Notes under the pieces: model-generated
What the model saw: only the letters and a program-made list of their open reading frames with translations
Told to the model about the DNA's origin: nothing
Databases searched by the model: none
Position numbers and translations under genes: made by a program
NCBI RefSeq assembly: GCF_048403405.1
Contig: NZ_CP183129.1
Source: Escherichia coli
GTDB lineage: Bacteria; Pseudomonadota; Gammaproteobacteria; Enterobacterales; Enterobacteriaceae
Direction: 5' to 3' (one strand)
Length of the DNA stretch: 64,000 bases
Shown: positions 1-64,000 of the stretch, piece after piece
How the letters are laid out: each line of letters begins with the position of its first letter
How positions within the stretch are numbered: the stretch's first letter is position 1

Positions 1-296
1 CTGGTGCGGTAATATTTGTTACCTCTGCTGTAGAGTATCCTGTTCGTCGTCGTGTACTCTTGTCGATACTCAGCTTTCTTTGTGGTCTTCTCTTTTACAA
101 ACCAACAACATCAATTCTTATCGGAATAGCCAGCATGATACCTACCATCACGCAGGACTCTTTCGAGAAAGGGATTGTTTTCTCTGCTGGCGCATTCGTG
201 TCAGCAATTGTCGCAGTGCGAATTGGTATATGGCTCTATCACCGCTCCGATAATCCACGCGACTTAATTCAGGGGAGAAAAGGCGATGGTAACTAA
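1..296 (+). CDS. 5'-truncated membrane protein in the phage lysis region (holin/antiholin-like); reading frame open from the window edge
   Basis: Frame 3 is open from nt 3 to TAA at 294-296 (track ORF 60..296 is its TTG-initiated tail). Hydrophobic segments LLSILSFLCGLLFY and IVFSAGAFVSAIVAVRIGIWLY. Overlaps the next gene start by 11 nt. Confidence 0.4.
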   Translation, partial: GAVIFVTSAVEYPVRRRVLLSILSFLCGLLFYKPTTSILIGIASMIPTITQDSFEKGIVFSAGAFVSAIVAVRIGIWLYHRSDNPRDLIQGRKGDGN

Positions 297-594
297 TGAG
301 CTTGTTTTGCTTATCACCAATGCAATTATTTGTACTGGCATAGCAATTCGCGTTGTCACATTCCGGCGTAACGGCTCTCAACATCGAAGATGGGGAGGGT
401 GGCTTGCTTATTTCCTTATTGTTGCTGCGGCCAGTATTCCTGTTCGAGTCGCCTATGCAATCTGGTTACGTACGCCAATGGCTGTGGATTTATCTGAGGT
501 CATTATCAACGCTGTCATGCTTGCCGCGGTTATTAAAACACGCGGTAACGTTGTTCAGATTTTCAAAACATCGAGGTCTAAACATGGAGATTAA
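286..594 (+). CDS. putative phage holin (102 aa, about three predicted TM helices)
   Basis: ATG at 286 with GGAG about 10 nt upstream. Hydrophobic helices ([43 protein letters not shown]) and a charged C-terminus. Sits immediately upstream of and overlapping the endolysin. Confidence 0.45.
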
Positions 595-1213
595 ACAATT
601 CCAGCGAGCTGCTGGTATTAGCGAGGCTCTGGCCGCACGCTGGTTCTCGCATATAACTTCTGCGATGAAAGAGTTTGGTATCAGAAAACCCGAAGATCAG
701 GCAATGTTTATTGCTCAAGTCGGGCATGAGTCTGGGGGCTTCACTAGGTTGCAGGAGAATTTCAACTACAGCGTCACAGGACTGGCTAACTTTGTTCGGG
801 CAGGACGTCTCACTCAGGGACAGGCCAACGCATTGGGGCGACGCGCAGGCGAACCACCATTGCCACTTGAGCGCCAGAGAGCGATTGCCAATCTGGTGTA
901 CAGCAAACGCATGGGGAACAATGCCCCCGGCGATGGCTGGAATTACCGTGGCCGCGGACTTATCCAGATTACCGGTTTGAATAACTATCGTGATTGCGGA
1001 AACGGCCTGAAAGTGGACCTGCTGGAGAATCCTGAACTGTTGGCGCAGGACGAATACGCGGCTCGTAGCGCGGCGTGGTTCTTCTCCAGCAAAGGTTGCA
1101 TGAAGTATACCGGCGATATTGCACGTGTAACTCTGATTATCAATGGTGGCAGGAATGGCATCGACGACCGGCGCGCGCGGTACGTCACTGCCAGTAAGGT
1201 GCTGGCTGTATGA
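584..1213 (+). CDS. phage endolysin, glycoside hydrolase family 19 (chitinase-like lysozyme)
   Basis: Track ORF 353..1213 trimmed to the internal ATG at 584 (codon 78), which is preceded by GAGG. Motifs QVGHESGGF and [15 protein letters not shown] resemble GH19 signatures. No N-terminal TM segment, so a holin-dependent endolysin. Confidence 0.8.
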
Positions 1214-1692
1214 TCTGGTCATTCGTAAAAGCATACCGTAAACAGTTGATTATCATGGCGGTGCTTGCTGTTCTGGTCATATCAGGAGTTGTTGCCTGGA
1301 ATGTGCACGGCAGTCGTCAGTACGACGCTGGGTATGCACAGGCGAAAGAAGACCGCAAAACCGAAGATGAGAGAGTTCGTCAGCACTACGAACAGGAGAA
1401 ATCGATCAATGAACGTGAAGCGCAGCAGAGGATCGACCAGGCGCGCAATGATGCTCTTGATGCTGCCGCTCGCGCTGGCCGGTTGCAGCAACAGCTCGTT
1501 GCCATCCGTGAGCAGCTCAGGCACTATAACGCCATTGTCGGCGCTGGGTCGTCAGCCGCAGACACCGGAGTTTTGCTTGCCGACGTGTTCAGCAAATCTC
1601 TCGAGAGAAATAGACAACTGGCAGAGTATGCTGACCGGGCAGCCGAAGCCGGAAGAGTCTGCGAAAAACAGTACGACACCCTGACCAGATAG
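1210..1692 (+). CDS. Rz-like inner-membrane spanin (i-spanin)
   Basis: ATG at 1210 overlaps the endolysin stop (ATGA). N-terminal TM ([18 protein letters not shown]) followed by a charged, Q/R/E-rich coiled-coil-like region. Position is right after the endolysin. Confidence 0.65.
1409..1684 (+). CDS. Rz1-like outer-membrane spanin lipoprotein, embedded in the +1 frame of Rz
   Basis: Internal ATG at 1409 in track ORF 1265..1684, with AGGAG 11 nt upstream. Signal peptide [25 protein letters not shown] followed by Cys (lipobox LAGC). Pro/Ser-rich mature part. Fully nested inside Rz. Confidence 0.5.
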   Translation: MNVKRSRGSTRRAMMLLMLPLALAGCSNSSLPSVSSSGTITPLSALGRQPQTPEFCLPTCSANLSREIDNWQSMLTGQPKPEESAKNSTTP

Positions 1693-1844
1693 CATGGCAT
1701 TTTTCATGGTACTGATTTCCGGTGACGGTATATAAAACGGTACGAGAAAAATTTATCTTTGGAAAAATGTTATCACTCAATTGGTTATGTGTGTCGTAAA
1801 TAATTGAGTGGGAATGATTTTGATCCCTGCACTATGAATGAACA

Positions 1845-1873
1845 AAACCCTCTGTTACTACAGAGGGTTTTTT
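1845..1873. terminator. bidirectional rho-independent terminator (downstream of yfgI on the minus strand, also closes plus-strand transcription)
   Basis: CCCTCTG-ttacta-CAGAGGG stem-loop, followed by T6 on the plus strand and T4G on the minus strand. A second hairpin CTTCAAG-n9-CTTGAAG lies at about 1876-1898. Confidence 0.55.
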
Positions 1874-1911
1874 ATCTTCAAGAATTATAGGCTTGAAGTT
1901 ACTTACATCGA

Positions 1912-2451
1912 TTAATTAAACCAGCTGTCCGATTTGTTCTCTTCTGCTTTGCCCACGCTTTTCATCAGATCTCGACCGCCCTCAGTCATATTCCTGTTTG
2001 CGTCAGCTTCAGATTGCACCACATCGGTTTGCGCAGCTTTGTGCTTCAGTTCCTGATCGATAAATTCGTTTTCTCGCTTAACGCGGGCTTCTTCTTTCGC
2101 CAGCGCCAGTTTTTGTTTCTGAATCTCTAAGCTGCGTAGCTCATCTTGATAACTTTGATCGCGTTTTTTGTCCGCAGAGGCTTCGGCGTCCAGTTTATCC
2201 TGACGAGCTTTCTTATTTGCCGCTGCCGTTGCCGCTCTTTTGTTAGCGGCGGCCTGGGCGTTTGCGCGACGTTGCTTCTCTTGCTGGATTTCCCTGTTGC
2301 GCTCCGCGACCCATTCGTCATGCTGCCTTTGCTCTTCATTTTTACCTTGCTGTTCCGCTTCTGCGACAGCAGAGAGTTGATCCTGCAATGATGAGGCGAT
2401 AGCCGGATAGCTTAAGGAGGCTAAGATGGCGCAAAGAAAAACTTTCTTCAT
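1912..2451 (-). CDS. yfgI: uncharacterized protein YfgI
   Basis: 179-aa track ORF recognised as E. coli YfgI (signal peptide, K/E/A-rich coiled-coil-like body). Conserved position next to yfgH. Confidence 0.9.
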   Translation of the reverse strand: MKKVFLCAILASLSYPAIASSLQDQLSAVAEAEQQGKNEEQRQHDEWVAERNREIQQEKQRRANAQAAANKRAATAAANKKARQDKLDAEASADKKRDQSYQDELRSLEIQKQKLALAKEEARVKRENEFIDQELKHKAAQTDVVQSEADANRNMTEGGRDLMKSVGKAEENKSDSWFN

Positions 2452-2466
2452 GACTCCTCCTGATCA

Positions 2467-2985
2467 TTAGCTCTTTTCAGGACATTTGGTATTTGGCTGA
2501 ATACGCGTTTCGTTATACGTCGTGGTAATAACAACGGCTAAACCTGTCGTAAACTGGCACTCTTTACCCACCTGGGTGGAGGTATACACTTTGGTGCCTT
2601 CCTTATACGTTAGAGAAACACCTTCCACTAAGGTTTTATCATTCACCATAGAACCCGCTGCCGCGCCAACAGCTCCGCCGCCAACTGCACCTGCCGTCGT
2701 TCCGGAATTGCTGCCAGACCCGACGTTGTGGCCAATAACACCGCCAGCGACTGCACCAATAAGCGCGCCGAAGGCTTGTGCGTTTCGTTTATTTTGGGAG
2801 TTGTCTACGGCAACTTTTGCGGGAAGAATGGAAATAATATTAACGGTTTTAGTTTCTTGTTTGGTATTCAGTTGAACGGTTTGATAAACATCGGCGGCAT
2901 GATCATCAGCATTTGACTGGCATCCTGCCAGAGTGAATGACGCTAACATTACCACAGGCAGAAGACATTTTTTAAATTTCATCAC
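2467..2985 (-). CDS. yfgH: outer-membrane lipoprotein YfgH (glycine-zipper)
   Basis: 172-aa track ORF. Lipoprotein signal ending in LAGC. Gly-rich zipper GALIGAVAGGVIGHNVGSGS. Synteny. Confidence 0.9.
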   Translation of the reverse strand: MMKFKKCLLPVVMLASFTLAGCQSNADDHAADVYQTVQLNTKQETKTVNIISILPAKVAVDNSQNKRNAQAFGALIGAVAGGVIGHNVGSGSNSGTTAGAVGGGAVGAAAGSMVNDKTLVEGVSLTYKEGTKVYTSTQVGKECQFTTGLAVVITTTYNETRIQPNTKCPEKS

Positions 2986-3295
2986 TATTCCTTGTTATAC
3001 ACATTACGAAAAATAAGACATTTAAGATCATCAAAAAAGGAAAGTAAATGTATTGCGTATTAAGGAATAGATTAAATTTATTAAAATTCATGTGGAAAAT
3101 AATTTATAAAAATACATCATTAAAACATATGTATTAATTTTATATTTATTTCGCAGCCAAACAGGATAAACATCAGTCAGGACAAAGACGTAAAATTTAA
3201 GATGAAAGAATATCTGCCGCTTTGATAATCCCAAAGAGCAAAAGCATCCGACAGCGAGGTGCCGTTATGTTCTGTGAAAGTGGAGAAGGTAACCG

Positions 3296-3487
3296 CTAAC
3301 GTTGTACCGGTGATTCGACGGAGAGTGTGGATTGCTGAGCTTCTTTTTTGCTCTGATGGTGCTGCCATGCACCGACGGACGAGTAGATAAAACGGCCAAA
3401 GAAGAAGATAAAGCTGATGAGCAGTACGATACGGGTCATGCGACTGTTAAATCGGTGTCGTTTTCGCATACTGGTTGCCTGACTCAC
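3296..3487 (-). CDS. yfgG: small membrane protein YfgG
   Basis: 63-aa track ORF matching E. coli YfgG with a single TM (IVLLISFIFFFGRFIY). Synteny. Confidence 0.85.
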   Translation of the reverse strand: MSQATSMRKRHRFNSRMTRIVLLISFIFFFGRFIYSSVGAWQHHQSKKEAQQSTLSVESPVQR

Positions 3488-3697
3488 AAAAGGTTCCTTG
3501 AAGTATGTCCCACGCTGTGGACGGTACTTACATTAAGGCACAACAGGACAAAATGGTCAATTCTTCGTTATGTAAAAAAGCGTCAGTGGATACATATTTT
3601 AATGTTATGGAAGTTAATTTAATTATTTACAATGATGATGTAATAATGATGAATTAACATGATAAACGTAATAATTCATTAATCAGGGTTATTTTGT

Positions 3698-3711
3698 TTG
3701 ATATATATCAA
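3698..3711 (+). promoter_or_regulatory. FNR-type binding site (TTGAT-N4-ATCAA) of the pdeF promoter
   Basis: Perfect palindrome TTGATatatATCAA, about 134 bp upstream of the pdeF ATG. A TAGAAT -10-like hexamer at about 3733-3738 places the site near -41.5 (class II geometry). Confidence 0.6.
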
Positions 3712-3838
3712 TTGGAACTTTCATATGACACTTAGAATCAATGCTCTCTATAGTGATGAATAATCATCATTCGAAGTCAGGTGGGATGCCTGTCTGAATA
3801 CACCTCCTTCAGGATGTGGGGGATTCTGCTGAGCATCT

Positions 3839-6082
3839 ATGAAACTGAATGCAACTTATATAAAAATACGTGATAAATGGTGGGGGCTTCCGCTGTTCCT
3901 GCCTTCTTTAATCTTGCCCATTTTCGCCCACATTAATACTTTCGCGCATATTTCTTCCGGTGAGGTTTTTCTCTTTTATCTGCCTCTGGCTCTGATGATC
4001 AGCATGATGATGTTTTTCAGCTGGGCGGCATTGCCAGGGATCGCCTTAGGGATTTTTGTCCGCAAATATGCAGAGCTGGGTTTTTACGAAACGCTCTCAT
4101 TAACGGCTAATTTTATTATCATTATCATTCTCTGTTGGGGCGGTTACAGGGTCTTTACTCCCCGGCGTAACAACGTTTCACATGGTGATACCCGTTTAAT
4201 TTCCCAGCGTATATTCTGGCAGATTGTGTTTCCTGCAACGCTGTTTCTGATACTTTTCCAGTTTGCTGCGTTTGTAGGATTACTGGCGAGCAGAGAAAAT
4301 CTGGTCGGCGTCATGCCTTTTAATCTCGGGACCTTAATCAATTATCAGGCCTTACTGGTGGGCAATCTGATTGGTGTCCCGCTGTGCTACTTCATCATTC
4401 GTGTAGTGCGAAATCCGTTTTATTTACGTAGTTATTATTCGCAATTAAAACAGCAGGTTGATGTCAAAGTCACCAAAAAAGAGTTCGCACTCTGGCTACT
4501 GGCATTAGGTGCTTTACTGCTGCTGTTATGCATGCCGTTAAATGAAAAAAGCACAATTTTTAGCACCAACTATACCTTGTCATTATTGCTGCCCCTGATG
4601 ATGTGGGGAGCGATGCGCTATGGTTATAAGCTGATTTCGCTGCTCTGGGCGGTCGTGTTGATGATCAGCATCCACAGCTATCAAAATTACATTCCCATTT
4701 ATCCTGGCTATACCACGCAGCTGACCATAACCTCCTCCAGTTATCTGGTATTCTCTTTTATTGTCAATTATATGGCTGTACTGGCAACCCGTCAGAGAGC
4801 GGTTGTCAGACGCATTCAGCGGCTTGCGTATGTGGACCCGGTAGTTCATCTGCCAAATGTTCGCGCCCTGAATCGCGCGTTGCGTGATGCCCCCTGGTCT
4901 GCGCTTTGTTATTTACGCATCCCTGGCATGGAAATGCTGGTTAAGAACTATGGCATCATGCTGCGGATTCAATACAAGCAAAAACTTTCTCACTGGCTGT
5001 CACCCTTGCTGGAACCGGGTGAGGATGTTTATCAGCTTTCGGGTAACGATCTCGCGCTGCGACTGAATACAGAATCGCACCAGGAGCGCATTACCGAACT
5101 GGATAGCCATCTCAAGCAATTTCGTTTCTTTTGGGATGGAATGCCGATGCAACCGCAGATTGGCGTCAGTTACTGCTATGTGCGCTCGCCAGTGAATCAT
5201 ATCTACCTGCTGCTGGGAGAGCTAAATACGGTCGCCGAACTTTCCATCGTGACCAACGCCCCGGAAAATATGCAGCGTCGCGGGGCAATGTATTTGCAAC
5301 GCGAATTGAAAGATAAAGTCGCGATGATGAATCGACTACAGCAGGCGCTGGAACACAACCATTTTTTCCTGATGGCCCAGCCGATTACCGGTATGCGTGG
5401 CGATGTCTACCATGAAATTCTTCTGCGCATGAAAGGTGAGAATGATGAACTGATCAGCCCCGACAGCTTCTTGCCGGTCGCGCACGAATTTGGTTTATCG
5501 TCGAGTATCGACATGTGGGTCATTGAGCATGCGCTGCAATTTATGGCTGAAAACAGAGCGAAGATGCCCGCTCACCGTTTTGCCATTAATCTGTCGCCAA
5601 CCTCGGTATGTCAGGCTCGTTTTCCCGTTGAAGTCAGTCAGCTGCTGGCTAAATATCAAATTGAAGCGTGGCAACTTATTTTTGAAGTCACCGAAAGTAA
5701 TGCTCTGACAAATGTTAAGCAGGCGCAAATCACCTTGCAGCATCTTCAGGAATTAGGCTGCCAGATTGCGATTGATGATTTCGGCACCGGCTACGCCAGC
5801 TATGCGCGGCTTAAAAATGTGAATGCCGATCTGCTTAAAATTGACGGCAGTTTTATCCGCAATATTGTGTCAAATAGTCTGGATTATCAGATAGTGGCGT
5901 CGATTTGCCACCTGGCGCGAATGAAGAAAATGCGGGTAGTGGCAGAGTACGTTGAAAACGAAGAGATCCGCGAGGCGGTGCTCTCTTTGGGGATCGATTA
6001 TATGCAGGGTTATCTTATTGGTAAGCCGCAACCGTTAATTGATACGCTGAATGAAATCGAACCCATTCGCGAAAGTGCCTGA
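3839..6082 (+). CDS. pdeF: cyclic-di-GMP phosphodiesterase PdeF (membrane N-terminal domain, degenerate GGDEF, EAL)
   Basis: 747-aa track ORF recognised as YfgF/PdeF. Multi-TM N-terminus. EAL-domain motifs (DDFGTGYASYARLKNVNADLLKIDGSF). Confidence 0.93.
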   Translation: MKLNATYIKIRDKWWGLPLFLPSLILPIFAHINTFAHISSGEVFLFYLPLALMISMMMFFSWAALPGIALGIFVRKYAELGFYETLSLTANFIIIIILCWGGYRVFTPRRNNVSHGDTRLISQRIFWQIVFPATLFLILFQFAAFVGLLASRENLVGVMPFNLGTLINYQALLVGNLIGVPLCYFIIRVVRNPFYLRSYYSQLKQQVDVKVTKKEFALWLLALGALLLLLCMPLNEKSTIFSTNYTLSLLLPLMMWGAMRYGYKLISLLWAVVLMISIHSYQNYIPIYPGYTTQLTITSSSYLVFSFIVNYMAVLATRQRAVVRRIQRLAYVDPVVHLPNVRALNRALRDAPWSALCYLRIPGMEMLVKNYGIMLRIQYKQKLSHWLSPLLEPGEDVYQLSGNDLALRLNTESHQERITELDSHLKQFRFFWDGMPMQPQIGVSYCYVRSPVNHIYLLLGELNTVAELSIVTNAPENMQRRGAMYLQRELKDKVAMMNRLQQALEHNHFFLMAQPITGMRGDVYHEILLRMKGENDELISPDSFLPVAHEFGLSSSIDMWVIEHALQFMAENRAKMPAHRFAINLSPTSVCQARFPVEVSQLLAKYQIEAWQLIFEVTESNALTNVKQAQITLQHLQELGCQIAIDDFGTGYASYARLKNVNADLLKIDGSFIRNIVSNSLDYQIVASICHLARMKKMRVVAEYVENEEIREAVLSLGIDYMQGYLIGKPQPLIDTLNEIEPIRESA

Positions 6083-6120
6083 ATAATGCGGGCCGACATT
6101 TCTTGTCGGCCCGCAAAGCA

Positions 6121-9733
<3,613 letters not shown>

Positions 9734-9904
9734 TACCACTTTTACTCCGTTTTATTCACGGGACACTGCCTGGATATTATGGCGAGCAATATTGGCAGAT
9801 GTCCAACTATGCCAGAAAAGGGGGAAAAAAACTGCTGGAGCTTGCGATTTACAGGTGAATTGAAAAACGCCAGCGGCAGAGCTGGCGCTTTAACTACGGG
9901 GGCA

Positions 9905-10542
9905 TTACTCGTCGGCAGCGTAGCCCTGCGGCGGCAGACGTTGACCATCCAGCCACGCGGCGTTTTCGTGCATTTTCAGACGACCATCGGCAAACCAGCT
10001 AATCACCAGTGGATAAATAGCGTGTTCCTGGGTTTGCACGCGGGCGGTGATGTCATCTTCCGTATCACCAGCAAATACCGGGACTTTCGCCTGTAAAATA
10101 ACCGGGCCACCGTCCAGTTCATCGGTGACGAAATGCACCGATGTACCGTGCTCTTCATCGCCATTTTCCAGCGCCTGACGATGGGTGTGTAATCCGGGAT
10201 ATTTCGGCAGCAGAGAAGGGTGAATGTTCAGCAAACGCCCGGCATAGTGGGAGACAATCGCCGGGCTGAGAATGCGCATAAAACCAGCCAGCACGACCAC
10301 ATCGGGTGCGTACATGTCGATTTCATGAATCAACTCCCGGTCATAGGCTTCACGACTGTCAAACGCGCTGGCGATGAGCGTATGCGTTGCAATACCCGCC
10401 TGGCGGGCGCGTTCAAGGCCGAACGCGTCGGCCTTATTGCTGAAAACTGCCCGTACGGTGCCTTTAATTTTATTGGTTTTGCAGGCGTCAATAATTGCCT
10501 GCAAATTACTTCCGTTGCCGGAAATAAGCACCACAATATTCA

Positions 10543-10543
<1 letters not shown>
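9905..10543 (-). CDS. purN: phosphoribosylglycinamide formyltransferase
   Basis: 212-aa track ORF (MNIVVLISGNGSNLQAIIDAC). Directly downstream of purM. Confidence 0.95.
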
Positions 10544-11598
<1,055 letters not shown>

Positions 11599-11643
11599 TT
11601 ACTTGCGGTAGAAAAATAAAATTCGGCGCAATTCTAACAGGGA

Positions 11644-11659
11644 AAGCAAACGTTTGCGA
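11644..11659. promoter_or_regulatory. PurR operator of purMN
   Basis: aAGCAAACGTTTGCGa palindrome (reverse complement TCGCAAACGTTTGCTT), about 65 bp upstream of the purM start. Matches the PurR box consensus. Confidence 0.6.
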
Positions 11660-11856
11660 GACTGCTTTACACAACCTTTTTGCACGTCTTTTCCCCAGGC
11701 GCGCGGCGAAAGAATACTTGTACCAGGGCAAAGGATCGTTTTCGGATGGAATAATCTTCTTCCATAACCATTTGAATACAAAATAACTTTATCTCAAACC
11801 GTTATCATTTTGACTAAAGTCAACGAAAATAATATTGCCGCCTTGAAGAAAGGAGG

Positions 11857-11878
11857 TATAATCCGTCGATTTTTTTTG
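11857..11878 (+). promoter_or_regulatory. upp promoter -10 (TATAAT) and initially transcribed GATTTTTTTTG tract (UTP-sensitive reiterative transcription)
   Basis: TATAAT at 11857-11862, then CCGTCG, then G-A-T8-G at 11868-11878, about 27 nt upstream of the upp ATG. Confidence 0.6.
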
Positions 11879-11904
11879 TGGCTGCCCCTCAAAGGAGAAA
11901 GAGT

Positions 11905-12531
11905 ATGAAGATCGTGGAAGTCAAACACCCACTCGTCAAACACAAGCTGGGACTGATGCGTGAGCAAGATATCAGCACCAAGCGCTTTCGCGAACTCGCT
12001 TCCGAAGTGGGTAGCCTGCTGACTTACGAAGCGACCGCCGACCTCGAAACGGAAAAAGTAACTATCGAAGGCTGGAACGGCCCGGTAGAAATCGACCAGA
12101 TCAAAGGTAAGAAAATTACCGTTGTGCCAATTCTGCGTGCGGGTCTGGGGATGATGGACGGTGTGTTGGAAAACGTTCCGAGCGCGCGCATCAGCGTCGT
12201 CGGTATGTACCGTAATGAAGAAACGCTGGAGCCGGTACCGTACTTCCAGAAACTGGTTTCTAACATCGATGAGCGTATGGCGCTGATCGTTGACCCAATG
12301 CTGGCAACCGGTGGTTCCGTTATCGCGACCATCGACCTGCTGAAAAAAGCGGGCTGCAGCAGCATCAAAGTTCTGGTGCTGGTCGCTGCGCCAGAAGGTA
12401 TCGCTGCGCTGGAAAAAGCGCACCCGGACGTCGAACTGTATACTGCATCGATTGACCAGGGACTGAACGAGCACGGATACATTATTCCGGGCCTCGGCGA
12501 TGCCGGTGACAAAATCTTTGGTACGAAATAA
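11905..12531 (+). CDS. upp: uracil phosphoribosyltransferase
   Basis: Track ORF 11878..12531 trimmed to the ATG at codon 10 ([16 protein letters not shown], 208 aa). RBS AAGGAG. Confidence 0.95.
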
Positions 12532-12549
12532 AGAATAAAAATAATTAAA

Positions 12550-12577
12550 GCCGACTTTAAGAGTCGGCTTTTTTTTG
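12550..12577 (+). terminator. intrinsic terminator/attenuator between upp and uraA
   Basis: GCCGACT-ttaag-AGTCGGC hairpin followed by T8. Confidence 0.6.
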
Positions 12578-12616
12578 AGTAAAGCGCCTATAACACATAA
12601 TACAGAGGATAATACT

Positions 12617-13906
12617 ATGACGCGCCGTGCTATCGGGGTGAGTGAAAGACCGCCACTTTTACAGACAATCCCGCTTAGTTTGCAACATTTGTTCGCCATG
12701 TTTGGTGCAACCGTCCTGGTGCCCGTCTTATTTCATATTAACCCGGCGACTGTACTGTTATTTAACGGTATAGGAACGCTGCTGTATCTCTTCATCTGTA
12801 AAGGGAAAATCCCGGCTTATCTTGGTTCCAGCTTTGCCTTTATTTCACCGGTATTGTTACTGTTGCCGTTAGGGTATGAAGTCGCGCTGGGCGGCTTTAT
12901 TATGTGCGGCGTGCTGTTCTGCCTGGTTTCTTTTATCGTGAAGAAAGCGGGGACCGGCTGGCTGGACGTGCTGTTTCCACCTGCGGCAATGGGCGCAATC
13001 GTTGCCGTCATCGGTCTGGAGCTGGCGGGCGTAGCTGCCGGTATGGCAGGTTTACTCCCGGCTGAAGGGCAAACGCCAGACTCCAAAACCATCATCATCT
13101 CCATTACCACCCTGGCAGTCACGGTTTTAGGTTCCGTGCTGTTTCGTGGTTTCCTGGCAATTATCCCGATTTTAATTGGCGTGCTGGTGGGTTACGCGCT
13201 CTCTTTCGCAATGGGAATTGTCGATACCACGCCGATTATTAATGCTCACTGGTTTGCGCTGCCAACCCTCTATACGCCGCGCTTCGAGTGGTTTGCCATT
13301 CTGACTATTCTGCCAGCGGCGTTAGTGGTTATTGCCGAACACGTAGGGCACCTGGTGGTAACGGCTAATATCGTCAAAAAAGATCTGCTGCGCGATCCAG
13401 GTCTGCACCGTTCGATGTTTGCTAACGGCTTGTCGACCGTGATCTCCGGCTTCTTTGGCTCCACGCCAAACACCACCTACGGGGAAAACATTGGCGTGAT
13501 GGCGATCACCCGTGTTTACAGTACCTGGGTTATCGGCGGGGCGGCGATTTTCGCTATCCTGCTTTCCTGCGTCGGTAAACTGGCTGCTGCTATCCAGATG
13601 ATCCCATTGCCGGTGATGGGCGGCGTTTCGCTGCTGCTTTATGGTGTCATCGGTGCTTCCGGTATTCGTGTTTTGATCGAATCGAAAGTGGATTACAACA
13701 AAGCACAGAACCTGATCCTGACTTCCGTGATTTTGATCATCGGTGTCAGTGGCGCGAAGGTAAACATCGGCGCGGCGGAGCTGAAAGGTATGGCGCTGGC
13801 GACCATCGTCGGTATCGGCTTAAGTTTGATCTTCAAAATGATTAGTGTGCTGCGCCCTGAAGAAGTGGTGCTGGACGCAGAAGACGCGGATATAACAGAC
13901 AAATAA
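12617..13906 (+). CDS. uraA: uracil permease (NCS2 family)
   Basis: Track ORF 12575..13906 trimmed to the ATG at codon 15 ([20 protein letters not shown], 429 aa). Polytopic membrane protein. Confidence 0.95.
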
Positions 13907-14000
13907 TGTACCGACCGGGCAGTGTTGCTGCCCGGTTCAAACATCATGGGATTCTGTGGTAAACTTCTCGCGATTTTGTGAAATCCTGGTTGAGGTATCT

Positions 14001-14702
14001 CTGAACACACCGGCACAGCTCTCTTTGCCACTTTATCTTCCTGACGACGAAACCTTTGCAAGTTTCTGGCCGGGGGATAACTCCTCTTTACTGGCCGCGC
14101 TGCAAAACGTGCTGCGTCAGGAACATAGCGGTTACATCTATCTCTGGGCACGCGAAGGCGCGGGGCGCAGCCATCTGCTGCACGCGGCTTGCGCGGAATT
14201 GTCGCAGCGTGGCGATGCGGTGGGCTATGTCCCGCTGGATAAACGCACCTGGTTTGTTCCGGAAGTGCTCGACGGTATGGAGCATTTGTCGCTGGTCTGT
14301 ATCGACAACATTGAGTGTATTGCAGGCGATGAGTTGTGGGAGATGGCGATTTTCGATCTCTACAATCGAATTCTGGAATCGGGCAAAACACGGTTGTTAA
14401 TCACCGGCGATCGTCCACCGCGGCAGTTGAATCTTGGATTACCGGATCTCGCGTCGCGTCTCGACTGGGGGCAGATCTACAAATTGCAGCCACTTTCTGA
14501 TGAAGATAAGTTGCAGGCGCTACAGTTACGCGCGCGTTTGCGTGGTTTTGAACTGCCGGAAGATGTGGGGCGTTTCTTGCTGAAGCGGCTCGACAGAGAA
14601 ATGCGCACGTTATTTATGACGTTGGATCAGTTGGATCGTGCGTCGATTACCGCGCAACGTAAGCTGACCATTCCGTTTGTGAAAGAAATTCTGAAACTGT
14701 AG
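14001..14702 (+). CDS. hda: DnaA-inactivating protein Hda (regulatory inactivation of DnaA)
   Basis: Track ORF 13956..14702 (GTG-initiated, 248 aa). Start placed at the in-frame CTG at 14001 (codon 16), which gives the 233-aa form; the longer GTG start is not excluded. Confidence 0.85.
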
Positions 14703-14740
14703 ACAAGACGTTTATTGTCGGAAATGCACCCATAGTATTC

Positions 14741-14780
14741 GTCGGCCGGATAAGACGCGGCAAGCGTCGCATCCGGCAAT
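14741..14780. repeat. REP (repetitive extragenic palindrome) element
   Basis: GCCGGATAAGACGCGGCAAGCGTCGCATCCGGC palindrome between the convergent hda and yfgD ends. Confidence 0.6.
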
Positions 14781-14807
14781 GTGCTTCAACTAGCGATGGA
14801 GCACTTC

Positions 14808-15167
14808 TTAACCCACGATTTCCAGTACCTGCTCCGGTGGACGACCAATCCGCGCTTTGCCATTCGCGACCACAATCGGGCGCTCCATTAGCTTTGGATT
14901 ATCCACCATTGCCTGAATCAGCGCCTCTTCGCTAAGCGAACTGTCAGCCAGGTTCAGTTCTTTATAAAGATCCTCTTTCTGGCGCATCAATTCACGAGCG
15001 CTATTCATCCCCAGCATTTTCAGCAAATCACGCAGCGTTGCCGCATCGGCGGGTGTCTCAAGGTAGAGCACCACTTCTGGCTCCACGCCGTTTTCTTTCA
15101 GCAGGTTTAGCGTTTCCCGGCTCTTTGAACAGCGTGGGTTATGGTAGATTTTTACCTGTTTGGTCAT
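14808..15167 (-). CDS. yfgD: ArsC-family protein YfgD (arsenate reductase-like)
   Basis: 119-aa track ORF (MTKQVKIYHNPRCSKSRETLNLL) with the ArsC/Spx fold CxxS motif. Synteny with bepA. Confidence 0.9.
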   Translation of the reverse strand: MTKQVKIYHNPRCSKSRETLNLLKENGVEPEVVLYLETPADAATLRDLLKMLGMNSARELMRQKEDLYKELNLADSSLSEEALIQAMVDNPKLMERPIVVANGKARIGRPPEQVLEIVG

Positions 15168-15187
15168 TGTTCTTCCTTTAATGCGAA

Positions 15188-16651
15188 TTACATCTTGGTA
15201 TAAGGCTTAAAGCGTTCCTGCAGTTGGCGCAACTGGTCGATGCGCGCATCGTAACGCGCTTGTTGCAGGCTGCCTAATTTCACCTGAGAACTGGCGCTAC
15301 TCAACAAGGAAATGGCCTGATCGAGTCGCCCGGCGAGCGCATAACCTTCTGCTCGCGCAGCCAGTTCCTGATCGCGGTTATTTAGCGCGGCCTCCGCCTG
15401 TGCCAGTAAATCCCAGCCATTGCTGTCATCTTTATTATTAAATGTGTAGCGATTCAGAATATTGGCCGCTTCTTGTGGTTGGCCGCCTTGCAGATAAGCG
15501 TTCGCCAGGTTGAGCTGCAACACCGGATTGGTGCGCAAATCACGGGCATTTTTCAGGCGATTGATAGCGTCATTGGCTTTGTTTTGCCCAAGATCGATAT
15601 CGGTAGCCAGATCGAGATACCATGCGTTGCCAGGTTCTGCCGCCAGTAACGGTTGCAGCGTTTTACGCGCCTCGTCGTATTTATTGGCTTCCATCGCCTG
15701 TAAAGCACGACCATATTGTGCTGCTCGTTCCTGACGAACGTTTCCTTTCGCCCATTCATCCAGCAAATCACTGGTGAGCTGGTTACGTCCGGAATTATAC
15801 ATCCCCAGTGTGCGCGCTTTCGCCAGATAGAAATCTTCCGACGACTGCACCACCATCGGGCGCATCTGATTAGCACGGTTGCGGGCATCTGCCAGACGAC
15901 TTTCCGGCAATGGGTGAGTCAATAAAATTTCCGGCGGACGCGAGGAGTAACGCGCCTGATCGAGCAATTTTTCGAGGAAGGTCGGCATCGCCTGCGGATC
16001 GAATCCCGAGCGTTGCAGCACCTGAATACCAATGCGGTCCGCTTCCTGTTCATTTTGCTGGGTGAAACTGATCATCCCCTGGCGCGTTCCCGCCAGTGTA
16101 CCGGTCAGCGCCGCCATCCCCGCCTGCGGACTGGCCATCGCCAGTAAAATAGAACCTAACGCGCCGACCCAGGTCAGCGGCGCGCTGCGTTGTTGATCTT
16201 CCATCGCTCGCGCCAGGTGACGTTGGGTGACGTGGGAGATTTCGTGCGCCATAACTGAAGCCAGTTGACTTTCGTTATCGGAATAACGGAACAGGGCAGA
16301 GTGCAGCACCACGTTGCCGCCAAAGAAAGCAAAGGCGTTAATTTCGTCGTTGTTGATCAGAAAAAAATGAAACGGTGTCTTAACCGAATTGGCATGCGAA
16401 ACCAGACGCATCCCCAGCGAATTAATATATTGCGTTAACAGCGGGTCATTAATTAACGGCGCGCTGCCGCGTAGCTGGCGGACATAATAGTCGCCCATCT
16501 GCATTTCCTGACCAATGGAAAGCGTGCTTCCTGCGGAGGTTCCCATATCCGGCAAGGTGTCTGCGCTGTCGGCAAACGCCGGGGCTACCTGACCAATGGT
16601 CATGGCAGCAATGAGGGTTGCAACCAGGTTTTTTTTCAACTGCCTGAACAT
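15188..16651 (-). CDS. bepA: periplasmic beta-barrel assembly-enhancing protease BepA (M48 metalloprotease plus TPR)
   Basis: 487-aa track ORF. Signal peptide and HEISH zinc motif ([16 protein letters not shown]). Confidence 0.93.
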
Positions 16652-16863
16652 AACCTCTATCCTGTATTTCTGGAGATAGTCATTTGACCGATACTGTGAA
16701 ATATCGTTCCCACCGCGCCGCCTTTGAGTGTAACGGCGAAGATTAGCCCACTCAAATGACTTTTCAGTTTCCTGAATCCGTCATAAAAAGCGAAGTCTTT
16801 TTTGTGACATTTCGATACAATTGCGGATCGCAATCCCGCTCTTGAGGTTCAGGGAAGGTCTTT

Positions 16864-17925
16864 ATGCTCGAAATGTTGATGCAATGGTATCGCCGCCGTT
16901 TTAGCGACCCGGAAGCGATTGCCTTGCTGGTTATTTTAGTTGCCGGATTTGGCATTATCTTTTTCTTTAGTGGCCTGCTTGCTCCGTTGCTGGTGGCTAT
17001 TGTGCTGGCCTATTTGCTGGAATGGCCAACCGTGCGCCTGCAATCTATTGGCTGCTCCCGCCGCTGGGCGACGTCGATTGTATTGGTGGTTTTCGTCGGT
17101 ATATTGCTACTGATGGCGTTCGTGGTACTGCCTATCGCCTGGCAGCAGGGCATCTACTTAATCCGCGATATGCCGGGGATGCTCAATAAGCTTTCTGACT
17201 TTGCCGCCACGTTGCCGCGCCGCTATCCGGCGTTGATGGATGCGGGCATTATTGATGCAATGGCAGAAAATATGCGTAGTCGGATGCTGACCATGGGCGA
17301 TTCGGTGGTGAAAATTTCCCTCGCCTCGCTGGTCGGTTTGCTGACCATAGCCGTCTATCTGGTGCTGGTGCCATTGATGGTCTTCTTCCTGCTGAAAGAC
17401 AAAGAGCAGATGCTGAACGCCGTTCGTCGGGTGCTACCGCGTAACCGCGGACTGGCAGGACAGGTGTGGAAGGAGATGAATCAACAAATCACCAACTATA
17501 TCCGCGGCAAAGTGCTGGAGATGATCGTGGTGGGGATCGCCACCTGGCTGGGATTCTTACTCTTCGGGCTGAACTATTCGCTGCTGCTGGCTGTGCTGGT
17601 CGGTTTCTCGGTTCTTATTCCGTACATTGGCGCATTTGTGGTGACCATTCCGGTGGTTGGCGTGGCGCTATTCCAGTTTGGTGCTGGCACGGAATTCTGG
17701 AGCTGCTTCGCGGTGTATCTGATCATTCAGGCGCTGGACGGCAACCTGTTAGTACCTGTGTTGTTCTCCGAAGCGGTTAATCTGCATCCGCTGGTCATTA
17801 TTTTATCAGTAGTGATCTTCGGTGGTTTGTGGGGATTCTGGGGCGTATTCTTCGCCATTCCATTGGCGACGCTGATCAAAGCCGTGATTCACGCCTGGCC
17901 CGATGGGCAAATCGCGCAAGAATAA
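16864..17925 (+). CDS. perM: putative permease PerM (AI-2E transporter family)
   Basis: 353-aa polytopic membrane protein recognised as YfgO/PerM. Confidence 0.9.
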   Translation: MLEMLMQWYRRRFSDPEAIALLVILVAGFGIIFFFSGLLAPLLVAIVLAYLLEWPTVRLQSIGCSRRWATSIVLVVFVGILLLMAFVVLPIAWQQGIYLIRDMPGMLNKLSDFAATLPRRYPALMDAGIIDAMAENMRSRMLTMGDSVVKISLASLVGLLTIAVYLVLVPLMVFFLLKDKEQMLNAVRRVLPRNRGLAGQVWKEMNQQITNYIRGKVLEMIVVGIATWLGFLLFGLNYSLLLAVLVGFSVLIPYIGAFVVTIPVVGVALFQFGAGTEFWSCFAVYLIIQALDGNLLVPVLFSEAVNLHPLVIILSVVIFGGLWGFWGVFFAIPLATLIKAVIHAWPDGQIAQE

Positions 17926-17930
17926 TCTTC

Positions 17931-17963
17931 AGCCCGACGAACTGTTTCGCCGGGCTGATTTTT
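17931..17963. terminator. bidirectional terminator between perM and focB
   Basis: AGCCCG-n14-CGGGCT hairpin followed by GATTTTT. Overlaps the focB stop. Confidence 0.5.
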
Positions 17964-18810
17964 AGGGTTCCTGACGTAAATAAATAGCCCGATAACAAAT
18001 ACTCACCAGCACTGCACCGCCGATAATATTACCCAGCATCACCGGGAGCAGATTGGCGGTAATAAAATGGCTGACCGTCAGTACCGGAAAATTGTCTGCG
18101 CTACTGTGCGCCAGTTGCCAGAAGGAGGTAGGGGCGAAATGGCGAATGGCAATGGCGAACGGAATCACAAACAAATTGGCGATACAGTGCTCAAAACCAC
18201 TGGCGACAAACAGGGTGATGGGCAAAATCATGGCGACGATTTTGTCGCATAACGAACGTCCGCAATAACTCATCCATAGCGCCAGACAAACCATCAGATT
18301 GCACATAATGCCGAGGCTGACTGATTCAGTAAATGTATGATGCATTTTGCCCTCGGCGCAGTGTAAAACCGCGACTCCCCACATCGCGTTTTCACTCATC
18401 ACCAGCCCGGAAAACCAGATTAACAAACTGAAACAGGCAATACCTGCCAGATTACCGCAGGCCACCAGAAGTGCATTAATCAGCCATGTTCGCCAGCTAA
18501 TAACGCCCCGACTTTTTGCCATCACCGTCATTACCGACGAGGTGAACAGGCTGGTGCCGCAAACCGCTAGCAAAATAAAGCCGAGTGTAAAGCAAAAACC
18601 GCCCACCAGATGGGTTAATGCCTGTGAAGACGGGGCATCGGCGATAACGGTAAGGTAAAAAGTAAATCCGATCGCCATAAACACGCCTGCGGACATCGCC
18701 ATTAAAAAGACCGACACTTTGCTGCGGGCAATTTTATGGGCGGCAATCCGTTCAGCGATTGCCGCTTTTCTGGCGCTCAACTGCAAGTCGAAAGAGAGTT
18801 TGTTTCTCAT
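17962..18810 (-). CDS. focB: formate channel FocB (FNT family)
   Basis: 282-aa track ORF. Polytopic membrane protein. Position immediately downstream of hyfR. Confidence 0.9.
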   Translation of the reverse strand: MRNKLSFDLQLSARKAAIAERIAAHKIARSKVSVFLMAMSAGVFMAIGFTFYLTVIADAPSSQALTHLVGGFCFTLGFILLAVCGTSLFTSSVMTVMAKSRGVISWRTWLINALLVACGNLAGIACFSLLIWFSGLVMSENAMWGVAVLHCAEGKMHHTFTESVSLGIMCNLMVCLALWMSYCGRSLCDKIVAMILPITLFVASGFEHCIANLFVIPFAIAIRHFAPTSFWQLAHSSADNFPVLTVSHFITANLLPVMLGNIIGGAVLVSICYRAIYLRQEP

Positions 18811-18831
18811 GAATACTCCTGCAAAAGCAGA

Positions 18832-20844
18832 TTACAACACCTCGCGAACCGAGATCCCCAGACGCTGCATTCGTGACAGCAGCGTGGTGCGCTTCATCCC
18901 TAATCGTGTCGCCGCGCCACGGGGCCCGGCAACAATGCCATTGGTTTCTCGCAATACCTGAACAATGCGCTGACGTTCTTCTTCGTCATTCTCTGGCGTC
19001 ATCGGGTGCAGCAACTGCGCCATTGAACTGCGAAGCGCTGAATCTTCATTTAGCGTCGGCAGTAAACGGCTTTGTCGGACATTAAGATGTAAATTCAGAC
19101 TGTTACCACGAGTCAACAGTACCGCCCGCTCAATCACGTTTTCCAGCTCGCGCACGTTGCCCGGCCAGTCCCACGACATCAACTGGCGTAGTGCCTCGGT
19201 CGGGATGGCGTCAATTGCGCGATTCATATGGCGCGCCATTTTTTGCGTGAAATGCTTTGCTAAAAGAGGGATATCTTCCGGACGGTCGCGCAGTGGCGGC
19301 AGTTCCAGTGGGAAGACATTCAGGCGATAAAAGAGATCGCTGCGAAACTGGCGATCTTCAACCATTTGCCACAAATCACGGTTGGTGGCGGCAATGACTC
19401 TGACATTTACCGGGATCGTTCTACTCCCGCCGAGACGCTCAATCTCCCGTTCCTGCAATACGCGCAGCAGTTTAGGCTGAAGTTCTAACGGCAGATCGCC
19501 AATTTCATCGAGAAACAACGTGCCGCCATCGGCAATTTCAAAACGACCACGATGGGTATTAATCGCACCAGTAAATGCCCCTTTGTCATGACCGAATAAC
19601 TCACTTTCCAGAAGACTGGCGGGGATGGCAGCGCAGTTGATTTTGACCAGTGGCTTGTCGCGTCGTGGGCTAAGTTGATGGATCGCTCTGGCGATCACCT
19701 CTTTGCCGGTTCCGGTTTCACCACAAATCAACACCGTACTGTCGCTCTTCGCCACAATATCTACCTGCTGGAGCAAATCTTCCATTGCCTGGCTTTGATA
19801 GATAATGTCACCGACGCCCAGATTCGAAAGGAGCTGCTCGCTAAGCTGGTGGTTTTCTTGCTGCAAGCTTTCCTGCAAATCGGTCATGCTGCGCCAGGCA
19901 TCGGCATTGCCAACGGCAATAGCGATGCGATCGGCAATATGTTGTAGTAGCTGGCAGTTTTCCTCACTAAAGAGAGTGGAAGAGGTATGCGCCAGCAACA
20001 ATGCGCCCGGTGTATGGTTGCCAAAGGTGAGCGGTATAAGGAGCGCAGATTCGCAGCCGTTAGATGCAAGTAAGTGTAATAACGGGTCGCGTTGCCAGAG
20101 AAACAGATCGTCTGCACGGTGCGTCAAGGTCGGTTGTCGGGTTTGTAGCGTTTGTGTCAGCAATACACTTTCGCCAGGCATACAGCGTGGCAGACACGCA
20201 CAATGTGAGGCAGAAAGATCGCTGCACCACAGGCTGAACTTCTCGTTCTTTCGATGATCGCCCAGTACCATACTGACTGAAGCCAGACCGAAAAAATGAT
20301 GGATCTCACGAGCGACGTCTGCGATCAGATCGTCGAGATCAAGATGTGACAACACTGCATTAGTGATATCCACCAGTACCCGATGATGATCGCGATCTTT
20401 CTCCAGCAAACGCAGCGCCACCTGCTGTTCTTCATCATTGAGCCATGATTGCAGAACCGGAGTGATTATGTGTGCCAGCCAGTTAAACAGTGTGCAATCC
20501 TGGGGAGTAAAACGACTGCCGTGGGTGCGAATAAAGCGTAGCTCCGCCATTCCACTACTGCCGAGAAGGACGGCGTGGCGCGAATAATCGACCATCTCAC
20601 CCTGATACTCTGTTGTTGCCGTCACATCGCTGCCATCATCATGGTAGCGGTAATAGAAGTTGCTTTTGAGAACATGCAGTTCAATAAGTTGTACCGGGCT
20701 GAACGGCGGCGGCAGCGGGATGAAGGCGCGTAATAAAGACGCCTTGCCGTGTTTCTGCGCTAACCGCTCCGCGAGCATTCCGTTTACCGCTTCAATTGTT
20801 ATTCCTTGCGGCGGGGCAAACATCGCCTCGTCTGACATAGCCAT
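18832..20844 (-). CDS. hyfR: sigma54-dependent transcriptional activator HyfR (FhlA-like)
   Basis: Track ORF 18832..20847 trimmed to the second Met (670 aa). AAA+ sigma54-interaction motifs GETGTGKE and GAFTGA, C-terminal HTH. Confidence 0.93.
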
Positions 20845-20873
20845 CAACAGTCCTTATTAATGAGAAATCCTTC

Positions 20874-21287
20874 TCACGCAATTTTTCTGGCCATCAGATA
20901 GATGGCCGGTTCCTGCACAATTTCATCCAACAGATGAATGAATTGAATGCTACGCGCCTGCCACGCCGACTTCGCGTCATCTGCCAGTGGCGCGAATGCC
21001 TGGGTCAACAGGGCGGTGTGGCTGGCGTCAATAACAATCTCACCAAAGGTCATCACCCCCAGCATCTTACGTCGGGCTTGCTCCTCTTCGACCTGTGCAA
21101 GCCAATCTTCGTATTCCGTCTGTGGGCAGCGGAAGGCGACATTCAAACAATCAATCACGCCAACGTGATGACCGATAGCCAACGAGTAATACATTACCTG
21201 GGAGCTGTGTTCCGGCATCTCGTCGCTACTGGCGATAAATTTTTTTCGCAGCGTCCAGAAAACAATTTCCCCGCACGCCTCAGCCAT
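20874..21287 (-). CDS. hyfJ: hydrogenase-4 maturation/accessory component HyfJ
   Basis: 137-aa track ORF. Position in the hyf operon. Confidence 0.9.
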
Positions 21288-22038
21288 GTAACCCCCGGAG
21301 AACGCGAAAGAGTTGCTGAACGATACTATTGAGACGCGGATCGTCAGCTTCGCGCAACCAGGTGTTAACCCGATTTCCTGTAGGATCGTCGCTTAAATGG
21401 CGCAGGAGCCGATCGCAAATTTCTCGCCCCTGACGATAGCCCGCCAGCCGCCTCGCTTCTCGCTCAATGGCGATACGCTGTGATGGCGGGATTTGCGGCC
21501 ACAGCGGTTGCATGGTCACTCCGGTGGGATCGCGATAATCCACCGCGTGAATCTTCTGTTGCAGCAAACCGAGCGCCACGGCGAAACCGTGAATGGTGGC
21601 GGCCGGTGTTGGCGGGCAGCCGGGGATCCAAACATCAATGGGGACAATGGTGTCGCTGCCGCCCCAGACGCTGTAGAGATCGTGGAAAATACCGCCGCCG
21701 ACACCGCACGCGCCGTAGGAAACACAGATTTTATGATCGGGGGCAGACTCATACGCCCGAAGTGCAGGCATACGCATCGCCCGGGTGACTGCGCCAGTAA
21801 ATAACAAAATATCGGCGTGACGCGGTGATGAAACAACCTTAATGCCAAAACGTTCTGCGTCGAATACTGGTGTGATGGCGGCAAAAATTTCGATTTCGCA
21901 GGCGTTGCAGCCGCCGCAATCGACGCGATAAACGTAGGCCGAGCGACGGATATCCTGTAACAAATGCTGCTTCATCTTTTGCGTTTGCTCGTCCAGCGTG
22001 ATGGGCTGGCTGACATGTTGCGTAAGCACTGGACTCAT
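21280..22038 (-). CDS. hyfI: hydrogenase-4 small subunit HyfI (NuoB-like)
   Basis: 252-aa track ORF with Cys-containing NuoB-like segments ([16 protein letters not shown]). Confidence 0.93.
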
Positions 22039-22580
22039 AGCTGCTCCTTAGCCACCAGCGGTTCATCTGTGTCGTCGTTGATCAGCGTCGCGCGTTGTTT
22101 GCATTCCGGGCAGACGCTCGCTTGCGCCCGTAACATTTCGCGGTTTTGTGGCGCATTTTGTTGCTGTGCCAACAGTTCTGCAGCCAGTGCGACGGTTTTT
22201 TGCGGGGCAAACGGGCGTTCGCAACGGCTGCAACGTTGTAGATGGAACGTCGCGCGGGTATAGAGATCGGCTTTATTGGTGACGGTCAGTTCAAAGTTAT
22301 TGGTAAGCTGAATGGCTCTGGTCGGGCACACTTCTTCACAACGTCCGCAGTAAATACAACGCCCCAGATAGAGCTGCCAGGTGCGCGAATTTTGCTGGTC
22401 GTCGGTCTGGATAGTCAGCGCATTTGCCGGACAAGCACAGGCGCAGGCACCGCAGGCAATACATTGGCTGGGCATCAGGTCCGGTTTCCCGCGAAAGCCT
22501 GGGCTGACTTCCAGTGGTGCGAAGGGATATTTCACCGTCGCGGTTCCGGCGCGCATAATAGTTTTCAGTAACTTCAGCAT
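22035..22580 (-). CDS. hyfH: hydrogenase-4 4Fe-4S ferredoxin-type subunit HyfH
   Basis: 181-aa track ORF with two CxxCxxCxxxCP ferredoxin motifs. Confidence 0.93.
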
Positions 22581-22589
22581 CTTCTGTCC

Positions 22590-24305
22590 TTACTTCAGCG
22601 GCGAACGGTTACGATCAATGCCGTAGCGTTCGATCTCTTTATACGGCACGGTTTTTGACTGGCGCTTGCGCACATCAACCAGCGTCACACGGTCGGTACA
22701 GGAGTAGCAGGGATCAAGGCTACCGATAATCAGCGGTGCGTCAGAAACGGTATTGCCGCGCAGCATGTAACGCAGCACTGGCCAGTTGGCGTAGGTGGCG
22801 GCACGACAGCGCCAGCGGAACAATTTTTGGTTATCACCGAGCATGCTCCAGTGCACGTCTTCACCGCGTGGCGCTTCAACAAAGCCCAGCGCGAATGCGT
22901 GAGGTTTATAGCTAAAGCCTTCGGTCAGCAGTGGGGTATCCGGCATGTTGTCGAGGGCAAATTCCAGCATTGCCAGCGAATCAAACGTCTCTTTGACACG
23001 GACCATCACGCGGGAGAAGACATCGCCGCCGGTAAAGGTAAACAGCGTTTTTGGAATATTGCCGTAGTCGGCGTAGGGGTGATCAAAGCGCAAATCACGG
23101 GCAAAGCCACTGCCGCGGATCAGCGGCCCTACGGGGCTATAATCACGGGCGATTTGTCGGTCGAGAATGCCAATGCCCTGAGTGCGTTGTTCCATATTTG
23201 GCGTGGCAAGCAGCATCTCTACCAGCTCCGACACGTCGGCGCGCATCTCACGCACCAGTTTCAGCGTTTGCAGACGTTGCTCTTTGAGAATATCGCGGCG
23301 AACACCACCAATCAGATTCAGACCGTAGGTTTTACGCGACCCGGTCAGCAGTTCCGCCATCGTCATCGACTTTTCCCGCACGCGGAAAAATTGCATAAAG
23401 CCGGTATCAAAACCAACAAAATGGCAGGAGAGGCCAAGGTTGAGCAAATGACTATGCAGCCGTTCGACTTCCAGCAGAATCGAGCGAATAGTATGCGCTC
23501 GTTGCGGCACCTCAATCCCCAGTGCATTTTCAACCGAGTTGGTATAGGCCACACTGTGGGCAAAACCGCAAATCCCACACACGCGGTCGGATAAGAAGGT
23601 CACTTCGTTGTAGCCCATCCGCGTTTCTGCCAGTTTCTCCATGCCGCGATGGACATAAAACAGGCGGTAATCAGCATCGACAATTTGCTCGCCATCCACA
23701 AACAAGCGGAAGTGACCTGGTTCATCGGAGGTGATATGCAGCGGGCCGACAGGGATCACCCGCGCGTCGCTGTTGCCCTCGTTGATAAACGGATACGTTT
23801 CGGTATCAGTCGTCGGTTCAGGGCGCAGTCGATAATCCATCGCATCTTTGCGCAGCGGATGCATATCTTCCGGCCAGTCATCGGGCAACACCAGGCGACG
23901 CTGATCCGGCAGGCCAACCGGAATCAGCCCGTACATATCGCGAATTTCTCGCTCGCCCCAGACCGCGGCAGGGACGCGCGGTGTGACTGACGGAAACTCC
24001 CGACTGTCGGCATCGACCAGTGCCTTCACCACGATCCAGCATTTTTCAGCCCCTTCCATTGAAAGGGCATAATAAACCGCGTAATGACCGTTAAGTGTCC
24101 GCTCGTCGTTGCCAAACAGGACCGGAAGCCAGCCATCATGTTGATAATAAAGATAATGTACAACGTCAGGCAGCAGATTGATTTTCACCGTAATGGTGAC
24201 CTGTTCAGGCGTTTGTCGCTCTTCATCCAGCACCGCGCCGGGGAACTGCGTTTTCAGGGCGGCGAGAATCGCTTCGCCACGATTTGACGATGAATTAACG
24301 TTCAC
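22590..24305 (-). CDS. hyfG: hydrogenase-4 catalytic large subunit HyfG (NiFe, HycE-like)
   Basis: Track ORF 22590..24350 with HycE-like sequence and a C-terminal DPCYSC NiFe ligand motif. Start set at the in-frame GTG at codon 16 ((M)[11 protein letters not shown]); the exact start is uncertain. Confidence 0.88.
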
Positions 24306-25875
24306 TGTGTTTCTCCGAAACAGATGCGGTGCCTGAAGGCAAAAAATCATGCCAGGTGCTACGTTGTGCAGGCAGGTCGTGCGTCCCTGAGAGGACTATA
24401 GTGGAAGCGCCCGCCAGGATCCTGATGACAGGTTGTGGAATATGCGTTCCCATCGCCAGCATCATGACCAGCAGAATCACCATTGGCGAGGTGGTCAACC
24501 AGCCAAGTTCACCCCGGTTAACGGCCTGCGGCGGTTTCGCCATTAACACCCGCGCAGCCATCCGTACCAGGCCCGCCAGCACCAGCGTTAACAGCAATAA
24601 CAGCAGGACGATAATCAGCAGGTGATTACGTGCCAGTCCGGCGGTAACGGTCATAAATTCGCTAAGAAAAATGTTGAAGGGCGGCATCCCTGCCAACGCC
24701 AGCGCACCGCCGCCAAACAGCACGGCGGTAAATGGCATGATTTTAAGCATTCCGCAGACGACGTTGAGATCGCGCGTGCCGTACTTGAGCAGTACATTGC
24801 CGGAACCGCAGAACAGCAGCGTTTTTGCCAGACTGTGGTTTAAGGTGTGCAGCAGCGCAGCAAAAATTCCCAGCGGCCCGCCAATGCCTAGCGCCACCGC
24901 GACCAGTCCCATGTTCTCCACGCTGGAGTACGCCAGCAGACGCTTAATGTCCCGCTGTACCAGAATGAAAAATGCCGCCACGGCAACCGACAACATGCCG
25001 AAGATGAGCAACAACCGGTTGGGGAAATCGCTGCCGATGGCCTGGCAGATAATGATGTAATAGCGAATCAGCACCAACAGCGCGCAGTTCAGCAATACGG
25101 CGGAGAGCAGGGCGCTGACCGGACTCGGCGCTTCACTGTGAGCATCCGGCAGCCAGGCGTGCATGGGAAATAGCCCGGTTTTGGTGCCAAAGCCAATTAG
25201 CACAAACACAAAGGCCAACAGCATTAATGTTGGGTCAAGCAAGGACGATTGCTTAAGAACCTCGCTCCAGAATATCGCCATTTCTGCCTGCGGCATAACG
25301 CTGGCGGCGTTGGCGTATACCAGCACGGTACCGAACAGACCAAAAGCGACACCAACAGTACAAATAATGATGTACTTCCATGCAGCTTCCAGCGATGAAC
25401 GCTGACCGTAAATGCCTACCAGAAACGCCGAGCTTAAGGTGGTGGCTTCGATCGCCGCCCACATCACAATCAGGTTATTGCTGGTAACAACCAGCAGCAT
25501 GGTGAACAAAAACAGATGGAAGAAACCGTAGTAATCGCACAGCGTAACGGGTGAAAGCTCGCCGTGCTCCACTTCATGACGCATGTAGCCAATCGAGTAA
25601 ACACCGGTGAGAAAGCCAATCACACCAAGAATGGCGAGGAACAAACCGCCCAGACCATCAATATGAAGCCACAGTCCCGCAGCGAATATTTCTCCCGCAT
25701 CAGCGGCAGTTTGGACCACCCACAGTGCCAGAATCAGCAGCAGTGTGATCCCTAAGCTATGTAGTACTGTCACCGTGCGAGTCGCAGAGTGCCCCTGTTT
25801 CCGGCAGGCAAAACAGAGCAGTGAAAAAAGCAGCGGCGTGAGCAGGAGTAAAGCGAACATCACAGAATAACTCAT
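24295..25875 (-). CDS. hyfF: hydrogenase-4 membrane subunit HyfF (antiporter-like, NuoL/M/N family)
   Basis: 526-aa polytopic track ORF. Position in the operon. Confidence 0.93.
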
Positions 25876-25879
25876 CTCA

Positions 25880-26530
25880 TTATCCCTTCAGCGCGGTCAA
25901 GTTGTTCACGTCCAGCGTGCCGTGGGTACGCCATATTTTTCTTGCCAGTAACACCATTACAATGACGGCGAAGATGGCGTCGGTAGCGATACCAATTTCC
26001 ACCAGTTCCGGTGCACGCCAGGCAAGAAGCGCCAGCACCAGATGGGAGCCGTTTTCCATCAGGCAGTAACCAAAAATTTGCCGCAGGATATTGCGCTGGC
26101 TGACAATGCACAGCAGGCCAAGCAGAAAATGACCTAACGCCACCGCCAGCGCCGGTTTCAGCCCGGTAGCCATCGGTAGCTTCACGGGCTGAACGACAAA
26201 TGCGCAAAGCAGGACAATTAATGCCGCGAGCAATGCCATCATTGCCGGACCGAATAACGCTTTTTCCGGGATGTTCTGGGGAATATTTCGTGCAGCGTAA
26301 ATCATGATTAACGGTACCAGCAGCACTTTGGTGATAAAGGCGCTGGCGGACCAGATCAGCAGTTGCTCTGCGACGAACAGGCACGAGAGGGTGGCGAAAA
26401 TAGACACCAGCACCAGCGACTGGCAGGCGTAAAATCCGCATGACAGGCGATAGCTTTTGACACTAATCACAAACAGCGATGTCAGCATCATCAGTCCCGC
26501 CAGATTATTTACGATCATAGAACCGGTCAT
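25880..26530 (-). CDS. hyfE: hydrogenase-4 membrane subunit HyfE
   Basis: 216-aa polytopic track ORF. Position in the operon. Confidence 0.9.
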
Positions 26531-26541
26531 TCATCATCTCC

Positions 26542-27981
26542 TTACTGCAACCAGGTCGCGGCGATTACGCTGGAAATCAGCGACATCACAATCAGTACAA
26601 TCAACACCAGGCGCATTGACCCTGGCAGCGGTGCGGCATCGGCGACGGCCTCGCTCGGTTTGCCAGGCACAACGCGACCAAACCAGCGAATAAACCAGGC
26701 GAAACTGGCGACCGATTCAATCATCAGCAGAATCATGGCGGGCAGCAGGATCCAGTACTCCACTGACAACGCAAAACCGGCAGCAAACAGCGGGAATTTA
26801 CTGAAGAAGCCGTTGAATGGCGGCACGCCGGTAATTGCCAGCGCTGCCACGCAGAAACCCACGCCAGGCAACGGCAGGGTGTGCAATACGCCACGCAGAC
26901 GCGGCAACAAGCGCGTGCCGCAGCTGTAACTCAGCGCACCTGCTACAAGGAAAAATAGGCTTTTAGCGAACGCGTGGTTGACGATGTAGGCGATGCTGCC
27001 CTCCAGTGCCAGCCGCGAGCCGAAGATGGAGAGCGACAAGCCGAAGAACATCCAGCCAAGTTGAGTGATGGTCGACCAGGCCAGCAACCGCTTCATATCC
27101 TGCTGTGGCAAATACATCAGGAAGCCGTAAAGAATGGTGACCAGTGCCATGACCATGCCAACGCCGCCAATCACATGCGGGATATTGCCGCCGTCGATAA
27201 TGGCGCGGGCAAAAATGTAAACGCCCACTTTCACCATCGATGCGGCGTGGAGATAGGCGCTGATCGGTGTTGGCGCTTCCATTGCATCCGGTAGCCACGC
27301 TTGCATCGGTAGCTGGGCCGATTTCCCCCACGCGGCAAACAGGATGCCGCCATAAACCAGATAACGTGCATCGCCGTGTAACTCGTTCATCGCGCTAAGC
27401 GCAAACGTTCCGGTCTGCAAAAACAGCGTGGCGGCGGCAAGATACAACCCCAACGAACCGATATGGGTAATAAGCAACGCTTTTAGTGCCGAACGCTGCG
27501 CTTTATCGCTCTGGTAATAACTGATCAACGCCCAGGAGCAGCCGCCCGTAATTTCAAAAAACAACAACTGACCGAGCAGCGTCGAAGAGAGTACCAGTCC
27601 CGCCATCGCGCCGATAAACAGCAGCAAAAATGCGTAATAACGATTCGTGCCGTTATGCGGGTGTTCGCGATTTTTATCCGTCAGATAACCCGTGGAGTAG
27701 ATCGTGACCAGCAAACCGAGAAACACCACCACAAACAGAATCAGCGTACTCACGCGATCAATGACCAGGCCAAACAACGCCACATCCCCCACGTTGACCA
27801 ACGTCAACGTGACGGCAACTTTATCGGCCTGATAAAACGCGGAGATCAGCGACAACATGCACAGCGTGGTCAGCGCGGCGAACAAAATCCCCCATTCGGC
27901 GGCCCGACGTTGTGGCGAAAACGAAACGACCAGTGCGCCGATAAAAGGCAGCAATAACGTCGTCAGAGCAAGATTTTCCAT
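26542..27981 (-). CDS. hyfD: hydrogenase-4 membrane subunit HyfD (antiporter-like)
   Basis: 479-aa polytopic track ORF. Position in the operon. Confidence 0.93.
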   Translation of the reverse strand: MENLALTTLLLPFIGALVVSFSPQRRAAEWGILFAALTTLCMLSLISAFYQADKVAVTLTLVNVGDVALFGLVIDRVSTLILFVVVFLGLLVTIYSTGYLTDKNREHPHNGTNRYYAFLLLFIGAMAGLVLSSTLLGQLLFFEITGGCSWALISYYQSDKAQRSALKALLITHIGSLGLYLAAATLFLQTGTFALSAMNELHGDARYLVYGGILFAAWGKSAQLPMQAWLPDAMEAPTPISAYLHAASMVKVGVYIFARAIIDGGNIPHVIGGVGMVMALVTILYGFLMYLPQQDMKRLLAWSTITQLGWMFFGLSLSIFGSRLALEGSIAYIVNHAFAKSLFFLVAGALSYSCGTRLLPRLRGVLHTLPLPGVGFCVAALAITGVPPFNGFFSKFPLFAAGFALSVEYWILLPAMILLMIESVASFAWFIRWFGRVVPGKPSEAVADAAPLPGSMRLVLIVLIVMSLISSVIAATWLQ

Positions 27982-27997
27982 ATTTCGTCAGTGCTCC

Positions 27998-28945
27998 TTA
28001 CAGACCGGTTAACCAGAAGACCCATGCAAGCGCAGCAAGGCTGAAGCCAAGCCAGGTCACATGGTGAATGAGTAAAAAACGCCCGCGTGCCAGCGTGTTT
28101 TCTGCGATTGAGGCCAGTACAAAAATCAGCAAAACCTTGAGCAGCGTAACGACAAGTGAAGTCAGCAGGCAGGCGAGAGAAAGTTCTTGCGCGCGCCCAA
28201 AGGGCAGAAACAGGGCCACAAACAGTGCTGCCATCACGACCTGTTTCAGCCCCAGCCCCAACTTCGCCAACGCCAGCCCGGCACCGGAATATTCGGTCAG
28301 CGGGCCTTCCTGTAATTCCTGTTCTGCTTCAGCAACATCAAAGGGAATTTTTCCCATCTCAATGAAGCAGGCAAAACCACAGGCCAGTAACGCCAGTACG
28401 GTGGTTAGCGGCGAGTTCCAGCCCGTCGCCAGCGTCTTGCTGATCATCTCGATATGCGTGGAATCCGCTATCAGCGCCAATACCAGCAGTGAGAGAAGGA
28501 GCATGGGTTCGACCAGAATGCCGAGCGTCAACTCGCGACTGGCACCGACTCCCGCAAAGGGGCTTCCGGTATCCAGCCCGGAAAGAGCAAAGAAAAAACG
28601 AAACAGGGCAAGAAGATAGATAAGGGTGATCAGATCGCCGCCGCCCGCAAAAGGGGAAACGGTAATAAATAGTGGCAGGGCCATCGCCAGCACCAGCATG
28701 CTGCTGATTAATACCCACGGCATCAGGCGGAACATCAGACCTGAAGATGTCGGCGCAACTTCCTGGCGTTTAAACAGTTTGTGGATATCGCGATAATCCT
28801 GCCAGATCCCCGGTCCGCGACGGGAGTGCATTCGCGCGCGTATCTGCCGGGAAATCCCCGTAAAAAGCGGGGTTAGCACCAGCAGAGTCACGGCCTGTGC
28901 TAACGCAAAAATGATCAGATATCCGTCGCAAAGAGTTTGTCTCAT
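27998..28945 (-). CDS. hyfC: hydrogenase-4 membrane subunit HyfC (NuoH-like)
   Basis: Track ORF 27998..28966 trimmed to Met 8 (MRQTLCDGY, 315 aa). Confidence 0.9.
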   Translation of the reverse strand: MRQTLCDGYLIIFALAQAVTLLVLTPLFTGISRQIRARMHSRRGPGIWQDYRDIHKLFKRQEVAPTSSGLMFRLMPWVLISSMLVLAMALPLFITVSPFAGGGDLITLIYLLALFRFFFALSGLDTGSPFAGVGASRELTLGILVEPMLLLSLLVLALIADSTHIEMISKTLATGWNSPLTTVLALLACGFACFIEMGKIPFDVAEAEQELQEGPLTEYSGAGLALAKLGLGLKQVVMAALFVALFLPFGRAQELSLACLLTSLVVTLLKVLLIFVLASIAENTLARGRFLLIHHVTWLGFSLAALAWVFWLTGL

Positions 28946-28955
28946 GGTGATTTCC

Positions 28956-30974
28956 TTAGACGGCAATAGCGATTAGCAGCACAACCAGTGCGGCGACCAC
29001 ATACAGGCAATAGAGACGAAAGTCGCCGCTTTGCAGATGCTGTATTTCTTTGGCCAGCCGTTGGGTGGCGCTCACGATGGGGCGGATCACCCGCTCATCC
29101 CAGAAGGGTTCTGTGCTCTGAGCCCTGGCGGTGACATGCGCAAGACCTTTGTTCAGCCTCAGCGTAGGGTCGAGCTGTTGTCGTAGACGAAATAGCGCAC
29201 AAAAGACCACACGCAGCGGTTGCATCACGCCATTGCCTGACGGGGCCATCGCATTATCCCAGCCGTAGCCGCATGCCCAGGCATCTCCTGTGCGACGAAA
29301 CGCTGCGCGGCGCGAACGACACCACAGCCAGTAAAGGCCAGGCAGCAAAGGCATCGCCAGTAGTAACAGCAACAGTAATGAGGGAGTGACCCGTGTATGA
29401 AACGTGCCTGGTACAAGTGCTATTCCGCTGGCGACAGTGACGGGAGGGGTATTGGTAAACGCATGGGCAATGTGCATTATCTTCGGTGCCAGCCAACTGG
29501 CACTAAGCGCAATGAATATGCAGAGTGCCGCGAGCAGTAGCATGGCGACGATCATCGTATTCGGCACTTCCTGTGCCTCTTCAGCGTGTGTACTGCGCGG
29601 CGCTCCACAGAAAGTAATACCGTACATTTTGACGAAGCACATTACTGCCAGCCCACCAGTGACTGCCAGCATCACCATAGCAATAGGACCCGCAAGTTGT
29701 AGCGCTACGGCTTCCACACGACTTAGTGAGAACAGCGACTGCCAGGTGTACCATTCGCTGATAAAACCATTCAGCGGAGGAATGGCTGATATCGCGAGGC
29801 AACCAATCAGGCATGCTGCGGCTGTCCACGGCATCCGTTTTGCCAGTGCCCCCATTTTTTCCATGTCGTGGGTATGCAAACGCGAAATAATCGCACCCGC
29901 GCCGAGAAACAGCAGCCCTTTGAACAGCGCATGGTTGAGCAGATGAAACAGCGCGCCGAGCAGTCCAACAACGGTGAGCAGCGGGTCGTGCAGTGACAGA
30001 CCGACCATCGCCACACCGACCGCCAGCAAAATAATGCCGACGTTTTCGACGGTACTCCAGGCCAGCAGCCGTTTGATATCCTGTTCCGCCAGCGCATACA
30101 GCACGCCCAGGAGCGCGGAGATTGCGCCGATCGCCATCACCAGAATGCCCCACCACAGCGGCAAACCCGTTTGCGCCAGCAGGTCCATCGCTACTTTCAG
30201 GATGCCGAAAATACCGATTTTGACCATTACGCCAGACATCAACGCCGAAGCGTGCGATGGTGCGGCAGGGTGAGCGCGTGGCAACCAGCTGTGCAACGGC
30301 ATCATCCCGGCTTTCGCGCCAAAACCAAAGAAGGCCATCAGGAACACCGCCGACGCCAGCCCCGGAGAAAGTGAAAGCGTGCGGAAACTGGCAAAATCGA
30401 GGCTGCCGCTTTCGCGCCCCATCAGCAAGAAGGCGATCATAATCAGTACCGATCCGGCGTGGGCGATAAAAAAGTAGAGCATGCCAGCGTTGATTGACGT
30501 TTTATCCTGCCTGGCAATGACCAGAAACCAGGAAGACAGCGACATCATTTCAAACAGCACGATGAACCAAAAAGCGTTGTCCATCACCAGCAGGGCAACC
30601 ATCGATGCGATGAAAAGATTCATAAAGAAGCCCATCGCCGCCGCGCCTTTGCCCTCGTATTCGCGCATATAAGTCAATGAATAGAGCGAACAAACCACCA
30701 CCAGCAAGGAGATAACCAGCACCATAAATGCCGAGAGGCTATCCATTCGCAGGGTTAAATCGGCAAAGTCAAAAGGCGTGGCAAAACGGGCGACTAAAAT
30801 TACGCCTGCATGTAATTGCGTAATTCCGCTGATGATGCCAATCACGCCACCCACCAGCGATGTGATGCCGGAAAGCTTAATAGCCAGTCTGTCCAGACCG
30901 AGTAAAAACAGCGAAGCCAGACTGGCAAACAGATAGAGGATCAGCGACCAGGTTAATAATTGCAGGGCATCCAT
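28956..30974 (-). CDS. hyfB: hydrogenase-4 membrane subunit HyfB (antiporter-like)
   Basis: 672-aa polytopic track ORF. Position in the operon. Confidence 0.93.
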   Translation of the reverse strand: MDALQLLTWSLILYLFASLASLFLLGLDRLAIKLSGITSLVGGVIGIISGITQLHAGVILVARFATPFDFADLTLRMDSLSAFMVLVISLLVVVCSLYSLTYMREYEGKGAAAMGFFMNLFIASMVALLVMDNAFWFIVLFEMMSLSSWFLVIARQDKTSINAGMLYFFIAHAGSVLIMIAFLLMGRESGSLDFASFRTLSLSPGLASAVFLMAFFGFGAKAGMMPLHSWLPRAHPAAPSHASALMSGVMVKIGIFGILKVAMDLLAQTGLPLWWGILVMAIGAISALLGVLYALAEQDIKRLLAWSTVENVGIILLAVGVAMVGLSLHDPLLTVVGLLGALFHLLNHALFKGLLFLGAGAIISRLHTHDMEKMGALAKRMPWTAAACLIGCLAISAIPPLNGFISEWYTWQSLFSLSRVEAVALQLAGPIAMVMLAVTGGLAVMCFVKMYGITFCGAPRSTHAEEAQEVPNTMIVAMLLLAALCIFIALSASWLAPKIMHIAHAFTNTPPVTVASGIALVPGTFHTRVTPSLLLLLLLAMPLLPGLYWLWCRSRRAAFRRTGDAWACGYGWDNAMAPSGNGVMQPLRVVFCALFRLRQQLDPTLRLNKGLAHVTARAQSTEPFWDERVIRPIVSATQRLAKEIQHLQSGDFRLYCLYVVAALVVLLIAIAV

Positions 30975-31591
30975 TAGCGTTGCTCCTGAGTGAGGGAAAG
31001 GGGATCCTCCCCGCCATTGGCAAACCAGCTTGCGGCAAGGCGCTGTTTTTCTTTCATCTGACGTTGCAGGCTATCGTCGGTGATCAGCCGTAACGCCTGA
31101 TTCGGGCAAGCGCGAACGCAGGCCGGACCTTCTGGCAAGAAATCACACAGGTCGCATTTCACCGCGACGGTCTGGACACCCGGTTCCCAGCGCAGCAAAG
31201 CATGTTGGGTCGGCGCGTTTTCTTCGCCGTCTTTGAGTGAGCCGTCAGCCTGAAAAACATATTGCGCAGGGGCATTCACCGGACGGCTTCCTGAAGCGCT
31301 GATTGCGCCAAATGGGCAGACCACGGCGCAAAGCTTGCAACCAATACAAAGGCTTTCGTTGAGTTGGATCGCATCATCCCTCTGGGAAATGGCATTGACC
31401 AGGCAGACCTGCAGGCAAGGGGCTTCCTCACAGTGATGACACACGACAGGGGCAGTGAGTGTTGACGTCTTCGCCAGGGCCAGGCGCGGGTGTTGCTGTA
31501 AACCTTGCGTTTTATGCACGTCCGAACAGGCAGCGAGACAGGTATTACATCCTGTACACCACAGTGGTTCGGCCACCACAAAGCGGTTCAT
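30974..31591 (-). CDS. hyfA: hydrogenase-4 iron-sulfur subunit HyfA (HycB-like ferredoxin)
   Basis: Track ORF 30974..31630 trimmed to Met 14 (MNRFVVAEPLWCTGCNTC, 205 aa), which is preceded by AAGGAG. Multiple CxxCxxC motifs. Confidence 0.9.
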   Translation of the reverse strand: MNRFVVAEPLWCTGCNTCLAACSDVHKTQGLQQHPRLALAKTSTLTAPVVCHHCEEAPCLQVCLVNAISQRDDAIQLNESLCIGCKLCAVVCPFGAISASGSRPVNAPAQYVFQADGSLKDGEENAPTQHALLRWEPGVQTVAVKCDLCDFLPEGPACVRACPNQALRLITDDSLQRQMKEKQRLAASWFANGGEDPLSLTQEQR

Positions 31592-31629
31592 GTCGGCTCC
31601 TTGAAAATGATATGAAACATTGCATTTCA

Positions 31630-31649
31630 TATTGCATAAAGGATGCCAG
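31630..31649 (-). promoter_or_regulatory. candidate sigma54 (-24/-12) promoter of the hyf operon
   Basis: The minus strand reads CTGGCAT-CCTTT-ATGCA, with GG and GC at consensus spacing, about 40-55 bp upstream of the hyfA ATG. Coordinates uncertain by 1-2 nt. Confidence 0.5.
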
Positions 31650-31843
31650 TCTTATTAATTTAATATATTCAATAAGTTATGAATTAACTGGATTCTGAAC
31701 GGTACAAAAATGATGGTCATTAACGTTCAGCAAAAAATGGATTCGACACCCGTGTCGCAGGGGAACGCGAGAATGTGATCTTGATCACGAGAAGTGAGGT
31801 GTGCTGGCCGCAAGCGCAGCCAGCACGGAATGGAGCAAAGTAA

Positions 31844-32314
31844 TCAGGCGTGTTCTTTCAGCCAGTTCAGCACAACGTCGTGGTGATTGCTGGTTTTAAA
31901 ATCGTCAAAGACATGTTCGATTTTGCCATCAGCGTCAATCAGGAAGCTGATGCGATGAATACCATCGTAGGTTTTGCCCATGAAGGACTTTTCACCCCAG
32001 ACGCCGAATTGTTCGCACACCTGGTGGTCCTCATCAGACAGGAGCGTAAAGTTAAGCAGCTCTTTTTCCGCAAAACGGGAGAGTTTTTCAGGTTTATCGG
32101 TGCTGATACCCAGCACATCAACGCCCGCTTTTTTCAACTCATCCATGTTATCGCGTAAGCCGCAGGCCTGTACGGTACAGCCGGGGGTCATGGCTTTCGG
32201 GTAGAAATAAACCAGAACACGCTGTCCCTGGAAGTCGGTCAAATTAACTTGTTCTCCGTCTTGATCCGGCAAGCTAAATTTCGGTGCGATATCACCGGCT
32301 TTCAGTGGATTCAT
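31844..32314 (-). CDS. bcp: thiol peroxidase Bcp (bacterioferritin comigratory protein, peroxiredoxin)
   Basis: 156-aa track ORF (MNPLKAGDIAPKFSLPDQDGE) with peroxiredoxin motif PGCT. Confidence 0.95.
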   Translation of the reverse strand: MNPLKAGDIAPKFSLPDQDGEQVNLTDFQGQRVLVYFYPKAMTPGCTVQACGLRDNMDELKKAGVDVLGISTDKPEKLSRFAEKELLNFTLLSDEDHQVCEQFGVWGEKSFMGKTYDGIHRISFLIDADGKIEHVFDDFKTSNHHDVVLNWLKEHA

Positions 32315-32886
32315 TACTTAACTCCATCCTGTTCATCATGTTGGGAATAATTGACGACGTTAATACTGCCTTGTGCATTGAGTTCTGTACATAGGGCTTT
32401 GAACGCTTGCTCAATATTTGCTGCGTCCGCAGATGCGGGGCTGTGGGCGGTTATCTGAATATGCAACTGCGCAGCCCGTTCATTTTCAGCAGGTTGCGTG
32501 CGCGACACCAGCTCCGCAATGTTCATATGATGCGCGTCGAAAAGTGCTGTGAAGCGTTCAATTAAATGCGGGGAGTCTGCCACATCGACCTGAACCCAGA
32601 CAGATGCTGGCATTGGCGGACGCGGACGCGCCGTCGTGCGCTTCATCACGATTAAAAGATCCAGTTCTGCACCTTTCAACGGTAACGTTGATTCAATCAG
32701 AGTAATGGCATTCCATGAACCGGAAAGCAGCATGATAAACGTGAACTCTTCTCCCAGCATCGCCAGGCGACTGTCTTCAATATTACAGCCGCAACTACTG
32801 ACATGACGGGTGATGGTGTTCACAATTCCAGGGCGATCGGCACCCAACGCAGTGATCACCAGATAATGTTGCGATGACAGTGTCAA
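32314..32886 (-). CDS. gcvR: glycine cleavage system transcriptional repressor GcvR
   Basis: Track ORF 32314..32952 trimmed to the in-frame TTG at codon 23, giving (M)TLSSQHYLVITALGADRPG (190 aa, ACT domains). The stop overlaps the bcp start. Confidence 0.88.
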   Translation of the reverse strand: MTLSSQHYLVITALGADRPGIVNTITRHVSSCGCNIEDSRLAMLGEEFTFIMLLSGSWNAITLIESTLPLKGAELDLLIVMKRTTARPRPPMPASVWVQVDVADSPHLIERFTALFDAHHMNIAELVSRTQPAENERAAQLHIQITAHSPASADAANIEQAFKALCTELNAQGSINVVNYSQHDEQDGVK

Positions 32887-33031
32887 ACTGGTTATTCCTT
32901 TAAGGGGTGAGTTGTTCTTAAGGAAAGCATAAAAAAAACATGCATACAACAATCAGAACGGTTCTGTCTGCTTGCTTTTAATGCCATACCAAACGTACCA
33001 TTGAGACACTTGTTTGCACAGAGGATGGCCC

Positions 33032-33910
33032 ATGTTCACGGGAAGTATTGTCGCGATTGTTACTCCGATGGATGAAAAAGGTAATGTCTGTCGGGCTAGC
33101 TTGAAAAAACTGATTGATTATCATGTCGCCAGCGGTACTTCGGCGATCGTTTCTGTTGGCACCACTGGCGAGTCCGCTACCTTAAATCATGACGAACATG
33201 CTGATGTGGTGATGATGACGCTGGAGCTGGCTGACGGGCGCATTCCGGTGATTGCCGGAACCGGCGCTAACGCTACTGCGGAAGCCATTAGCCTGACGCA
33301 GCGCTTCAATGACAGTGGTATCGTCGGCTGCCTGACGGTAACCCCTTACTACAATCGTCCGTCGCAAGAAGGTTTGTATCAGCATTTCAAAGCCATCGCT
33401 GAGCATACTGACCTGCCGCAAATTCTGTATAATGTGCCGTCCCGTACTGGCTGCGATCTGCTCCCGGAAACGGTGGGCCGTCTGGCGAAAGTAAAAAATA
33501 TTATCGGAATCAAAGAGGCAACAGGGAACTTAACGCGTGTAAACCAGATCAAAGAGCTGGTTTCAGATGATTTTGTTCTGCTGAGCGGCGATGATGCGAG
33601 CGCGCTGGACTTCATGCAATTAGGCGGTCATGGGGTTATTTCCGTTACGGCTAACGTCGCAGCGCGTGATATGGCCCAGATGTGCAAACTGGCAGCAGAA
33701 GGGCATTTTGCCGAGGCACGCGTTATTAATCAGCGTCTGATGCCATTACACAACAAACTATTTGTCGAACCCAATCCAATCCCGGTGAAATGGGCATGTA
33801 AGGAACTGGGTCTTGTGGCGACCGATACGCTGCGCCTGCCAATGACACCAATCACCGACAGTGGTCGTGAGACGGTCAGAGCGGCGCTTAAGCATGCCGG
33901 TTTGCTGTAA
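33032..33910 (+). CDS. dapA: 4-hydroxy-tetrahydrodipicolinate synthase
   Basis: Track ORF 33014..33910 trimmed to Met 7 ([17 protein letters not shown], 292 aa). Confidence 0.95.
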
Positions 33911-33926
33911 AGTTTAGGGAGATTTG

Positions 33927-34961
33927 ATGGCTTACTCTGTTCAAAAGTCGCGCCTGGCAAAGGTTGCGGGTGTTTCGCTTGTTTTATTACTCGCTGCCTG
34001 TAGTTCTGACTCACGCTATAAGCGTCAGGTCAGTGGTGATGAAGCCTACCTGGAAGCGGCACCGCTTGCGGAGCTTCATGCCCCGGCTGGAATGATTTTG
34101 CCGGTGACCTCCGGTGATTATGCAATCCCGGTGACCAACGGTAGTGGTGCTGTCGGTAAGGCGCTGGACATTCGTCCACCAGCCCAGCCGCTGGCACTGG
34201 TTTCTGGCGCGCGTACCCAGTTCACGGGCGATACCGCTTCATTGCTGGTGGAAAATGGTCGTGGCAATACTCTGTGGCCGCAGGTGGTTAGCGTGCTGCA
34301 GGCGAAAAACTACACCATCACCCAACGTGATGATGCTGGTCAGACACTGACCACCGATTGGGTACAATGGAACCGTCTGGACGAAGACGAGCAGTATCGT
34401 GGTCGTTATCAAATCTCTGTTAAGCCGCAGGGTTATCAGCAGGCGGTTACGGTTAAACTGCTGAACCTGGAACAGGCGGGCAAACTGGTTGCAGACGCGG
34501 CTTCCATGCAGCGTTACAGCACGGAGATGATGAACGTTATTTCCGCCGGTCTGGATAAATCTGCCACTGACGCCGCGAACGCTGCGCAAAATCGAGCCTC
34601 CACCACTATGGACGTACAAAGTGCAGCTGATGACACCGGTTTACCAATGCTGGTCGTACGCGGGCCGTTCAATGTGGTTTGGCAACGTCTGCCAGCGGCG
34701 CTGGAAAAAGTGGGCATGAAAGTGACCGACAGCACCCGTTCGCAGGGCAACATGGCCGTAACTTACAAGCCGCTGTCTGACAGCGACTGGCAGGAACTGG
34801 GCGCGAGCGATCCAGGCCTGGCATCCGGTGACTATAAACTGCAGGTTGGCGATTTAGATAACCGCAGCAGCCTACAGTTCATCGATCCGAAAGGTCATAC
34901 TCTGACTCAGAGTCAGAACGACGCGCTGGTAGCTGTCTTCCAGGCTGCGTTTAGCAAGTAA
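33927..34961 (+). CDS. bamC: outer-membrane protein assembly factor BamC (lipoprotein)
   Basis: Track ORF 33924..34961 trimmed to the second Met. Lipoprotein signal ending in LAAC. Confidence 0.95.
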
Positions 34962-34968
34962 AAATACA

Positions 34969-34994
34969 GGGCTGGAGTCATCCGGCCCTTTTTT
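34969..34994 (+). terminator. rho-independent terminator after bamC
   Basis: GGGCTGG-agtcat-CCGGCCC hairpin followed by T6. Confidence 0.55.
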
Positions 34995-35004
34995 CTGATA
35001 TGAT

Positions 35005-35020
35005 ACGCAAACGTGTGCGT
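35005..35020. promoter_or_regulatory. PurR operator of purC
   Basis: ACGCAAACGTGTGCGT, a near-consensus PurR box, about 150 bp upstream of the purC ATG. Confidence 0.6.
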
Positions 35021-35073
35021 CGGCAGAAAAATGCGATTTTAGCGGTAATTCGCACAAAATTTGTTTGTCGGAC

Positions 35074-35121
35074 GTAGGTCGGATAAGGCGTTCTTGCCGC
35101 ATCTGACAAAACATCCGGCAC
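35074..35121. repeat. REP-like palindromic element (partly degenerate)
   Basis: GTAGGTCGGATAAGGCGTTCTTGCCGCATCTGAC followed by ...CATCCGGCA. Resembles the REP consensus. Confidence 0.5.
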
Positions 35122-35173
35122 ACCAGACAGCAAAAGATTTTAAAACGTTAATTCACACCCAGGAGTGATAAAG

Positions 35174-35887
35174 ATGCAAAAGCAAGCTGAGTTGTATCGT
35201 GGTAAAGCGAAAACCGTATACAGCACGGAAAACCCGGACCTGTTGGTGCTCGAATTCCGCAATGATACGTCAGCAGGGGATGGCGCGCGCATTGAGCAGT
35301 TTGATCGCAAAGGTATGGTGAACAACAAGTTCAACTACTTCATTATGAGCAAACTGGCTGAAGCGGGTATCCCGACTCAAATGGAGCGTCTGCTCTCCGA
35401 TACCGAATGTCTGGTCAAAAAGCTGGATATGGTGCCGGTTGAGTGTGTCGTGCGTAACCGTGCTGCTGGCTCTCTGGTGAAACGTCTTGGAATCGAAGAA
35501 GGTATTGAGCTGAACCCGCCGCTGTTCGATCTGTTCCTGAAAAACGACGCCATGCACGATCCGATGGTCAACGAATCTTACTGCGAAACCTTTGGCTGGG
35601 TGAGCAAAGAGAACCTGGCGCGTATGAAAGAGCTGACCTACAAAGCGAACGACGTGCTGAAAAAACTGTTCGATGATGCTGGTCTGATTTTGGTCGACTT
35701 TAAACTGGAGTTTGGCCTGTACAAAGGTGAAGTGGTACTGGGCGATGAGTTCTCCCCGGACGGCAGCCGCCTGTGGGACAAAGAAACGCTGGAGAAAATG
35801 GACAAAGACCGTTTCCGCCAGAGCCTCGGTGGCCTGATCGAGGCCTATGAAGCCGTCGCCCGCCGCCTGGGTGTACAGCTGGACTGA
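35174..35887 (+). CDS. purC: phosphoribosylaminoimidazole-succinocarboxamide synthase (SAICAR synthetase)
   Basis: Track ORF 35165..35887 trimmed to the ATG at codon 4 ([20 protein letters not shown], 237 aa). Confidence 0.95.
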
Positions 35888-36054
35888 TTTTTCTGCTCAT
35901 CATCTTGCCGTGCAGCTGGCACGGCAAGACAACCGCTCTCGGAAGATGTGCATTGAACGCTCATTCCTCCGCCATTTCATCCCGCTTTCCTGTGGTAATC
36001 TTCCTCTGAACCACCTACGATCATTTCTATAATGAATATATTGTTGAGGTATCT

Positions 36055-36918
36055 ATGCGTTGGCAAGGGCGACGTGAAAGTGACAATGTTGAAGACAGGC
36101 GCAACAGCTCTGGTGGTCCGTCAATGGGCGGTCCAGGTTTTCGCCTGCCAAGCGGTAAAGGCGGGCTGATTTTACTGATAGTCGTGCTGGTTGCAGGTTA
36201 CTATGGCGTTGATTTAACCGGGTTGATGACCGGACAGCCGGTTTCCCAACAGCAATCAACACGGTCAATTAGTCCTAATGAAGACGAAGCCGCAAAATTC
36301 ACTTCGGTGATTCTGGCAACCACGGAAGACACCTGGGGACAGCAATTCGAGAAGATGGGTAAAACCTATCAGCAACCGAAGCTGGTCATGTACCGTGGAA
36401 TGACGCGCACCGGCTGCGGGGCGGGCCAGTCCATTATGGGACCGTTCTATTGCCCGGCGGATGGCACGGTTTATATCGATCTCTCCTTCTATGATGACAT
36501 GAAAGACAAACTTGGCGCGGATGGCGATTTTGCCCAGGGGTACGTTATCGCCCATGAAGTCGGTCATCATGTGCAGAAACTGTTAGGCATCGAGCCGAAA
36601 GTTCGTCAACTGCAACAAAACGCGACGCAGGCGGAAGTGAACCGCTTATCTGTGCGTATGGAACTCCAGGCCGACTGTTTTGCTGGTGTCTGGGGGCATA
36701 GTATGCAGCAGCAAGGCGTTCTGGAAACCGGCGATCTGGAAGAGGCGCTGAACGCGGCGCAGGCCATCGGCGATGACCGTTTACAACAGCAAAGTCAGGG
36801 GCGAGTAGTACCAGACAGTTTCACTCATGGCACTTCTCAGCAACGCTACAGCTGGTTTAAACGTGGTTTCGACAGCGGCGATCCGGCACAATGCAATACT
36901 TTTGGTAAAAGCATTTAA
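36055..36918 (+). CDS. ypfJ: putative zinc metallopeptidase-like protein YpfJ
   Basis: 287-aa track ORF. N-terminal TM. HExxH motif (AHEVGHHVQ). Confidence 0.9.
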
Positions 36919-36932
36919 CTTCCGGGGCAGGG

Positions 36933-38948
36933 ATGGCTGAACTAACTGCGCTTCACACATTAACAGCGCAAATGAAACGTGAAGGGATCCGCCGCTTGCT
37001 GGTGTTGAGCGGGGAAGAGGGTTGGTGTTTTGATCATGCGCTTAAGTTGCGTGATGCCTTACCTGGCGACTGGCTGTGGATTTCGCCGCAGCCAGATGCT
37101 GAAAACCACTGTTCACCCTCGGCGCTACAAACTTTACTTGGGCGCGAGTTCCGGCATGCGGTATTCGACGCCCGCCACGGCTTTGATGCCGCTGCCTTTG
37201 CGGCACTTAGCGGAACGTTGAAAGCGGGAAGTTGGCTGGTTTTGTTACTCCCTGTATGGGAAGAGTGGGAAAACCAACCTGATGCCGACTCGCTGCGCTG
37301 GAGTGATTGCCCTGACCCTATTGCGACGCCGCATTTTGTCCAGCATCTCAAACGCGTACTTACGGCGGATAACGACGCTATTCTCTGGCGGCAAAACCAG
37401 CCGTTCTCGTTGGCGCATTTTACTCCCCGTACTGACTGGCACCCCGCGACCGGCGCACCACAACCAGAACAACAGCAACTCTTACAGCAGCTACTGACCA
37501 TGCCGCCGGGCGTGGCAGCGGTAACTGCTGCGCGTGGGCGCGGTAAATCGGCGTTGGCAGGGCAACTCATTTCTCGTATTGCGGGCAGTGCGATTGTCAC
37601 CGCGCCCGCAAAAGCGGCAACGGATGTACTGGCACAATTTGCGGGCGAGAAGTTTCGCTTTATTGCGCCGGATGCCTTGTTAGCCAGCGATGAGCAAGCC
37701 GACTGGCTGGTGGTCGATGAAGCCGCAGCTATACCTGCGCCGTTGTTGCATCAACTGGTATCGCGTTTTCCTCGAACGTTGTTAACCACTACGGTGCAGG
37801 GCTACGAAGGCACCGGACGTGGTTTTTTGCTGAAATTTTGCGCTCGCTTTCCGCATTTACACCGTTTTGAACTACAACAGCCGATCCGCTGGGCGCAGGG
37901 ATGCCCGCTGGAAAAAATGGTTAGTGAGGCACTGGTGTTTGACGATGAAAACTTCACCCATACACCACAAGGCAATATCGTCATTGCCGCATTTGAACAG
38001 ACGTTATGGCGAAGTGAGCCAGAAACGCCGTTAAAGGTTTATCAGCTATTGTCTGGTGCGCACTACCGGACCTCGCCGCTGGATTTACGCCGCATGATGG
38101 ATGCACCAGGGCAACATTTTTTACAGGCGGCTGGCGACAACGAGATTGCCGGGGCGCTGTGGCTGGTGGATGAGGGGGGATTATCTCAACAACTCAGTCA
38201 GGCGGTATGGGCGGGTTTTCGTCGCCCGCGGGGTAATCTGGTGGCTCAGTCGCTGGCGGCGCACGGCAGCAATCCTCTGGCGGCGACATTGCGCGGACGG
38301 CGGGTCAGCCGGATAGCAGTTCATCCGGCTCGTCAGCGGGAAGGCACAGGGCGGCAACTTATTGCTGGTGCTTTGCAATATACGCGTGACCTCGACTATC
38401 TTTCGGTGAGTTTTGGTTACACCGGGGAGTTATGGCGTTTCTGGCAACGCTGCGGTTTTGTGCTGGTGCGAATGGGTAATCATCGTGAAGCCAGCAGCGG
38501 TTGCTATACGGCGATGGCGTTGTTACCGATGAGTGATGCGGGTAAACAGCTGGCTGAACGTGAGCATTACCGTTTACGTCGCGATGCGCAAGCTCTCGCG
38601 CAGTGGAATGGCGAAACGCTCCCTGTTGATCCACTAAACGATGCCGTCCTTTCTGACGACGACTGGCTTGAACTGGCCGGTTTTGCTTTCGCTCATCGTC
38701 CGCTATTAACGTCGTTAGGTTGCTTAATGCGTCTGTTACAAACCAGCGAACTGGCATTACCGGCGCTGCGTGGGCGTTTACAGAAAAACGCCAGTGACGC
38801 GCAGTTATGTACCACACTTAAACTTTCAGGCCGTAAGCTGTTACTGGTCCGTCAACGCGAAGAAGCCGCGCAGGCGCTGTTCGCACTTAATTATGTTCGC
38901 ACTGAGCGTCTGCGCGATCGCATAACGCAATGGCAATTTTTTCACTGA
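36933..38948 (+). CDS. tmcA: tRNA(Met) cytidine acetyltransferase TmcA
   Basis: 671-aa track ORF with helicase-like P-loop (GRGKS) and GNAT acetyltransferase segments. Confidence 0.93.
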   Translation: MAELTALHTLTAQMKREGIRRLLVLSGEEGWCFDHALKLRDALPGDWLWISPQPDAENHCSPSALQTLLGREFRHAVFDARHGFDAAAFAALSGTLKAGSWLVLLLPVWEEWENQPDADSLRWSDCPDPIATPHFVQHLKRVLTADNDAILWRQNQPFSLAHFTPRTDWHPATGAPQPEQQQLLQQLLTMPPGVAAVTAARGRGKSALAGQLISRIAGSAIVTAPAKAATDVLAQFAGEKFRFIAPDALLASDEQADWLVVDEAAAIPAPLLHQLVSRFPRTLLTTTVQGYEGTGRGFLLKFCARFPHLHRFELQQPIRWAQGCPLEKMVSEALVFDDENFTHTPQGNIVIAAFEQTLWRSEPETPLKVYQLLSGAHYRTSPLDLRRMMDAPGQHFLQAAGDNEIAGALWLVDEGGLSQQLSQAVWAGFRRPRGNLVAQSLAAHGSNPLAATLRGRRVSRIAVHPARQREGTGRQLIAGALQYTRDLDYLSVSFGYTGELWRFWQRCGFVLVRMGNHREASSGCYTAMALLPMSDAGKQLAEREHYRLRRDAQALAQWNGETLPVDPLNDAVLSDDDWLELAGFAFAHRPLLTSLGCLMRLLQTSELALPALRGRLQKNASDAQLCTTLKLSGRKLLLVRQREEAAQALFALNYVRTERLRDRITQWQFFH

Positions 38949-39021
38949 CTCCTTCAATTTTCTCCCATGGTCATTGTGAGTCAGCGGCGTAAAATTAATG
39001 ACATCAGTTAAGGAGTTCGCC

Positions 39022-39720
39022 ATGAAACATGACCATTTTGTTGTTCAAAGCCCGGATAAACCTGCGCAACAGTTGTTACTGCTTTTCCACGGTGTCGGGG
39101 ATAACCCGGTGGCAATGGGGGAAATAGGTAGCTGGTTTGCACCGCTGTTTCCTGATGCGCTGGTGGTGAGTGTCGGTGGCGTGGAGCCGAGCGGTAATCC
39201 GGCGGGGCGTCAGTGGTTTTCGGTGCAGGGTATTACGGAAGATAATCGCCAGGCACGTGTGGATGCCATCATGCCGACGTTTATTGAAACGGTGCGCTAC
39301 TGGCAGAAACAGAGCGGAGTAGGGGCTAACGCCACGGCGCTAATCGGTTTCTCACAAGGCGCGATTATGGCGCTGGAGAGCATTAAAGCCGAACCGGGCC
39401 TTGCTTCGCGCGTCATTGCCTTCAACGGACGCTACGCGAGCCTGCCGGAAACCGCGTCTACAGCCACGACAATTCACCTGATTCATGGCGGTGAAGATCC
39501 TGTTATCGATCTGGCGCATGCGGTTGCGGCGCAGGAAGCGTTAATCAGTGCCGGTGGTGATGTGACGCTGGATATCGTGGAGGATTTAGGCCATGCGATC
39601 GACAATCGCAGTATGCAATTTGCCCTGGATCACTTGCGTTATACCATTCCGAAACATTATTTCGACGAAGCGCTAAGTGGCGGTAAGCCTGGCGATGATG
39701 ATGTGATTGAAATGATGTAA
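39022..39720 (+). CDS. ypfH: esterase YpfH (alpha/beta hydrolase)
   Basis: Track ORF 38998..39720 trimmed to Met 9 (MKHDHFVVQSPDKPAQQ). GFSQG nucleophile-elbow motif. Confidence 0.9.
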   Translation: MKHDHFVVQSPDKPAQQLLLLFHGVGDNPVAMGEIGSWFAPLFPDALVVSVGGVEPSGNPAGRQWFSVQGITEDNRQARVDAIMPTFIETVRYWQKQSGVGANATALIGFSQGAIMALESIKAEPGLASRVIAFNGRYASLPETASTATTIHLIHGGEDPVIDLAHAVAAQEALISAGGDVTLDIVEDLGHAIDNRSMQFALDHLRYTIPKHYFDEALSGGKPGDDDVIEMM

Positions 39721-39725
39721 TAATA

Positions 39726-39793
39726 GCCGGGTAGGCCTGATAAGACCGTATCAGGCATCATGGCCGGATGCGGCGTTAACGCCTTATCCGGCC
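39726..39793. repeat. pair of REP elements (BIME-like) between ypfH and ypfN
   Basis: GGCCTGATAAGACCGTATCAGGC and GGCCGGATGCGGCGTTAACGCCTTATCCGGCC palindromes. Confidence 0.6.
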
Positions 39794-39800
39794 ACTCAGC

Positions 39801-40001
39801 TTACTTCTTCGGTTGATCCTTTTTCGGCCAGTCGTCGTCATCGTCCCACTTATCGTTGAAATCACGATGCGGGGGAAGCTCCGGCTTGTTGGCGAGAAAT
39901 TTCTTATGGTCGACGCGCTTGAGATCTTTAATCACGTTCAGCAGGACGCCTACCAAAAAGACAATCACCAGAATCCACCAATATTTAGCCAGCCAGTCCA
40001 T
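39801..40001 (-). CDS. ypfN: small membrane protein YpfN (UPF0370)
   Basis: Track ORF 39801..40025 trimmed to Met 9 ([21 protein letters not shown], 66 aa). Confidence 0.85.
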
Positions 40002-40028
40002 GCTTATTTCCTCTTGCAGAACCACTCA

Positions 40029-41156
40029 TCAGGCGACGAGCTGTTCCATGATACGTTGATACATACGGGCAAGTAGCTGCAGGTCGGCAGCGTTCACACA
40101 TTCATTAATTTTATGAATAGTGGCATTGACCGGCCCGAGTTCCACCACCTGCGCCCCCATGCGGGCAATAAAGCGCCCGTCGGACGTTCCGCCTGTGGTC
40201 AGTAGCTGCGGTTTAATTTCATTATAGTGCTCAACCGCGTTAACGACCGCATCCACCAGTTTACCGCGCGCGGTCAAAAATGGCTGCCCGGAAAGCCACC
40301 ATTCCACCGTATAACGCAGTTGATGTTTTTCAAGCAGGGCAAGTACCTGCGCTTTGATCATCTCATCAGTCAGTTCGGTGCTGAAGCGGAAGTTAAACTG
40401 CACAAACAGTTCACCCGGAATAACGTTGTTACTGCCCGTTCCCGCCTGAATATTGGCAATCTGCATACTGGTCGCCGGGAAGAATTCATTGCCCTGATCC
40501 CACTCAATAGCCACTAATTCATTAAGGAAAGGTGCTGCGCGATGTACCGGATTGTCAGCCAGATGTGGGTAGGCAACATGCCCCTGCACGCCATGAATGG
40601 TGAGGTTGCAGGTTAACGATCCGCGACGACCATTTTTCACCACATCACCTACCACTTCGATACTCGACGGTTCGCCAACCAGGCAGTAATCGAGACGCTC
40701 ATTACGTGCCATCAACGCTTCGACGACTTTTACCGTACCGTTATGGGCACTGGCTTCTTCATCAGAAGTGATCAGAAATGCCAGTCGACCTGCATGGTTG
40801 GGATGTTGTGCGACAAAGCGTTCTGCCGCTACCACCATCGCTGCCAGCGAGCCTTTCATATCTGCCGCACCGCGCCCGAATAACATGCCATCACGAATGG
40901 TGGGTTCAAACGGCGGATTGATCCAACGATCGGCGTCGCCAGGCGGCACCACGTCGGTATGCCCGGCAAAGGCCAACGTTTCACCTTGCCCACGCCATGC
41001 CCAAAAATTCTGCGTATCGGCAAAATCCATGCGTTCAACGGTAAAACCGATCGCCTGCAAACGTTCAATCAACAAAGCCTGACATCCTGCGTCATCAGGA
41101 CTCAGGGAAGGGCGGCGAATAAGCTGTTGTGTCAGCTCAATAACCGGGCACGACAT
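40029..41156 (-). CDS. dapE: succinyl-diaminopimelate desuccinylase
   Basis: 375-aa track ORF ([26 protein letters not shown]). M20 peptidase family. Confidence 0.95.
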
Positions 41157-41159
41157 AGA

Positions 41160-41534
<375 letters not shown>

Positions 41535-41897
41535 TTATGAGAATAAATACTCATTTAAGGGTGAAAACATTTTGCCTGCAAATGATTATCAGGAAATATA
41601 ACATTATCGAAGTATTCAAATTAACAACTATTAAATAATATTAAACATTTTTAACGTAAACATTAAGAATATTCATCTTGTTATCTGTCTGTATTTTAAC
41701 CAGAATTAAATCAGTATTAGATGCCGTATGAATATCTCGAAATGTTGCTGTGTATCACATACAAATCATCACCGCAGGACCATAGTATTTACATAAGATT
41801 TGTCCCCCCGGAGGTAGTCATCGCAGCAATCGAGTAAATTAGCTTCACCACGGTATATTGTTTCCGTAGAATACCCATAATTATAAGAGAGGTTGTT

Positions 41898-41957
41898 ATG
41901 ATTGAACGTGAACTGGGGAACTGGAAAGACTTTATCGAAGTTATGCTTCGTAAGTAA
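41898..41957 (+). CDS. ypfM: small protein YpfM (19 aa)
   Basis: ATG at 41898 preceded by GAGAGG. Translation MIERELGNWKDFIEVMLRK matches the small protein YpfM as I recall it. Too short for the ORF track. Confidence 0.65.
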   Translation: MIERELGNWKDFIEVMLRK

Positions 41958-42016
41958 TTCCTGAGACAAAGTACAAAAAGCAAGAACCTGCTGAGCAAGT
42001 TCTTAATCGGAAAGTT

Positions 42017-42050
42017 GAAAAAGGCGACACATTGGCATGTCGCCTTTTTT
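42017..42050. terminator. bidirectional rho-independent terminator between ypfM and acrD
   Basis: GGCGACA-cattggca-TGTCGCC hairpin flanked by A5 upstream and T6 downstream. Abuts the acrD stop. Confidence 0.6.
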
Positions 42051-42055
42051 ATTGC

Positions 42056-45000
42056 TTATTCCGGGCGCGGCTTCAGCGGGAAGCGGCGGCGCACCAGCAC
42101 AAAGAACAGCGGCACGAAGTAAATAGCCAGAATAGTGGCCGAAATCATCCCGCCCATTACGCCAGTACCCACCGCATGCTGACCACCGGAACCGGCACCC
42201 GTGCTGGTTGCCATTGGCAATACGCCGAAGATAAATGCCAGCGAGGTCATCAGAATCGGGCGTAAACGCTGACGGCAGGCGTGGAGCGTCGCTTCAAACA
42301 GGTCGTGGCCTTTTTGGTTCATCTCGTTAGCAAACTCGACGATCAGGATGGCGTTTTTCGCCGATAAACCAATGACCGTTAACAGGCCCACCTGGAAGTA
42401 AACGTCGTTTTCCAGCCCGCGCATCCAGGTTGCCAGCAGCGCGCCGATAACCCCCAGCGGCACGACCAGCATTACCGAGAACGGCACCGACCAGCTTTCA
42501 TACAGCGCCGCCAGACACAGGAATACCACCAGCAAGGAAATGGCGTACAGCGCCGGAGCCTGCGCGCCGGAAAGCCGCTCCTGATACGACATCTCCGTCC
42601 ACTCCAGACCAAAGCCGTTTGGCAGCTGCTTCACTAACGATTCCATAATATCCATCGCCGTACCAGTACTGACCCCCGGTGCGGCTTCCCCGACAATCTC
42701 TACCGCAGAATAACCGTTATAGCGTTCCAGACGCGGCGAGCCTGTTTCCCAGCGTGAGGTCGCGAAAGCAGAGAAGGGCACCATGCCGCCATCTTTATTT
42801 CGGACATACCAGAGATTAATGTCATCTGGCAGCATGCGATACGGCGCAGCTGCCTGCACATAGACTTTCTTCACGCGACCGCGATCCATAAAGTCATTCA
42901 CATAGCTCGAACCCCAGGCGGTTTGCAGTGTGTCGTTAATATCGTCGATAGCAACGCCCAGCGCCTGAGCTTTACGCTGGTCGATATCAATCTGCAACTG
43001 CGGACTGTCGTCGAGGCCGTTATGGCGCACACGGGTTAGCTCCGGGTTTTCCGCCGCCAGCGCCAGCAACTGGTTACGTGCTGCCATCAGCGCATCGTGA
43101 CCTGCTCCAGCGTGGTCCTGCAACTCCATATCAAAACCCGCAGAACTGCCAAGACCGCTAATTGCTGGCGGGCTGCTGGCGATAACGCGAGCTTCTTTAA
43201 TCTTGTTAAACGCCTTCGTTGCACGCTCGATAATGGCAAACGAGGTGCCGGTCTTACTGTCGCGTTCGCTCCAGTCTTTCAGGCGGATAAACATTCGCGC
43301 CACGTTTTGCCCGTTACCCCCAGGGCCAGAACCAACAGTGGCAAACACCGACATGATGTTGTCTTTTTCATGGGTGAAGTAATATTTCTCGATTTGCTCA
43401 ACGACTTTCAGGGTCTGTTGTTGGGTTGAACCGCTGGGCAATTGTACCGAGGTAGTAAACATGCCACGGTCTTCCAGCGGTAAGAACGACGTCGGCAAAC
43501 GCAGGAACAGGAACACCATGCCGCCAAGCAGCAGGACATAAATCACAATCCAGCGCAGGCTGCGGTGGAGAATTTTCGCCACCCCTTTTTCGTAGCGTTC
43601 GGCGTTGCGGTTAAACATCTGGTTAAACCAGGCAAAAAAGCCTTTTTGCCCGTGATGCTCACCCTTTTTCAGTGGCTTAAGTAGCGTGGCACACAGAGCC
43701 GGAGTGAGGATCATCGCTACCAGTACTGACAGCACCATCGCCGCAACAATGGTAATAGAGAACTGGCGATAGATGGCACCGGTGGTGCCGCCGAAGAAGG
43801 CCATTGGTACAAATACCGCCGAAAGCACCATCGCAATCCCGACCAGTGCCCCCTGGATCTGCCCCATCGATTTACGTGTGGCTTCGCGAGGAGTGAGTCC
43901 TTCCTCACTCATAATACGTTCGACGTTTTCCACCACCACGATGGCGTCATCCACCAGCAGACCGATCGCCAGTACCATTGCGAACATGGTTAAGGTGTTG
44001 ACGCTGTAACCGAAGGCGTAAAGTACGGAGAAGGTTCCCATCAACACCACCGGCACGGCGATAGTGGGTATCAGCGTGGCGCGGAAGTTTTGCAGGAACA
44101 GATACATAACGAGGAAAACCAGAGCGATAGCTTCCAGCAGCGTTTTCACCACGTCTTCAATGGAGGCTTTAACAAACGAGGTGGTTTCATACGCCACCTT
44201 GTATTCCAGTCCGTGCGGGAAATACTGCGCCAGCTCGTCGAGACGATTGAGCACCAGCTCCGCTGTCGCCATTTCGTTCGCGCCGGAGGCCAGTTTTACC
44301 CCCAACCCGGAGGCTGGCTTACCATTGAAGCGGCTAAGATAATCGTATTTCTCCGCCCCCATTTCGACGGTGGCGACATCGCCCAGCCTTACCTCTGAGC
44401 CGTCCTGATTCACCCGCAAGGTGATATCGCGGAACTGTTCTGGTGTTTGCAGCAGTGACTGGGCGTTAATGGTGGCGTTGAGCGCCTGCTTATCGACGGA
44501 AGGCGTACCACCAAGTTGCCCAACCGCAATCTGCGCGTTCTGTGACTCAATGGCATCAGTGACATCTTTAGCCGTCATCTGGAAACTGTTGAGTTTCGCC
44601 GGGTCCAGCCAGATACGCATGGAATATTGCGAACCATAGGCATCGATATCCCCAACGCCATTCACGCGGCTTAACGGATCCTGAATATTACTGGCAACGT
44701 AATCGGCAATATCCTGTTTATCCATCGAACCATCGGTAGAGACGAAGGCAATGGTCAGAATGTTGGTATCGCCGGTTTTACGCACCGTCACGCCCTGATT
44801 TTGCACTGCCTGCGGTAACTTTCGCATGGCAGATTGCAGCTGGTTTTGTACTTGCTGCACGGCTTCGTCCGGATCGGTGCCTGCTTTAAAACTTAAAGTG
44901 ACAGATGCCTGACCGGTGCCGCTGCTCTGAGATGACATATACATCAGATTATCGAGACCGGTCATATTTTGCTCGATAACCTGGGTCACGGTGTTTTCCA

Positions 45001-45169
45001 GCGTCTGGGCCGATGCGCCGGGATAGTTAGCGGTCACTCGCACATTCGGTGGCGCGAGATCGGGGTATTGTTCAACGGGCAATGAAAAAATCGCCAGGGT
45101 CCCTGTCAGACACAACAGGATTGCCAGCACCCAGGCAAAAATGGGGCGATCAATAAAGAAATTCGCCAT
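42056..45169 (-). CDS. acrD: RND-family multidrug efflux pump AcrD (aminoglycoside efflux)
   Basis: 1037-aa track ORF ([23 protein letters not shown]). AcrB-like architecture. Confidence 0.95.
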
Positions 45170-45332
45170 TAAAAGAGGACCTCGTGTTTCTGCGTATCGT
45201 TGTAGGCTTGACTTGCTTCACTGTAGCGGCAAGGTACGAGCCAATCGTGGAGAAAAAAAGGAGTTAATGTAAATTATCATGCCCTTTTATACTGAACCTT
45301 AAGTGCCAGTATTCTTTGGTCAGTCGGAGGCA

Positions 45333-47033
45333 TTACATCAGCTGGCTTTCCTCACCCTCCGCGGAGCGAAAGCTAATACTCACTAACGTGCCGCCGCCGG
45401 AAGGTTGCGAAAAAGTCAGCGTCCCACTCAATCTTTCCGCGCGTTCACGCATGATATTCAGACCATAATGGCCTTCGGGTTCTTTCGGTTCACCGATGCC
45501 AATCCCGTTGTCGCGAATATAGACTGTGTGATTGCCATCCGGCGCGGTGACGCAGCTAACGGCGATTTCGCTGGCGTTGGCGTGCTTCATCGCATTCAGC
45601 ACCGCTTCGCGAATAATTTGCAACAAATGCACCTGCATTTGCGCATCCAGCGCCAGGGTTGGCAGACGGCAGTCGAGGGTCAGTTTGGCGCTGGTTTGAT
45701 TTTGTAACGTATCCAGCATTTCCCTCAACGCGGAGGGGAGATCCGCCTGCTGCAGCGTCAGGCGGAAAGTAGTTAACAGCTCGCGTAACTGCCGATAAGC
45801 ATCATTCAACGCCTGGGAAAAATCGGCCATGATACTTTGTGCGGTGGCATTATCTTCCGGTATCGAACGCTTCAGTAACGTCAACTGGATACGTAAGTAA
45901 GAAAGTACCTGAGCCAGCGAGTCGTGCAATTCGCGGGCGATGGTCGCACGTTCTTCCATCAACAATAACTGCTGAAAATGCTTCTGCGCCTGATTAAAGT
46001 ACAAACCGCGTCCCAGCATCGACGAAACGCTATTAAGCAGCGGTTCTGATGATGAAACGTGACTATTTTGCCAGTGCAGTTCGCCGTAAACCGTCTCTTG
46101 CATTGTCACCGGTAAAATCTGCATCGGCAATTCCGGGTTTGGTTGCCCTTCGCTAATCCGCCAGTTTTCACCGACATTTAACTCCAGATATTCAGCCGCT
46201 TCATTGTCGCGAACAATCTGCAAAATATGGCGGAAACAATGCACATCAATCTGGCTGGTGTTCAGCGCCTGCGAACACTGATACAACACCTCCAGACGAC
46301 GCTTGGCCTCGTGGAGATCGCGGGTCTTTTCTTCTACTGACGCCTCCAGCGAACGGTACAATTTATGTAGCTCGCTCGACATCTGGTTAAAGGTTTTTGC
46401 AAGCAGGCCAAGCTCATTCGGCAGGCTGGTATCCAGCGGCGGCGAGTCGAACTGCCCGTGTTCAATACGCTGACTGGCGGTAACCAGCTGATTCAGCGGG
46501 GCAACCACCTGATGGCGTATGCGGCGCAAAGTAAAAAAGACCAGCGTGAAAATACCGATGCCGCCAGCCAGGGAAATTGCCACCACCAGCAGCATTTTGC
46601 GTTCAGCGTAGTGCTGTAAAGCCAGCACGAACAGGTCTATCTGATTAACATAATTATTAATATTGGCCTGATACCACGGCAAGTCGCCCTTGCTGAGCCG
46701 ATTATTCATCTCCAGCCAGTTGGCATTCAGATGCGCATAGCGGGTTTTTACTGCTTCTGGCACATACCAGACGTTGAGATTGGTTAATACCGGTGAATGC
46801 AGTGCCTGCTGAAATAACTGGCGATGTGCATTGAGTTGTGGACTGCCACTTTGCAAGTCGTAGCCCAGGCGGTAACTCTGCATACGCAGCGATCCGGCAA
46901 TATTGATAGCCTCAGCGTCGCGCAAACTGCTCGCCAGAGTTAGCAGAGCGATACCCGTGGAAAGAATCGACAGCAGCACAATGTAAAAAAAGGCCCGGGC
47001 CAGACTGGCCGAGACGGGTCGTTTAACAATCAC
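45333..47033 (-). CDS. narQ: nitrate/nitrite sensor histidine kinase NarQ
   Basis: Track ORF 45333..47048 trimmed to the GTG at codon 6, giving (M)IVKRPVSASLARAFFYIVLL (566 aa). HAMP and HisKA_3 (ELHDSLAQ) motifs. Confidence 0.92.
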   Translation of the reverse strand: MIVKRPVSASLARAFFYIVLLSILSTGIALLTLASSLRDAEAINIAGSLRMQSYRLGYDLQSGSPQLNAHRQLFQQALHSPVLTNLNVWYVPEAVKTRYAHLNANWLEMNNRLSKGDLPWYQANINNYVNQIDLFVLALQHYAERKMLLVVAISLAGGIGIFTLVFFTLRRIRHQVVAPLNQLVTASQRIEHGQFDSPPLDTSLPNELGLLAKTFNQMSSELHKLYRSLEASVEEKTRDLHEAKRRLEVLYQCSQALNTSQIDVHCFRHILQIVRDNEAAEYLELNVGENWRISEGQPNPELPMQILPVTMQETVYGELHWQNSHVSSSEPLLNSVSSMLGRGLYFNQAQKHFQQLLLMEERATIARELHDSLAQVLSYLRIQLTLLKRSIPEDNATAQSIMADFSQALNDAYRQLRELLTTFRLTLQQADLPSALREMLDTLQNQTSAKLTLDCRLPTLALDAQMQVHLLQIIREAVLNAMKHANASEIAVSCVTAPDGNHTVYIRDNGIGIGEPKEPEGHYGLNIMRERAERLSGTLTFSQPSGGGTLVSISFRSAEGEESQLM

Positions 47034-47238
47034 ACGCGTCTTCTCCACAAAAAATCATTAATGTTCCAGTTCGCTGAAACACAATTTAGTCAGTGATGGG
47101 ATTATTTGATCTGCCACAGTTTATAGCGAAATAGTTACTTATTCTGGGCACATGAACATTGCCGATTCCCCTGTAAGTCGGGTAATAACAACACTCATAT
47201 AAAGAATAAGGTTTTTACAACCAAAAAAGAAGGTCGTT

Positions 47239-49218
47239 ATGAATCGTTTTATTATGGCCAACAGTCAGCAATGTCTGGGGTGTCATGCTTGTGAAATCGC
47301 CTGTGTCATGGCTCACAATGATGAACAACATGTCTTGAGCCAACACCATTTTCATCCCCGAATTACGGTTATCAAACATCAGCAGCAACGTAGTGCAGTG
47401 ACCTGTCACCATTGCGAAGATGCGCCCTGCGCCCGTAGCTGCCCTAATGGCGCAATCAGCCACGTTGATGACAGCATTCAGGTCAATCAGCAAAAGTGTA
47501 TTGGCTGTAAATCCTGCGTGGTGGCCTGTCCATTTGGTACGATGCAAATCGTCCTTACCCCCGTCGCGGCAGGAAAAGTAAAAGCCACGGCGCATAAATG
47601 CGACCTTTGTGCAGGGCGCGAAAACGGTCCTGCCTGTGTCGAGAATTGCCCGGCAGACGCGCTGCAACTGGTCACTGATGCCGCACTCTCCGGCATGGCG
47701 AAATCCCGCCGCTTGCGTACCGCACGTCAGGAACATCAACCGTGGCATGCCAGTACCGCGGCTCAAGAAATGCCGGTAATGAGTAAAGTCGAGCAAATGC
47801 AGGCAACGCCCGCGCGTGGCGAGCCGGACAAACTGGCGATTGAAGCGCGTAAAACCGGTTTTGATGAAATTTATCTGCCATTCCGTGCCGATCAGGCACA
47901 ACGGGAAGCCTCGCGCTGCCTTAAGTGCGGCGAGCACAGCGTTTGTGAATGGACCTGCCCGCTGCATAACCATATTCCGCAGTGGATTGAACTGGTGAAA
48001 GCCGGAAACATCGACGCCGCCGTCGAGCTTTCTCACCAGACCAACACTCTGCCGGAAATTACCGGACGCGTTTGTCCGCAAGACCGTTTGTGTGAAGGAG
48101 CCTGTACTATTCGCGATGAGCACGGTGCAGTAACTATCGGCAACATTGAACGCTACATTTCAGATCAGGCGTTGGCGAAAGGTTGGCGTCCTGACTTAAG
48201 CCATGTCACCAAAGTGGACAAGCGGGTGGCGATTATCGGTGCGGGTCCGGCAGGGCTGGCCTGTGCGGATGTTCTGACCCGCAATGGCGTGGCGGTGACG
48301 GTGTACGATCGCCATCCAGAAATTGGTGGCTTGCTCACTTTCGGCATTCCTTCTTTCAAACTGGATAAATCCCTGCTGGCACGCCGTCGGGAAATCTTCA
48401 GCGCGATGGGGATTCACTTCGAACTCAATTGTGAAGTGGGTAAAGATGTCTCTTTGGATTCGCTTTTGGAACAATACGACGCGGTCTTCGTTGGCGTAGG
48501 CACTTACCGTTCCATGAAAGCGGGTTTACCCAATGAAGATGCGCCAGGCGTTTATGACGCGCTGCCGTTCCTCATCGCCAACACTAAACAGGTGATGGGA
48601 CTCGAAGAGCTACCGGAAGAGCCGTTTATCAATACCGCCGGACTCAACGTCGTGGTACTGGGCGGCGGCGACACCGCGATGGACTGTGTGCGTACCGCGC
48701 TGCGCCACGGCGCGAGTAACGTCACCTGCGCTTATCGTCGTGATGAAGCTAACATGCCAGGCTCGAAGAAAGAGGTGAAGAACGCCCGCGAAGAGGGGGC
48801 CAACTTTGAATTTAACGTCCAGCCGGTGGCGCTTGAGCTGAATGAGCAAGGTCACGTTTGCGGAATTCGTTTCCTGCGCACGCGTCTTGGCGAGCCGGAT
48901 GCCCAGGGGCGTCGGCGTCCAGTGCCGGTGGAAGGCAGTGAATTTGTCATGCCAGCCGACGCGGTGATTATGGCGTTTGGCTTCAATCCACACGGGATGC
49001 CGTGGCTGGAATCGCACGGTGTAACGGTAGACAAATGGGGCCGCATCATCGCGGATGTGGAAAGCCAGTACCGTTATCAGACCACGAATCCGAAAATCTT
49101 CGCCGGTGGTGACGCCGTGCGTGGTGCGGATCTGGTGGTTACCGCAATGGCAGAAGGACGTCATGCGGCACAGGGGATTATTGACTGGCTGGGGGTAAAA
49201 TCAGTCAAATCTCACTGA
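47239..49218 (+). CDS. aegA: putative oxidoreductase AegA (Fe-S clusters plus GltD-like FAD/NAD(P) domain)
   Basis: 659-aa track ORF. N-terminal 4Fe-4S ferredoxin Cys motifs, then a glutamate-synthase small-subunit-like domain. Confidence 0.93.
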   Translation: MNRFIMANSQQCLGCHACEIACVMAHNDEQHVLSQHHFHPRITVIKHQQQRSAVTCHHCEDAPCARSCPNGAISHVDDSIQVNQQKCIGCKSCVVACPFGTMQIVLTPVAAGKVKATAHKCDLCAGRENGPACVENCPADALQLVTDAALSGMAKSRRLRTARQEHQPWHASTAAQEMPVMSKVEQMQATPARGEPDKLAIEARKTGFDEIYLPFRADQAQREASRCLKCGEHSVCEWTCPLHNHIPQWIELVKAGNIDAAVELSHQTNTLPEITGRVCPQDRLCEGACTIRDEHGAVTIGNIERYISDQALAKGWRPDLSHVTKVDKRVAIIGAGPAGLACADVLTRNGVAVTVYDRHPEIGGLLTFGIPSFKLDKSLLARRREIFSAMGIHFELNCEVGKDVSLDSLLEQYDAVFVGVGTYRSMKAGLPNEDAPGVYDALPFLIANTKQVMGLEELPEEPFINTAGLNVVVLGGGDTAMDCVRTALRHGASNVTCAYRRDEANMPGSKKEVKNAREEGANFEFNVQPVALELNEQGHVCGIRFLRTRLGEPDAQGRRRPVPVEGSEFVMPADAVIMAFGFNPHGMPWLESHGVTVDKWGRIIADVESQYRYQTTNPKIFAGGDAVRGADLVVTAMAEGRHAAQGIIDWLGVKSVKSH

Positions 49219-49285
49219 TAGCCTGCGCAGACAAACCCGGCTTCACAGCGTAAGATAATTGTTCATTTCGCGCTGTGGAGTCGGT

Positions 49286-49861
49286 ATGACGCAACAAATC
49301 ACCCTCATTAAAGACAAAATTCTCTCCGATAACTATTTCACCCTGCACAACATTACTTACGATCTCACGCGCAAAGATGGCGAAGTTATCCGTCATAAAC
49401 GTGAAGTTTACGATCGCGGTAATGGTGCGACGATCCTCCTGTACAACGCGAAGAAAAAGACCGTGGTTCTGATTCGTCAGTTCCGCGTCGCTACCTGGGT
49501 TAATGGCAATGAAAGCGGGCAGCTGATTGAAACCTGCGCCGGGCTGCTGGATAACGACGAACCGGAAGTGTGTATACGTAAAGAAGCAATTGAAGAGACG
49601 GGTTATGAAGTTGGCGAAGTGCGCAAATTATTTGAACTGTATATGTCGCCAGGCGGTGTGACTGAGCTAATCCACTTCTTTATCGCCGAATACAGTGACA
49701 GCCAGCGCGCTAACGCGGGCGGTGGTGTCGAAGATGAAGATATTGAAGTGCTCGAGCTGCCGTTCAGCCAGGCGCTGGAGATGATCAAAACCGGCGAGAT
49801 ACGTGACGGTAAGACGGTGTTATTGCTTAACTATTTGCAAATGTCACATTTAATGGACTGA
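49286..49861 (+). CDS. nudK: GDP-mannose pyrophosphatase NudK (Nudix hydrolase)
   Basis: Track ORF 49259..49861 trimmed to Met 10 ([18 protein letters not shown], 191 aa). Nudix box ([13 protein letters not shown]). Confidence 0.9.
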
Positions 49862-49986
49862 AAAATAACAATAATATTTCGTTGTTTATTATTGGCTCAA
49901 TCCGACAAATCCGATTGAGCCGCGCTACCTGCGCAACGAAGATACGACTTGTGCTGTTTGTTTGAACTTCTGGGGTCGTACCGTCC

Positions 49987-51030
49987 ATGCGCTATCGCAT
50001 TTTCCTTCTCTTTTTTTTCGCTTTGTTGCCGACGTCTTTGGTGTGGGCGGCACCAGCGCAACGGGCGTTTTCCGACTGGCAGGTCACCTGTAATAACCAA
50101 AACTTCTGCGTGGCGCGTAATACGGGCGATCATAACGGACTGGTGATGACCCTGAGCCGCAGCGCCGGGGCGCATACCGATGCCGTTTTACGTATTGAGC
50201 GCGGCGGGTTGAAGTCGCCGGATGCGTCTGAAGGGGAGATAGCGCCACGGCTGCTGTTAGATGGTGAGCCGTTGGCGTTAAGTGGTGACAAGTGGCGGAT
50301 TTCACCATGGTTATTAGTAACCGATGATACGGCAACCATCACCGCGTTTTTGCAGCTGATTCAGGAAGGGAAGGCAATCACCTTACGCGATGGCAATCAG
50401 ACCATTTCTCTGAATGGCTTAAAAGCGGCGTTGTTGTTTATTGATGCTCAGCAAAAGCGCGTTGGCAGTGAAACCGCGTGGATAAAGAAAGGGGACGAAC
50501 CGCCGCTCAGCGTACCGCCCGCGCCTGCGCTGAAAGAGGTCGCGGTGGTTAACCCAACGCCGACGCCACTCTCACTCGAAGAACGCAACGATTTGCTGGA
50601 TTATGGAAACTGGCGGATGAATGGTCTGCGCTGCTCGCTTGATCCATTGCGTCGAGAGGTAAATGTCACTGCGCTGACCGATGATAAAGCGCTGATGATG
50701 ATTAGCTGTGAGGCAGGGGCCTATAACACCATTGATTTGGCCTGGATTGTGTCGCGTAAAAAGCCACTGGCCTCGCGCCCGGTTCGGTTACGTTTGCCGT
50801 TCAACAACGGTCAGGAGACGAATGAACTGGAACTGATGAACGCAACATTTGATGAGAAATCGCGTGAACTGGTGACCTTAGCGAAAGGGCGCGGATTAAG
50901 CGATTGTGGCATTCAGGCGCGCTGGCGCTTTGACGGTCAGCGTTTTCGCCTGGTGCGTTACGCCGCAGAACCCACCTGCGATAACTGGCATGGGCCAGAC
51001 GCCTGGCCCACGTTGTGGATCACCCGTTAA
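49987..51030 (+). CDS. ypfG: DUF1176-family periplasmic protein YpfG
   Basis: 347-aa track ORF with signal peptide (MRYRIFLLFFFALLPTSLVWA). Confidence 0.9.
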   Translation: MRYRIFLLFFFALLPTSLVWAAPAQRAFSDWQVTCNNQNFCVARNTGDHNGLVMTLSRSAGAHTDAVLRIERGGLKSPDASEGEIAPRLLLDGEPLALSGDKWRISPWLLVTDDTATITAFLQLIQEGKAITLRDGNQTISLNGLKAALLFIDAQQKRVGSETAWIKKGDEPPLSVPPAPALKEVAVVNPTPTPLSLEERNDLLDYGNWRMNGLRCSLDPLRREVNVTALTDDKALMMISCEAGAYNTIDLAWIVSRKKPLASRPVRLRLPFNNGQETNELELMNATFDEKSRELVTLAKGRGLSDCGIQARWRFDGQRFRLVRYAAEPTCDNWHGPDAWPTLWITR

Positions 51031-51070
51031 ACAAAATCCCAGATGCGCCCCTATAAAGCGCACGGACCGT

Positions 51071-51108
51071 CCCCTCGCCCCTCTGGGGAGAGGGTTAGGG
51101 TGAGGGGA
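51071..51108. repeat. GC-rich imperfect palindromic intergenic element (unclassified)
   Basis: CCCCTCGCCCCTCTGGGGAGAGGGTTAGGGTGAGGGG between the convergent ypfG and tktB 3' ends. Confidence 0.35.
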
Positions 51109-51132
51109 ACATACAGCATCCGGCGATCACCA

Positions 51133-53136
51133 TCAGGCACCTTTCACTCCCAGCACGTTATGCGCTTTTGCCACAATATTCTCGGCGGTAAAGCCAAAGA
51201 ACGGGAACAGCTTATCCGCCGGAGCAGATTCCCCATAGCCGGTCATCCCGACAATTGCCCCTTTCAGACCAACATATTTGTACCAGTAATCGGCGATGCC
51301 TGCTTCCACCGCCACGCGAGCCGCAACGTTAGAAGGCAACACCGACTCCCGATATTCCTCATCCTGGGCGTCGAAAATATCGGTCGAGGGCAGGGAAACT
51401 ACGCGTACATTGCGACCTTCTCCCGCTAATTTCTCTGCCGCTTGCAGGGTGATTTCCATCTCTGAACCGGTGGCAATCAAAATAATATCTGGCTTACCAC
51501 CGCTGTCTTTCAGTACATAACCGCCACGAGCAATCTCTTTAACCTGATCCGGCGTACGTTCCACCTGGGCCAGATTCTGCCTTGAGAGGATCAGTGCCGT
51601 CGGTCCGTTGTGGCGCTCAACGGCCAGCTTCCAGCCCACCGCTGCTTCCACCTGATCGCACGGTCGCCAGGTGCTGAAATTTGGCGTTAAGCGCAGACTG
51701 GCCAGTTGCTCAACAGCCTGGTGCGTAGGACCATCTTCGCCCAGACCAATTGAGTCGTGGGTATAAACCATAATCTGCCGCGCTTTCATTAGTGCCGCCA
51801 TCCGCGCGGCGTTACGGGCGTATTCAACAAACATCAGGAACGTCGCGGTATACGGCACAAAGCCGCCGTGGTGCGCAATGCCGTTGGCGATAGCGGTCAT
51901 GCCAAATTCACGCACCCCGTAGTGAATGTAGTTGCCCGCCGGATCTTCCTTCAGCGACACAGAACCTTTCCAGATGGTCAGGTTGCTGGGAGCCAGATCC
52001 GCCGAACCGCCGAGCAGCTCCGGTAGCAAGGGGCCATAAGCGTTAAGCGTATTTTGCGAAGCCTTACGGGTGGCGATTTTCGCCGGATTCGCCTGTAATT
52101 CATTGATATATTTCTGAGTCGTTTTCTCCCAGTCCTTCGGTAAACCACCGCTCATCCGACGGGTAAACTCTTCTGCCAGTTGCGGATGAGCCTTTTTATA
52201 GGCGGCAAACTTCTCATTCCAGCTCTGCTGCGCTTTTTCGCCTTTTTCGCGGGCATCCCAGGCGTGATAAATCTCTTTAGGGATCTCAAATGGCGGATGG
52301 TGCCAGCCCAGTTTTTGCCGTGCCAGCGCCACTTCTTCTTCCCCCAGTGGTGCGCCGTGCGCCTCTTCCTTACCTGCTTTATTCGGCGATCCAAAGCCAA
52401 TCACCGTACGGCAGATAATCAGCGACGGCTTATCTTTCACGCTTTGCGCTTCAAGGATCGCTTCCTTCACCGCCTGCGGATCGTGACCGTCGATCTCGTG
52501 GATCACATGCCAGTGATAGGCTTCAAAACGTTTTGCTGTATCGTCGGTAAACCAGCCTTCGGTTTCACCGTCGATGGAAATACCGTTGTGATCGTAAAAA
52601 CCAATCAGCTTGCCCAGTCCCAGCGTGCCCGCCAGCGAACAGACTTCGTGGGAAATACCTTCCATCAGGCAACCGTCGCCCATAAACACATAGGTGAAGT
52701 GATCGACAATTTCATGATCCGGCTGGTTAAACTGCGCCGCCAGTGTACGCTCTGCTATCGCCAGCCCGACGGCGTTCGCCAAACCTTGTCCAAGTGGACC
52801 GGTGGTGGTTTCAACACCTGGCGTATAACCAATCTCCGGGTGACCTGGGGTTTTTGAATGCAACTGACGGAAGTTCTTCAGTTCTTCCAGCGGCAGGTCG
52901 TAACCGGTCAGATGTAGCAAACTGTAGAGCAGCATCGACGCGTGGCCGTTGGAAAGAATAAAGCGGTCGCGATCATACCAGGTTGGGTCGGTGGGGTTAT
53001 GTTTAAGAAAATCGTTCCACAGCACTTCGGCAATATCAGCCATGCCCATCGGCGCGCCGGGATGACCAGAATTGGCTTTTTGTACCGCATCCATACTGAG
53101 TGCGCGAATCGCATTGGCAAGGTCTTTTCGGGACAT
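51133..53136 (-). CDS. tktB: transketolase 2
   Basis: Track ORF 51133..53199 trimmed to Met 22 ([27 protein letters not shown], 667 aa). Confidence 0.95.
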
Positions 53137-53155
53137 ATAACACTCCGTGGCTGGT

Positions 53156-54106
53156 TTATAGTTTGGCGGCAAGAAGATCTTCCAGTTTGCGTTGATCAAC
53201 GGCGAACAGACGAATGCCTTCAGACAGTTTTTCTACCGCCATTGCATCCTGATTGTGCTCCCAACGGAACTCCGCTTCGCTCATGGGAGCTGGGCGTGGG
53301 AACGTCTGAGAAGGTGGGATTAATTTACGTACCACTGGCGAAACTTTTTCCTGCAGCTCCTTCAGCAAATTCGGTGCGATAGTCAGTCGATCGCAGCCGG
53401 TTAAGGCGAGGATTTGTTCGGTGCGACGGAAGCTCGCGCCCATCACAATGGTTTCATAGTGGTGTTGCTTATAGTAGTCGTAGATATTGCGTACTGATTT
53501 AACGCCTGGATCTTCTTCCACCACATACGGGTCCATCGGCTTGCGTGCCTGATACCAGTCATAAATACGCCCGACAAACGGCGAAATCAGAAAAACGCCC
53601 GCTTCTGCACAGGCCCGCGCCTGTGCAAAAGAAAACAGCAGCGTCAGGTTGCAGTTAATACCTTCTTTTTCCAGCTCTTCTGCCGCGCGAATTCCTTCCC
53701 AGGTTGAAGCCAACTTGATCAAAATGCGTGATTTCTCAACGCCTTGTTGCTGATACAAGTCCACCAGATGGCGCGCCTTCTCAATACTCTTTTCTTTATC
53801 AAAAGAGAGGCGTGCATCAACTTCTGTTGACACGCGACCGGGTACGATTTTGAGAATTTCAGCACCGAAATTGACCGCCAGTTTGTCACACGCTGCGACC
53901 ACCTGTTGTTCCTGGGTTTTGCCATTTTTTCTACCCCAGGCGATAGCATCGTCTATTAAATGCTCATATTGTGATAATCCGGCAGCCTTGAGTAACAGCG
54001 AAGGATTGGTGGTGGCATCCTGGGGATGATAATGGCGAATGGACTCAATATCGCCGCTGTCTGCCACGACAGTGGTGAACTGTTTGATGCCGTCTAACTC
54101 GTTCAT
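53156..54106 (-). CDS. talA: transaldolase A
   Basis: 316-aa track ORF ([22 protein letters not shown]). Directly upstream of tktB. Confidence 0.95.
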
Positions 54107-54394
54107 AGGAAATACTCCTTGAAAAGTAAAGTGTTAGATGAGTGCGTTAATTCACACTTCTGAGAAATTTCGCTAAACGCATCAAAAAAGCATAGCAGAC
54201 AGGCATGGTATTGCTGGATTAAGCAGGTAACATCAGTGTTATAGGATTATTACCAAAACATTATATTAATGGTGAGAGTTTGGACTTGCTCAAAGTCTGT
54301 AGACTCCGGCAAGGTAATAATGTGCGCCACGTTGTGGGCAGGGGCTGTTGCCCACACACTTTATTTGTGAACGTTACGTGAAAGGAACAACCAA

Positions 54395-56674
54395 ATGGAT
54401 GACCAGTTAAAACAAAGTGCACTTGATTTCCATGAATTTCCAGTTCCAGGGAAAATCCAGGTTTCTCCAACCAAGCCTCTGGCAACGCAGCGCGATCTGG
54501 CGCTGGCCTACTCACCAGGCGTTGCCGCACCTTGTCTTGAAATCGAAAAAGACCCGTTAAAAGCCTACAAATATACCGCGCGCGGTAACCTGGTGGCGGT
54601 GATCTCTAACGGTACGGCGGTGCTGGGGTTAGGCAACATTGGCGCGCTGGCAGGCAAACCGGTGATGGAAGGCAAGGGCGTTCTGTTTAAGAAATTCGCC
54701 GGGATTGATGTATTTGACATTGAAGTTGATGAACTCGACCCGGACAAATTTATTGAAGTCGTCGCCGCGCTTGAACCGACCTTCGGCGGCATCAACCTCG
54801 AAGACATTAAAGCGCCAGAATGTTTCTATATTGAACAGAAACTGCGCGAGCGGATGAATATTCCGGTATTCCACGACGATCAGCACGGCACGGCAATCAT
54901 CAGCACTGCCGCCATCCTCAACGGTTTGCGCGTGGTGGAGAAAAACATCTCTGACGTGCGGATGGTGGTTTCCGGCGCGGGTGCCGCAGCAATCGCCTGT
55001 ATGAACCTGCTGGTAGCGCTGGGTCTGCAAAAACATAACATCGTGGTTTGCGACTCAAAAGGCGTTATCTATCAGGGCCGTGAGCCAAACATGGCGGAAA
55101 CCAAAGCCGCATATGCGGTGGTGGATGACGGCAAACGTACCCTCGATGATGTGATTGAAGGCGCGGATATTTTCCTCGGCTGTTCCGGCCCGAAAGTGCT
55201 GACCCAGGAAATGGTGAAGAAAATGGCTCGAGCGCCAATGATCCTGGCGCTGGCGAACCCGGAACCGGAAATTCTGCCGCCGCTGGCGAAAGAAGTGCGT
55301 CCGGATGCCATCATCTGCACCGGTCGTTCCGACTACCCGAACCAGGTGAACAACGTTCTTTGCTTCCCGTTCATCTTCCGTGGCGCGCTGGACGTTGGCG
55401 CAACGGCTATCAATGAAGAGATGAAACTGGCGGCAGTACGCGCGATTGCAGAACTGGCCCATGCGGAACAGAGTGAAGTGGTGGCTTCAGCTTATGGCGA
55501 TCAGGATCTGAGCTTTGGTCCGGAATACATCATTCCAAAACCGTTTGATCCGCGCTTGATCGTTAAGATCGCTCCTGCGGTCGCTAAAGCCGCGATGGAG
55601 TCGGGCGTGGCGACGCGTCCGATTGCTGATTTCGACGTCTACATCGACAAGCTGACGGAGTTCGTTTACAAAACCAACCTGTTTATGAAGCCGATTTTTT
55701 CCCAGGCTCGCAAAGCGCCGAAGCGCGTCGTTCTGCCGGAAGGGGAAGAGGCGCGCGTTCTGCATGCCACTCAGGAACTGGTAACGCTGGGGCTGGCGAA
55801 ACCGATCCTTATCGGTCGTCCGAACGTGATCGAAATGCGCATTCAGAAACTGGGCTTGCAGATCAAAGCGGGTGTTGATTTTGAGATCGTCAATAACGAA
55901 TCCGATCCGCGCTTTAAAGAGTACTGGACTGAATACTTCCAGATCATGAAGCGTCGCGGTGTCACTCAGGAACAGGCTCAGCGTGCGCTGATCAGTAATC
56001 CGACAGTGATCGGCGCAATCATGGTTCAGCGTGGCGAAGCCGATGCAATGATCTGCGGTACGGTGGGCGATTATCATGAACATTTTAGCGTGGTAAAAAA
56101 TGTCTTTGGTTATCGCGATGGCGTTCACACCGCAGGTGCCATGAACGCGCTGCTGCTGCCGAGTGGTAACACCTTTATTGCCGATACCTACGTCAATGAC
56201 GAACCAGACGCAGAAGAGCTGGCGGAGATCACCTTGATGGCGGCAGAAACTGTTCGTCGTTTTGGCATTGAGCCGCGTGTGGCTCTGTTGTCGCACTCCA
56301 ACTTTGGTTCTTCTGACTGCCCGTCGTCGAGCAAAATGCGTCAGGCGCTGGAACTGGTCAGGGAACGTGCACCAGAACTGATGATTGATGGTGAAATGCA
56401 CGGCGATGCAGCGCTGGTGGAAGCGATTCGCAGCGACCGTATGCCGGACAGCCCTTTGAAAGGTTCCGCTAATATTCTGGTGATGCCGAACATGGAAGCT
56501 GCCCGCATTAGTTACAACTTATTGCGCGTTTCCAGCTCGGAAGGTGTGACTGTCGGCCCGGTGCTGATGGGCGTGGCGAAACCGGTTCACGTGTTAACGC
56601 CGATCGCATCGGTACGTCGTATCGTCAACATGGTGGCGCTAGCCGTGGTTGAAGCACAAACCCAACCGCTGTAA
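54395..56674 (+). CDS. maeB: NADP-dependent malic enzyme
   Basis: 759-aa track ORF ([23 protein letters not shown]). Malic-enzyme domain plus C-terminal PTA-like domain. Confidence 0.95.
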
Positions 56675-56691
56675 TTCATTCTTAACTCTCA

Positions 56692-56724
56692 CGCTTACCC
56701 TGAATATTCAGGGTAAGCGGTTTT
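56692..56724 (+). terminator. rho-independent terminator after maeB
   Basis: Perfect 28-nt palindrome CGCTTACCCTGAATATTCAGGGTAAGCG followed by GTTTT. Confidence 0.6.
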
Positions 56725-56966
56725 CCTGAAATATATTAGCAAAGCTTATTACTGAGTTTGCGAATAATAAAAAAAGCAGTATATAAAATATCTCGATATT
56801 ATTTTATTTATATTCATGCCTCGCATATGAAAGTTTATTCATAACAGTAAATATCTCTCCATTCTTAGTGATCTACCTCACCTTTTAAACGCGCTTGCCG
56901 AATTTTGTTATTTACTCTGACGAAAAATTGTCACGATACACGAAAGTTTTTCACAGGCGGCGACTC

Positions 56967-57302
56967 ATGGATAAAGAACGCATCATTCAGGAATTTGTGC
57001 CCGGCAAACAGGTCACACTGGCGCATCTCATCGCGCATCCCGGCGAGGAACTGGAGAAGAAAATCGGCGTTCCTGATGCGGGCGCAATCGGCATTATGAC
57101 GCTAACTCCCGGCGAAACGGCGATGATCGCCGGTGATTTAGCACTAAAAGCCGCCGATGTGCATATCGGTTTTCTCGACCGTTTTAGCGGCGCGTTGGTG
57201 ATTTATGGCTCGGTGGGTGCAGTAGAAGAAGCGTTATCACAAACCGTCAGCGGTTTAGGGCGTTTATTAAATTATACGCTTTGTGAAATGACCAAAAGTT
57301 AA
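56967..57302 (+). CDS. eutS: ethanolamine-utilisation microcompartment shell protein EutS
   Basis: Track ORF 56895..57302 trimmed to Met 25 ([16 protein letters not shown], 111 aa). BMC-domain protein. Confidence 0.9.
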
Positions 57303-57314
57303 TACGAGGCATTC

Positions 57315-57794
57315 ATGAAACGAATTGCGTTTGTGGGTACCGTCGGGGCAGGAAAAACAACGTTATTTAATGCGTTGCAGGGAGATTATACCCTCGCCAG
57401 AAAAACGCAGGCCGTAGAATTTAATGATAAGGGCGATATTGATACGCCGGGTGAATATTTTAGCCATCCCCGCTGGTATCACGCCTTAATTACCACGCTA
57501 CAGGATGTGGACATGCTGATCTATGTCCATGGCGCGAATGACCCGGAAAGTCGGTTGCCTGCCGGGTTGCTGGATATTGGCGTCAGCAAACGGCAAATCG
57601 CCGTCATCAGTAAAACGGACATGCCAGATGCTGACGTCGCCGCAACGCGAAAGTTATTGCTTGAGACGGGCTTCGAAGAGCCGATTTTCGAGCTAAACAG
57701 CCACGACCCGCAAAGCGTGCAGCAACTGGTGGATTATCTGGCATCTCTCACCAAACAGGAGGAAGCAGGTGAAAAAACTCATCACAGCGAATGA
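57315..57794 (+). CDS. eutP: ethanolamine-utilisation acetate kinase/GTPase-like protein EutP
   Basis: 159-aa track ORF with P-loop GTVGAGKTT. Confidence 0.93.
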   Translation: MKRIAFVGTVGAGKTTLFNALQGDYTLARKTQAVEFNDKGDIDTPGEYFSHPRWYHALITTLQDVDMLIYVHGANDPESRLPAGLLDIGVSKRQIAVISKTDMPDADVAATRKLLLETGFEEPIFELNSHDPQSVQQLVDYLASLTKQEEAGEKTHHSE

Positions 57795-58470
57795 TATTCG
57801 TGAAGCACACGCGCGCGGCGAACAGGCAATGTCCGTGGTTCTGCGCGCCAGCATTATTACCCCGGAAGCCCGTGAAGTGGCAGATCTACTGGGTTTTACC
57901 ATCACTGAATGTGATGAATCGACCCCGGTAACGGCGTCCGTTCCCGCCTGCGTGCCAGCCGATAAAACCGAAAGCCAGCGTATCCGCGAAACCATCATCG
58001 CCCAGCTACCGGAAGGCCAGTTTACCGAAAGCCTGGTCGCGCAGCTGATGGAAAAAGTGATGAAGGAAAAACAGTCACTGGAGCAGGGTGCAATGCAGCC
58101 GAGTTTCAAATCGGTGACCGGCAAAGGCGGCATCAAAGTTATTGATGGCAGCAGCGTCAAGTTTGGTCGTTTCGACGGCGCAGAGCCGCATTGCGTGGGC
58201 TTGACTGATCTTGTGACCGGAGACGACGGCAGCAGCATGGCCGCCGGTTTTATGCAGTGGGAGAACGCATTCTTCCCGTGGACCCTGAACTACGACGAAA
58301 TCGACATGGTGCTGGAAGGGGAGCTGCATGTTCGCCACGAAGGCGAAACCATGATCGCCAAAGCAGGCGACGTAATGTTTATCCCGAAAGGCTCCAGCAT
58401 CGAATTTGGTACGACATCCAGCGTGAAATTCCTGTATGTCGCCTGGCCGGCTAACTGGCAATCCCTATGA
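57769..58470 (+). CDS. eutQ: ethanolamine-utilisation protein EutQ (cupin-fold acetate kinase)
   Basis: 233-aa track ORF. Overlaps the eutP 3' end by 26 nt. Confidence 0.93.
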   Translation: MKKLITANDIREAHARGEQAMSVVLRASIITPEAREVADLLGFTITECDESTPVTASVPACVPADKTESQRIRETIIAQLPEGQFTESLVAQLMEKVMKEKQSLEQGAMQPSFKSVTGKGGIKVIDGSSVKFGRFDGAEPHCVGLTDLVTGDDGSSMAAGFMQWENAFFPWTLNYDEIDMVLEGELHVRHEGETMIAKAGDVMFIPKGSSIEFGTTSSVKFLYVAWPANWQSL

Positions 58471-59270
58471 AAGATTTCATCACCGAAGCATGGCTAAGAG
58501 CGAATCATACGCTTAGCGAAGGCGCAGAGATCCATCTCCCTGCGGACAGTCGCCTGACGCCCTCTGCCCGGGAGTTGCTGGAAAGCCGCCATCTGCGCAT
58601 CAAGTTTATTGACGAGCAGGGCCGCCTGTTTGTTGACGATGAACAGCAGCAGCCGCAGCCCGTTCACGGGCTGACCAGTAGTGATGAACATCGGCAGGCG
58701 TGCTGCGAACTGTGCCGCCAGCCGGTGGCGAAAAAGCCGGACACGCTGACTCACCTGTCGGCGGAAAAAATGGTCGCCAAAAGCGATCCGCGTCTGGGTT
58801 TTCGCGCGGTTCTCGACAGCACCATTGCGCTGGCAGTGTGGCTGCAAATTGAACTGGCGGAACCGTGGCAGCCGTGGCTGGCGGACATCCGCTCGCGTCT
58901 TGGCAACATTATGCGCGCCGATGCGCTGGGGGAACCGCTGGCCTGCCAAGCGATTGTCGGGCTTTCTGACGAAGATCTGCATCGGCTTTCTCATCAGCCG
59001 CTGCGCTATCTTGGTCACGATCATCTGGTGCCGGAAGCCAGCCACGGGCGCGATGCGGCGTTACTCAATCTGCTACGCACCAAAGTGCGGGAAACCGAAA
59101 CCGTAGCGGCGCAGGTGTTTATAACCCGCAGTTTTGAAGTATTACGCCCGGACATCTTGCAGGCGCTGAACCGCCTTTCGAGCACGGTCTACGTGATGAT
59201 GATCCTGAGCGTAACGAAGCAGCCGCTAACGGTGAAGCAGATCCAACAACGACTGGGGGAAACGCAATGA
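58467..59270 (+). CDS. eutT: ethanolamine-utilisation cobalamin adenosyltransferase EutT
   Basis: 267-aa track ORF. Start overlaps the eutQ stop. Confidence 0.93.
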
Positions 59271-60283
59271 TTATTGAACGTTGTCGTGAACTGGCGTTGC
59301 GAGCGCCCGCCAGAGTGGTTTTTCCGGATGCGTTAGATCAACGTGTGCTGAAAGCCGCGCAATATTTACATCAACAAGGTCTGGCAACGCCCATTCTGGT
59401 CGCCAATCCGTTTGAACTTCGTCAGTTTGCGCTCAGTCACGGCGTGGCGATGGACGGGCTACAGGTGATAGATCCGCATGGCAACCTCGCAATGCGGGAA
59501 GAATTTGCTCTCCGCTGGCTGGCCCGTGCGGGCGAAAAAACGCCGCCGGATGCGTTGGAAAAACTCACCGATCCGCTGATGTTCGCTGCCGCAATGGTCA
59601 GCGCCGGGACAGCGGATGTCTGTATCGCGGGCAATCTCTCTTCCACGGCGAATGTGCTGCGTGCCGGATTACGCATTATTGGCTTACAGCCAGGCTGTAA
59701 AACGCTCTCCTCCATTTTCCTGATGCTGCCACAGTACAGTGGCCCCGCATTGGGCTTTGCCGATTGCAGCGTAGTGCCACAGCCGACGGCGGCGCAGCTG
59801 GCGGATATCGCGCTTGCCAGCGCCGAAACCTGGCGCGCCATCACCGGAGAAGAGCCGCGCGTGGCGATGCTGTCGTTTTCCAGCAACGGTAGTGCCCGTC
59901 ACCCCTGCGTTGCCAACGTCCAGCAGGCGACAGAAATCGTCCGTGAGCGCGCACCGAAGCTGGTGGTGGATGGCGAGTTGCAGTTTGACGCCGCCTTCGT
60001 GCCGGAAGTGGCGGCGCAAAAAGCGCCTGCCAGCCCGCTACAAGGCAAGGCCAATGTGATGGTTTTTCCGTCGCTGGAAGCCGGAAATATTGGCTACAAA
60101 ATCGCACAACGACTCGGCGGATATCGTGCCGTCGGGCCATTGATACAAGGGCTTGCCGCGCCGATGCACGATCTCTCTCGTGGTTGTAGCGTGCAGGAAA
60201 TTATCGAGCTGGCGCTGGTGGCAGCTGTGCCGCGTCAGACAGAAGTGAACCGCGAAAGCAGTTTACAAACACTGGTTGAATGA
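59267..60283 (+). CDS. eutD: phosphotransacetylase EutD
   Basis: 338-aa track ORF ([31 protein letters not shown]). Pta-like. Confidence 0.93.
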
Positions 60284-60321
60284 ACGGTCCCGTTCTGGAC
60301 CCTGATAAAGAGGAAAGCACA

Positions 60322-60615
60322 ATGGAAGCATTAGGAATGATCGAAACCCGGGGCCTGGTTGCACTGATTGAGGCTTCTGACGCGATGGTGAAAGCTGCGC
60401 GCGTCAAGCTGGTTGGTGTTAAGCAGATTGGCGGCGGCCTGTGTACTGCCATGGTTCGTGGTGATGTTGCAGCCTGTAAAGCCGCGACCGACGCAGGTGC
60501 TGCAGCGGCACAGCGTATCGGCGAGCTGGTATCTGTACACGTTATCCCGCGTCCGCACGGCGACCTGGAAGAAGTCTTCCCGATCGGCCTGAAAGGCGAT
60601 AGCAGCAACCTGTAA
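60322..60615 (+). CDS. eutM: microcompartment shell protein EutM (BMC-H)
   Basis: Track ORF 60280..60615 trimmed to Met 15 ([26 protein letters not shown], 97 aa). Confidence 0.93.
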
Positions 60616-60721
60616 TCACCCTGTGTGACGTCGATTCGGGCGTCACGCTCTCTCCTTTTTCAGTTTTCCTTCCGCGGAGGGTAGGGGGAGCTTTTACCTG
60701 AAATACGCCACGGAGGCGGGT

Positions 60722-61009
60722 ATGAAACTGGCAGTCGTCACTGGACAAATTGTTTGTACCGTACGCCATCACGGACTGGCGCATGACAAATTGCTGATGG
60801 TGGAAATGATTGATCCACAAGGTAATCCTGACGGGCAATGCGCCGTCGCCATCGACAATATTGGCGCGGGAACCGGGGAGTGGGTGTTGCTGGTGAGTGG
60901 CAGTTCTGCCCGCCAGGCGCATAAAAGCGAAACATCACCGGTCGATCTGTGCGTGATTGGCATCGTCGATGAGGTGGTGTCTGGCGGTCAGGTAATTTTC
61001 CACAAATAA
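60722..61009 (+). CDS. eutN: microcompartment vertex protein EutN (BMV)
   Basis: 95-aa track ORF (MKLAVVTGQIVCTVRHHGLAHDKLL). Confidence 0.93.
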   Translation: MKLAVVTGQIVCTVRHHGLAHDKLLMVEMIDPQGNPDGQCAVAIDNIGAGTGEWVLLVSGSSARQAHKSETSPVDLCVIGIVDEVVSGGQVIFHK

Positions 61010-61020
61010 GGCAGAACATC

Positions 61021-62424
61021 ATGAATCAACAGGATATTGAACAGGTGGTGAAAGCGGTACTGCTGAAAATGCAAAGCAGTGACACGCCGCCCGCCGCCGT
61101 TCATGAGATGGGCGTTTTCGCGTCCCTGGATGACGCCGTTGCGGCAGCCAAAATTGCCCAGCAAGGGTTAAAGAGCGTGGCAATGCGCCAGTTAGCCATT
61201 GCTGCCATTCGTGAAGCAGGCGAAAAACACGCCAGAGATTTAGCGGAACTTGCCGTCAGTGAAACCGGCATGGGCCGCGTCGAAGATAAATTTGCCAAAA
61301 ACGTCGCTCAGGCGCGCGGCACACCAGGCGTTGAGTGCCTCTCACCACAGGTGCTGACCGGTGACAACGGCCTGACCCTGATTGAAAACGCACCCTGGGG
61401 CGTGGTGGCTTCGGTGACGCCTTCCACTAACCCGGCGGCAACCGTAATTAACAACGCCATCAGCCTGATTGCCGCGGGCAACAGCGTCATTTTTGCCCCG
61501 CATCCGGCGGCGAAAAAAGTCTCCCAGCGGGCGATTACGCTGCTCAACCAGGCGATTGTTGCCGCAGGCGGGCCGGAAAACTTACTGGTTACTGTGGCCA
61601 ATCCGGATATCGAAACCGCACAACGCTTGTTCAAGTTTCCCGGCATCGGCCTGCTGGTGGTGACCGGCGGCGAAGCGGTAGTAGAAGCGGCGCGTAAACA
61701 CACCAATAAACGTCTGATTGCCGCAGGCGCTGGCAACCCGCCGGTAGTGGTGGATGAAACCGCTGACCTCGCCCGTGCTGCTCAGTCCATCGTCAAAGGC
61801 GCGTCTTTCGATAACAACATCATTTGTGCCGACGAAAAGGTACTGATTGTTGTTGATAGCGTAGCCGATGAACTGATGCGTCTGATGGAAGGCCAGCACG
61901 CGGTGAAACTGACCGCAGAGCAGGCGCAGCAGCTGCAACCGGTGTTGCTGAAAAATATCGACGAGCGCGGAAAAGGCACCGTCAGCCGTGACTGGGTTGG
62001 TCGCGATGCGGCGAAAATCGCGGCGGCAATCGGCTTTGAAGTTCCGGAACAAACGCGACTGCTGTTTGTAGAAACCACCGCAGAACATCCGTTTGCTGTG
62101 ACTGAACTGATGATGCCGGTGCTGCCCGTCGTGCGCGTCGCCAACGTGGCGGATGCCATTGCGCTGGCGGTGAAACTGGAAGGCGGTTGCCATCACACGG
62201 CGGCAATGCACTCGCGCAACATCGAGAACATGAACCAGATGGCGAACGCCATTGATACCAGCATTTTCGTTAAGAACGGACCGTGCATTGCCGGGCTGGG
62301 GCTGGGCGGGGAAGGCTGGACCACCATGACCATCACCACGCCAACCGGTGAAGGGGTAACCAGCGCGCGTACGTTTGTCCGTCTGCGTCGCTGTGTATTA
62401 GTTGATGCGTTTCGCATTGTTTAA
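61021..62424 (+). CDS. eutE: acetaldehyde dehydrogenase (CoA-acylating) EutE
   Basis: 467-aa track ORF. Aldehyde dehydrogenase family. Confidence 0.93.
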   Translation: MNQQDIEQVVKAVLLKMQSSDTPPAAVHEMGVFASLDDAVAAAKIAQQGLKSVAMRQLAIAAIREAGEKHARDLAELAVSETGMGRVEDKFAKNVAQARGTPGVECLSPQVLTGDNGLTLIENAPWGVVASVTPSTNPAATVINNAISLIAAGNSVIFAPHPAAKKVSQRAITLLNQAIVAAGGPENLLVTVANPDIETAQRLFKFPGIGLLVVTGGEAVVEAARKHTNKRLIAAGAGNPPVVVDETADLARAAQSIVKGASFDNNIICADEKVLIVVDSVADELMRLMEGQHAVKLTAEQAQQLQPVLLKNIDERGKGTVSRDWVGRDAAKIAAAIGFEVPEQTRLLFVETTAEHPFAVTELMMPVLPVVRVANVADAIALAVKLEGGCHHTAAMHSRNIENMNQMANAIDTSIFVKNGPCIAGLGLGGEGWTTMTITTPTGEGVTSARTFVRLRRCVLVDAFRIV

Positions 62425-62434
62425 GGAGTAACCG

Positions 62435-63271
62435 ATGGCGCACGACGAACAATGGCTCACCCCACGTCTGCAAACGGCGGCAACGCTGTGTAACCAGACG
62501 CCCGCCACGACGGAGTCTCCGCTGTGGCTGGGGGTAGATCTGGGCACCTGCGATGTGGTGTCGATGGTTGTCGACCGCGACGGTCAGCCGGTGGCGGTAT
62601 GCCTCGACTGGGCTGATGTGGTCCGCGACGGCATCGTCTGGGATTTCTTCGGTGCGGTCACCATTGTTCGTCGCCATCTCGACACTCTTGAGCAGCAATT
62701 CGGTCGCCGTTTTAGCCATGCGGCGACCTCATTTCCTCCTGGTACGGACCCGCGTATTTCCATCAACGTGCTGGAGTCTGCCGGACTGGAAGTGAGCCAT
62801 GTGCTGGATGAGCCAACCGCAGTTGCGGATCTGCTGCAACTGGACAACGCCGGTGTAGTGGATATCGGCGGTGGCACCACCGGCATTGCCATCGTGAAAA
62901 AGGGCAAGGTGACTTACTCGGCAGATGAAGCCACCGGCGGACATCATATCTCTCTGACTCTCGCCGGAAATCGCCGTATTTCGCTGGAAGAGGCGGAGCA
63001 GTACAAGCGCGGTCACGGTGACGAGATTTGGCCTGCGGTGAAACCGGTGTACGAAAAAATGGCGGACATTGTCGCCCGGCATATTGAAGGGCAGGGCATT
63101 ACTGATTTATGGCTGGCGGGCGGCTCTTGTATGCAACCGGGCGTGGCGGAACTGTTTCGCAAACAATTCCCGGCGTTACAGGTGCATCTACCGCAGCACA
63201 GTTTGTTTATGACCCCGCTGGCGATCGCCAGTAGCGGGCGAGAGAAAGCGGAGGGGATCTATGCAAAATGA
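62435..63271 (+). CDS. eutJ: ethanolamine-utilisation chaperone-like protein EutJ (actin/Hsp70 fold)
   Basis: 278-aa track ORF with the DLGTCDV ATPase motif. Confidence 0.93.
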   Translation: MAHDEQWLTPRLQTAATLCNQTPATTESPLWLGVDLGTCDVVSMVVDRDGQPVAVCLDWADVVRDGIVWDFFGAVTIVRRHLDTLEQQFGRRFSHAATSFPPGTDPRISINVLESAGLEVSHVLDEPTAVADLLQLDNAGVVDIGGGTTGIAIVKKGKVTYSADEATGGHHISLTLAGNRRISLEEAEQYKRGHGDEIWPAVKPVYEKMADIVARHIEGQGITDLWLAGGSCMQPGVAELFRKQFPALQVHLPQHSLFMTPLAIASSGREKAEGIYAK

Positions 63272-64000
63272 ATTGCAGGCCGCGCTCTTTCAGGCGTTCG
63301 ATACCCTGAATCTGCAACGGGTAAAAACATTTAGCGTTCCACCGGTGACGCTTTGCGGTCCGGGCGCGGTGAGCAGTTGTGGGCAGCAAGCGCAAACGCG
63401 TGGGCTGAAACATCTGTTCGTGATGGCAGACAGCTTTTTGCATCAGGCAGGGATGACCGCCGGGCTGACGCGTAGCCTGGCCGTTAAAGGTATCGCCATG
63501 ACGCTCTGGCCATGTCCGGTGGGCGAACCATGCATCACCGACATGTGTGCAGCCGTGGCGCAGTTGCGTGAATCAGGCTGTGACGGGGTGATTGCGTTTG
63601 GCGGCGGCTCGGTGCTGGATGCAGCAAAAGCCGTGGCGTTGCTGGTGACGAACCCGGATAGCACGCTGGCAGAGATGTCAGAAACCAGCGTTCTGCAACC
63701 GCGCCTGCCGTTGATTGCCATTCCAACTACCGCCGGAACCGGTTCTGAAACCACCAACGTAACGGTGATTATCGACGCGGTGAGCGGGCGCAAGCAGGTG
63801 TTAGCCCACGCCTCGCTGATGCCGGATGTGGCGATTCTCGACGCTGCGCTGACCGAAGGCGTGCCGTCGCATGTCACGGCGATGACCGGTATCGACGCGT
63901 TAACCCATGCTATTGAAGCGTACAGCGCGCTGAACGCTACACCGTTTACCGACAGCCTGGCGATTGGCGCAATCGCGATGATTGGTAAATCACTGCCGAA
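63261..64000 (+). CDS. eutG: alcohol dehydrogenase EutG (iron-containing ADH family), 3'-truncated by the window end
   Basis: ATG at 63261 overlaps the eutJ end. Translation MQNELQAALFQAFDTLNLQRVKTF..., with GGGS and TTAGTGSE motifs. Absent from the ORF track because no stop lies within the window. Confidence 0.85.
   Translation, partial: MQNELQAALFQAFDTLNLQRVKTFSVPPVTLCGPGAVSSCGQQAQTRGLKHLFVMADSFLHQAGMTAGLTRSLAVKGIAMTLWPCPVGEPCITDMCAAVAQLRESGCDGVIAFGGGSVLDAAKAVALLVTNPDSTLAEMSETSVLQPRLPLIAIPTTAGTGSETTNVTVIIDAVSGRKQVLAHASLMPDVAILDAALTEGVPSHVTAMTGIDALTHAIEAYSALNATPFTDSLAIGAIAMIGKSLP

What the first reader, a model, noticed from the sequence alone, without database searches (positions are those of the whole stretch)
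11857..11878. upp leader: -10 hexamer followed by GATTTTTTTTG (T8), the signature of UTP-sensitive reiterative transcription
A TATAAT hexamer is followed 6 nt later by G-A-T8-G immediately upstream of upp. This arrangement is known to let RNA polymerase slip on the T tract at high UTP and so couple upp-uraA expression to pyrimidine supply.
Basis: partly seen in the sequence, partly recalled or inferred. Interest (0 to 1): 0.3.

Follow-up and report, generated by a model that had tools for sequence, protein, structure and literature searches.

The report
Known UTP-sensing upp promoter
This is the well-studied E. coli upp-uraA promoter, where a run of eight T's just after the transcription start makes RNA polymerase stutter and abort when UTP is plentiful, so the finding is correct but already known.

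Summary
TATAAT (11857-11862), a 5-nt spacer CCGTC, then G-A-T8-G (11868-11878) lie 37 nt upstream of the upp start codon (11905).

The window is E. coli chromosome (ppk-purN-purM / upp-uraA-hda). From the -35 hexamer to the ATG it is identical to K-12 MG1655, the strain in which this promoter was dissected. Published work (Tu & Turnbough 1997; Cheng, Dylla & Turnbough 2001) gives this same initially transcribed sequence, GATTTTTTTTG, as the basis of pyrimidine control of upp-uraA.

Control also needs UTP-sensitive choice between two adjacent starts, G6 and A7. Transcripts started at A7 stutter and are lost, and those started at G6 escape.

New supporting evidence here:
- All 80 Enterobacterales species loci examined keep TATAAT-N5-(G79/T1)-A-T7-9, while the flanks diverge.
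- Aeromonas keeps the arrangement. Vibrio, Shewanella and Pasteurella do not.
- No riboswitch, leader hairpin or leader terminator offers an alternative mechanism.
- Among 5,424 E. coli complete genomes, 4,941 carry the T8 allele and 440 a T7 allele.
- A conserved FNR site at 11810-11823 is also already published.

Verdict: already known, low interest.

The parts
11810..11823 (+). FNR binding site TTGACTAAAGTCAA (core TTGA-N6-TCAA). Its centre is at -51.5 relative to G6 and -52.5 relative to A7. It gives anaerobic activation of upp-uraA, a second and separate input into the same promoter.
   Evidence: Sequence. Myers et al. 2013 (PMC3688515) report an FNR ChIP-seq peak at upp/purM with the predicted motif TTGACTTTAGTCAA, which is the reverse complement, and list upp-uraA as FNR-activated. 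An exact TTGA-N6-TCAA starts 47-48 nt upstream of TATAAT in 41 of 80 Enterobacterales loci and 57 nt upstream in 2 more.
11835..11840 (+). -35 hexamer TTGCCG (4 of 6 consensus matches), 16-nt spacer to the -10
   Evidence: Promoter scan, 10 of 12 matches overall. A weak -35 of the form xTGGCG / TTGCCG is conserved at this position.
11857..11862 (+). -10 hexamer TATAAT (perfect consensus)
   Evidence: Invariant in 80 of 80 species loci.
11863..11867 (+). G+C-rich 5-nt discriminator CCGTC between the -10 and the first start site
   Evidence: Always 5 nt and always CCGGC, CCCGC, CTCGC or CCGTC in the 80 loci.
11868..11868 (+). G6: the start site used at low UTP. Its transcripts largely escape stuttering and are elongated into upp-uraA.
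   Evidence: The base is present and is G in 79 of 80 species. Its role comes from Tu & Turnbough 1997 as summarised in PMC12709180 and from my own knowledge of the abstract. The TSS was not measured here.
11869..11869 (+). A7: the start site favoured at high UTP. Its transcripts enter reiterative UMP addition and are released.
   Evidence: The base is present and is A in 80 of 80 species. Its role comes from the literature as for G6.
11870..11877 (+). T8 tract (A8 in the template strand), where the nascent AUUU... transcript slips back and UMP is added repeatedly
   Evidence: Tract length is T7 (25), T8 (46) or T9 (9) in 80 species. In E. coli, 4,941 genomes carry T8 and 440 carry T7 of 5,424. 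PMC7039003 gives the upp-uraA sequence as 5'-GATTTTTTTTG.
11878..11904 (+). Rest of the 5' untranslated leader, with Shine-Dalgarno AAGGAG at 11892-11897. Unstructured, with no attenuator.
   Evidence: RNA fold of 11868-11925: -7.5 kcal/mol, z-score +0.96 against shuffles. No terminator-like site in the leader. No Rfam match in the leader.
11905..12531 (+). upp, uracil phosphoribosyltransferase (208 aa)
   Evidence: RefSeq annotation of an identical locus. ORF list. Homologues carry PF14681/PF00156.
12547..12576 (+). upp-uraA intercistronic hairpin followed by a T run (terminator-like, possibly partial)
   Evidence: Terminator scan: 11-pair stem at 12547-12571 followed by T's. T8 at 12569-12576. 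Only sub-threshold Rfam matches to terminator-containing families.
12617..13906 (+). uraA, uracil:H+ symporter, the second gene of the operon
   Evidence: RefSeq annotation. ORF list.

Best explanation
This is the sigma-70 promoter of the E. coli upp-uraA (uracil salvage) operon. It senses UTP directly through RNA polymerase, with no regulatory protein and no RNA structure. Polymerase can start at either of two adjacent purines, G6 (11868) or A7 (11869). When UTP is high, starting at A7 is favoured. The short A-U-U-U transcript pairs only weakly with the A8 template tract, slips back one base and is extended by another U, over and over. This gives AUUUU(n) products that are released without ever reaching upp. 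When UTP is low, starting at G6 is favoured, and these transcripts mostly pass through the T tract normally and make full-length upp-uraA mRNA. The operon is therefore switched up only when pyrimidines are scarce. A separate FNR site one helical turn upstream of the -35 adds anaerobic activation. Shown here: the sequence, its identity to K-12, its conservation, and the absence of alternative leader elements. Taken from the literature: the start sites, the UTP dependence and the fate of the transcripts.
For: - The exact motif is at the stated coordinates and is unique in the window, within a 10-of-12 sigma-70 promoter.
- The locus is E. coli purM/upp-uraA. From -35 to the ATG it is identical to K-12 MG1655, the strain used in the original experiments.
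- PMC7039003 quotes 'upp-uraA (5'-GATTTTTTTTG)' as a reiterative-transcription promoter whose stuttered RNA does not return to normal transcription.
- The titles of Tu & Turnbough 1997 and Cheng et al. 2001 state the mechanism and the need for the long T-A tract.
- In comparative data, 80 of 80 Enterobacterales species keep TATAAT-N5-(G/T)-A-T7-9. Per-column information is near maximal from about -20 through the T tract, while the flanks are near zero.
- Xenorhabdus and Providencia keep the same TATAAT arrangement, and Aeromonas keeps it with TATGAT as the -10.
- G6 is G in 79 of 80 species, and the one G6-to-T allele sampled in E. coli (which also has T7) has an exact copy in only 1 of 5,424 genomes.
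- There is no competing leader mechanism: no Rfam family, no stable fold and no leader terminator.
Against: - Nothing in the sequence argues against it.
- No transcription start site, UTP titration or expression measurement can be made with these tools. The functional steps therefore rest on published work, and the two primary papers could not be read here.
- My account of G6 versus A7 behaviour is partly from memory of their abstracts.
- Conservation shows constraint on the motif but does not by itself show which mechanism imposes it.
Confidence: 0.95

Rival explanations
1. Slippage alone, as the first reader described it (pyrBI type). There is a single start site, and high UTP simply drives stuttering on the T tract, with no role for a choice between G6 and A7.
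For: pyrBI (AATTTG) is triggered directly by UTP without start-site switching (PMC12709180). The T tract is the most conspicuous conserved feature.
Against: PMC12709180 places upp with codBA in the start-site-switching class, and the title of Tu & Turnbough 1997 says the same. Both G6 and A7 are almost invariant across 80 species (G 79 of 80, A 80 of 80), as expected if both starts matter.
Confidence: 0.03
2. The U-rich 5' end of the leader is mainly a translational enhancer (a ribosomal protein S1 binding site) or an mRNA stability element, and transcription is not regulated by it.
For: The T tract lies in the 5' UTR, 27 nt upstream of the start codon and 14 nt upstream of the Shine-Dalgarno sequence. 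U-rich leaders can enhance translation (general knowledge).
Against: The tract is fixed relative to the -10 hexamer (always N5 + 2 nt) but not relative to the start codon. The distance from position 6 to the ATG varies from 34 to 172 nt, which points to a transcription-initiation role. Published work attributes regulation to transcription. This role could coexist as a minor side effect.
Confidence: 0.01
3. The T run is the tail of an intrinsic terminator, or part of a leader attenuator or riboswitch (for example a PyrR-like or pyrimidine-sensing RNA) controlling upp.
For: Runs of T follow terminator hairpins, and pyrBI combines reiterative transcription with an attenuator (general knowledge).
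Against: The terminator scan finds no hairpin next to 11870-11877. The leader folds no better than shuffled sequence, z-score +0.96. No Rfam family matches the leader even at E-values up to 1.
Confidence: 0.01

Closest known systems
E. coli K-12 upp-uraA promoter (Tu & Turnbough 1997, J Bacteriol 179:6665; Cheng, Dylla & Turnbough 2001, J Bacteriol 183:221)
   Same: It is the same locus and the same sequence. From the -35 hexamer through the ATG it is identical to MG1655, including GATTTTTTTTG (PMC7039003).
   Different: Nothing in the promoter differs. The window's strain differs from K-12 at 9 positions further upstream in the purM-upp spacer (11715-11830).
E. coli codBA promoter (Qi & Turnbough 1995)
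   Same: It uses the same two-part logic: UTP-sensitive start-site switching plus non-productive reiterative transcription on a T tract (PMC12709180). It also controls pyrimidine salvage genes.
   Different: Its T tract is shorter (5'-ATTTTTTG as quoted in PMC7039003). It is a different locus and is not in this window.
E. coli pyrBI and carAB P1 promoters
   Same: Both show UTP-dependent stuttering on a T run at the start of the transcript, which lowers productive initiation (PMC6245113; PMC7039003).
   Different: They have only three T's (AATTTG, GTTTGC). UTP acts directly, without start-site switching. pyrBI additionally has a leader attenuator, which upp lacks.
B. subtilis pyrG (CTP-sensitive reiterative transcription)
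   Same: It senses a nucleotide pool through slippage at the start of the transcript.
   Different: Its slippage is productive: the poly-G extension is kept and acts as an antiterminator, and low CTP triggers it (PMC12709180; PMC7039003). At upp the stuttered RNA is discarded.

Membership tests
UTP-sensitive start-site switching plus non-productive reiterative transcription promoters (upp / codBA class) | A sigma-70 promoter with a recognisable -10 hexamer placed so that transcription starts at the beginning of the T tract | tested here: met
   TATAAT at 11857-11862 and -35 TTGCCG with a 16-nt spacer, 10 of 12 matches. G and A are the 6th and 7th bases after the hexamer.
UTP-sensitive start-site switching plus non-productive reiterative transcription promoters (upp / codBA class) | An initially transcribed region of the form purine-A-T(n)-G with a long T tract (8 in upp; the long tract is required according to the title of Cheng et al. 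2001) | tested here: met
   GATTTTTTTTG at 11868-11878, identical to the published sequence (PMC7039003). T7-T9 in 80 of 80 species.
UTP-sensitive start-site switching plus non-productive reiterative transcription promoters (upp / codBA class) | Two adjacent alternative start sites (G6 and A7) whose use shifts with UTP concentration | not testable with these tools
   Both bases are present and conserved (G 79 of 80, A 80 of 80). Their use as start sites is known only from the literature.
UTP-sensitive start-site switching plus non-productive reiterative transcription promoters (upp / codBA class) | Production of AUUU(n) ladders at high UTP that are released and not elongated | not testable with these tools
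   Reported for this exact sequence in K-12 (PMC7039003; PMC12709180). The promoter's sequence identity to K-12 was shown.
UTP-sensitive start-site switching plus non-productive reiterative transcription promoters (upp / codBA class) | The controlled genes belong to pyrimidine metabolism or salvage | tested here: met
   Downstream genes are upp (uracil phosphoribosyltransferase) and uraA (uracil permease). Homologues carry PF14681.
Leader attenuators / riboswitches (considered and rejected) | A conserved RNA structure or terminator between the start site and the coding region | tested here: not met
   No Rfam hit in 11868-11904 at E-values up to 1. Fold z-score +0.96. No terminator-like site.

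The most novel reading that the evidence does not exclude
Natural alleles of this promoter may set different regulatory ranges.
- About 8% of complete E. coli genomes (440 of 5,424, including the type strain ATCC 11775) carry T7 instead of T8.
- Species across Enterobacterales are fixed at T7, T8 or T9.
- The E. albertii type strain and one E. coli O8:H8 strain have lost the G6 'escape' start (TATTTTTTT(T)G).

If tract length and G6 tune basal and induced upp-uraA expression, these variants would be a natural series of alleles for how strongly uracil salvage responds to UTP. The G6-to-T strains would be predicted to express upp poorly or non-inducibly. In addition, the conserved FNR site sits at -51.5/-52.5, a spacing not typical of class I or class II activation, so how FNR activates here is not explained.
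Probability: 0.3. Interest if true: 0.25.

Novelty: already known. Interest (0 to 1): 0.08.

Why it matters
It is a textbook case of gene control 'without a repressor', in which RNA polymerase itself reads the UTP pool through start-site choice and transcript slippage. Recognising it confirms that the first-stage reader can spot such signals from raw sequence, but it adds nothing new about E. coli. The modest additions here are:
- The arrangement is invariant across 80 Enterobacterales species and also occurs in Aeromonas.
- T-tract length is polymorphic (T7/T8) within E. coli.
- Rare natural variants lack the G6 start.

Tried and rejected
- I tried to read the two primary papers (PMC179593, PMC94869) and two Turnbough reviews (PMC2415746, PMC3078970). 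None is held. The mechanism is therefore cited through later open-access papers that summarise them and, where marked, from my own memory of the abstracts.
- Several other papers that mention upp gave only reference-list hits or false matches to 'upper'.
- The supplement of the 2025 NAR nascent-RNA paper, which might have given genome-wide 5'-end data for upp, is not held.
- I considered the T run as a terminator tail and rejected it: there is no adjacent hairpin.
- I considered a leader riboswitch or attenuator and rejected it.
- I considered that the T7 alleles are homopolymer sequencing errors. This is unlikely for 440 genomes that share an otherwise exact 49-mer and include the type strain, but individual assemblies could still be wrong.
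- A first attempt to map K-12 coordinates by exact string search failed because of SNPs. The intergenic comparison in the same call was unaffected.

Full report
**Observation.** Reading the window gives, on the + strand:
- TATAAT at 11857-11862
- CCGTC at 11863-11867
- G at 11868 and A at 11869
- eight T's at 11870-11877
- G at 11878

The upp ATG follows at 11905, preceded by AAGGAG at 11892-11897.

The 22-nt pattern TATAAT-N5-GATTTTTTTTG occurs once in the 64 kb. With up to two mismatches allowed, 0.02 matches are expected from dinucleotide-preserving shuffles. A T8 run alone is not remarkable: 5 were observed and 5.75 expected.

A simple promoter scan pairs the TATAAT with TTGCCG at 11835-11840 through a 16-nt spacer, 10 of 12 consensus positions. 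Only the wording '6 nt later' needs tightening: the gap is 5 nt, so G is the 6th and A the 7th base after the hexamer.

**What the locus is.** The 401 bases around the site match 5,424 of 5,426 complete E. coli genomes, always once and always on the chromosome. RefSeq annotation of an identical copy gives ppk1, purN and purM on one strand and upp, uraA and hda on the other. In window coordinates:
- purM starts at 11580 on the - strand
- upp is 11905-12531
- uraA is 12617-13906

Compared with K-12 MG1655, the 324-nt purM-upp spacer has the same length and nine substitutions. All lie at or upstream of 11830, so everything from the -35 hexamer to the ATG is identical to K-12.

**What is known.** The primary papers are not in the held library, nor are the Turnbough reviews. 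Open-access papers that summarise them are explicit:
- Shin & Murakami 2020 (PMC7039003) list 'upp-uraA (5'-GATTTTTTTTG)' with pyrBI and codBA. They describe these as promoters that make long reiterative RNAs and, once stuttering begins, do not switch back to normal transcription.
[quoted passage not shown] It calls the process non-productive.

From my own memory of those abstracts (not verified here):
- Initiation occurs at G6 and A7.
- High UTP favours A7, whose AUUUU(n) products are never extended into upp.
- Low UTP favours G6, whose transcripts largely avoid stuttering.
- Regulation fades gradually as the tract is shortened from 7 to 3 T's.

**Mechanism.** The best explanation is therefore the published one. 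RNA polymerase at this promoter reads the UTP pool twice. First it chooses between G6 and A7. Then, for A7 transcripts, it repeatedly slips the weak rU:dA hybrid on the A8 template tract. Productive upp-uraA mRNA is made mainly when UTP is low.

**Alternatives tested.**
- No intrinsic-terminator-like hairpin adjoins the T run or lies in the leader.
- The leader RNA (11868-11925) folds at -7.5 kcal/mol, no better than shuffles, z-score +0.96.
- No Rfam family matches the leader even at E-values up to 1. The only weak, sub-threshold matches sit on the upp-uraA intercistronic hairpin.

An attenuator, a riboswitch or a terminator tail is therefore excluded as far as these tools can see.

**Comparative evidence (new here).** A scan of one genome per species with the Upp protein returned 80 loci across Enterobacterales. 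They include Escherichia, Citrobacter, Enterobacter, Klebsiella relatives, Yersinia, Serratia, Pantoea, Erwinia, Dickeya, Brenneria, Hafnia, Edwardsiella and Rahnella.

All 80 have TATAAT, exactly five G+C-rich bases (CCGGC 35, CCCGC 27, CTCGC 12, CCGTC 6), then a base that is G in 79 and T in one, then A in all 80, then T7 (25), T8 (46) or T9 (9).

Anchored on the -10 hexamer, per-column information is near maximal from about 9 nt upstream of the hexamer through the T tract, and near zero in most of the upstream spacer.

The motif keeps its distance to the -10 hexamer, but its distance to the start codon varies from 34 to 172 nt. This fits a role in initiation rather than in translation.

Outside this set:
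- Xenorhabdus and Providencia have TATAAT-N5-GA-T7.
- Aeromonas veronii has TATGAT-TCCGC-GA-T7-G.
- Vibrio harveyi has TATAAT followed by CTGAAGGTTTG, only three T's.
- A Shewanella and a Pasteurella locus show no such arrangement.

**Variation within E. coli (new here).**
- An exact 50-mer spanning the promoter (T8) is found in 4,941 of 5,424 genomes.
- The same sequence with T7 is found as an exact 49-mer in 440, including the type strain ATCC 11775 (alignment).
- One O8:H8 strain combines T7 with G6-to-T.
- The E. albertii type strain also has T at position 6.

These variants fall within the T7-T9 range seen between species. I did not test whether they change regulation.

**Second input.** The palindrome TTGACTAAAGTCAA at 11810-11823 matches the FNR core TTGA-N6-TCAA. 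It is already published. Myers et al. 2013 (PMC3688515) report an FNR ChIP-seq peak at upp/purM with this motif and list upp-uraA as FNR-activated. An earlier microarray paper also labels the operon FNR-activated, citing EcoCyc.

What I add is conservation. An exact TTGA-N6-TCAA starts 47-48 nt upstream of TATAAT in 41 of the 80 species, often as the perfect consensus TTGATnnnnATCAA. Its centre is at -51.5/-52.5 relative to the published starts. From general knowledge, this is not a usual activating position for FNR or CRP, and I leave it as an open detail.

**Verdict.** The feature is already known, so interest is low.

Noticed in passing
window 11810-11823: FNR-type palindrome TTGACTAAAGTCAA upstream of the upp -35, centred at -51.5/-52.5, an unusual distance for activation. 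It is already reported as an FNR ChIP-seq site (Myers 2013). Here it is shown to be conserved at a fixed distance from the -10 in 41 of 80 Enterobacterales species, often as the perfect TTGATnnnnATCAA.
   Followed up: yes
E. coli complete genomes; examples L082 and L083 (T7), aligned to window 11786-11955: The T tract is polymorphic in E. coli. 4,941 genomes have the exact T8 50-mer and 440 have the exact T7 49-mer (including type strain ATCC 11775), out of 5,424. The regulatory consequence is untested.
   Followed up: partly
L084 (E. coli O8:H8 16F5M1D1) and L002 (E. albertii NBRC 107761), position equivalent to window 11868: The G6 start base is replaced by T (TATTTTTTTG and TATTTTTTTTG). 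On the published model this removes the start site that lets transcripts escape stuttering. The exact allele has a single copy among 5,424 E. coli genomes. It is unknown whether it is typical of E. albertii.
   Followed up: partly
window 11644-11659: Near-palindromic AAGCAAACGTTTGCGA upstream of purM on the opposite strand, which looks like the PurR operator of purMN (identification from general knowledge). The core GCAAACGTTTGCG is also present upstream of purM in the Vibrio harveyi and Xenorhabdus loci, and as AATCGTTTGCG in Aeromonas.
   Followed up: no
window 12547-12576: An 11-pair hairpin followed by a T8 run lies between upp and uraA. It is terminator-like on both strands and gives weak, sub-threshold Rfam matches to terminator-containing families (Trp_leader, STnc240). 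It may act as a partial terminator or an mRNA-stabilising element within the operon.
   Followed up: no
L086 (Vibrio harveyi), about 40-55 nt upstream of upp: The upp upstream region has TGTATAATCTGAAGGTTTG, a consensus -10 followed by a G-TTT-G resembling the carAB P1 / pyrBI short-tract stuttering sites. This raises the possibility of a weaker version of the same control in Vibrio.
   Followed up: no
L044 (Serratia marcescens), L055 (Ca. Symbiopectobacterium), L070 (Brenneria roseae): In these three species the conserved TATAAT-N5-GA-T(n) promoter lies 91-172 nt from the upp ATG instead of about 37-40, so the leader carries extra G+C-rich sequence of unknown role.
   Followed up: no
80 species loci, positions -9 to -1 before TATAAT (window 11848-11856): The spacer just upstream of the -10 is strongly conserved as AAAAAGCGG in most Enterobacterales (E. 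coli has GAAAGGAGG). Together with the always G+C-rich 5-nt discriminator, this suggests constraint on open-complex properties beyond the hexamers.
   Followed up: no

Follow-up and report, generated by a model that had tools for sequence, protein, structure and literature searches.

The hda gene in the analysed window, a stretch of 64,000 nucleotides of Escherichia coli DNA whose plus strand carries all of the hda features located below, very probably begins translation at a CTG codon at positions 14001 to 14003. The codon would be decoded as formylmethionine (fMet) to give a Hda protein of 233 amino acids, expressed from the gene's own extended -10 promoter, positioned for initiation by a Shine-Dalgarno (SD) sequence and kept scarce by the weakness of the codon. 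That hda starts with CTG in E. coli is already known; it has been an experimental result since 2008 and is part of the reference annotation. Our additions are modest and consist of the conservation of promoter, leader, SD sequence and CUG codon across the order Enterobacterales, the explanation of a decoy GTG codon by an extended -10 element located upstream of the transcription start site (TSS), and a probable mis-annotation of the start in sister families.

The 2 candidate start codons, a GTG at 13956 to 13958 and the CTG at 14001 to 14003, are located in the same reading frame and are separated by 45 nucleotides, or 15 codons. The open reading frame (ORF) that is delimited mechanically extends from the GTG to position 14702 and encodes 248 amino acids. 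The CTG is codon 16 of this ORF, and initiation there yields the 233-residue product from a coding sequence (CDS) of 233 codons and a stop codon at 14001 to 14702, as supported by the RefSeq annotation, the score against the NF005982 profile and the identity to PDB chain 5x06_E. Taken together, the ORF list, the species comparison and the position of the TSS indicate that the GTG opens the mechanical ORF but is not the start of hda. The preliminary description had noted both codons in these positions, in agreement with the ORF list, and had placed the N-terminus of a 233-residue Hda at the CTG, which was borne out by RefSeq, by the genome of strain K-12 MG1655, by EcoGene 3.0 and by the conservation of the codon. 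An in-frame CTG is uninformative on its own because this codon is very common; the weight comes from conservation, the SD sequence, the 5' end of the mRNA and the literature.

The gene order, upp-uraA-hda followed downstream by the oppositely oriented arsC and bepA, is that of the E. coli chromosome, and the hda locus was present in 5,425 of the 5,426 complete E. coli genomes. At this locus, the window was 100% identical to strain 118UI, where the RefSeq CDS annotated as "hda, DnaA inactivator Hda" (WP_001307333.1) covers positions 1702 to 2403 of the locus, corresponding to 14001 to 14702 in the window, and has CTG as its first codon. The RefSeq start of hda was at the same CTG in a laboratory strain that was checked. 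It is also the first codon in K-12 MG1655, where the gene (b2496, NP_416991.2, UniProt Hda_ECOLI, 233 amino acids) spans 702 nucleotides at 2618075..2618776 on the minus strand. The 110 nucleotides upstream of the CTG were identical in MG1655 and the window, the CDSs differed by 6 synonymous substitutions, none of which was located at or near the start, and the Hda proteins were identical. Moreover, a start region of 61 nucleotides that spans both candidate codons (13950 to 14010) was without internal mismatch in 5,394 of the 5,426 E. coli records. A start difference specific to this strain was ruled out by these identities, and the suggestion that the start deserved separate confirmation in this strain was not upheld. 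It was also noted that the spacer between hda and arsC, at approximately 14723 to 14790, is variable, with most E. coli genomes aligning only to position 923 of 951 in the query (14722 in the window), and that it contains a REP-like palindromic sequence, GCCGGATAAGACGCGGCAAGCGTCGCATCCGGCA.

The protein translated from the CTG scored 476.6 bits against NF005982 (cut-off 268) and 281.4 bits against TIGR03420 (cut-off 194.8), and was identical to residues 21 to 253 of the crystallised chain 5x06_E, which consists of a 20-residue tag followed by MNTPAQ.... Direct reading of the sequence placed the β-clamp-binding motif QLSLPL, which conforms to the N-terminal pattern QL[S/P]LPL, at 14016 to 14033, that is, at codons 6 to 11 counted from the CTG. 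In the AAA+ core, the P-loop residues G55, R56 and S57 and the Box VII arginine finger R153 were found at the positions expected from the solved E. coli Hda. The numbering used in the paper on the Hda-clamp structure (6-QLSLPL-11, G55/R56/S57 and R153; PMC5397184) was reproduced in the window translation only when the CTG codon was counted as residue 1. The identity to the K-12 protein suggests that this Hda would stimulate the hydrolysis of DnaA-ATP in a clamp-dependent manner (RIDA). Since the clamp-binding motif begins at codon 6, a canonical start downstream of the CTG would remove it; the gene-caller products obtained when CTG was disallowed (P0063 and P0099, beginning with MPLYLPDDE... 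and MPDDETF...) were shortened and lacked QLSLPL. Inconsistent annotation of the start is also passed on in published work; in the study by Kim et al. 2012 (PMC3415461), the E. coli hda gene is given as 747 nucleotides and the Klebsiella ortholog KPN_02819 as 678 nucleotides, with a start inside the clamp-binding region.

A search of the literature for N-terminal peptides or initiation-site ribosome profiling data for Hda found none. In their work of 2008, Su'etsugu and colleagues are said to have described initiation of hda at an unusual CUG codon downstream of the annotated start, which may restrict Hda to approximately 100 molecules per cell, and the correctly initiated protein was reportedly highly active in RIDA. 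The native protein is likewise said to co-migrate with the short form. In EcoGene 3.0 (PMC3531124), the CTG start of hda is given as experimentally shown in E. coli K-12, with reference to Su'etsugu 2008 (JBC 283:36118), and yfjD is given as the second confirmed CTG-start gene of this strain. According to the same source, yfjD resembles hda in that its chromosomal CTG start was recognised by conservation and inspection of the ribosome-binding site and then confirmed by start-codon mutagenesis, although the 2 proteins are unrelated. Nothing else of relevance was returned by a full-text search on Hda together with a CUG or CTG start; the start codon is unmentioned in the Katayama 2017 review, and no Hda entry was present in the text or supplements examined of the TRAINSPOTTER 2026 N-terminomics study.

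We compared 80 hda loci in species-representative genomes from approximately 30 Enterobacteriaceae genera, with Hda proteins that were 92% to 100% identical. The codon homologous to 14001 was CTG in all 80 loci, and the length from the CTG to the stop was 233 codons in all 81 Enterobacteriaceae sequences. Other invariant codons of the same gene, and hence with the same phylogeny, served as the control for codon constraint. Among the 31 positions with an invariant leucine in the 81 sequences, codon 1 alone was represented by a single codon, while the other 30 varied synonymously between CTG, TTG, CTC, CTT, CTA and TTA. Similarly, a fixed third base was observed in only 2 of the 64 amino-acid-invariant four-fold codons, codon 1 among them. 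The fixation of codon 1 in a gene in which the other invariant leucine codons vary argues that the CTG is constrained as a nucleotide triplet and not as leucine.

A GTG located in frame 15 codons upstream of the CTG, as in E. coli, was identified in only 7 of the 80 loci. The nearest in-frame stop codon was located within 15 codons upstream of the CTG in 60 loci and within 9 codons in 28, and as many as 46 loci had no ATG, GTG or TTG between that stop and the CTG. In the alignment, the frame between the region of GTG 13956 and the SD sequence was shifted by indels among species. The preliminary description had proposed an alignment of the upstream regions across Enterobacteriaceae for deciding which codon is conserved, and this alignment singled out the CTG. 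In one locus labelled E. coli (L004, strain SCPM-O-B-8794), the leader contained an insertion of 1 nucleotide (AAATCCC versus AAATCC) located downstream of the -10 element and upstream of the SD sequence. The counterpart of GTG 13956 is thereby moved into another frame, and a TAA comes into frame 14 codons before the CTG. Thus, the 248-residue ORF is not conserved even among genomes labelled E. coli. An in-frame ATG was found 8 codons (approximately 24 nucleotides) upstream of the CTG in Salmonella enterica subsp. arizonae and Citrobacter spp. (loci L005, L007-L009, L011-L015 and L017). It is located in the predicted short leader, approximately 6 nucleotides from the expected TSS and without a SD sequence, and would give a Hda of 241 amino acids; annotations of this length exist, such as P0005.

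A MAFFT alignment of positions -110 to +15 around the CTG, comprising 80 distinct sequences, contained 4 invariant or near-invariant blocks: a hairpin at 13914 to 13936, TG.TA.ACT at 13957 to 13965, GAGGT at 13992 to 13996, and CTGAA at 14001 to 14005. The invariant GAGGT represents the SD sequence, and 5 nucleotides (TATCT) separate its GAGG from the start codon. This spacing was 5 nucleotides in 91 of 92 loci, including those from other families described below, and 6 nucleotides in the remaining one. A TTG that is frequent 11 nucleotides upstream of the start is part of the conserved sequence TTGAGG.

The block at 13957 to 13965 corresponds to an extended -10 element, TGgTAAACT, as judged from its conservation and its distance to the TSS, and its TG coincides with the second and third bases of the "GTG" at 13956. 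The TG, TA and ACT columns were invariant in the 80 distinct sequences. TGnTAAACT was present in 77 of the 92 loci, and the others carried the hexamers TAGACT, TACACT, TAAGCT, TAGAAT or TAGTAT; an extended -10 element, recognised as TGn followed by a hexamer with T1, A2 and T6, was found in at least 88 of the 92. The element has the form of an extended -10 σ70 promoter, from which a TSS was predicted near 13972, and the published TSS matches this prediction. In Supplementary Data 2 of the SMRT-Cappable-seq study (PMC6131387), an operon consisting of b2496 alone is listed with a TSS at 2618805 on the reverse strand. This position maps to a G at 13972 in the window, the seventh nucleotide after the -10 hexamer and 16 nucleotides downstream of GTG 13956. 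A generic scan for σ70 -35/-10 promoters found none at hda, because the scan requires a -35 element and no good one is located here. The Cappable-seq and Romero 2014 supplements examined contained no entry for a hda-proximal TSS, and for hda the data of Kim et al. 2012 (PMC3415461) contained only a TSS represented by 2 reads and located 620 nucleotides upstream, inside uraA.

With the TSS at G13972, the main hda mRNA has a leader of 29 nucleotides (13972 to 14000) and GTG 13956 is located outside it; the conservation of the TG in this GTG is explained by its being part of the extended -10 element. The leader has no unusual structure. Its minimum free energy was -10 kcal/mol, no better than that of shuffled sequences (z = +0.60), and a structured leader or riboregulator was thereby ruled out. 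We also noted an out-of-frame GUG at 13978, 6 nucleotides from the 5' end of the mRNA, which opens an ORF of 8 codons (MKSWLRYL) with a UGA at 14002 to 14004 that overlaps the CUG start (C-UGA). Translational coupling through this mini-ORF was rejected as a conserved mechanism, since the GUG was present in only 3 of the 92 loci and is probably incidental.

Immediately upstream of the promoter, the hairpin at 13914 to 13936 resembles an intrinsic terminator of uraA, with a 9-bp stem (ACCGGGCAG / CTGCCCGGT) that is followed by UUCAAAC instead of a U-tract. Folding gave -20.5 kcal/mol (z = -4.48), the 9 pairs were kept in 23 species with compensatory changes at 3 pairs, and the 3' end of the upp-uraA transcript at MG1655 position 2618838 (PMC6131387) maps to 13939 in the window, just past the hairpin. 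The numbers of SMRT-Cappable-seq reads that started, ended at the termination site, passed it and ended within 50 nucleotides of it were 260, 37, 95 and 10 in one condition and 214, 30, 8 and 101 in the other (PMC6131387). The terminator is thus leaky in a condition-dependent manner, with 95 passing versus 37 stopping reads in the first condition and 8 versus 30 in the second, and the same study lists a read-through operon, b2498|b2497|b2496, that is, upp-uraA-hda. It follows that hda mRNA arises in two ways, by initiation at the gene's own promoter and by extension of transcripts from the upp promoter past the terminator. The read-through transcripts carry GTG 13956, and from the sequence alone a minor isoform of 248 amino acids is therefore conceivable.

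We considered 3 alternatives to initiation at CUG 14001. GTG 13956 was the start in the original yfgE/hda annotation, and the 248-residue product is the usual output of automatic gene callers, with 3,510 sequences from Logan/ENA in cluster P0002; no canonical start precedes the GTG in the open frame, and the 747-nucleotide version of the gene was still used by Kim et al. 2012 (PMC3415461). Nevertheless, a codon that is located 16 nucleotides upstream of the TSS of the hda-only mRNA, and is in frame at this position in only 7 of 80 species, with the frame broken by indels or stop codons in most, L004 included, is most improbable as the true main start. In place of a conserved SD sequence it is preceded only by GGGA in variable columns, the extended -10 element accounts for its TG, and the literature and curated annotation have moved the hda start from the GTG to the CTG.

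A second possibility is that both codons are used in E. coli and Shigella-like genomes, mostly CUG 14001, with a small amount of the 248-residue isoform being made from GUG 13956 on read-through mRNA. Such transcripts are documented (PMC6131387), and no stop codon interrupts the frame that begins at the GTG, either in the window or in nearly all E. coli, in which the start region is identical. However, the extension of 15 residues is not conserved among species, the SD sequence for the GTG is weak, and no function is known for additional residues in front of the clamp-binding motif. Together with the reported migration of native Hda as the short form, these observations make dual initiation improbable. 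Finally, initiation could take place at another near-cognate codon in the leader, either ATC 13983 or CTG 13986, both of which are in frame and located on the short mRNA. The leader, GAUUUUGUGAAAUC, offers no SD sequence upstream of either codon, their columns are variable and, in other species, are interrupted by indels and by stop codons in the same frame, and CTG 14001 is the only codon located at the 5-nucleotide distance from the invariant GAGG, so we attach next to no probability to such a start.

Conservation of the CTG was also examined outside Enterobacteriaceae in 12 further loci, of which 11 were non-redundant, from Yersinia (2 loci), Erwinia, Pantoea, Hafnia, Dickeya, Pectobacterium, Serratia, Rouxiella, Proteus, Xenorhabdus and Photorhabdus. 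These represent 5 other families of Enterobacterales, namely Yersiniaceae, Erwiniaceae, Hafniaceae, Pectobacteriaceae and Morganellaceae. The homologous codon was CTG in all 12 loci (11 of 11 non-redundant), and thus in 92 of 92 loci overall. Within the 11 non-redundant loci, codon 1 was the sole position with a single codon among 32 invariant-leucine positions; at the 52 invariant four-fold positions, the third base likewise varied everywhere except in codon 1.

The Hda orthologs of these families resemble that of E. coli in the promoter-like element, the GAGGT, the 5-nucleotide spacing and the invariant CTG, but differ in having a G after GAGGT, which creates a GTG that annotators have taken as the start. 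Their start region reads GAG-GTG-[C/A]TT-CTG-AAY, and the annotated GTG, located 2 codons before the CTG, forms the last 3 bases of GAGGTG and thus overlaps the SD sequence. The 3' tail of 16S rRNA has the sequence 5'-GAUCACCUCCUUA-3'. GAGGUG(AU) is exactly complementary to this tail (GAGGUG, GAGGUGAU), and the G is therefore more simply read as part of a longer SD sequence. The base after GAGGT, position 13997 in the window, was A in 48, C in 32, T in 1 and G in none of the 81 Enterobacteriaceae sequences, whereas it was G in 10 of 11 loci from the other families. The lack of G in Enterobacteriaceae could reflect either selection against a GTG or a single ancestral change.

The annotated lengths of Hda in the protein search were 233, 235, 238, 241, 244, 248 and 258 amino acids and more, and these forms differed only in their upstream extension. 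The most common annotated form outside Enterobacteriaceae was 235 amino acids long and started with M[L/I]LNTPAQ..., corresponding to VLLNTPAQ... in raw calls from JGI. Annotations of both 233 and 235 amino acids were found in Hafnia paralvei (P0027/P0029) and in Izhakiella (P0050/P0053). The NCBIfam profile NF005982 has 235 positions and aligned from residue 14 of the 248-residue ORF. As judged from the sequence comparison, the CUG start is probably order-wide, and the 235-residue annotation as well as the 235-position profile probably start 2 codons early.

In the sequence of events that we propose, transcription would begin at G13972 from the extended -10 promoter TGgTAAACT, just past the leaky uraA terminator, and the conserved GAGG(T), 5 nucleotides upstream of the start codon, would set the 30S subunit on the CUG. 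The initiator tRNA can read the near-cognate CUG as fMet despite a mismatch at the first position, and initiation factor IF3 discriminates against such codons. In reporter measurements, initiation at CUG relative to AUG was 1% to 2% with sfGFP and 0.1% to 3% with NanoLuc (bioRxiv 10.1101/063800). The hda codon would thus be read by the initiator fMet-tRNA through pairing at 2 of the 3 anticodon positions, with an efficiency of approximately 0.1% to 3% of that of AUG, and the weak start would keep Hda scarce. A single change of the first base would convert the codon to ATG, GTG or TTG and leave the protein the same, but no start codon other than CTG was found in the 92 lineages. This supports the idea that the weak codon has been retained to keep Hda scarce, and we infer that limitation of dosage may be the reason for its retention.

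A parallel is provided by infC, the gene for IF3, in which a non-canonical AUU start makes translation sensitive to the level of IF3, and autoregulation is established. In both genes the non-canonical initiation codon is conserved and reduces expression, with the potential to tune it. They differ in that the feedback is established for infC, whereas sensitivity to IF3 is hypothetical for hda.

Hda acts together with the DNA-loaded β clamp to inactivate DnaA-ATP (RIDA), which is the main brake on re-initiation of replication in E. coli. The clamp-binding motif is located at its N-terminus, so that a correct start is important for the design of constructs, for residue numbering and for the level of expression. 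When CTG is disallowed as a start, ORF tracks and gene callers yield either a false Hda of 248 amino acids or truncated forms without the motif. For the order as a whole, we consider it an evenly balanced proposition that the cassette of TGnTAAACT, a leader of approximately 29 nucleotides, GAGG, 5 nucleotides and CUG is ancestral to Enterobacterales and that the weak start codon has been held by purifying selection. If so, the 235-residue "GTG -2" start would be misplaced in Yersinia, Erwinia, Serratia, Hafnia, Dickeya, Proteus and their relatives, and the dosage of Hda would be under tight control, possibly in a manner sensitive to IF3 or to the translational status of the cell.

Follow-up and report, generated by a model that had tools for sequence, protein, structure and literature searches.

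Where translation of hyfG begins in Escherichia coli, and why its product is 555 aa long in some database entries and 571 or 586 aa long in others, was investigated in a stretch of 64,000 nucleotides (contig NZ_CP183129.1, called the window throughout). Positions 22500-24700 of the window are 100% identical to E. coli WP4-S18-ESBL-07, and the minus strand carries the hyf operon. The RefSeq annotation of this identical record gives the gene order hyfE-hyfF-hyfG-hyfH-hyfI-hyfJ, that is, the hyf (FHL-2) context, with a hyfF-type antiporter-like gene upstream of hyfG and hyfH downstream of it. The whole operon is densely packed: according to RefSeq, hyfE and hyfF are separated by 4 nt, hyfF and hyfG overlap by 11 nt, hyfG and hyfH are separated by 9 nt, and the pairs hyfH/hyfI and hyfI/hyfJ overlap by 4 nt and 8 nt, respectively. 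The hyfF-hyfG region (22500-24700) was present in 4294 out of 5426 complete E. coli genomes; the other 1132 gave no match to it, indicating that the hyf operon is missing from about one fifth of the complete genomes. The gene adjoining hyfG on its downstream side, hyfH (window 22035-22580), shows a 6-nt length polymorphism, with 546 nt (181 aa) here versus 540 nt (179 aa) in the K-12-like NZ_CP095088.1.

The family of the hyfG product was established on the translation of the longest open reading frame (586 aa), in which Pfam identified PF00329 (NuoC-like, 30 kDa) at residues 54-170, PF00374 (NiFe) at residues 235-303 and PF00346 (NuoD-like, 49 kDa) at residues 312-478. This is the NuoC-NuoD fusion of group 4a [NiFe]-hydrogenase large subunits (HycE/HyfG type). 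Both CxxC motifs that ligate the Ni-Fe center were found, the N-terminal one as CGIC and the C-terminal one as CYSC (in DPCYSCTDR), and their cysteines C243, C246, C533 and C536 are invariant in an alignment of 58 sequences. The translation ends in a C-terminal assembly peptide with a predicted cleavage site between a conserved Arg and VTLV, which fits the HyfG-type cleavage site described previously (PMC7384014).

Candidate start codons at the hyfF/hyfG junction

The following features of the junction are used below:

22590-24305, minus strand: hyfG coding sequence, 571 aa, 1716 nt, hydrogenase-4 catalytic (large) subunit, intact allele (RefSeq and translation)
24295-25875, minus strand: hyfF coding sequence, 526 aa (translation and RefSeq)
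24295-24297, minus strand: TAA stop codon of hyfF (translation; RefSeq puts hyfF at 3296-4876 of locus L001)
24303-24305, minus strand: GTG (GUG) initiation codon of hyfG, chosen as the start by RefSeq/PGAP in the record with 100% identity (position 3306 of the locus corresponds to 24305 of the window)
24313-24316, minus strand: Shine-Dalgarno (SD) sequence GGAG with a 7-nt spacer to the GTG, within the hyfF coding sequence (sequence and conservation)
24295-24305, minus strand: 11-nt overlap of hyfF and hyfG, probable translational coupling (sequence and RefSeq)
24348-24350, minus strand: in-frame ATG opening the longest open reading frame (586 aa), very probably unused (ORF list and sequence)

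A first-pass annotation of this DNA had read the hyfF stop, the GTG at 24305, the 11-nt overlap and the ORF start 45 nt upstream (24350) exactly, but it had overlooked that the codon at 24350-24348 is itself an ATG in the hyfG frame, and it is wrong in stating that there is no ATG ahead of the conserved N-terminal region. Between this ATG and the GTG there is no further in-frame ATG, GTG or TTG. The hyfG start reads GGAG-N7-GTG, and no SD-like sequence is present just upstream of the ATG. In all four RefSeq records consulted (the identical record, K-12 MG1655, O157:H7 and one 555-aa allele) the GTG start is annotated together with the 11-nt hyfF overlap, and in the HyfG cluster of the protein collection the 571-aa form occurs on at least 1000 contigs versus 9 for the 586-aa form, mostly in older records. 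Finney et al. 2019 (PMC7384014) likewise reported that E. coli hyfG initiates with GUG. Public databases nevertheless still list the 586-aa form that starts at the ATG (e.g. EFF01158.1, WP_001309644.1) beside the 571-aa and 555-aa forms.

Variation within E. coli was of no help in choosing between the two codons. In 4281 out of 4294 genomes the junction (111 nt) shows an identity of 99% or more, and its sole common SNP (24376, C/T) leaves the hyfF translation unchanged. Neither candidate codon varies, and the population data therefore do not discriminate between them; for the ATG, the hyfF codons CAT GAT that overlap it account for the invariance.

We therefore relied on a cross-species scan with one genome per species, which yielded 80 loci, 72 of them with a hyfF homologue that terminates where hyfG begins. 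In 66 of these 72 hyf-type loci the start preceded by an SD sequence was GTG, the codon that the first-pass annotation had named as the best candidate; it had also proposed the conservation of the candidate codons among hyf operons as a check. An ATG was scored at this position in the other six, three of which read GTGATG, with a GTG immediately before. The GGAG motif stands exactly 7 nt before the start in 55 loci and 5-10 nt before it in all 72. The hyfF stop falls at -3 to +8 nt relative to the hyfG start in 52/72, typically as GTGA or TAAnGTG, the most common arrangements being a 4-nt GTGA overlap (18 loci) and a 1-nt gap (19 loci). An upstream in-frame ATG, on the other hand, was found in just 8/72 loci, and in 34/72 the 45 nt before the hyfG start contain an in-frame stop, which would forbid an extension like that of the E. 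coli ATG form. The same pattern was seen when the DNA of the seven closest relatives was aligned: the sole invariant block at the junction is GGAGA...A.AGTGA, which comprises the SD sequence and the GTG, whereas in place of the E. coli ATG these relatives have GTG, AAG, TCG, TTG or TTC, and one Citrobacter carries a 1-nt insertion between the two candidate codons, placing them in different frames.

Two further observations concern the surroundings of the start in these loci. Directly after the start, all seven nearest relatives carry four codons (12 nt, encoding e.g. YSDS or YLAS) that E. coli hyfG does not have; the gap maps to 24300/24301 on the minus strand, just past the GTGAA of hyfG. E. 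coli HyfG therefore has a shorter N-terminal tail, and its hyfF overlap is 11 nt versus 23 nt in Citrobacter sp. Awk 4 and Klebsiella indica. In five loci from Atlantibacter and some Providencia (L027, L030, L046, L056, L057) the hyfF frame apparently enters hyfG by 100-143 nt; these long hyfF 3' ends could reflect a frameshift, a C-terminal extension or a frame-extension artefact of tblastn.

Homology at the protein level agrees with the GTG. In the GTG form, residue 7 pairs with residue 4 of the solved HycE structure (7z0s_E, E = 2e-292), the 15 additional residues of the ATG form have no counterpart in this alignment, and in the 586-aa form the NuoCD profile alignment opens only at residue 17. 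NCBIfam holds no HyfG-specific model that would fix the N-terminus and returned NuoC/NuoD-type matches only, all under the cut-offs. On the comparative evidence, which is decisive, the predicted hyfG start is the GTG at 24305, in agreement with RefSeq, with cross-species conservation and with PMC7384014. The first-pass view that the true start could not be settled is thus unsupported, because the cross-species comparison resolves it computationally. The GTG start was already present in RefSeq and in the literature, and the case is one of ordinary annotation ambiguity. It concerns annotation hygiene only, in that a minority of database entries bear a false N-terminal extension of 15 residues; when hyfG is engineered, the GTG, the SD sequence and the overlap are worth preserving intact.

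Initiation of hyfG and the competing starts

Three other ways of starting hyfG were weighed against the GTG. Dual initiation, yielding mainly the 571-aa form and a 586-aa isoform in minor amount, would be permitted by the sequence, since an ATG in an actively translated region may occasionally be used independently of an SD sequence, and every E. coli genome examined has both codons; however, everything that speaks against the ATG alone applies equally here, and no sign of selection for the extension was found in any other species, which makes such a minor isoform very unlikely. Exclusive use of the ATG at 24350, which would extend HyfG N-terminally by 15 residues to 586 aa and the hyfF overlap to 56 nt, has in its favor that this canonical codon opens the longest ORF, that it is invariant within E. 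coli and that it is used in some older GenBank records and in one WP_ record. Against this stand the missing SD sequence, the upstream stops in nearly half of the loci, the lack of conservation in the nearest relatives (one of them frame-shifted between the candidates), an extension without counterpart in HycE or any profile, and an invariance within E. coli that the overlapping hyfF codons account for, and we consider this reading highly improbable. A start further downstream, e.g. at the in-frame GTG of V25, which would leave the first approximately 24 codons untranslated, has a negligible probability, because G10, F21 and P22 upstream of V25 are invariant in the 58-sequence alignment and therefore rule it out, homology to HycE runs from residue 7, and the V25 codon is not preceded by an SD sequence.

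With the GTG as the start, initiation would occur at the GUG at 24305, guided by the GGAG 7 nt upstream in the 3' end of hyfF, and the ATG at 24350 would be a chance in-frame codon within hyfF. HyfG is thus predicted to be a HycE-like [NiFe]-hydrogenase large subunit of 571 aa. The arrangement fits a translationally coupled gene pair: the hyfG start and its SD sequence (GTG 24305, GGAG 24316-24313) are both contained in the terminal part of hyfF, on the same strand and upstream of the hyfF stop (TAA 24297-24295), and the proximity of stop and start is conserved across species, as described above. The hyfG start lies 8 nt before the hyfF stop, and terminating hyfF ribosomes therefore very probably feed hyfG initiation, so that hyfG translation may depend on translation of hyfF. 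We infer that such coupling may tie synthesis of the catalytic subunit to that of the membrane-arm subunits. Folding of the mRNA at the start (MFE -20.6 kcal/mol, z = 0.39) predicted no structure sequestering the SD sequence and no signal of obligate coupling. Between 23900 and 24800, neither a promoter nor a terminator was predicted on the minus strand, the single promoter-like match on the plus strand being at chance level, and Rfam gave zero matches in the whole window. The hyf operon is scarcely expressed under standard conditions.

A weak GUG codon may in addition damp HyfG output, as suggested by Finney et al. The GUG start of hyfG had been noted for two species only (Finney et al., PMC7384014); the 66 loci with a GTG start in our scan belong to Enterobacterales, Shewanella, Gilliamella and others. 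The breadth of this conservation suggests selection for a weak start.

A 48-nt segment and the K-12 allele of hyfG

The first-pass annotation had given the annotated HyfG length as 555 aa and noted that it fits no obvious start codon. The mismatch is real, the two starts giving 571 aa and 586 aa, but its cause does not lie in the start codon. In K-12 MG1655, hyfG (b2487, 2608487-2610154, 1668 nt) encodes 555 aa from the same GTG with the same 11-nt overlap, and the difference of 16 residues is due to an in-frame deletion of 48 nt inside the K-12-type allele. The features concerned are:

23103-23150, minus strand: 48-nt in-frame segment (16 codons), present here and absent from K-12-type hyfG (pairwise alignment; 1716 versus 1668 nt)
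23141-23150, minus strand: direct repeat GCCCGTGATT, copy 1 (10 nt), bounding the deleted segment (sequence)
23093-23102, minus strand: direct repeat GCCCGTGATT, copy 2 (10 nt) (sequence)

Direct repeats of 10 nt at both ends are the signature of slippage or of a deletion at short homology, and the deletion most likely arose by slippage between the two copies of GCCCGTGATT. Taken as a whole, the reading of the locus, namely initiation at the GUG at 24305, directed by the SD sequence and very probably coupled to hyfF, a product of 571 aa, and a 555-aa form that stems from the 48-nt deletion of K-12-type alleles, most likely born by slippage, is in our estimate about 93% probable.

The distribution of the two alleles was determined in a sample drawn evenly down the ranking of the 4294 matching genomes. 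Out of 60 rows, 30 were intact, 29 deleted and 1 a partial match, which indicates that about half of the hyf-positive E. coli genomes carry the deletion. This evenly spaced sampling replaced a megablast search with a 60-nt query for the intact allele, which returned 410 genomes, an undercount because SNPs break the 28-mer seed. The deleted allele was found in MG1655, MC4100, XL10-Gold, O121 and O111:H8, the intact allele in O157:H7, O104:H4 and the strain of the window. All 80 loci of other species are ungapped across the 48-nt segment, the segment residues S390, V392, G393, P394, R397, S399 and G400 are invariant in the 58-sequence alignment, and HycE as well as Pyrococcus MbhL retain VGPxxRxSG. 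Because all of these homologues keep the segment, the deletion is assigned as the derived state by sequence comparison. The K-12 HyfG that is used as "the" E. coli sequence is thus an allele without a universally conserved segment of 16 residues. Full-text literature searches, whose reach did not include the original description of 1997, found no report of a hyfG deletion.

AlphaFold2 models of the two alleles had mean pLDDT values of 69 and 67. At the junction of the 555-aa model a block of 10 residues averages 56, with values below 50 at residues 382-386, versus approximately 80 at this place in the intact form. Since both models are only moderate, this drop is weak evidence, and it agrees in direction with the sequence comparison.

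Whether hydrogenase-4 of E. coli functions has been asked for 25 years, and the deletion is relevant to this question. E. coli FHL-2 has been called a 'long-standing mystery' (Lindenstrauss and Pinske, bioRxiv 10.1101/563510). When the K-12 hyf operon was driven by hyc or T5 promoters in MG1655 and MC4100 backgrounds, H2 was never obtained; the C-terminal peptide of HyfG was also swapped, and the verdict was 'additional, unknown, biosynthetic problems' (Finney et al. 2020, PMC7654741). Both of these backgrounds carry the deletion allele. The laboratory-reference HyfG is thus a derived internal-deletion allele. It is conceivable, although we rate it as rather doubtful, that loss of the invariant S-x-VGP-xx-R-x-SG cripples the catalytic subunit, and that this is a main cause of the failure to obtain FHL-2 activity from engineered K-12 strains. 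If so, strains with the intact allele (the strain of the window, O157:H7, O104:H4) could make an active FHL-2. Against a simple null allele speaks that the deleted form is common in an operon that is otherwise intact, and so does the claim of Mirzoyan et al. 2017 that E. coli produces H2 in dependence on hydrogenase-4, taken here as cited in PMC11841067. Hydrogenase-4 activity in E. coli is disputed, with a negative result in engineered K-12 (PMC7654741) and this positive claim as relayed by PMC11841067. The K-12 deletion lies outside the coordinates flagged originally and is the only lead from this locus worth pursuing.

Comparison with HycE, Pectobacterium and K-12

HycE, the large subunit of hydrogenase-3 (PDB 7Z0S/7Z0T, chain E; E = 2e-292), is a NuoC-NuoD-fusion [NiFe] large subunit like HyfG. 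With the GTG start the N-termini of the two proteins agree within 3 residues, and HycE retains the ARDxSxVGPxxRxSG segment as does HyfG of the window. In contrast to HyfG, HycE belongs to FHL-1, and its gene follows hycD and not a hyfF-type antiporter-like gene. HycE starts with ATG, and the four hyc-type (FHL-1) loci that were recovered have ATG wherever a start could be picked.

HyfG of Pectobacterium atrosepticum, which is part of a functional FHL-2, shares the GUG start (Finney et al. 2019, PMC7384014). The two Pectobacterium loci of our scan (L040, L043) read AGGAG-N6-GTG with a 14-nt overlap with the hyfF end, and their 16-residue segment is intact. P. atrosepticum HyfG differs from the E. 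coli protein by a longer N-terminal tail, and its operon, unlike hyf of E. coli, includes a protease gene, hyfK (PMC7654741).

Compared with hyfG of K-12 MG1655 (b2487, NP_416982.1, 555 aa), the window has the same GTG, SD sequence and 11-nt overlap, and the junction is identical from 24375 to 24270. The differences are one synonymous hyfF SNP at 24376 and the 48 nt (23103-23150) that the window keeps.

Follow-up and report, generated by a model that had tools for sequence, protein, structure and literature searches.

The hycA, hypA, fdhF, and hydN promoters of the Escherichia coli formate regulon, which are sigma-54- and FhlA-dependent, share with the hyf promoter a -24/-12 element with GG-N10-GC spacing, an AT-rich bendable spacer, and activator sites of the GWC-N6-GWC type, which precede the -24 element by some 80-105 bp. 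The hyfA promoter of E. coli K-12 (hyfAp) is sigma-54-dependent as well and is reported to be activated by FhlA and HyfR. In work by Skibinski et al. in 2002, hyfA-lacZ expression was reportedly sigma-54-dependent and the primer-extension start is said to lie 30 bp upstream of hyfA, which would be position 31621 of the window analyzed here, a 64,000-nucleotide stretch of an E. coli chromosome. The hyf operon is nearly silent in E. coli, which is a long-standing puzzle. In sigma-54 ChIP-seq of K-12, the promoter was recovered as peak OS23 with the motif ATGGCATCCTTTATGCA, assigned to hyfA with a FAT of 16, a predicted start 31 bp from hyfA, and the flag 'C' for experimentally confirmed in EcoCyc; its PSSM score of 10.5 is in the range of those for fdhF (10.98) and hydN (9.2) (Bonocora et al. 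2015, PMC4591121). In genomic SELEX with the RpoN holoenzyme, the bcp>hyfA spacer gave a 92% peak, and addition of NtrC made it the strongest of all peaks (100%) (Shimada et al. 2021, PMC8743547). Induction of hyf by formate, low pH, and anaerobiosis via FhlA or HyfR is described in the title of Skibinski 2002 and in statements in PMC7658346. Other Enterobacterales hyf (FHL-2) operons, such as that of Proteus mirabilis, likewise have a sigma-54 element 40-85 nt upstream of hyfA and FhlA-type sites further upstream, and in P. mirabilis the activity of the hyf promoter is lower in rpoN and fhlA mutants (PMC7658346).

The minus strand of the window carries the genes gcvR-bcp-hyfABCDEFGHIJR-focB. 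Several RefSeq E. coli genomes match a 701-bp minus-strand query covering the bcp-hyfA junction (31300-32000) with 100% identity, and their annotation of this region comprises the 3' part of bcp, a spacer, and the 5' part of hyfA; the gene order dapA / gcvR-bcp-hyfA-hyfB is shared by K-12 MG1655 and a 100%-identical strain. Downstream of hyfA, the minus strand has ORFs whose sizes fit hyfB through hyfJ, followed by hyfR (18832-20847) and focB (17962-18810). The top NCBIfam match of the hyfR product is the FhlA model, with 640.8 bits vs. an equivalog cut-off of 830, and the protein also matches AAA+ sigma-54 activator families. The motif flagged upstream of hyfA is, almost certainly, the sigma-54 (RpoN) -24/-12 promoter that serves the hydrogenase-4 operon, hyfABCDEFGHIJR-focB. 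This promoter is already textbook knowledge: K-12 hyfAp has the same locus, gene order, core sequence, distance to hyfA, and all of the conserved upstream blocks described below, and the aligned bcp-hyfA regions are 98% identical. The strain-specific difference is one polymorphic base outside the core, namely the base before TGG, which is A in K-12 and C in the window, the latter being closer to the YTGGCAC consensus; the few further substitutions between the two sequences fall at non-conserved spacer positions. The coordinates of all features are collected in Table 1.

Table 1. Features of the hyf control region and associated genes in the 64,000-nucleotide window.
Feature	Coordinates	Strand	Description
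hyfA coding sequence	30974..31591	-	First gene of the operon, 205 aa plus stop; as in RefSeq records of a 100%-identical strain and K-12; matches to 4Fe-4S ferredoxin families
hyfR	18832..20847	-	Same operon; FhlA-paralogous sigma-54 enhancer-binding protein; coordinates of the mechanical ORF
GC-rich hairpin	31801..31826	-	Right after the bcp stop codon; inverted repeat with 11-nt arms, 91% complementary, 4-nt loop
CRP site CGTGATCAAGATCACA	31774..31789	.	Centre at about -160.5; also resembles an FNR site
Palindrome CGACACGGGTGTCG	31744..31757	.	Candidate FhlA/HyfR UAS; centre at about -129 relative to the start and ~103 bp before the -24 element
Invariant block TGACCATCAYTTTTGT	31704..31719	-	About -90 from the start
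IHF-like site ATTCAATAAGTTA	31667..31679	+	Between the upstream sites and the promoter; one mismatch to WATCAANNNNTTR
Sigma-54 -24/-12 element CTGGCATCCTTTATGCA	31633..31649	-	GG at 31647/31646, GC at 31635/31634; K-12 ChIP-seq core, RpoN gSELEX, conservation
Predicted transcription start	31620..31622	-	5' UTR of ~30 nt
13-codon in-frame extension	31592..31630	-	Part of the mechanical ORF; judged non-coding (promoter-proximal DNA and 5' UTR)
Shine-Dalgarno AAGGAG	31597..31602	-	5 nt before the hyfA ATG; GGAG kept in all relatives examined

The hairpin directly behind bcp is likely the end of the bcp transcript and the upstream edge of the hyf control region. In genomes that lack hyf, homology to the window stops at about 31795-31790, just downstream of this hairpin. 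The boundary is located 1-6 bp upstream of the CRP 16-mer and, thus, the complete hyf control region, from the CRP site through the -12 element, travels with the ~13.8-kb block. The bcp-hyfA spacer was found in 4297 out of 5426 complete E. coli genomes. Approximately 1127 of the 5424 bcp-bearing complete E. coli genomes are without the whole hyf-focB block (window ~17950-31795), and in these genomes yfgO directly follows bcp.

The -24/-12 element is co-oriented with hyfA and located in the bcp-hyfA spacer of 252 bp, where the minus strand reads aag-aCTGGCATCCTTTATGCAat-ATG and, over a longer stretch, AATAAGA-CTGGCATCCTTTATGCA-AT-ATGAAATGCAATGTTTCATATCATTTTCAAGGAGCCGAC-ATGAACCGC. Its 16-nt core TGGCATCCTTTATGCA (TGGCAT-CCTTT-ATGCA, 31648-31633) is identical to that of K-12, has the canonical GG-N10-GC spacing, and differs from TGGCAC-N5-TTGCA by two mismatches (ATGCA instead of TTGCA at -12 and TGGCAT instead of TGGCAC at -24). 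The -12 C is positioned 43 nt upstream of the hyfA ATG (31591), and the whole core extends from 42 to 57 nt upstream of the A of this codon. The first-pass annotation had described TGGCAT-N5-ATGCA with correct GG/GC spacing about 40-55 bp upstream of a hyfA ATG preceded by a ribosome binding site, and both the motif and its measured distance from the AAGGAG-preceded ATG bear this out. Its additional claim that the promoter overlaps the N-terminal extension of the ORF has to be divided: the stretch from -12 to +1 does run over the first codons of the extension, whereas the -24/-12 element only abuts ATG 31630.

Taken alone, the motif is no better than chance in 64 kb. The consensus TGGCAC-N5-TTGCA with at most two mismatches has 29 matches in the window vs. 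29.8 expected. With the RpoN scoring matrix derived from 186 promoters and printed in PMC7658346, the element scores 12.15 bits out of a maximum of 21.1, the eighth-highest score in the window, and 64 kb of Markov-1 random sequence should contain 7.5 equal-or-better sites. By an estimate from this random-sequence rate, the expectation for the correctly oriented strand of the 252-bp spacer is ~0.015 such sites, and the match thus gains significance only once its position is considered. The window contains seven sites that score at least as high as the promoter, and they are mostly on the minus strand within the hyf gene span. The matches at 27145-27160, 20405-20420, 19007-19022, and 21563-21578 (all on the minus strand) reach 12.2-13.6 bits in this gene span; those at 20405 and 19007 are inside hyfR, and the match at 21563 is ~700 bp upstream of hyfR. 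None of these sites is found in the K-12 sigma-54 ChIP-seq tables, where b2481 is the sole b248x entry (PMC4591121). Because the motif alone is at the chance level, the evidence must come from its context. It is carried by the position of the element relative to the gene, by its preservation at orthologous loci, and by the constant distance to an activator site.

A search of genome contigs with HyfA identified 45 loci from other genera, 43 of which were usable. The same search gave no loci from E. albertii, E. fergusonii, or Shigella, and within-genus divergence was sampled from E. coli strains only. A sigma-54 site of at least 12 bits is present within 150 nt upstream on the coding strand in 29 of the 43 HyfA-homologue loci; sites above the same threshold were found in none of the 43 loci on the opposite strand and in none within the first 150 nt of the coding sequence. 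In the distal segment from -600 to -450 relative to the hyfA homologues, four of the 43 loci have such a site on the coding strand, and these sites may drive hydrogenase or formate genes nearby. In the 30 aligned sigma-54 sites, the T-G-G, A, and T-G-C positions are invariant. For phylogenetic footprinting, we aligned two strains of E. coli, four Citrobacter loci, and two Kosakonia loci. The aligned spacer is largely diverged and contains islands of invariance from the CRP site to the hyfA start, including the -24/-12 element, which is aligned and invariant in Citrobacter and Kosakonia. Among seven sampled E. coli strains the 16-nt core is invariant, and the base before it is polymorphic (A/C). 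E. coli Res13-Lact-PEB14-36 has a 14-bp tandem duplication in the promoter, TGGCATCCTTTATGCAA-CATCCTTTATGCAAT, aligned to window positions 31646-31633; an intact -24/-12 copy is kept 14 bp farther from hyfA. The assignment of a sigma-54 promoter to hyfA by the first-pass annotation finds support in the identity of the core with K-12 OS23, the RpoN genomic SELEX peaks, and the conservation of the element across genera.

The palindrome CGACACGGGTGTCG is the best candidate for the activator site. Its core CGACAC-N3-TGYCG is invariant in Escherichia, Citrobacter, and Kosakonia, and it is also found in Atlantibacter. We compared it with the FhlA matrix from PMC7658346 (consensus TGWCRAWRATGWCA). 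The palindrome fits five near-invariant matrix positions (G2, C4, T10, G11, and C13) and has a matrix score of 5.0 bits, vs. 16.1 bits for the bona fide hyc site (hyc-hyp spacer) and 8.1 bits for the fdhF site. A scan of the bcp-hyfA spacer with this matrix gave no strong match, its best hit (9.9 bits) being the CRP site. The core GWCR-N4-TGNCR was further analyzed in 31 loci anchored on their sigma-54 elements: all matches are located between -200 and -41 relative to the -24 element, with none at -300 to -201 or at -40 to +99, and 30 of the 31 loci have at least one match. In 13 loci, from Escherichia (including the window), Citrobacter, Kosakonia, Atlantibacter, and one C. freundii, the core occurs at -100 to -103. 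Based on the near-invariant matrix positions that it matches and on the positional test of its core across loci, we favor, with reservations, the assignment of 31757-31744 as a candidate upstream activating sequence of the FhlA/HyfR type. The first-pass annotation had placed the motif where an FhlA/HyfR-dependent hyf promoter is expected, and this fits the conserved FhlA-type palindrome, the presence of hyfR in the operon, and the fhlA and rpoN dependence in P. mirabilis.

The hyf control region differs from the formate-regulon promoters in several respects. The spacer of its palindrome is GC-rich (CGGG), and its matrix score is below the range of 8.1-16.1 bits found for formate-regulon sites; in addition, hyf, unlike these promoters, has a strong CRP site and an activator paralogue of its own, HyfR. 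In contrast, hyf loci outside Escherichia, Citrobacter, and Kosakonia have upstream sites that are nearer to the FhlA consensus and contain an A/T-rich spacer, and they are without the CRP site and TGACCATCAYTTTTGT. The CRP motif (T/C)GTGA-N6-TCACA is conserved in Citrobacter and Kosakonia. In ETEC H10407, the CRP ChIP-seq motif given for hyfA is a 16-mer identical to CGTGATCAAGATCACA (PMC4287617), and a genomic SELEX study recovered hyfA as one of the known targets of cAMP-CRP (PMC3105977). The same palindrome resembles TTGAT-N4-ATCAA, and an FNR site predicted at hyfA was unoccupied in ChIP (PMC3688515). The invariant block TGACCATCAYTTTTGT is exact in all 13 loci from Escherichia, Citrobacter, and Kosakonia and occurs nowhere else among the fetched loci; related yGACaTC motifs are found at similar positions in Atlantibacter and Pectobacterium. 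Judging from these related motifs, the block may be a second activator half-site. In E. coli it is flanked by a CTGAACG/CGTTCAG inverted repeat, and PMC3946193 predicts a sigma-70 promoter whose -35 hexamer overlaps it. Escherichia, Citrobacter, and Kosakonia are among the few genera reported to have both hyc and hyf (PMC7654741). In the stretch that separates the upstream sites from the promoter, the core TCAA-N4-(G/A)TT (AAC-N3-TTGA in the direction of the operon) is conserved in the alignment. The sequence around it is close to the IHF consensus WATCAANNNNTTR and is a putative IHF site.

Two other readings of the spacer were weighed against these assignments. The GG-N10-GC motif might have arisen by chance, with hyf transcribed from a sigma-70 promoter, ATGACC-17-CAGAAT (31720-31692), and a 5' UTR of ~95 nt that includes ATG 31630. 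The chance frequency of sigma-54 matches of this quality, ~7.5 per 64 kb, would allow it, a genomic SELEX study with the RpoD holoenzyme gives these very hexamers for a constitutive promoter in the bcp>hyfA spacer (PMC3946193), and the -35-like TGACC is within the invariant block. However, only 8 of the 12 hexamer positions agree with the consensus, the hexamers do not pass the sigma-70 scan, which yielded no promoter in the region 31400-32000, and Citrobacter and Kosakonia do not retain the -10-like CAGAAT. Moreover, sigma-54 occupies the site in vivo and in vitro (ChIP-seq, PMC4591121; gSELEX, PMC8743547), and the sigma-54 element keeps its position from genus to genus, with clean controls. 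We consider a sigma-70 promoter very improbable as a replacement for the sigma-54 promoter, to which it may add weak basal transcription. Similarly, CGACACGGGTGTCG followed by AATCCATTTTTT could be a weak intrinsic terminator for bcp read-through rather than an activator site; the terminator scan reported it as a stem of 5 bp with a 4-nt loop, followed by T-rich sequence. In Citrobacter and Kosakonia, however, the right arm TGCCG breaks the stem and there is no T-run, yet the sequence is conserved; Atlantibacter, where the surrounding sequence is different, keeps the same motif at a fixed spacing to the -24 element, and a stronger hairpin already stands behind bcp at 31826-31801. We reject a terminator function, which appears quite unlikely, because it is the sequence that is conserved and not the stem.

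The remaining alternative concerns the translation start. The mechanical ORF (30974-31630) comprises 218 codons vs. the 205 aa of annotated HyfA, and if ATG 31630 were the true hyfA start, the gene would encode a 218-aa protein and the motif would stand in an unusually short leader or have some other role. The frame is indeed open for 20 codons upstream of 31591, with an ATG 13 codons upstream that is invariant in the sampled E. coli strains. Nevertheless, ATG 31630 is not preceded by a Shine-Dalgarno sequence, whereas AAGGAG stands 5 nt before 31591; the -13 ATG is absent in Citrobacter, which has only a TTG elsewhere, and in Kosakonia the in-frame start codon is at another position (-10); and single-base indels break the local frame within the extension stretch in both genera, while GGAG and the MNRF start are kept everywhere. 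The short form also prevails in the comparative data, since every HyfA homologue aligns from residue 1 of the short form and RefSeq annotates the start equivalent to 31591 in all seven records inspected (K-12 and other E. coli strains). The last conserved island consists of the Shine-Dalgarno sequence and the ATGAACCGCTTT start. Finally, the rule of PMC4591121, by which the start lies 19 bp downstream of the motif centre (31641), puts the start of transcription at 31622, i.e., 31 bp from the ATG at 31591 and downstream of ATG 31630. Given an ATG upstream of the predicted start, the missing Shine-Dalgarno sequence, and a start codon that is not conserved, the 13-codon extension is very likely non-coding, as the first-pass annotation had argued, and the chance that translation of HyfA begins at ATG 31630 is close to nil. 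A scan of 31300-32000 against Rfam with E-values up to 1 revealed no known RNA element in the leader.

A perfect 8-bp inverted repeat, ATATGAAA-N7-TTTCATAT (31632-31610), straddles the predicted transcription start and partly overlaps a 12-bp-spaced direct repeat of ATGCAAT. The inverted repeat is invariant in the sampled E. coli strains, absent in Citrobacter and Kosakonia, and was seen only in Escherichia. In NikR operators the half-sites are spaced by 16 bp; the repeat was considered as a NikR-like site and rejected, its TATGA/TCATA half-sites being 11 bp apart.

The preferred reading, a sigma-54 promoter driving the hyf operon, suggests the following scheme of regulation. RNA polymerase with sigma-54 would bind CTGGCATCCTTTATGCA on the minus strand as a stable closed complex, as described in the literature on K-12. 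FhlA or its operon-encoded paralogue HyfR would bind upstream, most likely at CGACACGGGTGTCG and possibly together with TGACCATCAYTTTTGT, as their conservation suggests. The AT-rich spacer with the IHF-like site would then bend, allowing the activator to reach the polymerase, and ATP hydrolysis by the activator would open the promoter, with transcription presumably starting from about 31621. The ~30-nt 5' UTR of the predicted transcript would carry AAGGAG, with translation beginning from ATG 31591. Since the in-frame ATG 31630 is upstream of the predicted start, the 13-codon extension would not be translated from this transcript. CRP, whose binding is known from the literature, would add catabolite control at CGTGATCAAGATCACA.

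Beyond annotation quality, the significance of this analysis is small: a known promoter, reportedly mapped in 2002 and since reconfirmed through sigma-54 ChIP-seq across the genome and through genomic SELEX, was recovered, and a 13-codon ORF extension was rejected, from the sequence. The case also provides a lesson, in that the motif alone is indistinguishable from chance and higher-scoring matches on the same strand in the hyf genes are not reported in vivo sites. The residual novelty is limited to the invariant block TGACCATCAYTTTTGT and the inverted repeat straddling the start. Either of them might be a dedicated operator, i.e., a HyfR-specific site that separates HyfR control from FhlA control or a site for a repressor, a proposal that we regard as unlikely; if true, such an operator could contribute to the near-silence of hyf in E. 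coli. The cross-genus footprint, which comprises the CRP site, the palindrome, the invariant block, the IHF-like site, and the -24/-12 element, could help to awaken the silent hyf operon.

Follow-up and report, generated by a model that had tools for sequence, protein, structure and literature searches.

The UUG start of gcvR, its promoter region and its one-base overlap with bcp in an Escherichia coli genome

Background

The arrangement considered here has known counterparts in co-directional gene pairs of Escherichia coli whose stop and start codons overlap. Reporter tests of five native pairs with a -4 overlap demonstrated translational coupling in four of them; bioBF is the exception, with de novo initiation of its downstream gene (Huber et al. 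2019, PMC6728339). According to the same study, coupling matters only if local structure blocks de novo initiation at the downstream gene. A second type of overlap, the -1 spacing in which stop and start codon share a single base (TAATG or TGATG), is the second commonest arrangement of co-directional genes in prokaryotes (Brown & Wade 2025, PMC12548453).

The pair gcvR-bcp belongs to the latter type. The literature describes E. coli GcvR as a protein that binds glycine and GcvA and represses gcvTHP and gcvB, and the gcvR promoter as constitutive at a low level. In K-12 MG1655 the two genes are annotated as b2479 (gcvR, UniProt P0A9I3, positions 2599906-2600478) and b2480 (bcp, P0AE52, positions 2600478-2600948), with the same gene models and the same one-base overlap as in the DNA analysed here. 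The UUG start of gcvR, its 27-nt leader and the overlap of both genes are all established for E. coli, and none of the three is new. The biological import of the locus is accordingly small, the gene models being accepted and a -1 overlap being commonplace. The locus illustrates two more general points: longest-ORF logic mistranslates the gcvR promoter, where invariant DNA makes a false N-terminus look conserved, and a stop/start overlap by itself is insufficient to infer translational coupling.

Results and Discussion

Locus and gene models

The window, that is the whole stretch of 64,000 nt that was analysed (E. coli, contig NZ_CP183129.1), carries on its minus strand gcvR, bcp and hyfA, in this order, and divergently on its plus strand dapA and bamC. 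The two genes of interest are as follows.

32314-32886, minus strand: gcvR coding sequence, 573 nt (190 aa and stop), glycine cleavage system transcriptional repressor with tandem ACT domains
31844-32314, minus strand: bcp coding sequence (156 aa and stop), thioredoxin-dependent thiol peroxidase (PrxQ/BCP)

RefSeq/PGAP models on an E. coli record of 100% identity have identical boundaries (gcvR 32886-32314, bcp 32314-31844), as does the K-12 annotation. Of 5426 complete E. coli genomes, 5425 contain a match to the segment 31800-33100; identity is at least 99% in 5360 of the 5427 matching records. K-12 MG1655 differs from the window by only 6 substitutions in 1301 nt, none of which falls within 32884-32952 or at the gcvR/bcp junction, and data obtained in K-12 are therefore directly applicable to the window, which in this region represents merely another E. 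coli strain. The dapA/gcvR-bcp region is ordinary and well known, with gene models that match the accepted annotation.

The family assignments of both proteins are clear. GcvR is a full-length match to NCBIfam NF008612 (PRK11589; 397 bits, cutoff 267) and matches the structure of Vibrio cholerae GcvR (1U8S, E = 5e-39, residues 28-205 of the open reading frame aligned); its homologues carry matches to PF13740, PF01842 and PF13291 in line with tandem ACT domains. Judged by an identity of more than 99% to the E. coli GcvR of known glycine/GcvA function, the protein of the window would share that function. Bcp matches NCBIfam NF006960 with 309.9 bits (cutoff 140) over residues 1-155 of 156.

Start codon of gcvR

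The first question concerns the codon at which translation of gcvR begins. The relevant features are:

32884-32886, minus strand: annotated TTG start codon of gcvR, TTG in 82 of 82 loci, with codon periodicity beginning directly 3' of it
32896-32900, minus strand: gcvR Shine-Dalgarno sequence AAGGA, 9 nt before the TTG, duplex with the 16S 3' end of -5.6 kcal/mol
32947-32952, minus strand: two in-frame upstream TTGs (32952 and 32949), without Shine-Dalgarno sequence, not real starts

At this position the minus strand reads ...AAAGGAATAACCAGT TTG ACA CTG TCA TCG CAA CAT TAT CTG GTG ATC..., and translation from TTG 32886 gives (M)TLSSQHYLVITALGADRPG, with TLSSQHYLVI following the TTG. The list of open reading frames begins the same frame at TTG 32952, directly downstream of a TGA at 32955-32953, and thus arrives at 212 aa. 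The first-pass annotation had rejected that codon in favour of 32886, and its choice is confirmed: annotation, profile boundary, conservation, codon periodicity and Shine-Dalgarno sequence all agree on TTG 32886.

Conservation was evaluated in a set of 82 loci, consisting of 80 species-level Enterobacteriaceae loci, the window and L001. The start codon of gcvR is TTG in every one of them. Just 6.8% of the third-codon positions of gcvR are invariant in the alignment of these loci, hence the conservation of the TTG is beyond chance. The motif AGGA(A) keeps a fixed spacing of 9-10 nt to the TTG throughout the 82 loci, and in an alignment of 40 sequences AGGAA is invariant. Directly after the TTG, conservation by codon position is that of a coding sequence (0.96/0.99/0.69 for the three positions); for the 66 nt upstream it is flat (0.89/0.87/0.86). 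Protein comparisons place the N-terminus in the same region. Positions 1-189 of the NF008612 profile correspond to residues 23-211 of the 212-aa frame, and residue 4 of the 1U8S chain aligns to residue 28 of that frame. A search of 1.8 billion representatives retrieved distant full-length homologues, most of which pair their residues 2-4 with residues 6-8 of the query. More distant relatives use other start codons (GTG at 68% identity, ATG at 30-43% identity), and in the proteins of these relatives the conserved HYLV-type motif is preceded by 2-8 residues.

Translation from TTG 32952 (or 32949) would yield a 212-aa protein of ~23 kDa with the N-terminus MLYACFFYAFLK..., and we judge it to be extremely improbable. 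The frame is indeed open from 32952, databases carry GcvR models of 201-215 aa with a seemingly conserved N-terminus (MLYAGFFYAFL), and a longer transcript with a 99-nt leader (P2, see below) includes both TTGs. However, the duplex energies of the upstream TTGs are close to zero (0.0 and +0.2 kcal/mol), the segment 32887-32952 lacks codon periodicity, and profile and structural homologue begin at residue 23 of the frame or beyond. In more than 30 species, moreover, an in-frame stop is located 8-12 codons before the conserved TTG, with no ATG, GTG or TTG between the two, and therefore no alternative gcvR start exists there. Further evidence against the extended protein comes from the promoter region and is given in the next section.

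It is likewise hardly conceivable that GcvR starts further into the gene than 32886, where codon 10 (GTG) and codon 14 (TTG) are examples of in-frame candidates. The codon-10 GTG has no Shine-Dalgarno sequence (+1.5 kcal/mol), and codons 2-9 look like coding sequence, with conserved residues S-S-Q-H-Y-L and variable third positions. The residues of these codons are included in the GcvR profile, and distant homologues likewise carry 2-8 residues ahead of their HYLV-type motif. Ghrist and Stauffer, writing in J Bacteriol in 1998, reportedly identified UUG as the start codon of gcvR by sequencing the N-terminus of a GcvR-LacZ fusion. Our full-text search of the literature for gcvR together with UUG, TTG or 'start codon' returned nothing relevant, and the supplements of one initiation-profiling paper contain no gcvR entry.

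Promoter and leader upstream of gcvR

The segment between the UUG and the upstream TTGs coincides with mapped transcription signals:

32913, minus strand: gcvR transcription start P1 (TSS 2597901, 27 reads, 5' UTR of 27 nt; Kim et al. 2012)
32985, minus strand: gcvR transcription start P2 (TSS 2597829, 17 reads, 5' UTR of 99 nt; Kim et al. 2012)
32921-32950, minus strand: invariant 30-nt block GTTGTATGCATGTTTTTTTTATGCTTTCCT, from -37 to -8 relative to P1

Both starts, 27 nt and 99 nt upstream of gcvR, are listed in Table S1 of Kim et al. 2012 (PLoS Genet) and were placed on the window via the gcvR start codon. The 30-nt block is ~100% conserved in 78 distinct Enterobacteriaceae sequences, contains a T8 run and has no codon periodicity; its conservation exceeds that of the first and second codon positions of gcvR. 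Since it spans -37 to -8 of P1, the block represents the P1 core promoter region. Its distance to the TTG varies by species (45, 46, 47, 50 or 58 nt), so that, owing to indels, the block occurs in each of the three frames relative to TTG 32886, which argues that the segment is not translated. The upstream TTGs themselves lie 39 and 36 nt before the main start site, within the P1 core promoter, and are therefore missing from the main transcript. The 'conserved peptide' at the N-terminus of the long models is a mere translation of the invariant DNA block. Taken together, the 22-codon 'extension' to 32952 consists of promoter, P1 start and 27-nt leader, and is not coding. A primary gcvR start 27 bp upstream and a minor start ~100 bp upstream were reportedly described by Ghrist and Stauffer in 1998. 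These positions agree with the 27 nt and 99 nt of Kim et al.

A consensus promoter scan of the gene strand gave no sigma-70-like site, and upstream of P1 no sigma-70 -10 hexamer is recognisable at the right spacing, nor can convincing -10/-35 hexamers be assigned by eye. An Rfam scan of 32250-33100 gave no match.

We note several additional observations in this region. The 3' end of GTTGTATGCATGTTTTTTTTATGCTTTCCT contains UUCCUU, which is complementary to the gcvR Shine-Dalgarno sequence AAGGAA. A leader hairpin formed by the two elements was considered (z = -1.05) and rejected: both arms are invariant and show no covariation, and transcription from P1 starts downstream of UUCCUU, so that masking would be possible only on P2 transcripts. 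Also rejected was a mini-ORF within the invariant block (MHVFFMLSL...), which has no Shine-Dalgarno sequence, invariant third positions and a variable C-terminus. On the plus strand, the published start of dapA at 33008 lies 7 nt after TACCAT (32996-33001), with TTGCTT (32972-32977) 18 nt further upstream; this pair of hexamers, read from the sequence, fits the published start. The resulting dapA promoter (32972-33008) overlaps the divergent P2 start of gcvR at 32985.

The gcvR/bcp junction

The 3' end of gcvR reads ...GGA GTT AAG TAA TG..., and the junction is composed as follows.

32312-32316, minus strand: TAATG junction, with gcvR stop TAA at 32316-32314 and bcp start ATG at 32314-32312, one base shared

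The overlap of stop and start by one base, reported by the first-pass annotation, is seen in the sequence itself, in the RefSeq/PGAP models and in K-12. Among 81 Enterobacteriaceae loci the spacing of gcvR and bcp is -1 in 71, -4 in 4 and +2 or +3 in the remaining 6, so that a -1 or -4 overlap is retained in 75 loci. As the -1 spacing is common in prokaryotes and 5 of the 26 co-directional neighbour pairs in the surrounding 41 kb also overlap, the gcvR/bcp overlap is unremarkable on its own.

The junction is nevertheless under nucleotide-level constraint in addition to that on the protein, as indicated by raised synonymous-site conservation within 32200-32420 (minus strand). In 80 sequences, values are 0.72-0.85 over the last ~100 nt of gcvR, whose mean is 0.67, and 0.83-0.91 over the first ~120 nt of bcp, compared to 0.75. 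This constraint could stem from the initiation region of bcp, from an internal promoter or from some coupling; together with the conserved tight spacing it would fit some selected role of the junction.

Farther from E. coli, the gene pair persists and its tight spacing is lost. A relative with 68% GcvR identity has TAGTG at the junction. Among relatives at 30-43% GcvR identity, four of the five that were looked up keep the order bamC-dapA followed by divergent gcvR-bcp, with gaps of 9, 13, 35 and 74-80 nt between the latter two genes. A pair of GcvR-like ACT-domain protein and Bcp peroxiredoxin is hence found beside dapA and bamC down to ~30% GcvR identity. The retained pairing, the invariant UUG and the invariant promoter block may reflect a functional link that goes beyond inherited gene order, a suggestion that we regard as quite improbable and mention for its consequences. 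If the link existed, GcvR dosage would be tied to peroxide defence, to give one example, or a redox input would reach the regulation of glycine cleavage and one-carbon metabolism, to give another; the tight junction and the internal promoter would then fix the ratio of GcvR to Bcp.

Transcription, initiation and abundance of bcp

The sequence around the junction contains signals for expression of bcp:

32322-32325, minus strand: bcp Shine-Dalgarno sequence GGAG, 7 nt before the ATG, within the gcvR codons Asp-Gly-Val (-6.5 kcal/mol)
32327, minus strand: bcp transcription start inside gcvR, with a 13-nt leader (TSS 2598487, 11 reads; Kim et al. 2012, Table S1)
32327-32363, minus strand: candidate internal bcp promoter, TTAACG (32363-32358), 17-nt spacer and CATGAT (32340-32335)
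31744-31826, minus strand: two hairpins after the bcp stop (terminator scan; the fold of 31720-31850 has -39 kcal/mol, z = -2.8)

The sequence at the bcp Shine-Dalgarno, GGATGGAG, is nearly invariant between species. Folding of the 111-nt junction region yields a predicted minimum free energy no better than that of shuffled sequences (z = +0.42), and in the predicted centroid fold both the Shine-Dalgarno sequence and the AUG of bcp are unpaired.

Expression of bcp from a promoter of its own, which the first-pass annotation had named as evidence against coupling, is supported by the published start 13 nt upstream of the ATG. A start at 32327 produces transcripts that contain the bcp Shine-Dalgarno sequence and lack gcvR. 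This start rests on 11 reads, compared to 27 and 17 for the two gcvR starts, in a table (Kim et al. 2012, Table S1) that holds many low-count intragenic sites. It is located 7 nt after CATGAT. The hexamers TTAACG and CATGAT were read by eye and agree with the consensus at 8 of 12 positions, which is below the scan threshold; the candidate -10 reads CATGAC in roughly a fifth of the species. As a side observation, RNA initiated at 32327 begins with AUG (AUGGAGUUAAGUAAUG...), which opens an out-of-frame ORF of 11 codons (MELSNESTESR).

Read-through from gcvR into bcp may also occur; the terminator scan finds no terminator between the two genes. The hairpins downstream of bcp likely mark the 3' end of the gcvR-bcp unit: the first is an 11-bp G+C-rich stem (31826-31801) without T-run, the second resembles a terminator, with a T-run after its stem (31757-31744). 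GcvR and Bcp protein levels co-vary across conditions (log r = 0.73), which fits shared transcription from the gcvR promoters, and transcriptome data give weak hints of co-variation. The supplements of SMRT-Cappable-seq, Conway 2014, tetracycline ribosome profiling and Cappable-seq were searched for gcvR and bcp, and no entry was found.

Protein abundance offers a quantitative test of coupling. In the absolute proteome of Mori et al. 2021, whose mass fractions are calibrated with ribosome profiling, the ratio of Bcp to GcvR has a median of 8.9 by mass fraction (Dataset EV9, 36 samples), and two further datasets of the same study give similar values. The corresponding molar ratio is ~10.5 (range 7.3-14.9 in the 36 samples), where accurate absolute quantification and similar stability of both proteins are assumed. 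Reinitiation delivers at most one Bcp per GcvR, hence at a ratio of ~10:1 it supplies roughly 7-14% of Bcp at best. With a share this small, the remaining Bcp stems from direct initiation, provided that the stabilities of the two proteins are similar.

These data bear on the proposal that translation of bcp depends substantially on gcvR, with ribosomes terminating at the UAA and reinitiating at the overlapping AUG. We consider such dependence unlikely. It would agree with the real TAATG overlap and its retention as -1 or -4 spacing across Enterobacteriaceae, with the outcome of the reporter tests on native overlapping pairs, with the co-variation of both proteins and with the elevated synonymous-site conservation near the junction. 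Against it stand the ~10-fold molar excess of Bcp over the 1:1 ceiling for reinitiation and the weak UUG start of gcvR, owing to which few ribosomes reach the junction. The good Shine-Dalgarno sequence of bcp in a region predicted to be unstructured leaves de novo initiation unblocked, the start 13 nt before the ATG gives transcripts without gcvR, and more distant relatives have the same gene order with gaps of 9-80 nt. In addition, bioBF provides a precedent for overlap without coupling (Huber et al. 2019). The suggestion of the first-pass annotation that the overlap couples regulator and peroxiredoxin therefore holds for the overlap itself and not for substantial coupling, given the 10:1 ratio of Bcp to GcvR, the Shine-Dalgarno sequence of bcp and the internal start. 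Coupling is a minor effect at most, with some coupling possible on the bicistronic mRNA, and expression of bcp seems to be largely independent of gcvR.

Proposed explanation

The account that we favour, and consider highly probable as a whole, comprises a gcvR start at UUG 32886, promoter and leader upstream of it, and a bcp gene that is mostly initiated directly. A weak promoter with its start 27 nt before the UUG would provide most transcription of gcvR, and translation would begin at UUG 32886 with the help of a moderate Shine-Dalgarno sequence (AAGGA). The 66 nt that separate this UUG from the upstream TTG would serve as promoter and leader and be non-coding. Weak promoter and weak start codon together may keep GcvR, an accessory repressor, at a low and steady level.

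At the other end of the gene, the UAAUG overlap would allow one mRNA to serve both genes, and ribosomes that have finished gcvR could reinitiate at bcp. Most Bcp, however, would be made by ribosomes that bind the GGAG Shine-Dalgarno sequence of bcp directly. The RNA bound would be the bicistronic mRNA or a short transcript initiated inside gcvR, 13 nt before the bcp AUG. If AUG with GGAG were translated ~10-fold more than UUG with AAGGA, this would be in line with the known weakness of UUG starts. The one-base overlap would then be ordinary compact operon architecture, to which coupling contributes little at most.

Database models and neighbouring genes

Many GcvR models of 201-215 aa are present in public databases (P0002, P0009, P0061, P0006, P0010 and P0020). 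Among them are a Salmonella entry of 212 aa, which comprises 810 member sequences, and an entry of 211 aa from Klebsiella oxytoca. These long models (MLYAGFFYAFL...) are a recurring start mis-annotation in which the invariant promoter block is translated. A different case is P0030, which is assigned to the fungus Astraeus odoratus as a 'hypothetical protein' of 331 aa. It is a model of a GcvR-Bcp fusion with 89% identity to E. coli GcvR, and most likely represents enterobacterial contamination in which a eukaryotic gene caller bridged the overlapping junction.

Other start codons in the window are also of note. The ORF list places the start of hyfA (30974-31630, minus strand) at ATG 31630 (218 aa), the annotation at ATG 31591 (205 aa). 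The genes hyfA and hyfB overlap by one base too, with TAATG at about 30974. The gene hda (window position 14001, plus strand) has an annotated CTG start (CTGAACACACCG...), and narQ and hyfG have GTG starts.

The gene order downstream of bcp differs between genomes. At two distant loci (L083 and L085) bcp is directly followed by a convergent gene for an AI-2E transporter, a homologue of yfgO. In the E. coli window the hyfA-R/focB cluster (~17960-31591) is located between bcp and yfgO, and in a Klebsiella orthologue table the entry after b2480 is b2493. The hyf cluster has the appearance of an insertion between bcp and yfgO.

Comparison with known systems

The pairs hyfHI, astDB and menDH, which are translationally coupled (Huber et al. 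2019; reviewed by Brown & Wade 2025), share two properties with gcvR-bcp: stop and start codons of co-directional genes overlap, and the downstream Shine-Dalgarno sequence is located inside the upstream gene. The spacing is -1 for gcvR-bcp versus -4 in the tested coupled pairs, and with its TAATG junction gcvR-bcp has one of the two overlaps (-4 or -1) that characterise such pairs. Two other traits differ from what coupling would lead one to expect. Downstream output should be no higher than upstream output if the same ribosomes are used; for gcvR-bcp the molar ratio of Bcp to GcvR is ~10.5:1. The downstream initiation region should be masked by structure; that of bcp is predicted to be open (z = +0.42). 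Unlike the coupled pairs, gcvR-bcp combines ~10-fold more downstream product with a weak UUG start of the upstream gene and an internal transcription start site.

The closer counterpart is bioB-bioF, which resembles gcvR-bcp in the overlap of stop and start codon and in de novo initiation of the downstream gene, proposed here as the main route to Bcp. The two pairs differ in that the Shine-Dalgarno sequence of bioF is very weak and that of bcp is good. They also differ in the kind of evidence, as the result for bioBF is experimental, whereas the case for bcp is drawn from abundance and transcription start site data.

Follow-up and report, generated by a model that had tools for sequence, protein, structure and literature searches.

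Genomic context of the purC–ypfJ intergenic region

The region analyzed here is a 64,000-nucleotide stretch of the Escherichia coli chromosome (hereafter, the window), in which dapA, bamC, purC, ypfJ, and tmcA follow one another on the plus strand, with gcvR on the minus strand. According to the list of open reading frames and the RefSeq annotation of identical E. coli DNA, purC, which encodes SAICAR synthetase, occupies positions 35174 to 35887 of the plus strand and ends in a TGA stop codon at 35885 to 35887. The coding sequence of ypfJ, the downstream gene that is reached by read-through transcripts, extends on the same strand from its start codon at 36055 to position 36918. A query of approximately 1 kb around the intergenic hairpin site described below found matches in 5,425 of the 5,426 complete E. 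coli genomes, many of them at 100%. MG1655 coordinates, in which these genes lie on the minus strand, were converted by subtracting the MG1655 position from 2,632,792, and the local alignment underlying this conversion is free of gaps.

Upstream of purC lies the intrinsic terminator of bamC (plus strand, 34968 to 34999; called at 34968 to 34989 by a consensus scan), a hairpin followed by a T tract that served as our canonical comparator and for which Term-seq gives a 3′ end at MG1655 position 2,597,798 (Adams et al. 2021). This terminator is crowded into about 50 bp together with the purC −10 element (TATGAT, 34999 to 35004), the purC transcription start site (2,597,781 in MG1655, or about 35011 in the window; PMC6131387), and a PurR box (35005 to 35020). 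Read-through of the bamC terminator varies with the condition, from 44% in M9 to 14% in rich medium, and gives rise to transcripts that extend from dapA to ypfJ (Yan et al. 2018, PMC6131387). The 163-nt 5′ leader of purC contains a degenerate REP-like palindrome (35060 to 35125), which produces a weak, sub-threshold match to Rfam naRNA4 (35077 to 35121, E = 0.011), and a terminator-like site is called there on the minus strand (35129 to 35112).

A stable stem-loop without a U tract follows the purC stop codon

The first-pass annotation of this DNA had described a perfect 10-bp stem-loop, CTTGCCGTGC-AGCTG-GCACGGCAAG, at positions 35904 to 35928, and we found this structure exactly as described. 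One additional T-A pair extends the stem to 11 perfect pairs, such that the complete hairpin covers 35903 to 35929 on the plus strand, with a 5′ arm at 35903 to 35913 (TCTTGCCGTGC), an AGCTG loop at 35914 to 35918, and a 3′ arm at 35919 to 35929 (GCACGGCAAGA). Sixteen nucleotides separate the purC stop codon from the 10-bp stem, which begins at the 17th. As RNA, the hairpin folds at −19.5 kcal/mol, with G-C pairs making up 7 of the 11 and a loop of 5 nt, and for an 81-nt segment around it the folding energy is −28.2 kcal/mol (z = −2.5 versus shuffles). Dinucleotide-preserving shuffles of the 64-kb window, in which perfect stems with loops of 3 to 8 nt were counted, gave a chance expectation per window of 0.075 for perfect stems of 11 bp and 0.45 for those of 10 bp; the real window holds five distinct perfect 11-bp hairpins. 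The 25-mer of the purC hairpin is single copy within the window, also when up to 3 mismatches are allowed.

Intrinsic terminators consist of a GC-rich hairpin of approximately 5 to 14 bp with a short loop and a U-rich tract of about 7 to 8 nt directly 3′ of the stem. The purC element has the former but not the latter: there is no T run in its tail on the plus strand (CAACCGCTCT) or on the minus strand (TGATGAGCAG), and a single T is found in the 8 nt after the stem. Its T-tail score is 0.04, compared with 4.18 for the bamC terminator, and its d'Aubenton-Carafa d score is −46, compared with +31. A consensus scan for sigma-70 promoters and terminators called the bamC terminator and left the purC hairpin site uncalled. 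The purC hairpin is similar to canonical intrinsic terminators such as that of bamC, 900 nt upstream, in being a GC-rich hairpin near a stop codon, of like size and energy and with adjoining 3′ ends, but it differs from them in having neither a U tract nor, in its upstream flank (TTTTTCTGCTCATCA), an A tract. This upholds the earlier statement that no U run follows the stem on either strand and that the structure is not a canonical intrinsic terminator.

The other four perfect hairpins of at least 11 bp in the window are located at 1844 to 1871, 6087 to 6115, 42019 to 42048, and 56692 to 56719. Among these, only the one at 6087 to 6115 scores as a terminator by the same d score, and it does so on the minus strand only (d = +11). 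The hairpin at 42019 to 42048 coincides with the published ypfM/antisense-acrD 3′ end.

Published purC mRNA 3′ ends map to the stem

Full-length transcripts and 3′ ends that are already published place the main 3′ end of purC mRNA 2 to 6 nt past the stem. In the SMRT-Cappable-seq data from M9 (Yan et al. 2018, PMC6131387), 88 full-length primary reads start at the purC transcription start site. The majority of them (58) end at MG1655 position 2,596,861, which is window position 35931 and lies 2 nt past the stem; the corresponding row (2596861-2597781, reverse, b2476) is flagged ‘novelTTS’. Another eight of the 88 reach their end no more than 50 bp further on, and 19 continue past the hairpin, with a median length of 1,077 nt that carries them through ypfJ. 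The operon variants given in the same study (PMC6131387) are purC alone, purC-ypfJ (b2476|b2475), and a ‘dapA-ypfJ operon’. In the TRS study, which combined RNAtag-seq and Term-seq (PMC10687069), the purC terminus is labeled ‘Primary’, with peaks at 2,596,855 to 2,596,865 and dominant positions at 2,596,857-59, corresponding to 35933 to 35935 in the window or 4 to 6 nt past the stem. Supplementary Data 3 of that study prints exactly the purC hairpin fold, at −20.1 kcal/mol and with a longest U run of 2. The mapped purC mRNA 3′ ends cover 35927 to 35937 on the plus strand (PMC6131387, Supplementary Data 1; PMC10687069, Supplementary Data 2 and 3). They establish where the purC transcription unit ends on its 3′ side, with a 3′ UTR of about 44 to 48 nt, and the partial cotranscription of purC and ypfJ is accounted for.

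Thus, neither the lack of 3′ ends nor the uniform read-through that, according to the first-pass annotation, would count against a role of the hairpin is seen in the published full-length and 3′-end maps, and its proposal of an mRNA 3′-end stabilizer fits all findings. Several other sources have no entry for this site. The purC 3′ end is absent from the Term-seq lists for LB and M63 (Adams et al. 2021), which is weak negative evidence and counts for little because each of these lists holds only 882 to 1,175 dominant ends, that is, roughly 900 to 1,200. The Rho regions from the same study, which were determined in LB only, where purC is repressed, include no purC or ypfJ entry. Likewise, purC is absent from the TERMITe supplement, and a literature search on purC and ypfJ turned up nothing about the purC 3′ end.

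A possible further transcript 3′ end lies at window position ~37008, about 75 nt inside tmcA. It is suggested by the median length of the purC read-through reads, and by the label ‘ShorterEnd’ that ypfJ transcripts carry in comparison with the annotated ypfJ-tmcA operon.

Two intergenic alleles each provide purC with a hairpin

The hairpin lies in an allele-specific block of 68 bp (35896 to 35963, plus strand) that is single copy in 3,805 of the 5,426 complete E. coli genomes. In approximately 1,620 of the 5,426 (about 30%), including O111:H- 11128, some 825 bp take the place of this block (positions 1176 to 2000 of locus L083 in O111:H- 11128). This insert opens with another 11-bp hairpin, TTTAGCCGGAG-GGTA-CTCCGGCTAAA, which folds at −18.6 kcal/mol and has a partial T tail, and past this hairpin it contains a vapBC type II toxin-antitoxin operon. 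Among the 80 species sampled, only E. coli has vapBC at the purC-ypfJ site. Since both alleles carry a hairpin past the purC stop codon, purC has a stop-proximal hairpin either way.

Sequence common to the two alleles is limited to TTTTTCTG on the left side and, on the right side, to the stretch beginning at about position 35961. Their global alignment yields only spurious internal blocks, save for one 9/10 match (CTCATCATCT/CTCATTATCT) that might be real homology. Because no internal sequence is shared, neither haplotype is a simple deletion of the other.

Sequence variation argues that selection maintains base pairing in the purC sense RNA

We compared the stem across eight E. coli lineages spanning the identity range and in E. 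albertii. In the eight lineages, both arms are invariant, whereas the loop (35914 and 35915) and both flanks vary; of the 22 stem positions none is variable, compared with 12 of the 46 other positions of the 68-bp block (Fisher p = 0.005). The sole stem change, found in E. albertii, replaces C35913 by T; it yields a U·G pair and thereby preserves pairing only in purC-sense RNA. Just outside the stem, the SNP density is unusually high for E. coli (35893 to 35896 and 35935 to 35962), with the identity of the 68-bp block decreasing to 91%, and purC is nearly invariant; possible causes of the SNP density beside the stem are a relaxed constraint or recombination near the vapBC junction.

At a larger evolutionary distance, a hairpin past the purC stop codon is present in almost every one of 64 Enterobacterales loci, at a median offset of 16 nt and with a median energy of −17 kcal/mol, and the sequences of these hairpins are unrelated between genera (Citrobacter, Enterobacter, Pseudocitrobacter, and others versus E. 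coli). Within the 13 Enterobacter-type loci that share a CAGAGG core, the 9 core pairs are paired in all, five positions show compensatory double changes, and there are four G·U pairs, whose counterparts on the complementary strand would be A·C mismatches. In Cedecea, Photorhabdus, Brenneria, and others, the orthologous site carries a canonical terminator with a hairpin and a T tract. Judged from these sequence comparisons, the data argue for selection that maintains pairing in the purC sense transcript: the invariance of the stem, together with the compensatory and G·U changes, points to a structure in the sense RNA and against a sequence-specific DNA operator.

One could also regard the palindrome as neutral, either a product of chance or the scar of the rearrangement behind the two intergenic alleles, given that it sits in a polymorphic block with a high SNP density and that 5% of 40 random 140-nt segments hold some hairpin of −19.5 kcal/mol or lower. 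However, a perfect 11-bp stem is expected only 0.075 times per 64 kb, SNPs within E. coli are found around the stem but not in it (p = 0.005), published transcript 3′ ends coincide with it, and an analogous hairpin is retained in nearly all Enterobacterales; the neutral explanation is disfavored, and we give it next to no weight.

Another option raised by the first-pass annotation was a protein-binding palindrome in the ypfJ upstream region. More generally, the palindrome could act as DNA, be it as an operator bound by a dimeric protein that regulates ypfJ or as a site of recombination or cruciform formation. Its perfect 11-bp inverted repeat lies 125 nt upstream of the ypfJ start codon and 7 nt inside the block whose place is taken by the vapBC-containing insert in 30% of strains. 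On the other hand, the ypfJ promoter block (TTCCTGTGGTAATC...CCTACGATCA...TATAAT, plus strand, 35988 to 36034) is conserved across Enterobacteriaceae, while the palindrome sequence is not conserved between genera and therefore lacks the conservation among orthologous promoters that a recognition sequence of an operator should have. The approximately 30% of E. coli that are without the sequence retain the same ypfJ promoter block, and the G·U-type substitutions keep RNA pairing but break DNA symmetry. Transcription of ypfJ starts 79 and 100 nt downstream of the stem, at 36008 and 36029 (MG1655 2,596,784 and 2,596,763; PMC6131387, supplementary file 4). Moreover, the palindrome is single copy rather than a REP-like repeat, and the TGGCAC within it, as read from the sequence, is not accompanied by a sigma-54 −12 TTGC. 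The protein-binding proposal thus finds no support, and a function of the palindrome as DNA appears very improbable. As for the promoter block itself, its sequence looks like two overlapping weak promoters, one with an extended −10 element (TGTGGTAAT) and one of the form TGGTAA-17-TACGAT.

We considered three further identities and rejected all of them. A REP/BIME or mobile element should occur in many dispersed copies with a consensus; the hairpin has no second copy in the window (up to 3 mismatches) or elsewhere in E. coli genomes, occupying one place per genome in 3,805 of them, and Rfam at a permissive threshold returned no match at the hairpin in a search of 34900 to 36200. REP/BIME elements that serve as 3′ or intercistronic stabilizers (e.g., malE-malF) are nonetheless similar to it in being extragenic palindromes able to block 3′ exonucleases, with differential stability within a cotranscript, and they differ from the purC hairpin in that the latter is single copy and has neither a REP consensus nor an Rfam match. 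A sigma-54 promoter, suggested by TGGCACG in the 3′ arm, would require a −12 TTGC, which the sequence lacks, and no mapped transcription start falls at the site. Finally, a stem of 11 bp is too short to be an RNase III site.

A probable protective stem-loop of a putatively Rho-terminated transcript

The RNA downstream of the stem has an unusual base composition. A C-rich, G-poor untranslated tract, which on the basis of this composition is a putative rut region, extends from 35930 to 36037 on the plus strand; the 100 nt past the stem contain 34 C versus 15 G, and 78-nt windows across 35950 to 36037 reach a C-minus-G excess of +18, a value reached by only the top 0.2% of windows of this length when both strands are counted. 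The ypfJ promoters are located inside this tract, and part of its composition may serve the promoter. Across Enterobacterales, a weak T tail is linked only weakly to a downstream C excess (Spearman −0.25, p = 0.05).

This combination of features corresponds to a class of 3′ ends described by Dar and Sorek (2018), in which an enrichment of C over G and a rut site occur just downstream of the stem-loop and PNPase and RNase II trim the transcript back to the stem. At purC, we likewise see a precise 3′ end right after a stable stem-loop (35931 and 35933 to 35935), few U residues past the stem, no upstream A tract, and a rut-like excess of C over G just downstream. The purC hairpin shares with the protective stem-loops of Dar and Sorek (2018) a stem of terminator strength, the absence of a U tail and an A tract, more C than G downstream, and a 3′ end a few nucleotides past the stem. 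It differs from them in that Rho dependence and trimming are what we infer at purC and in that about one-quarter of the transcripts read into ypfJ. The purC hairpin behaves like, and most likely belongs to, the protective 3′ stem-loops of Rho-terminated transcripts.

What the data show is the hairpin itself, its lack of a U tract, the position of the 3′ ends, the fraction of reads that run past them, and selection for pairing in the sense RNA; the roles of Rho and the exonucleases are what we infer, as follows. With reasonable, though far from full, confidence, we propose that the 3′ end of purC mRNA is both set and protected by the hairpin in the sense RNA once Rho has terminated transcription downstream and the transcript has been trimmed. 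The ribosome would be released at the purC stop codon, 16 nt before the stem, and RNA polymerase would pass through the hairpin, mostly without terminating there because a U tract is absent. The untranslated, C-rich, and G-poor RNA from 35930 to 36037 would then admit Rho, causing diffuse termination over roughly the next 100 to 200 nt, before or early in ypfJ. Subsequently, the 3′-to-5′ exonucleases PNPase and RNase II would trim the tail until they are blocked by the 11-bp stem, leaving a stable end 2 to 6 nt past it. Polymerases that escape termination, approximately one in four, would produce the purC-ypfJ cotranscripts.

Alternatively, the hairpin itself might halt RNA polymerase at 35931 to 35935 without a U tract, as a weak, noncanonical intrinsic terminator, perhaps with the aid of NusA or NusG; in that case, transcription would truly terminate at the mapped 3′ ends. 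The sharpness of these ends, 2 to 6 nt past a very stable stem, with 66% of the reads ending there and few in the next 50 bp, would agree with this idea, as would the canonical terminators with a hairpin and a T tract that sister genera have at the same position. Moreover, Dar and Sorek (2018) leave room for a direct contribution of structures of this kind and refer to terminators of a mixed or transitional type. Nevertheless, trimming by exonucleases yields equally sharp 3′ ends (Dar and Sorek 2018), and the data do not tell apart termination at the hairpin and trimming after downstream termination. What weighs against the hairpin as the point of termination is the single T in the 8 nt past the stem and the d score of −46. 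It is textbook knowledge that hairpin-driven release by E. coli RNA polymerase requires a U-rich hybrid. Overall, we consider termination at the hairpin itself unlikely.

A second alternative dispenses with efficient termination in this region. Transcription might mostly run into ypfJ-tmcA, and an endonucleolytic cut, for example by RNase E, followed by 3′ trimming to the hairpin, might make the latter an intercistronic stabilizer that keeps purC mRNA above ypfJ mRNA by differential decay within the operon. Operon reshaping through differential mRNA decay, which is relevant to this explanation, is reportedly the topic of one paper. Read-through transcripts are indeed known (purC-ypfJ and the ‘dapA-ypfJ operon’), and the role of the hairpin would be protective, the same as in the Rho-based explanation that we prefer. 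But just 19 of the 88 full-length primary reads go past the site, and if processing dominated, more long precursors or 5′-processed ypfJ fragments would be expected. In addition, only about 2% of the TRS 3′ termini overlap RNase E sites (PMC10687069), and no cleavage site is known here. Predominant processing therefore strikes us as quite unlikely. Under both alternatives, the 3′ end of purC mRNA is still located at the hairpin; protection of that end by the hairpin belongs to the processing explanation and to the preferred, Rho-based one, not to termination at the hairpin.

The purC 3′ end and its fold are already contained in published tables, and the class of protective stem-loops is established. 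The finding is real but ordinary: one more U-less, most likely protective hairpin is documented, with little significance beyond annotation.

Variation of the 3′-end element across Enterobacterales

The comparative data also lend themselves to a tentative reading, which we regard as possible rather than probable, namely that the site is a clean natural example of one orthologous 3′-end element that switches its mode and its sequence while its position stays. The element would act as a terminator with a hairpin and a U tract in some Enterobacterales and would be U-less and probably backed by Rho in Escherichia, Citrobacter, and Pseudocitrobacter, and in E. coli it would exist as two unrelated hairpin alleles, one of which is tied to the vapBC insertion. 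If Rho dependence follows the loss of the U tract across species, this would directly support the notion that terminators interconvert by a change of the tail alone. With differing hairpins at the same site, the presence or absence of a T tract, and the vapBC allele, the comparative set is a possible small test bed for the evolution of termination modes.

In many non-Escherichia Enterobacterales, the stop codon of purC and the hairpin are separated by a PurR-box-like palindrome (ACGCAATCGTTTACGT), which is absent from the E. coli window and might serve as a roadblock or in controlling the gene downstream. It lies 2 to 3 nt past the purC stop codon (at about positions 3216 to 3232 of the respective locus) in L019, L022, L023, L027, L028, L030, L032, L035, L038, L041-L043, L045, L048, L050, L053, L056, and L063, and further downstream in L040, L055, and L071.

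Follow-up and report, generated by a model that had tools for sequence, protein, structure and literature searches.

Which kind of sequence is the GC-rich palindrome that separates the convergent genes ypfG and tktB in this stretch of Escherichia coli DNA, and does it act on the transcripts of its neighbours? A preliminary description of the 64-kb stretch analysed here (hereafter the window) had noticed an imperfect palindrome with CCCCTC- and GAGGGG-type arms, set it apart from the REP elements found elsewhere in the window, and offered two readings. The palindrome might belong to another intergenic repeat family, or it might be a factor-independent terminator structure lacking a U tract. We approached these questions by comparison with published repeat families, by searches in complete genomes, by structure prediction and by inspection of a published list of transcript 3' ends.

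Results

The palindrome is a canonical BoxC element

The element lies in a spacer of 102 nt between ypfG (+) and tktB (-). Its parts and the neighbouring features are listed in Table 1. Gene names were taken from the RefSeq annotation of E. coli strain 4621, with which the sequence shows 100% identity over the 401 bases compared. The ORF ending at 51133 on the minus strand is annotated as transketolase (tkt, tktB locus), and talA is the next gene. By exact search, the 37-nt sequence CCCCTCGCCCCTCTGGGGAGAGGGTTAGGGTGAGGGG was found as a sole copy in the 64-kb window, on the plus strand at 51071-51107. The location given initially, 51071-51108, is thus correct except for its last position, the true end being 51107. 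The 37-nt sequence was absent from 100 dinucleotide-preserving shuffles of the window, even with three mismatches allowed. The imperfect palindrome consists of one C-rich arm which is followed by two G-rich arms. Transcripts of ypfG that cross the element meet the C arm first, while those of tktB read it as CCCCUCACCCUAACCCUCUCCCC...GGGGCGAGGGG. The element is entirely intergenic, being located between the stop codons of ypfG (51030) and tktB (51133), as BoxC copies always are.

Table 1. Coordinates of the element, of its surroundings and of the MG1655 transcript 3' ends that coincide with BoxC elements.
Feature	Sequence	Position	Strand	Remarks
BoxC/TMECO type A-mm core, 36 nt, CCCTCGCCCCTCTGGGGAGAGGGTTAGGGTGAGGGG	window	51072-51107	+	match to the TMECO consensus
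C-rich arm, CCCTCGCCC	window	51072-51080	+	one extra C on each side (51071, 51081)
'mm' position, G	window	51077	+	G.A against arm 1; G.U/G.T against arm 2
Loop 1, CTCTG	window	51081-51085	+	from the sequence, consensus parse
G-rich arm 1, GGGAGAGGG	window	51086-51094	+	from the sequence, consensus parse
Loop 2, TTA	window	51095-51097	+	marks type A (HPG1); type B (HPG2) has CCG
G-rich arm 2, GGGTGAGGG	window	51098-51106	+	plus G at 51107
G-quadruplex motif GGG-AGA-GGG-TTA-GGG-TGA-GGG	window	51086-51106	+	identical to HPG1 (PMC5100583)
Left extended flank, AAAGCGCACGGACCGTC	window	51055-51071	+	loosely common to other type-A copies, consensus ~GCGCACGGACnGTC
Right extended flank, AACATACAGCATCCGGCGATCA	window	51108-51129	+	resembles GAACAGaCCAGCAyCGGTGCGAAC of other copies
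Allele-specific segment, 76 nt	window	51038-51113		replaces REP unit(s) (7-strain alignment)
Accessory hairpin, TGCGC-CCCTATAAA-GCGCA	window	51044-51062	+	from folds of the 79-nt region, both strands
ypfG ORF	window	49987-51030	+	annotated ypfG (DUF1176)
ypfG stop codon	window	51028-51030	+	41 nt upstream of the core
tktB stop codon	window	51133-51135	-	25 nt upstream of the element on the minus strand
3' end after BoxC 17, primary lldD end	MG1655	3781065	+	4 nt after the hairpin; C-rich arms first
3' end after degenerate copy	MG1655	4231270	-	3 nt after the hairpin; C-rich arms first
3' end after cstA-ybdD copy	MG1655	632098	+	10 nt after the copy; C-rich arms first
3' end after BoxC 7	MG1655	624567	-	11 nt after the copy; C-rich arms first
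3' end at degenerate copy, all three conditions	MG1655	847200	-	4 nt after arm 1; other strand
3' end at BoxC 20	MG1655	3959467	-	4 nt after arm 1; other strand

The repeat to which the element belongs has been described under several names. It was first named BoxC in the 1990s, reportedly by Bachellier, Gilson and Hofnung. Later it was called PIT, for potential intrastrand triplex element (Hoyne and Maher 2000-2002, as given in PMC4666352), and TMECO (Holder et al. 2015, PMC4666352). The TMECO consensus is CCCTCNCCC-N3-6-GGGNGAGGG-N3-GGGNGAGGG[G/T/C/-] (PMC4666352). Positions 51072-51106 of the window fit this consensus exactly and are followed by G, while 100 shuffles of the window did not contain a single match. 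The 36-nt core is letter-identical to four elements of MG1655, TMECO nos 9, 16, 19 and 22 (Table 1 of PMC4666352), and one identical MG1655 copy was checked directly in NC_000913.3. It is of the subtype 'A mm', which has TTA as second loop and a single G.A mismatch when CCCTCGCCC is set against GGGAGAGGG. The G-rich half, GGGAGAGGGTTAGGGTGAGGG (G3N3G3N3G3N3G3), is preceded by a complementary C-rich tract and is identical to HPG1, which Kaplan et al. 2016 (PMC5100583) described as a 'G-quadruplex-hairpin-duplex switch'. By its sequence, the element is an ordinary, canonical copy of BoxC/PIT/TMECO/HPG1, a family already known and described four times. Every defining feature of BoxC/TMECO/HPG1 which can be checked at the sequence level is present.

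The element itself reveals no difference to BoxC/TMECO: the consensus is the same, and it is intergenic, multi-copy and strain-variable, with similar extended flanks. Neither does it differ from HPG1, which is the same family described from the G-quadruplex (G4) angle. The location between convergent genes is shared with 6 of the 16 HPG1 members of K-12, and 15 of these 16 loci are downstream of the 3' end of at least one gene (table in PMC5100583). The K-12 set of BoxC elements differs in having no copy at ypfG-tktB, where REPs are found instead. In addition, five K-12 loci carry inverted A+B pairs, whereas the copy in the window is solitary and has no inverted type-B partner.

REP/BIME elements are similar to BoxC in being GC-rich imperfect palindromes with many copies, located in spacers at gene 3' ends. 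They also form stable hairpins without a U tract, of the kind shown to mark or protect 3' ends. However, their sequence is unrelated to that of the element, which has no GCCGGATG/GTAG core, and no alignment with it is seen for the true REPs at the site. A BoxC element consists of one C-rich and two G-rich arms, compared with two arms in REP, and BoxC has ~20 copies compared with ~500. Membership in REP/BIME was rejected, as the GCCGGATG...CATCCGGC-type palindrome with a GTAG-type foot is not found in the element. Six matches to the REP core GCCGGATGCGNCG were detected in the window with one mismatch allowed (0.83 expected). The preliminary description was therefore right both in separating the element from the REPs and in stating that REPs are present elsewhere in the window. 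The matches are at 14765, 39763, 50217, 59545, 61496 and 63821; the one at 50217 is inside the ypfG ORF, has one mismatch and may be due to chance.

We know of no RAYT-type transposase for BoxC. A REPtron-like arrangement, with an inverted BoxC pair flanking a RAYT-like gene, was considered for one distant locus and rejected, as only a C-terminal fragment is located between the copies. From its resemblance by eye, this fragment is presumably part of a methionine synthase (MetE).

Rfam did not reveal any family above threshold, either in an evalue-mode scan of the locus or in a gathering-mode scan of 12 other BoxC loci. The best match, Antizyme_FSE, has 22 bits compared with a gathering score of 40 and was taken as chance. 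No repeat feature is annotated in the nine MG1655 RefSeq stretches examined.

Distribution in E. coli and beyond

When 142 nt including the element were used as a blastn query against 5,426 complete E. coli genomes, 84,353 places were identified in 5,425 of them, with a median of 17 and a maximum of 30 per genome. Nearly all places are chromosomal (84,324), and 29 are on plasmids. Strain 4621 contains 18 places, so that the genome-wide motif search proposed at the outset revealed a repeat and not a unique sequence. With ~17 places per E. coli genome, the assumption of another intergenic repeat family was correct, and the family is BoxC.

Matches at other loci span 60-70 nt, which is longer than the core, and extend over 51051-51118 of the window. 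The flanks were compared in an alignment of 8 copies and in a listing of 16 loci, which are the window locus and 15 other type-A loci (gntP-fimH, fepB, hypA-hybG, alx, cca-bacA, fabI-ycjD, tauD-hemB, adk-hemH, zntA-tusA, pstB-pstA, yjdP-phnP, frlR-yhfS, aaeR-tldD, yihR-yihS and ytfQ-ytfR). Type-A copies share a looser left flank, ending in AAAAAGCGCACGGACnGTC, and the right flank given in Table 1. As these flanks are common to other type-A copies, the repeat unit in the window extends over ~51055-51129. Such a unit is consistent with the BoxC of the older literature, which is referred to by Petrillo et al. 2008 (PMC2267715) as a known E. coli family of 56 bp with 32 copies in the literature.

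Of 72,556 plasmid records, 218 contain matches to the BoxC unit; most of these are megaplasmids of other genera (Sinorhizobium, Rhizobium, Azospirillum). The two best E. coli plasmid records with a match are ~4.9 Mb in size and thus as large as a chromosome. Among 50,697 phage records, only three contain a match. Two records of Campylobacter phages, MG065686.1 (A18a) and MG065691.1 (A11a), each 174 kb, have three BoxC-unit places each with 92.7% identity. BoxC is unexpected there, and contamination or chimeric assembly may be the reason.

When species-representative genomes were scanned with the consensus, in a search that is no taxonomic census, at least 120 loci were obtained, and among the matches listed none is yet from Enterobacteria. 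The matches listed comprise at least 142 copies; their hosts include Polaromonas, Contendobacter, a Candidatus Gracilibacteria MAG, a Bacteroidaceae MAG and an unclassified MAG. At least 15 copies of the exact core are present in the Candidatus Gracilibacteria MAG JALNXF01, at loci with an average of 28% GC, so that the motif occurs in a lineage of the candidate phyla radiation as well. Many core copies were also found in MAG JANYBJ01 and in a Polaromonas MAG among the matches listed. The flanks are lineage-specific, and in two genomes among the matches listed the core is part of larger repeat units, some of which are MITE-like. Holder et al. reported the motif in 262 proteobacterial genomes (PMC4666352).

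The free positions of the arms are not random in the 142 copies listed. That of the C arm is T in 85 copies, G in 54 and C in three, but never A. Arm 1 has A at this position (GGGAGAGGG) in 139 copies, while arm 2 has T (GGGTGAGGG) in 133. This A/T asymmetry of the two G arms is maintained across phyla and is explained neither by a plain hairpin nor by chance. Selection for wobble pairing, by which G at the 'mm' position would be retained for its pairing with T/U in arm 2, was considered as an explanation and found insufficient: A would pair better, yet it occurs in 0 of the 142 copies.

The ypfG-tktB spacer is occupied by different repeats

In the MG1655 table of TMECO elements there is no BoxC near 2.58 Mb (PMC4666352). 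In an alignment, seven strains share the left flank ...CGTTAAACAAAAT and the right flank CAGCATCCGGCGATCACC...; enclosed by these flanks is either the 76-nt segment with BoxC, or a pair of REP-like units (in K-12 and O157), or a single REP (in two further strains). Among the 5,426 complete E. coli genomes, 830 (15%) have the BoxC allele at this spacer and ~4,525 (83%) have the REP allele with one or two REPs. The right extended flank of the element is present in REP-allele strains too, from 51114 on. The accessory hairpin is inside the allele-specific segment, and its 3' half belongs to the left flank of BoxC.

The junctions of the alleles in the seven-strain alignment did not reveal any transposase, target duplication or terminal inverted repeat. 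GCATCCGGC is a candidate microhomology at these junctions. In the REP alleles, CATCCGGCAATCA occurs twice in tandem, once at the REP end and once in the shared right flank (BW25113 locus 411-543 compared with window 51114-51131). The shared flank CAGCATCCGGCGATCA resembles the GCAyCGGTGCGAA spacer beside other BoxC copies. The CATCCGGCAATCA/CAGCATCCGGCGATCA repeats may represent microhomology involved in the replacement of one allele by another.

Spacers of related species were found through YpfG homologues. In a relative with a YpfG of 84% identity the spacer is only 18 nt long and contains no repeat, and in another one (85% identity) a REP follows directly after the stop codon. The spacer of Citrobacter farmeri contains four or five tandem REP units (retrieved locus 2245-2470). 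That of Salmonella enterica is ~420 nt long and contains a called gene of 76 codons (retrieved locus 2373-2603), for which no known family was found; no repeat was found in this spacer. As the relatives carry such varied occupants (REP, REP cluster, other insert, none), the ypfG-tktB spacer is best regarded as a general landing site for intergenic repeats, with BoxC as its lineage-specific occupant. In the supplements of Holder et al., the 63 TMECO loci are given without gene names.

Predicted folding

The 42-nt element was folded as RNA and compared with shuffled sequences. The minimum energy is -26.2 kcal/mol for the plus strand (ypfG-sense, z -2.96) and -21.1 kcal/mol for the minus strand (tktB-sense, z -2.31), far better than for shuffled sequences. 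Together with the sequence itself and its absence from the shuffled windows, these values bear out the description as a GC-rich imperfect palindrome between convergent ypfG and tktB, for which RNA folding had been proposed as a check. The corresponding DNA folds have values of -12.4 and -9.7. In the 'mm' subtype, the best partner of the C arm is the distal arm GGGUGAGGG, to which it is joined via a G.U pair. The alternative partner, the proximal arm, gives -16.7 and is ~9.5 kcal/mol costlier. Arm 2 is thus the preferred partner in the RNA minimum-energy fold, and in the triplex published from in vitro work it serves as third strand.

Taken by itself, the G4 formed by the G-rich part has -12.6 kcal/mol according to ViennaRNA, a gap of ~13 kcal/mol to the hairpin of the whole element. 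A G4 as dominant RNA fold was rejected, as ViennaRNA still returns the hairpin when G4 formation is allowed. With the G4 worth only -12.6 kcal/mol in this model, the hairpin is predicted to dominate whenever the C arm is present.

Transcript 3' ends at BoxC elements

The element lacks a U tract on both strands; it is followed by GGGGAACAUACAG on the plus and by GGGGACGGUCCGUG on the minus strand. A terminator scan of positions 50600-51600 detected no terminator-like site. In the promoter scan, the only promoter-like site lies inside tktB.

To look at transcript ends in the family, we searched one curated list, the MG1655 Term-seq data of Adams et al. 2021 (PMC7815308), as text for the BoxC sequence. 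The list has 1175, 882 and 1053 3' ends for three conditions. Listed strings are 61 nt long with the 3' end at position 51, which was verified with the coordinates of TMECO 17 and TMECO 7. The caption of Supplementary file 1 of PMC7815308 states 40 bp upstream and 10 bp downstream, while the strings actually run 50 nt upstream.

Six 3' ends coincide with BoxC elements (Table 1), compared with ~0.3-1.5 expected for ~26 elements by a rough hand reckoning, which is not a formal test. Only the lldD end is both scored and located after the hairpin. With a Rho score of 1.49, it falls within a region of significant Rho termination, and its intrinsic-terminator score of 1.32 is below the threshold of 3. 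For the K-12 type-A-mm copies that are read with the C arm first, as in ypfG transcripts, GGGTTAGGGTGAGGG had no match in the curated list of 3' ends. Transcripts of ilvC in K-12 extend through BoxC 20 as far as a genuine bidirectional terminator. A strong Term-seq end at 624680 (-), in the fepB-entC spacer, is 4 nt before the C arm of BoxC 8; this end does not depend on Rho, and its intrinsic score is low.

At the tktB locus of K-12, the only listed end in the tktB sense is 2581778+, which is located past the REPs and follows a hairpin within the 3' part of ypfG. Read-through transcripts of tktB thus seem to end inside the convergent ypfG gene in K-12. As the only listed end lies beyond the REPs, a repeat in the spacer need not define the end of tktB transcripts. 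The hairpin TGGGCCAG-ACGC-CTGGCCCA at 50991-51010 of the window matches the 2581778+ site (tktB-sense, ypfG-antisense).

It has been shown that transcripts which depend on Rho have precise ends immediately past stable stem-loops without a U tract (Dar and Sorek 2018, PMC6061677). Such stem-loops protect against PNPase and RNase II, and 24% of them are REPs (PMC6061677). BoxC is similar to these structures: it is a stable stem-loop without a U tract, and K-12 members have precise 3' ends a few nucleotides downstream, one of them in a Rho termination region. The most plausible interpretation of the Term-seq ends at BoxC is that they are stabilised by a protective hairpin, and not that they arise by intrinsic termination. 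They could also be inconsequential decay intermediates. The preliminary description named as the outcome that would count against it a motif which is unique and does not coincide with any transcript 3' end. What we found is a multi-copy motif, and the coincidence with Term-seq ends is seen for family members in MG1655. The idea of an element which marks transcript ends is not refuted by this check.

Discussion

The element is a solitary BoxC copy. In the account that we consider probable as a whole, it has no sequence-specific cellular role, its transcribed hairpin would mark or protect the 3' ends of the two convergent mRNAs, and non-B DNA structures may add to sequence turnover. Protection of 3' ends is proposed because the anatomy of BoxC fits and because K-12 copies show the 3'-end signature. 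Transcription of either convergent gene through the element would result in a very stable hairpin without a U tract. This hairpin alone would not terminate RNA polymerase, but it would halt 3'-to-5' exonucleases. Transcripts of ypfG or tktB which have read through or have been terminated by Rho would in this way gain stable 3' ends a few nucleotides past the hairpin. Such a role is established for REPs and for other stem-loops that lack a U tract, and the REP allele should be able to do the same 3'-end job at this spacer. In single-stranded DNA, triplex or G4 formation may contribute to local sequence turnover at BoxC loci. The more specific proposal for this locus, a hairpin which passively blocks exonucleases at the 3' ends of tktB and ypfG and is not itself the cause of polymerase termination, is put forward tentatively, as something that may well apply here and for which we would not claim an even chance.

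Other explanations have to be weighed against protection of 3' ends. A chance palindrome unique to this spot, as the single copy in the 64-kb window might suggest, is refuted by the 84,353 places in 5,425 genomes, by the identical copies published and by the empty shuffles. It is very unlikely that the element acts as a factor-independent terminator without U tract which stops the polymerase for ypfG, tktB or both. Like an intrinsic terminator, it forms a GC-rich hairpin of high stability, which directly follows the stop codons of the two convergent genes; there is no other terminator-like site in the spacer, and 3' ends of the family in K-12 are 3-11 nt past the hairpins. Kaplan et al. speculated on such a role for copies inside operons (PMC5100583). 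However, the element differs from an intrinsic terminator by the missing U tract on both strands, and the terminator scan was empty. The scored K-12 copy is below the threshold and in a Rho termination region, ilvC transcripts pass BoxC on the way to their true terminator, and the copies inside the pst and yih operons do not split them (PMC5100583). Reporter assays with PIT elements were negative, and no effect in vivo on promoter, terminator, RNA polymerase or conjugation is recorded for them in the summary given in PMC4666352. The terminator reading of the preliminary description is thus not supported.

We also think it unlikely that the element acts primarily at the DNA level, where a triplex or a G4/hairpin switch in single-stranded DNA would stall replication or recombination, cause instability or serve as a regulatory switch. 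Type A-mm oligonucleotides do form a stable intrastrand triplex, as shown by CD and NMR for the isolated G-rich strand with a Tm of 74 C, and TMECO loci are more variable than control loci among 56 E. coli strains (PMC4666352). G4/hairpin signatures dependent on K+ and Mg2+ have been reported from CD (PMC5100583). The ypfG-tktB spacer itself is polymorphic, and the T at the free base of arm 2 in 133 of 142 copies would be explained by a T.A-T triplet and not by a simple hairpin. On the other hand, the duplex is restored when the complementary strand is added, and DMS footprinting in vivo revealed no protection and no sign of a triplex (PMC4666352). PIT elements blocked DNA polymerase in vitro, though they were without effect in vivo according to the summary in PMC4666352. 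BoxC need not be the cause of variability, as the spacer varies in REP-bearing or empty lineages too, and the energy model favours the hairpin over the G4 by the gap given above. A selfish or neutral relic, that is, a small non-autonomous repeat without measurable effect on its neighbours, is a possibility to be taken seriously, though we doubt it. Some 30 years of work under four names have not led to a function; presence varies among strains without obvious consequence, and one relative manages with a spacer of 18 nt. Other genomes embed the core in larger lineage-specific repeats, including MITE-like ones. Yet the core hardly varies even between very distant bacteria and coincides with 3' ends in vivo, which suggests a passive molecular effect at least. 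Nor does the locus have the transposase, terminal inverted repeat or target duplication of a mobile element, and BoxC is almost absent from phage records, with plasmid matches mostly on megaplasmids of other genera or in chromosome-sized E. coli records.

A more far-reaching interpretation is that BoxC is an RNA 3'-end-setting module interchangeable with REP, and that its core is conserved via recognition by a candidate cellular or mobilising machinery and not by enterobacterial descent. It draws on the distant hosts of the core, which are Gracilibacteria (with flanks of 28% GC), Polaromonas, Contendobacter and rhizobial replicons, and we regard it as improbable. If true, ypfG-tktB would be a natural allele swap between interchangeable 3'-end modules, REP and BoxC.

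For annotation, the sequence should be labelled as a BoxC (PIT/TMECO/HPG1) repeat, as Rfam and the MG1655 RefSeq stretches examined do not flag copies. The literature on BoxC function did not reveal any decisive follow-up work.

To our knowledge, BoxC is one of the few repeat families of E. coli without a demonstrated function. Two points of the present analysis may be modestly new: the coincidence of BoxC elements with Term-seq 3' ends, and the series of REP, BoxC and empty alleles at a single spacer. The coincidences, together with these natural alleles, make the function of BoxC more testable.
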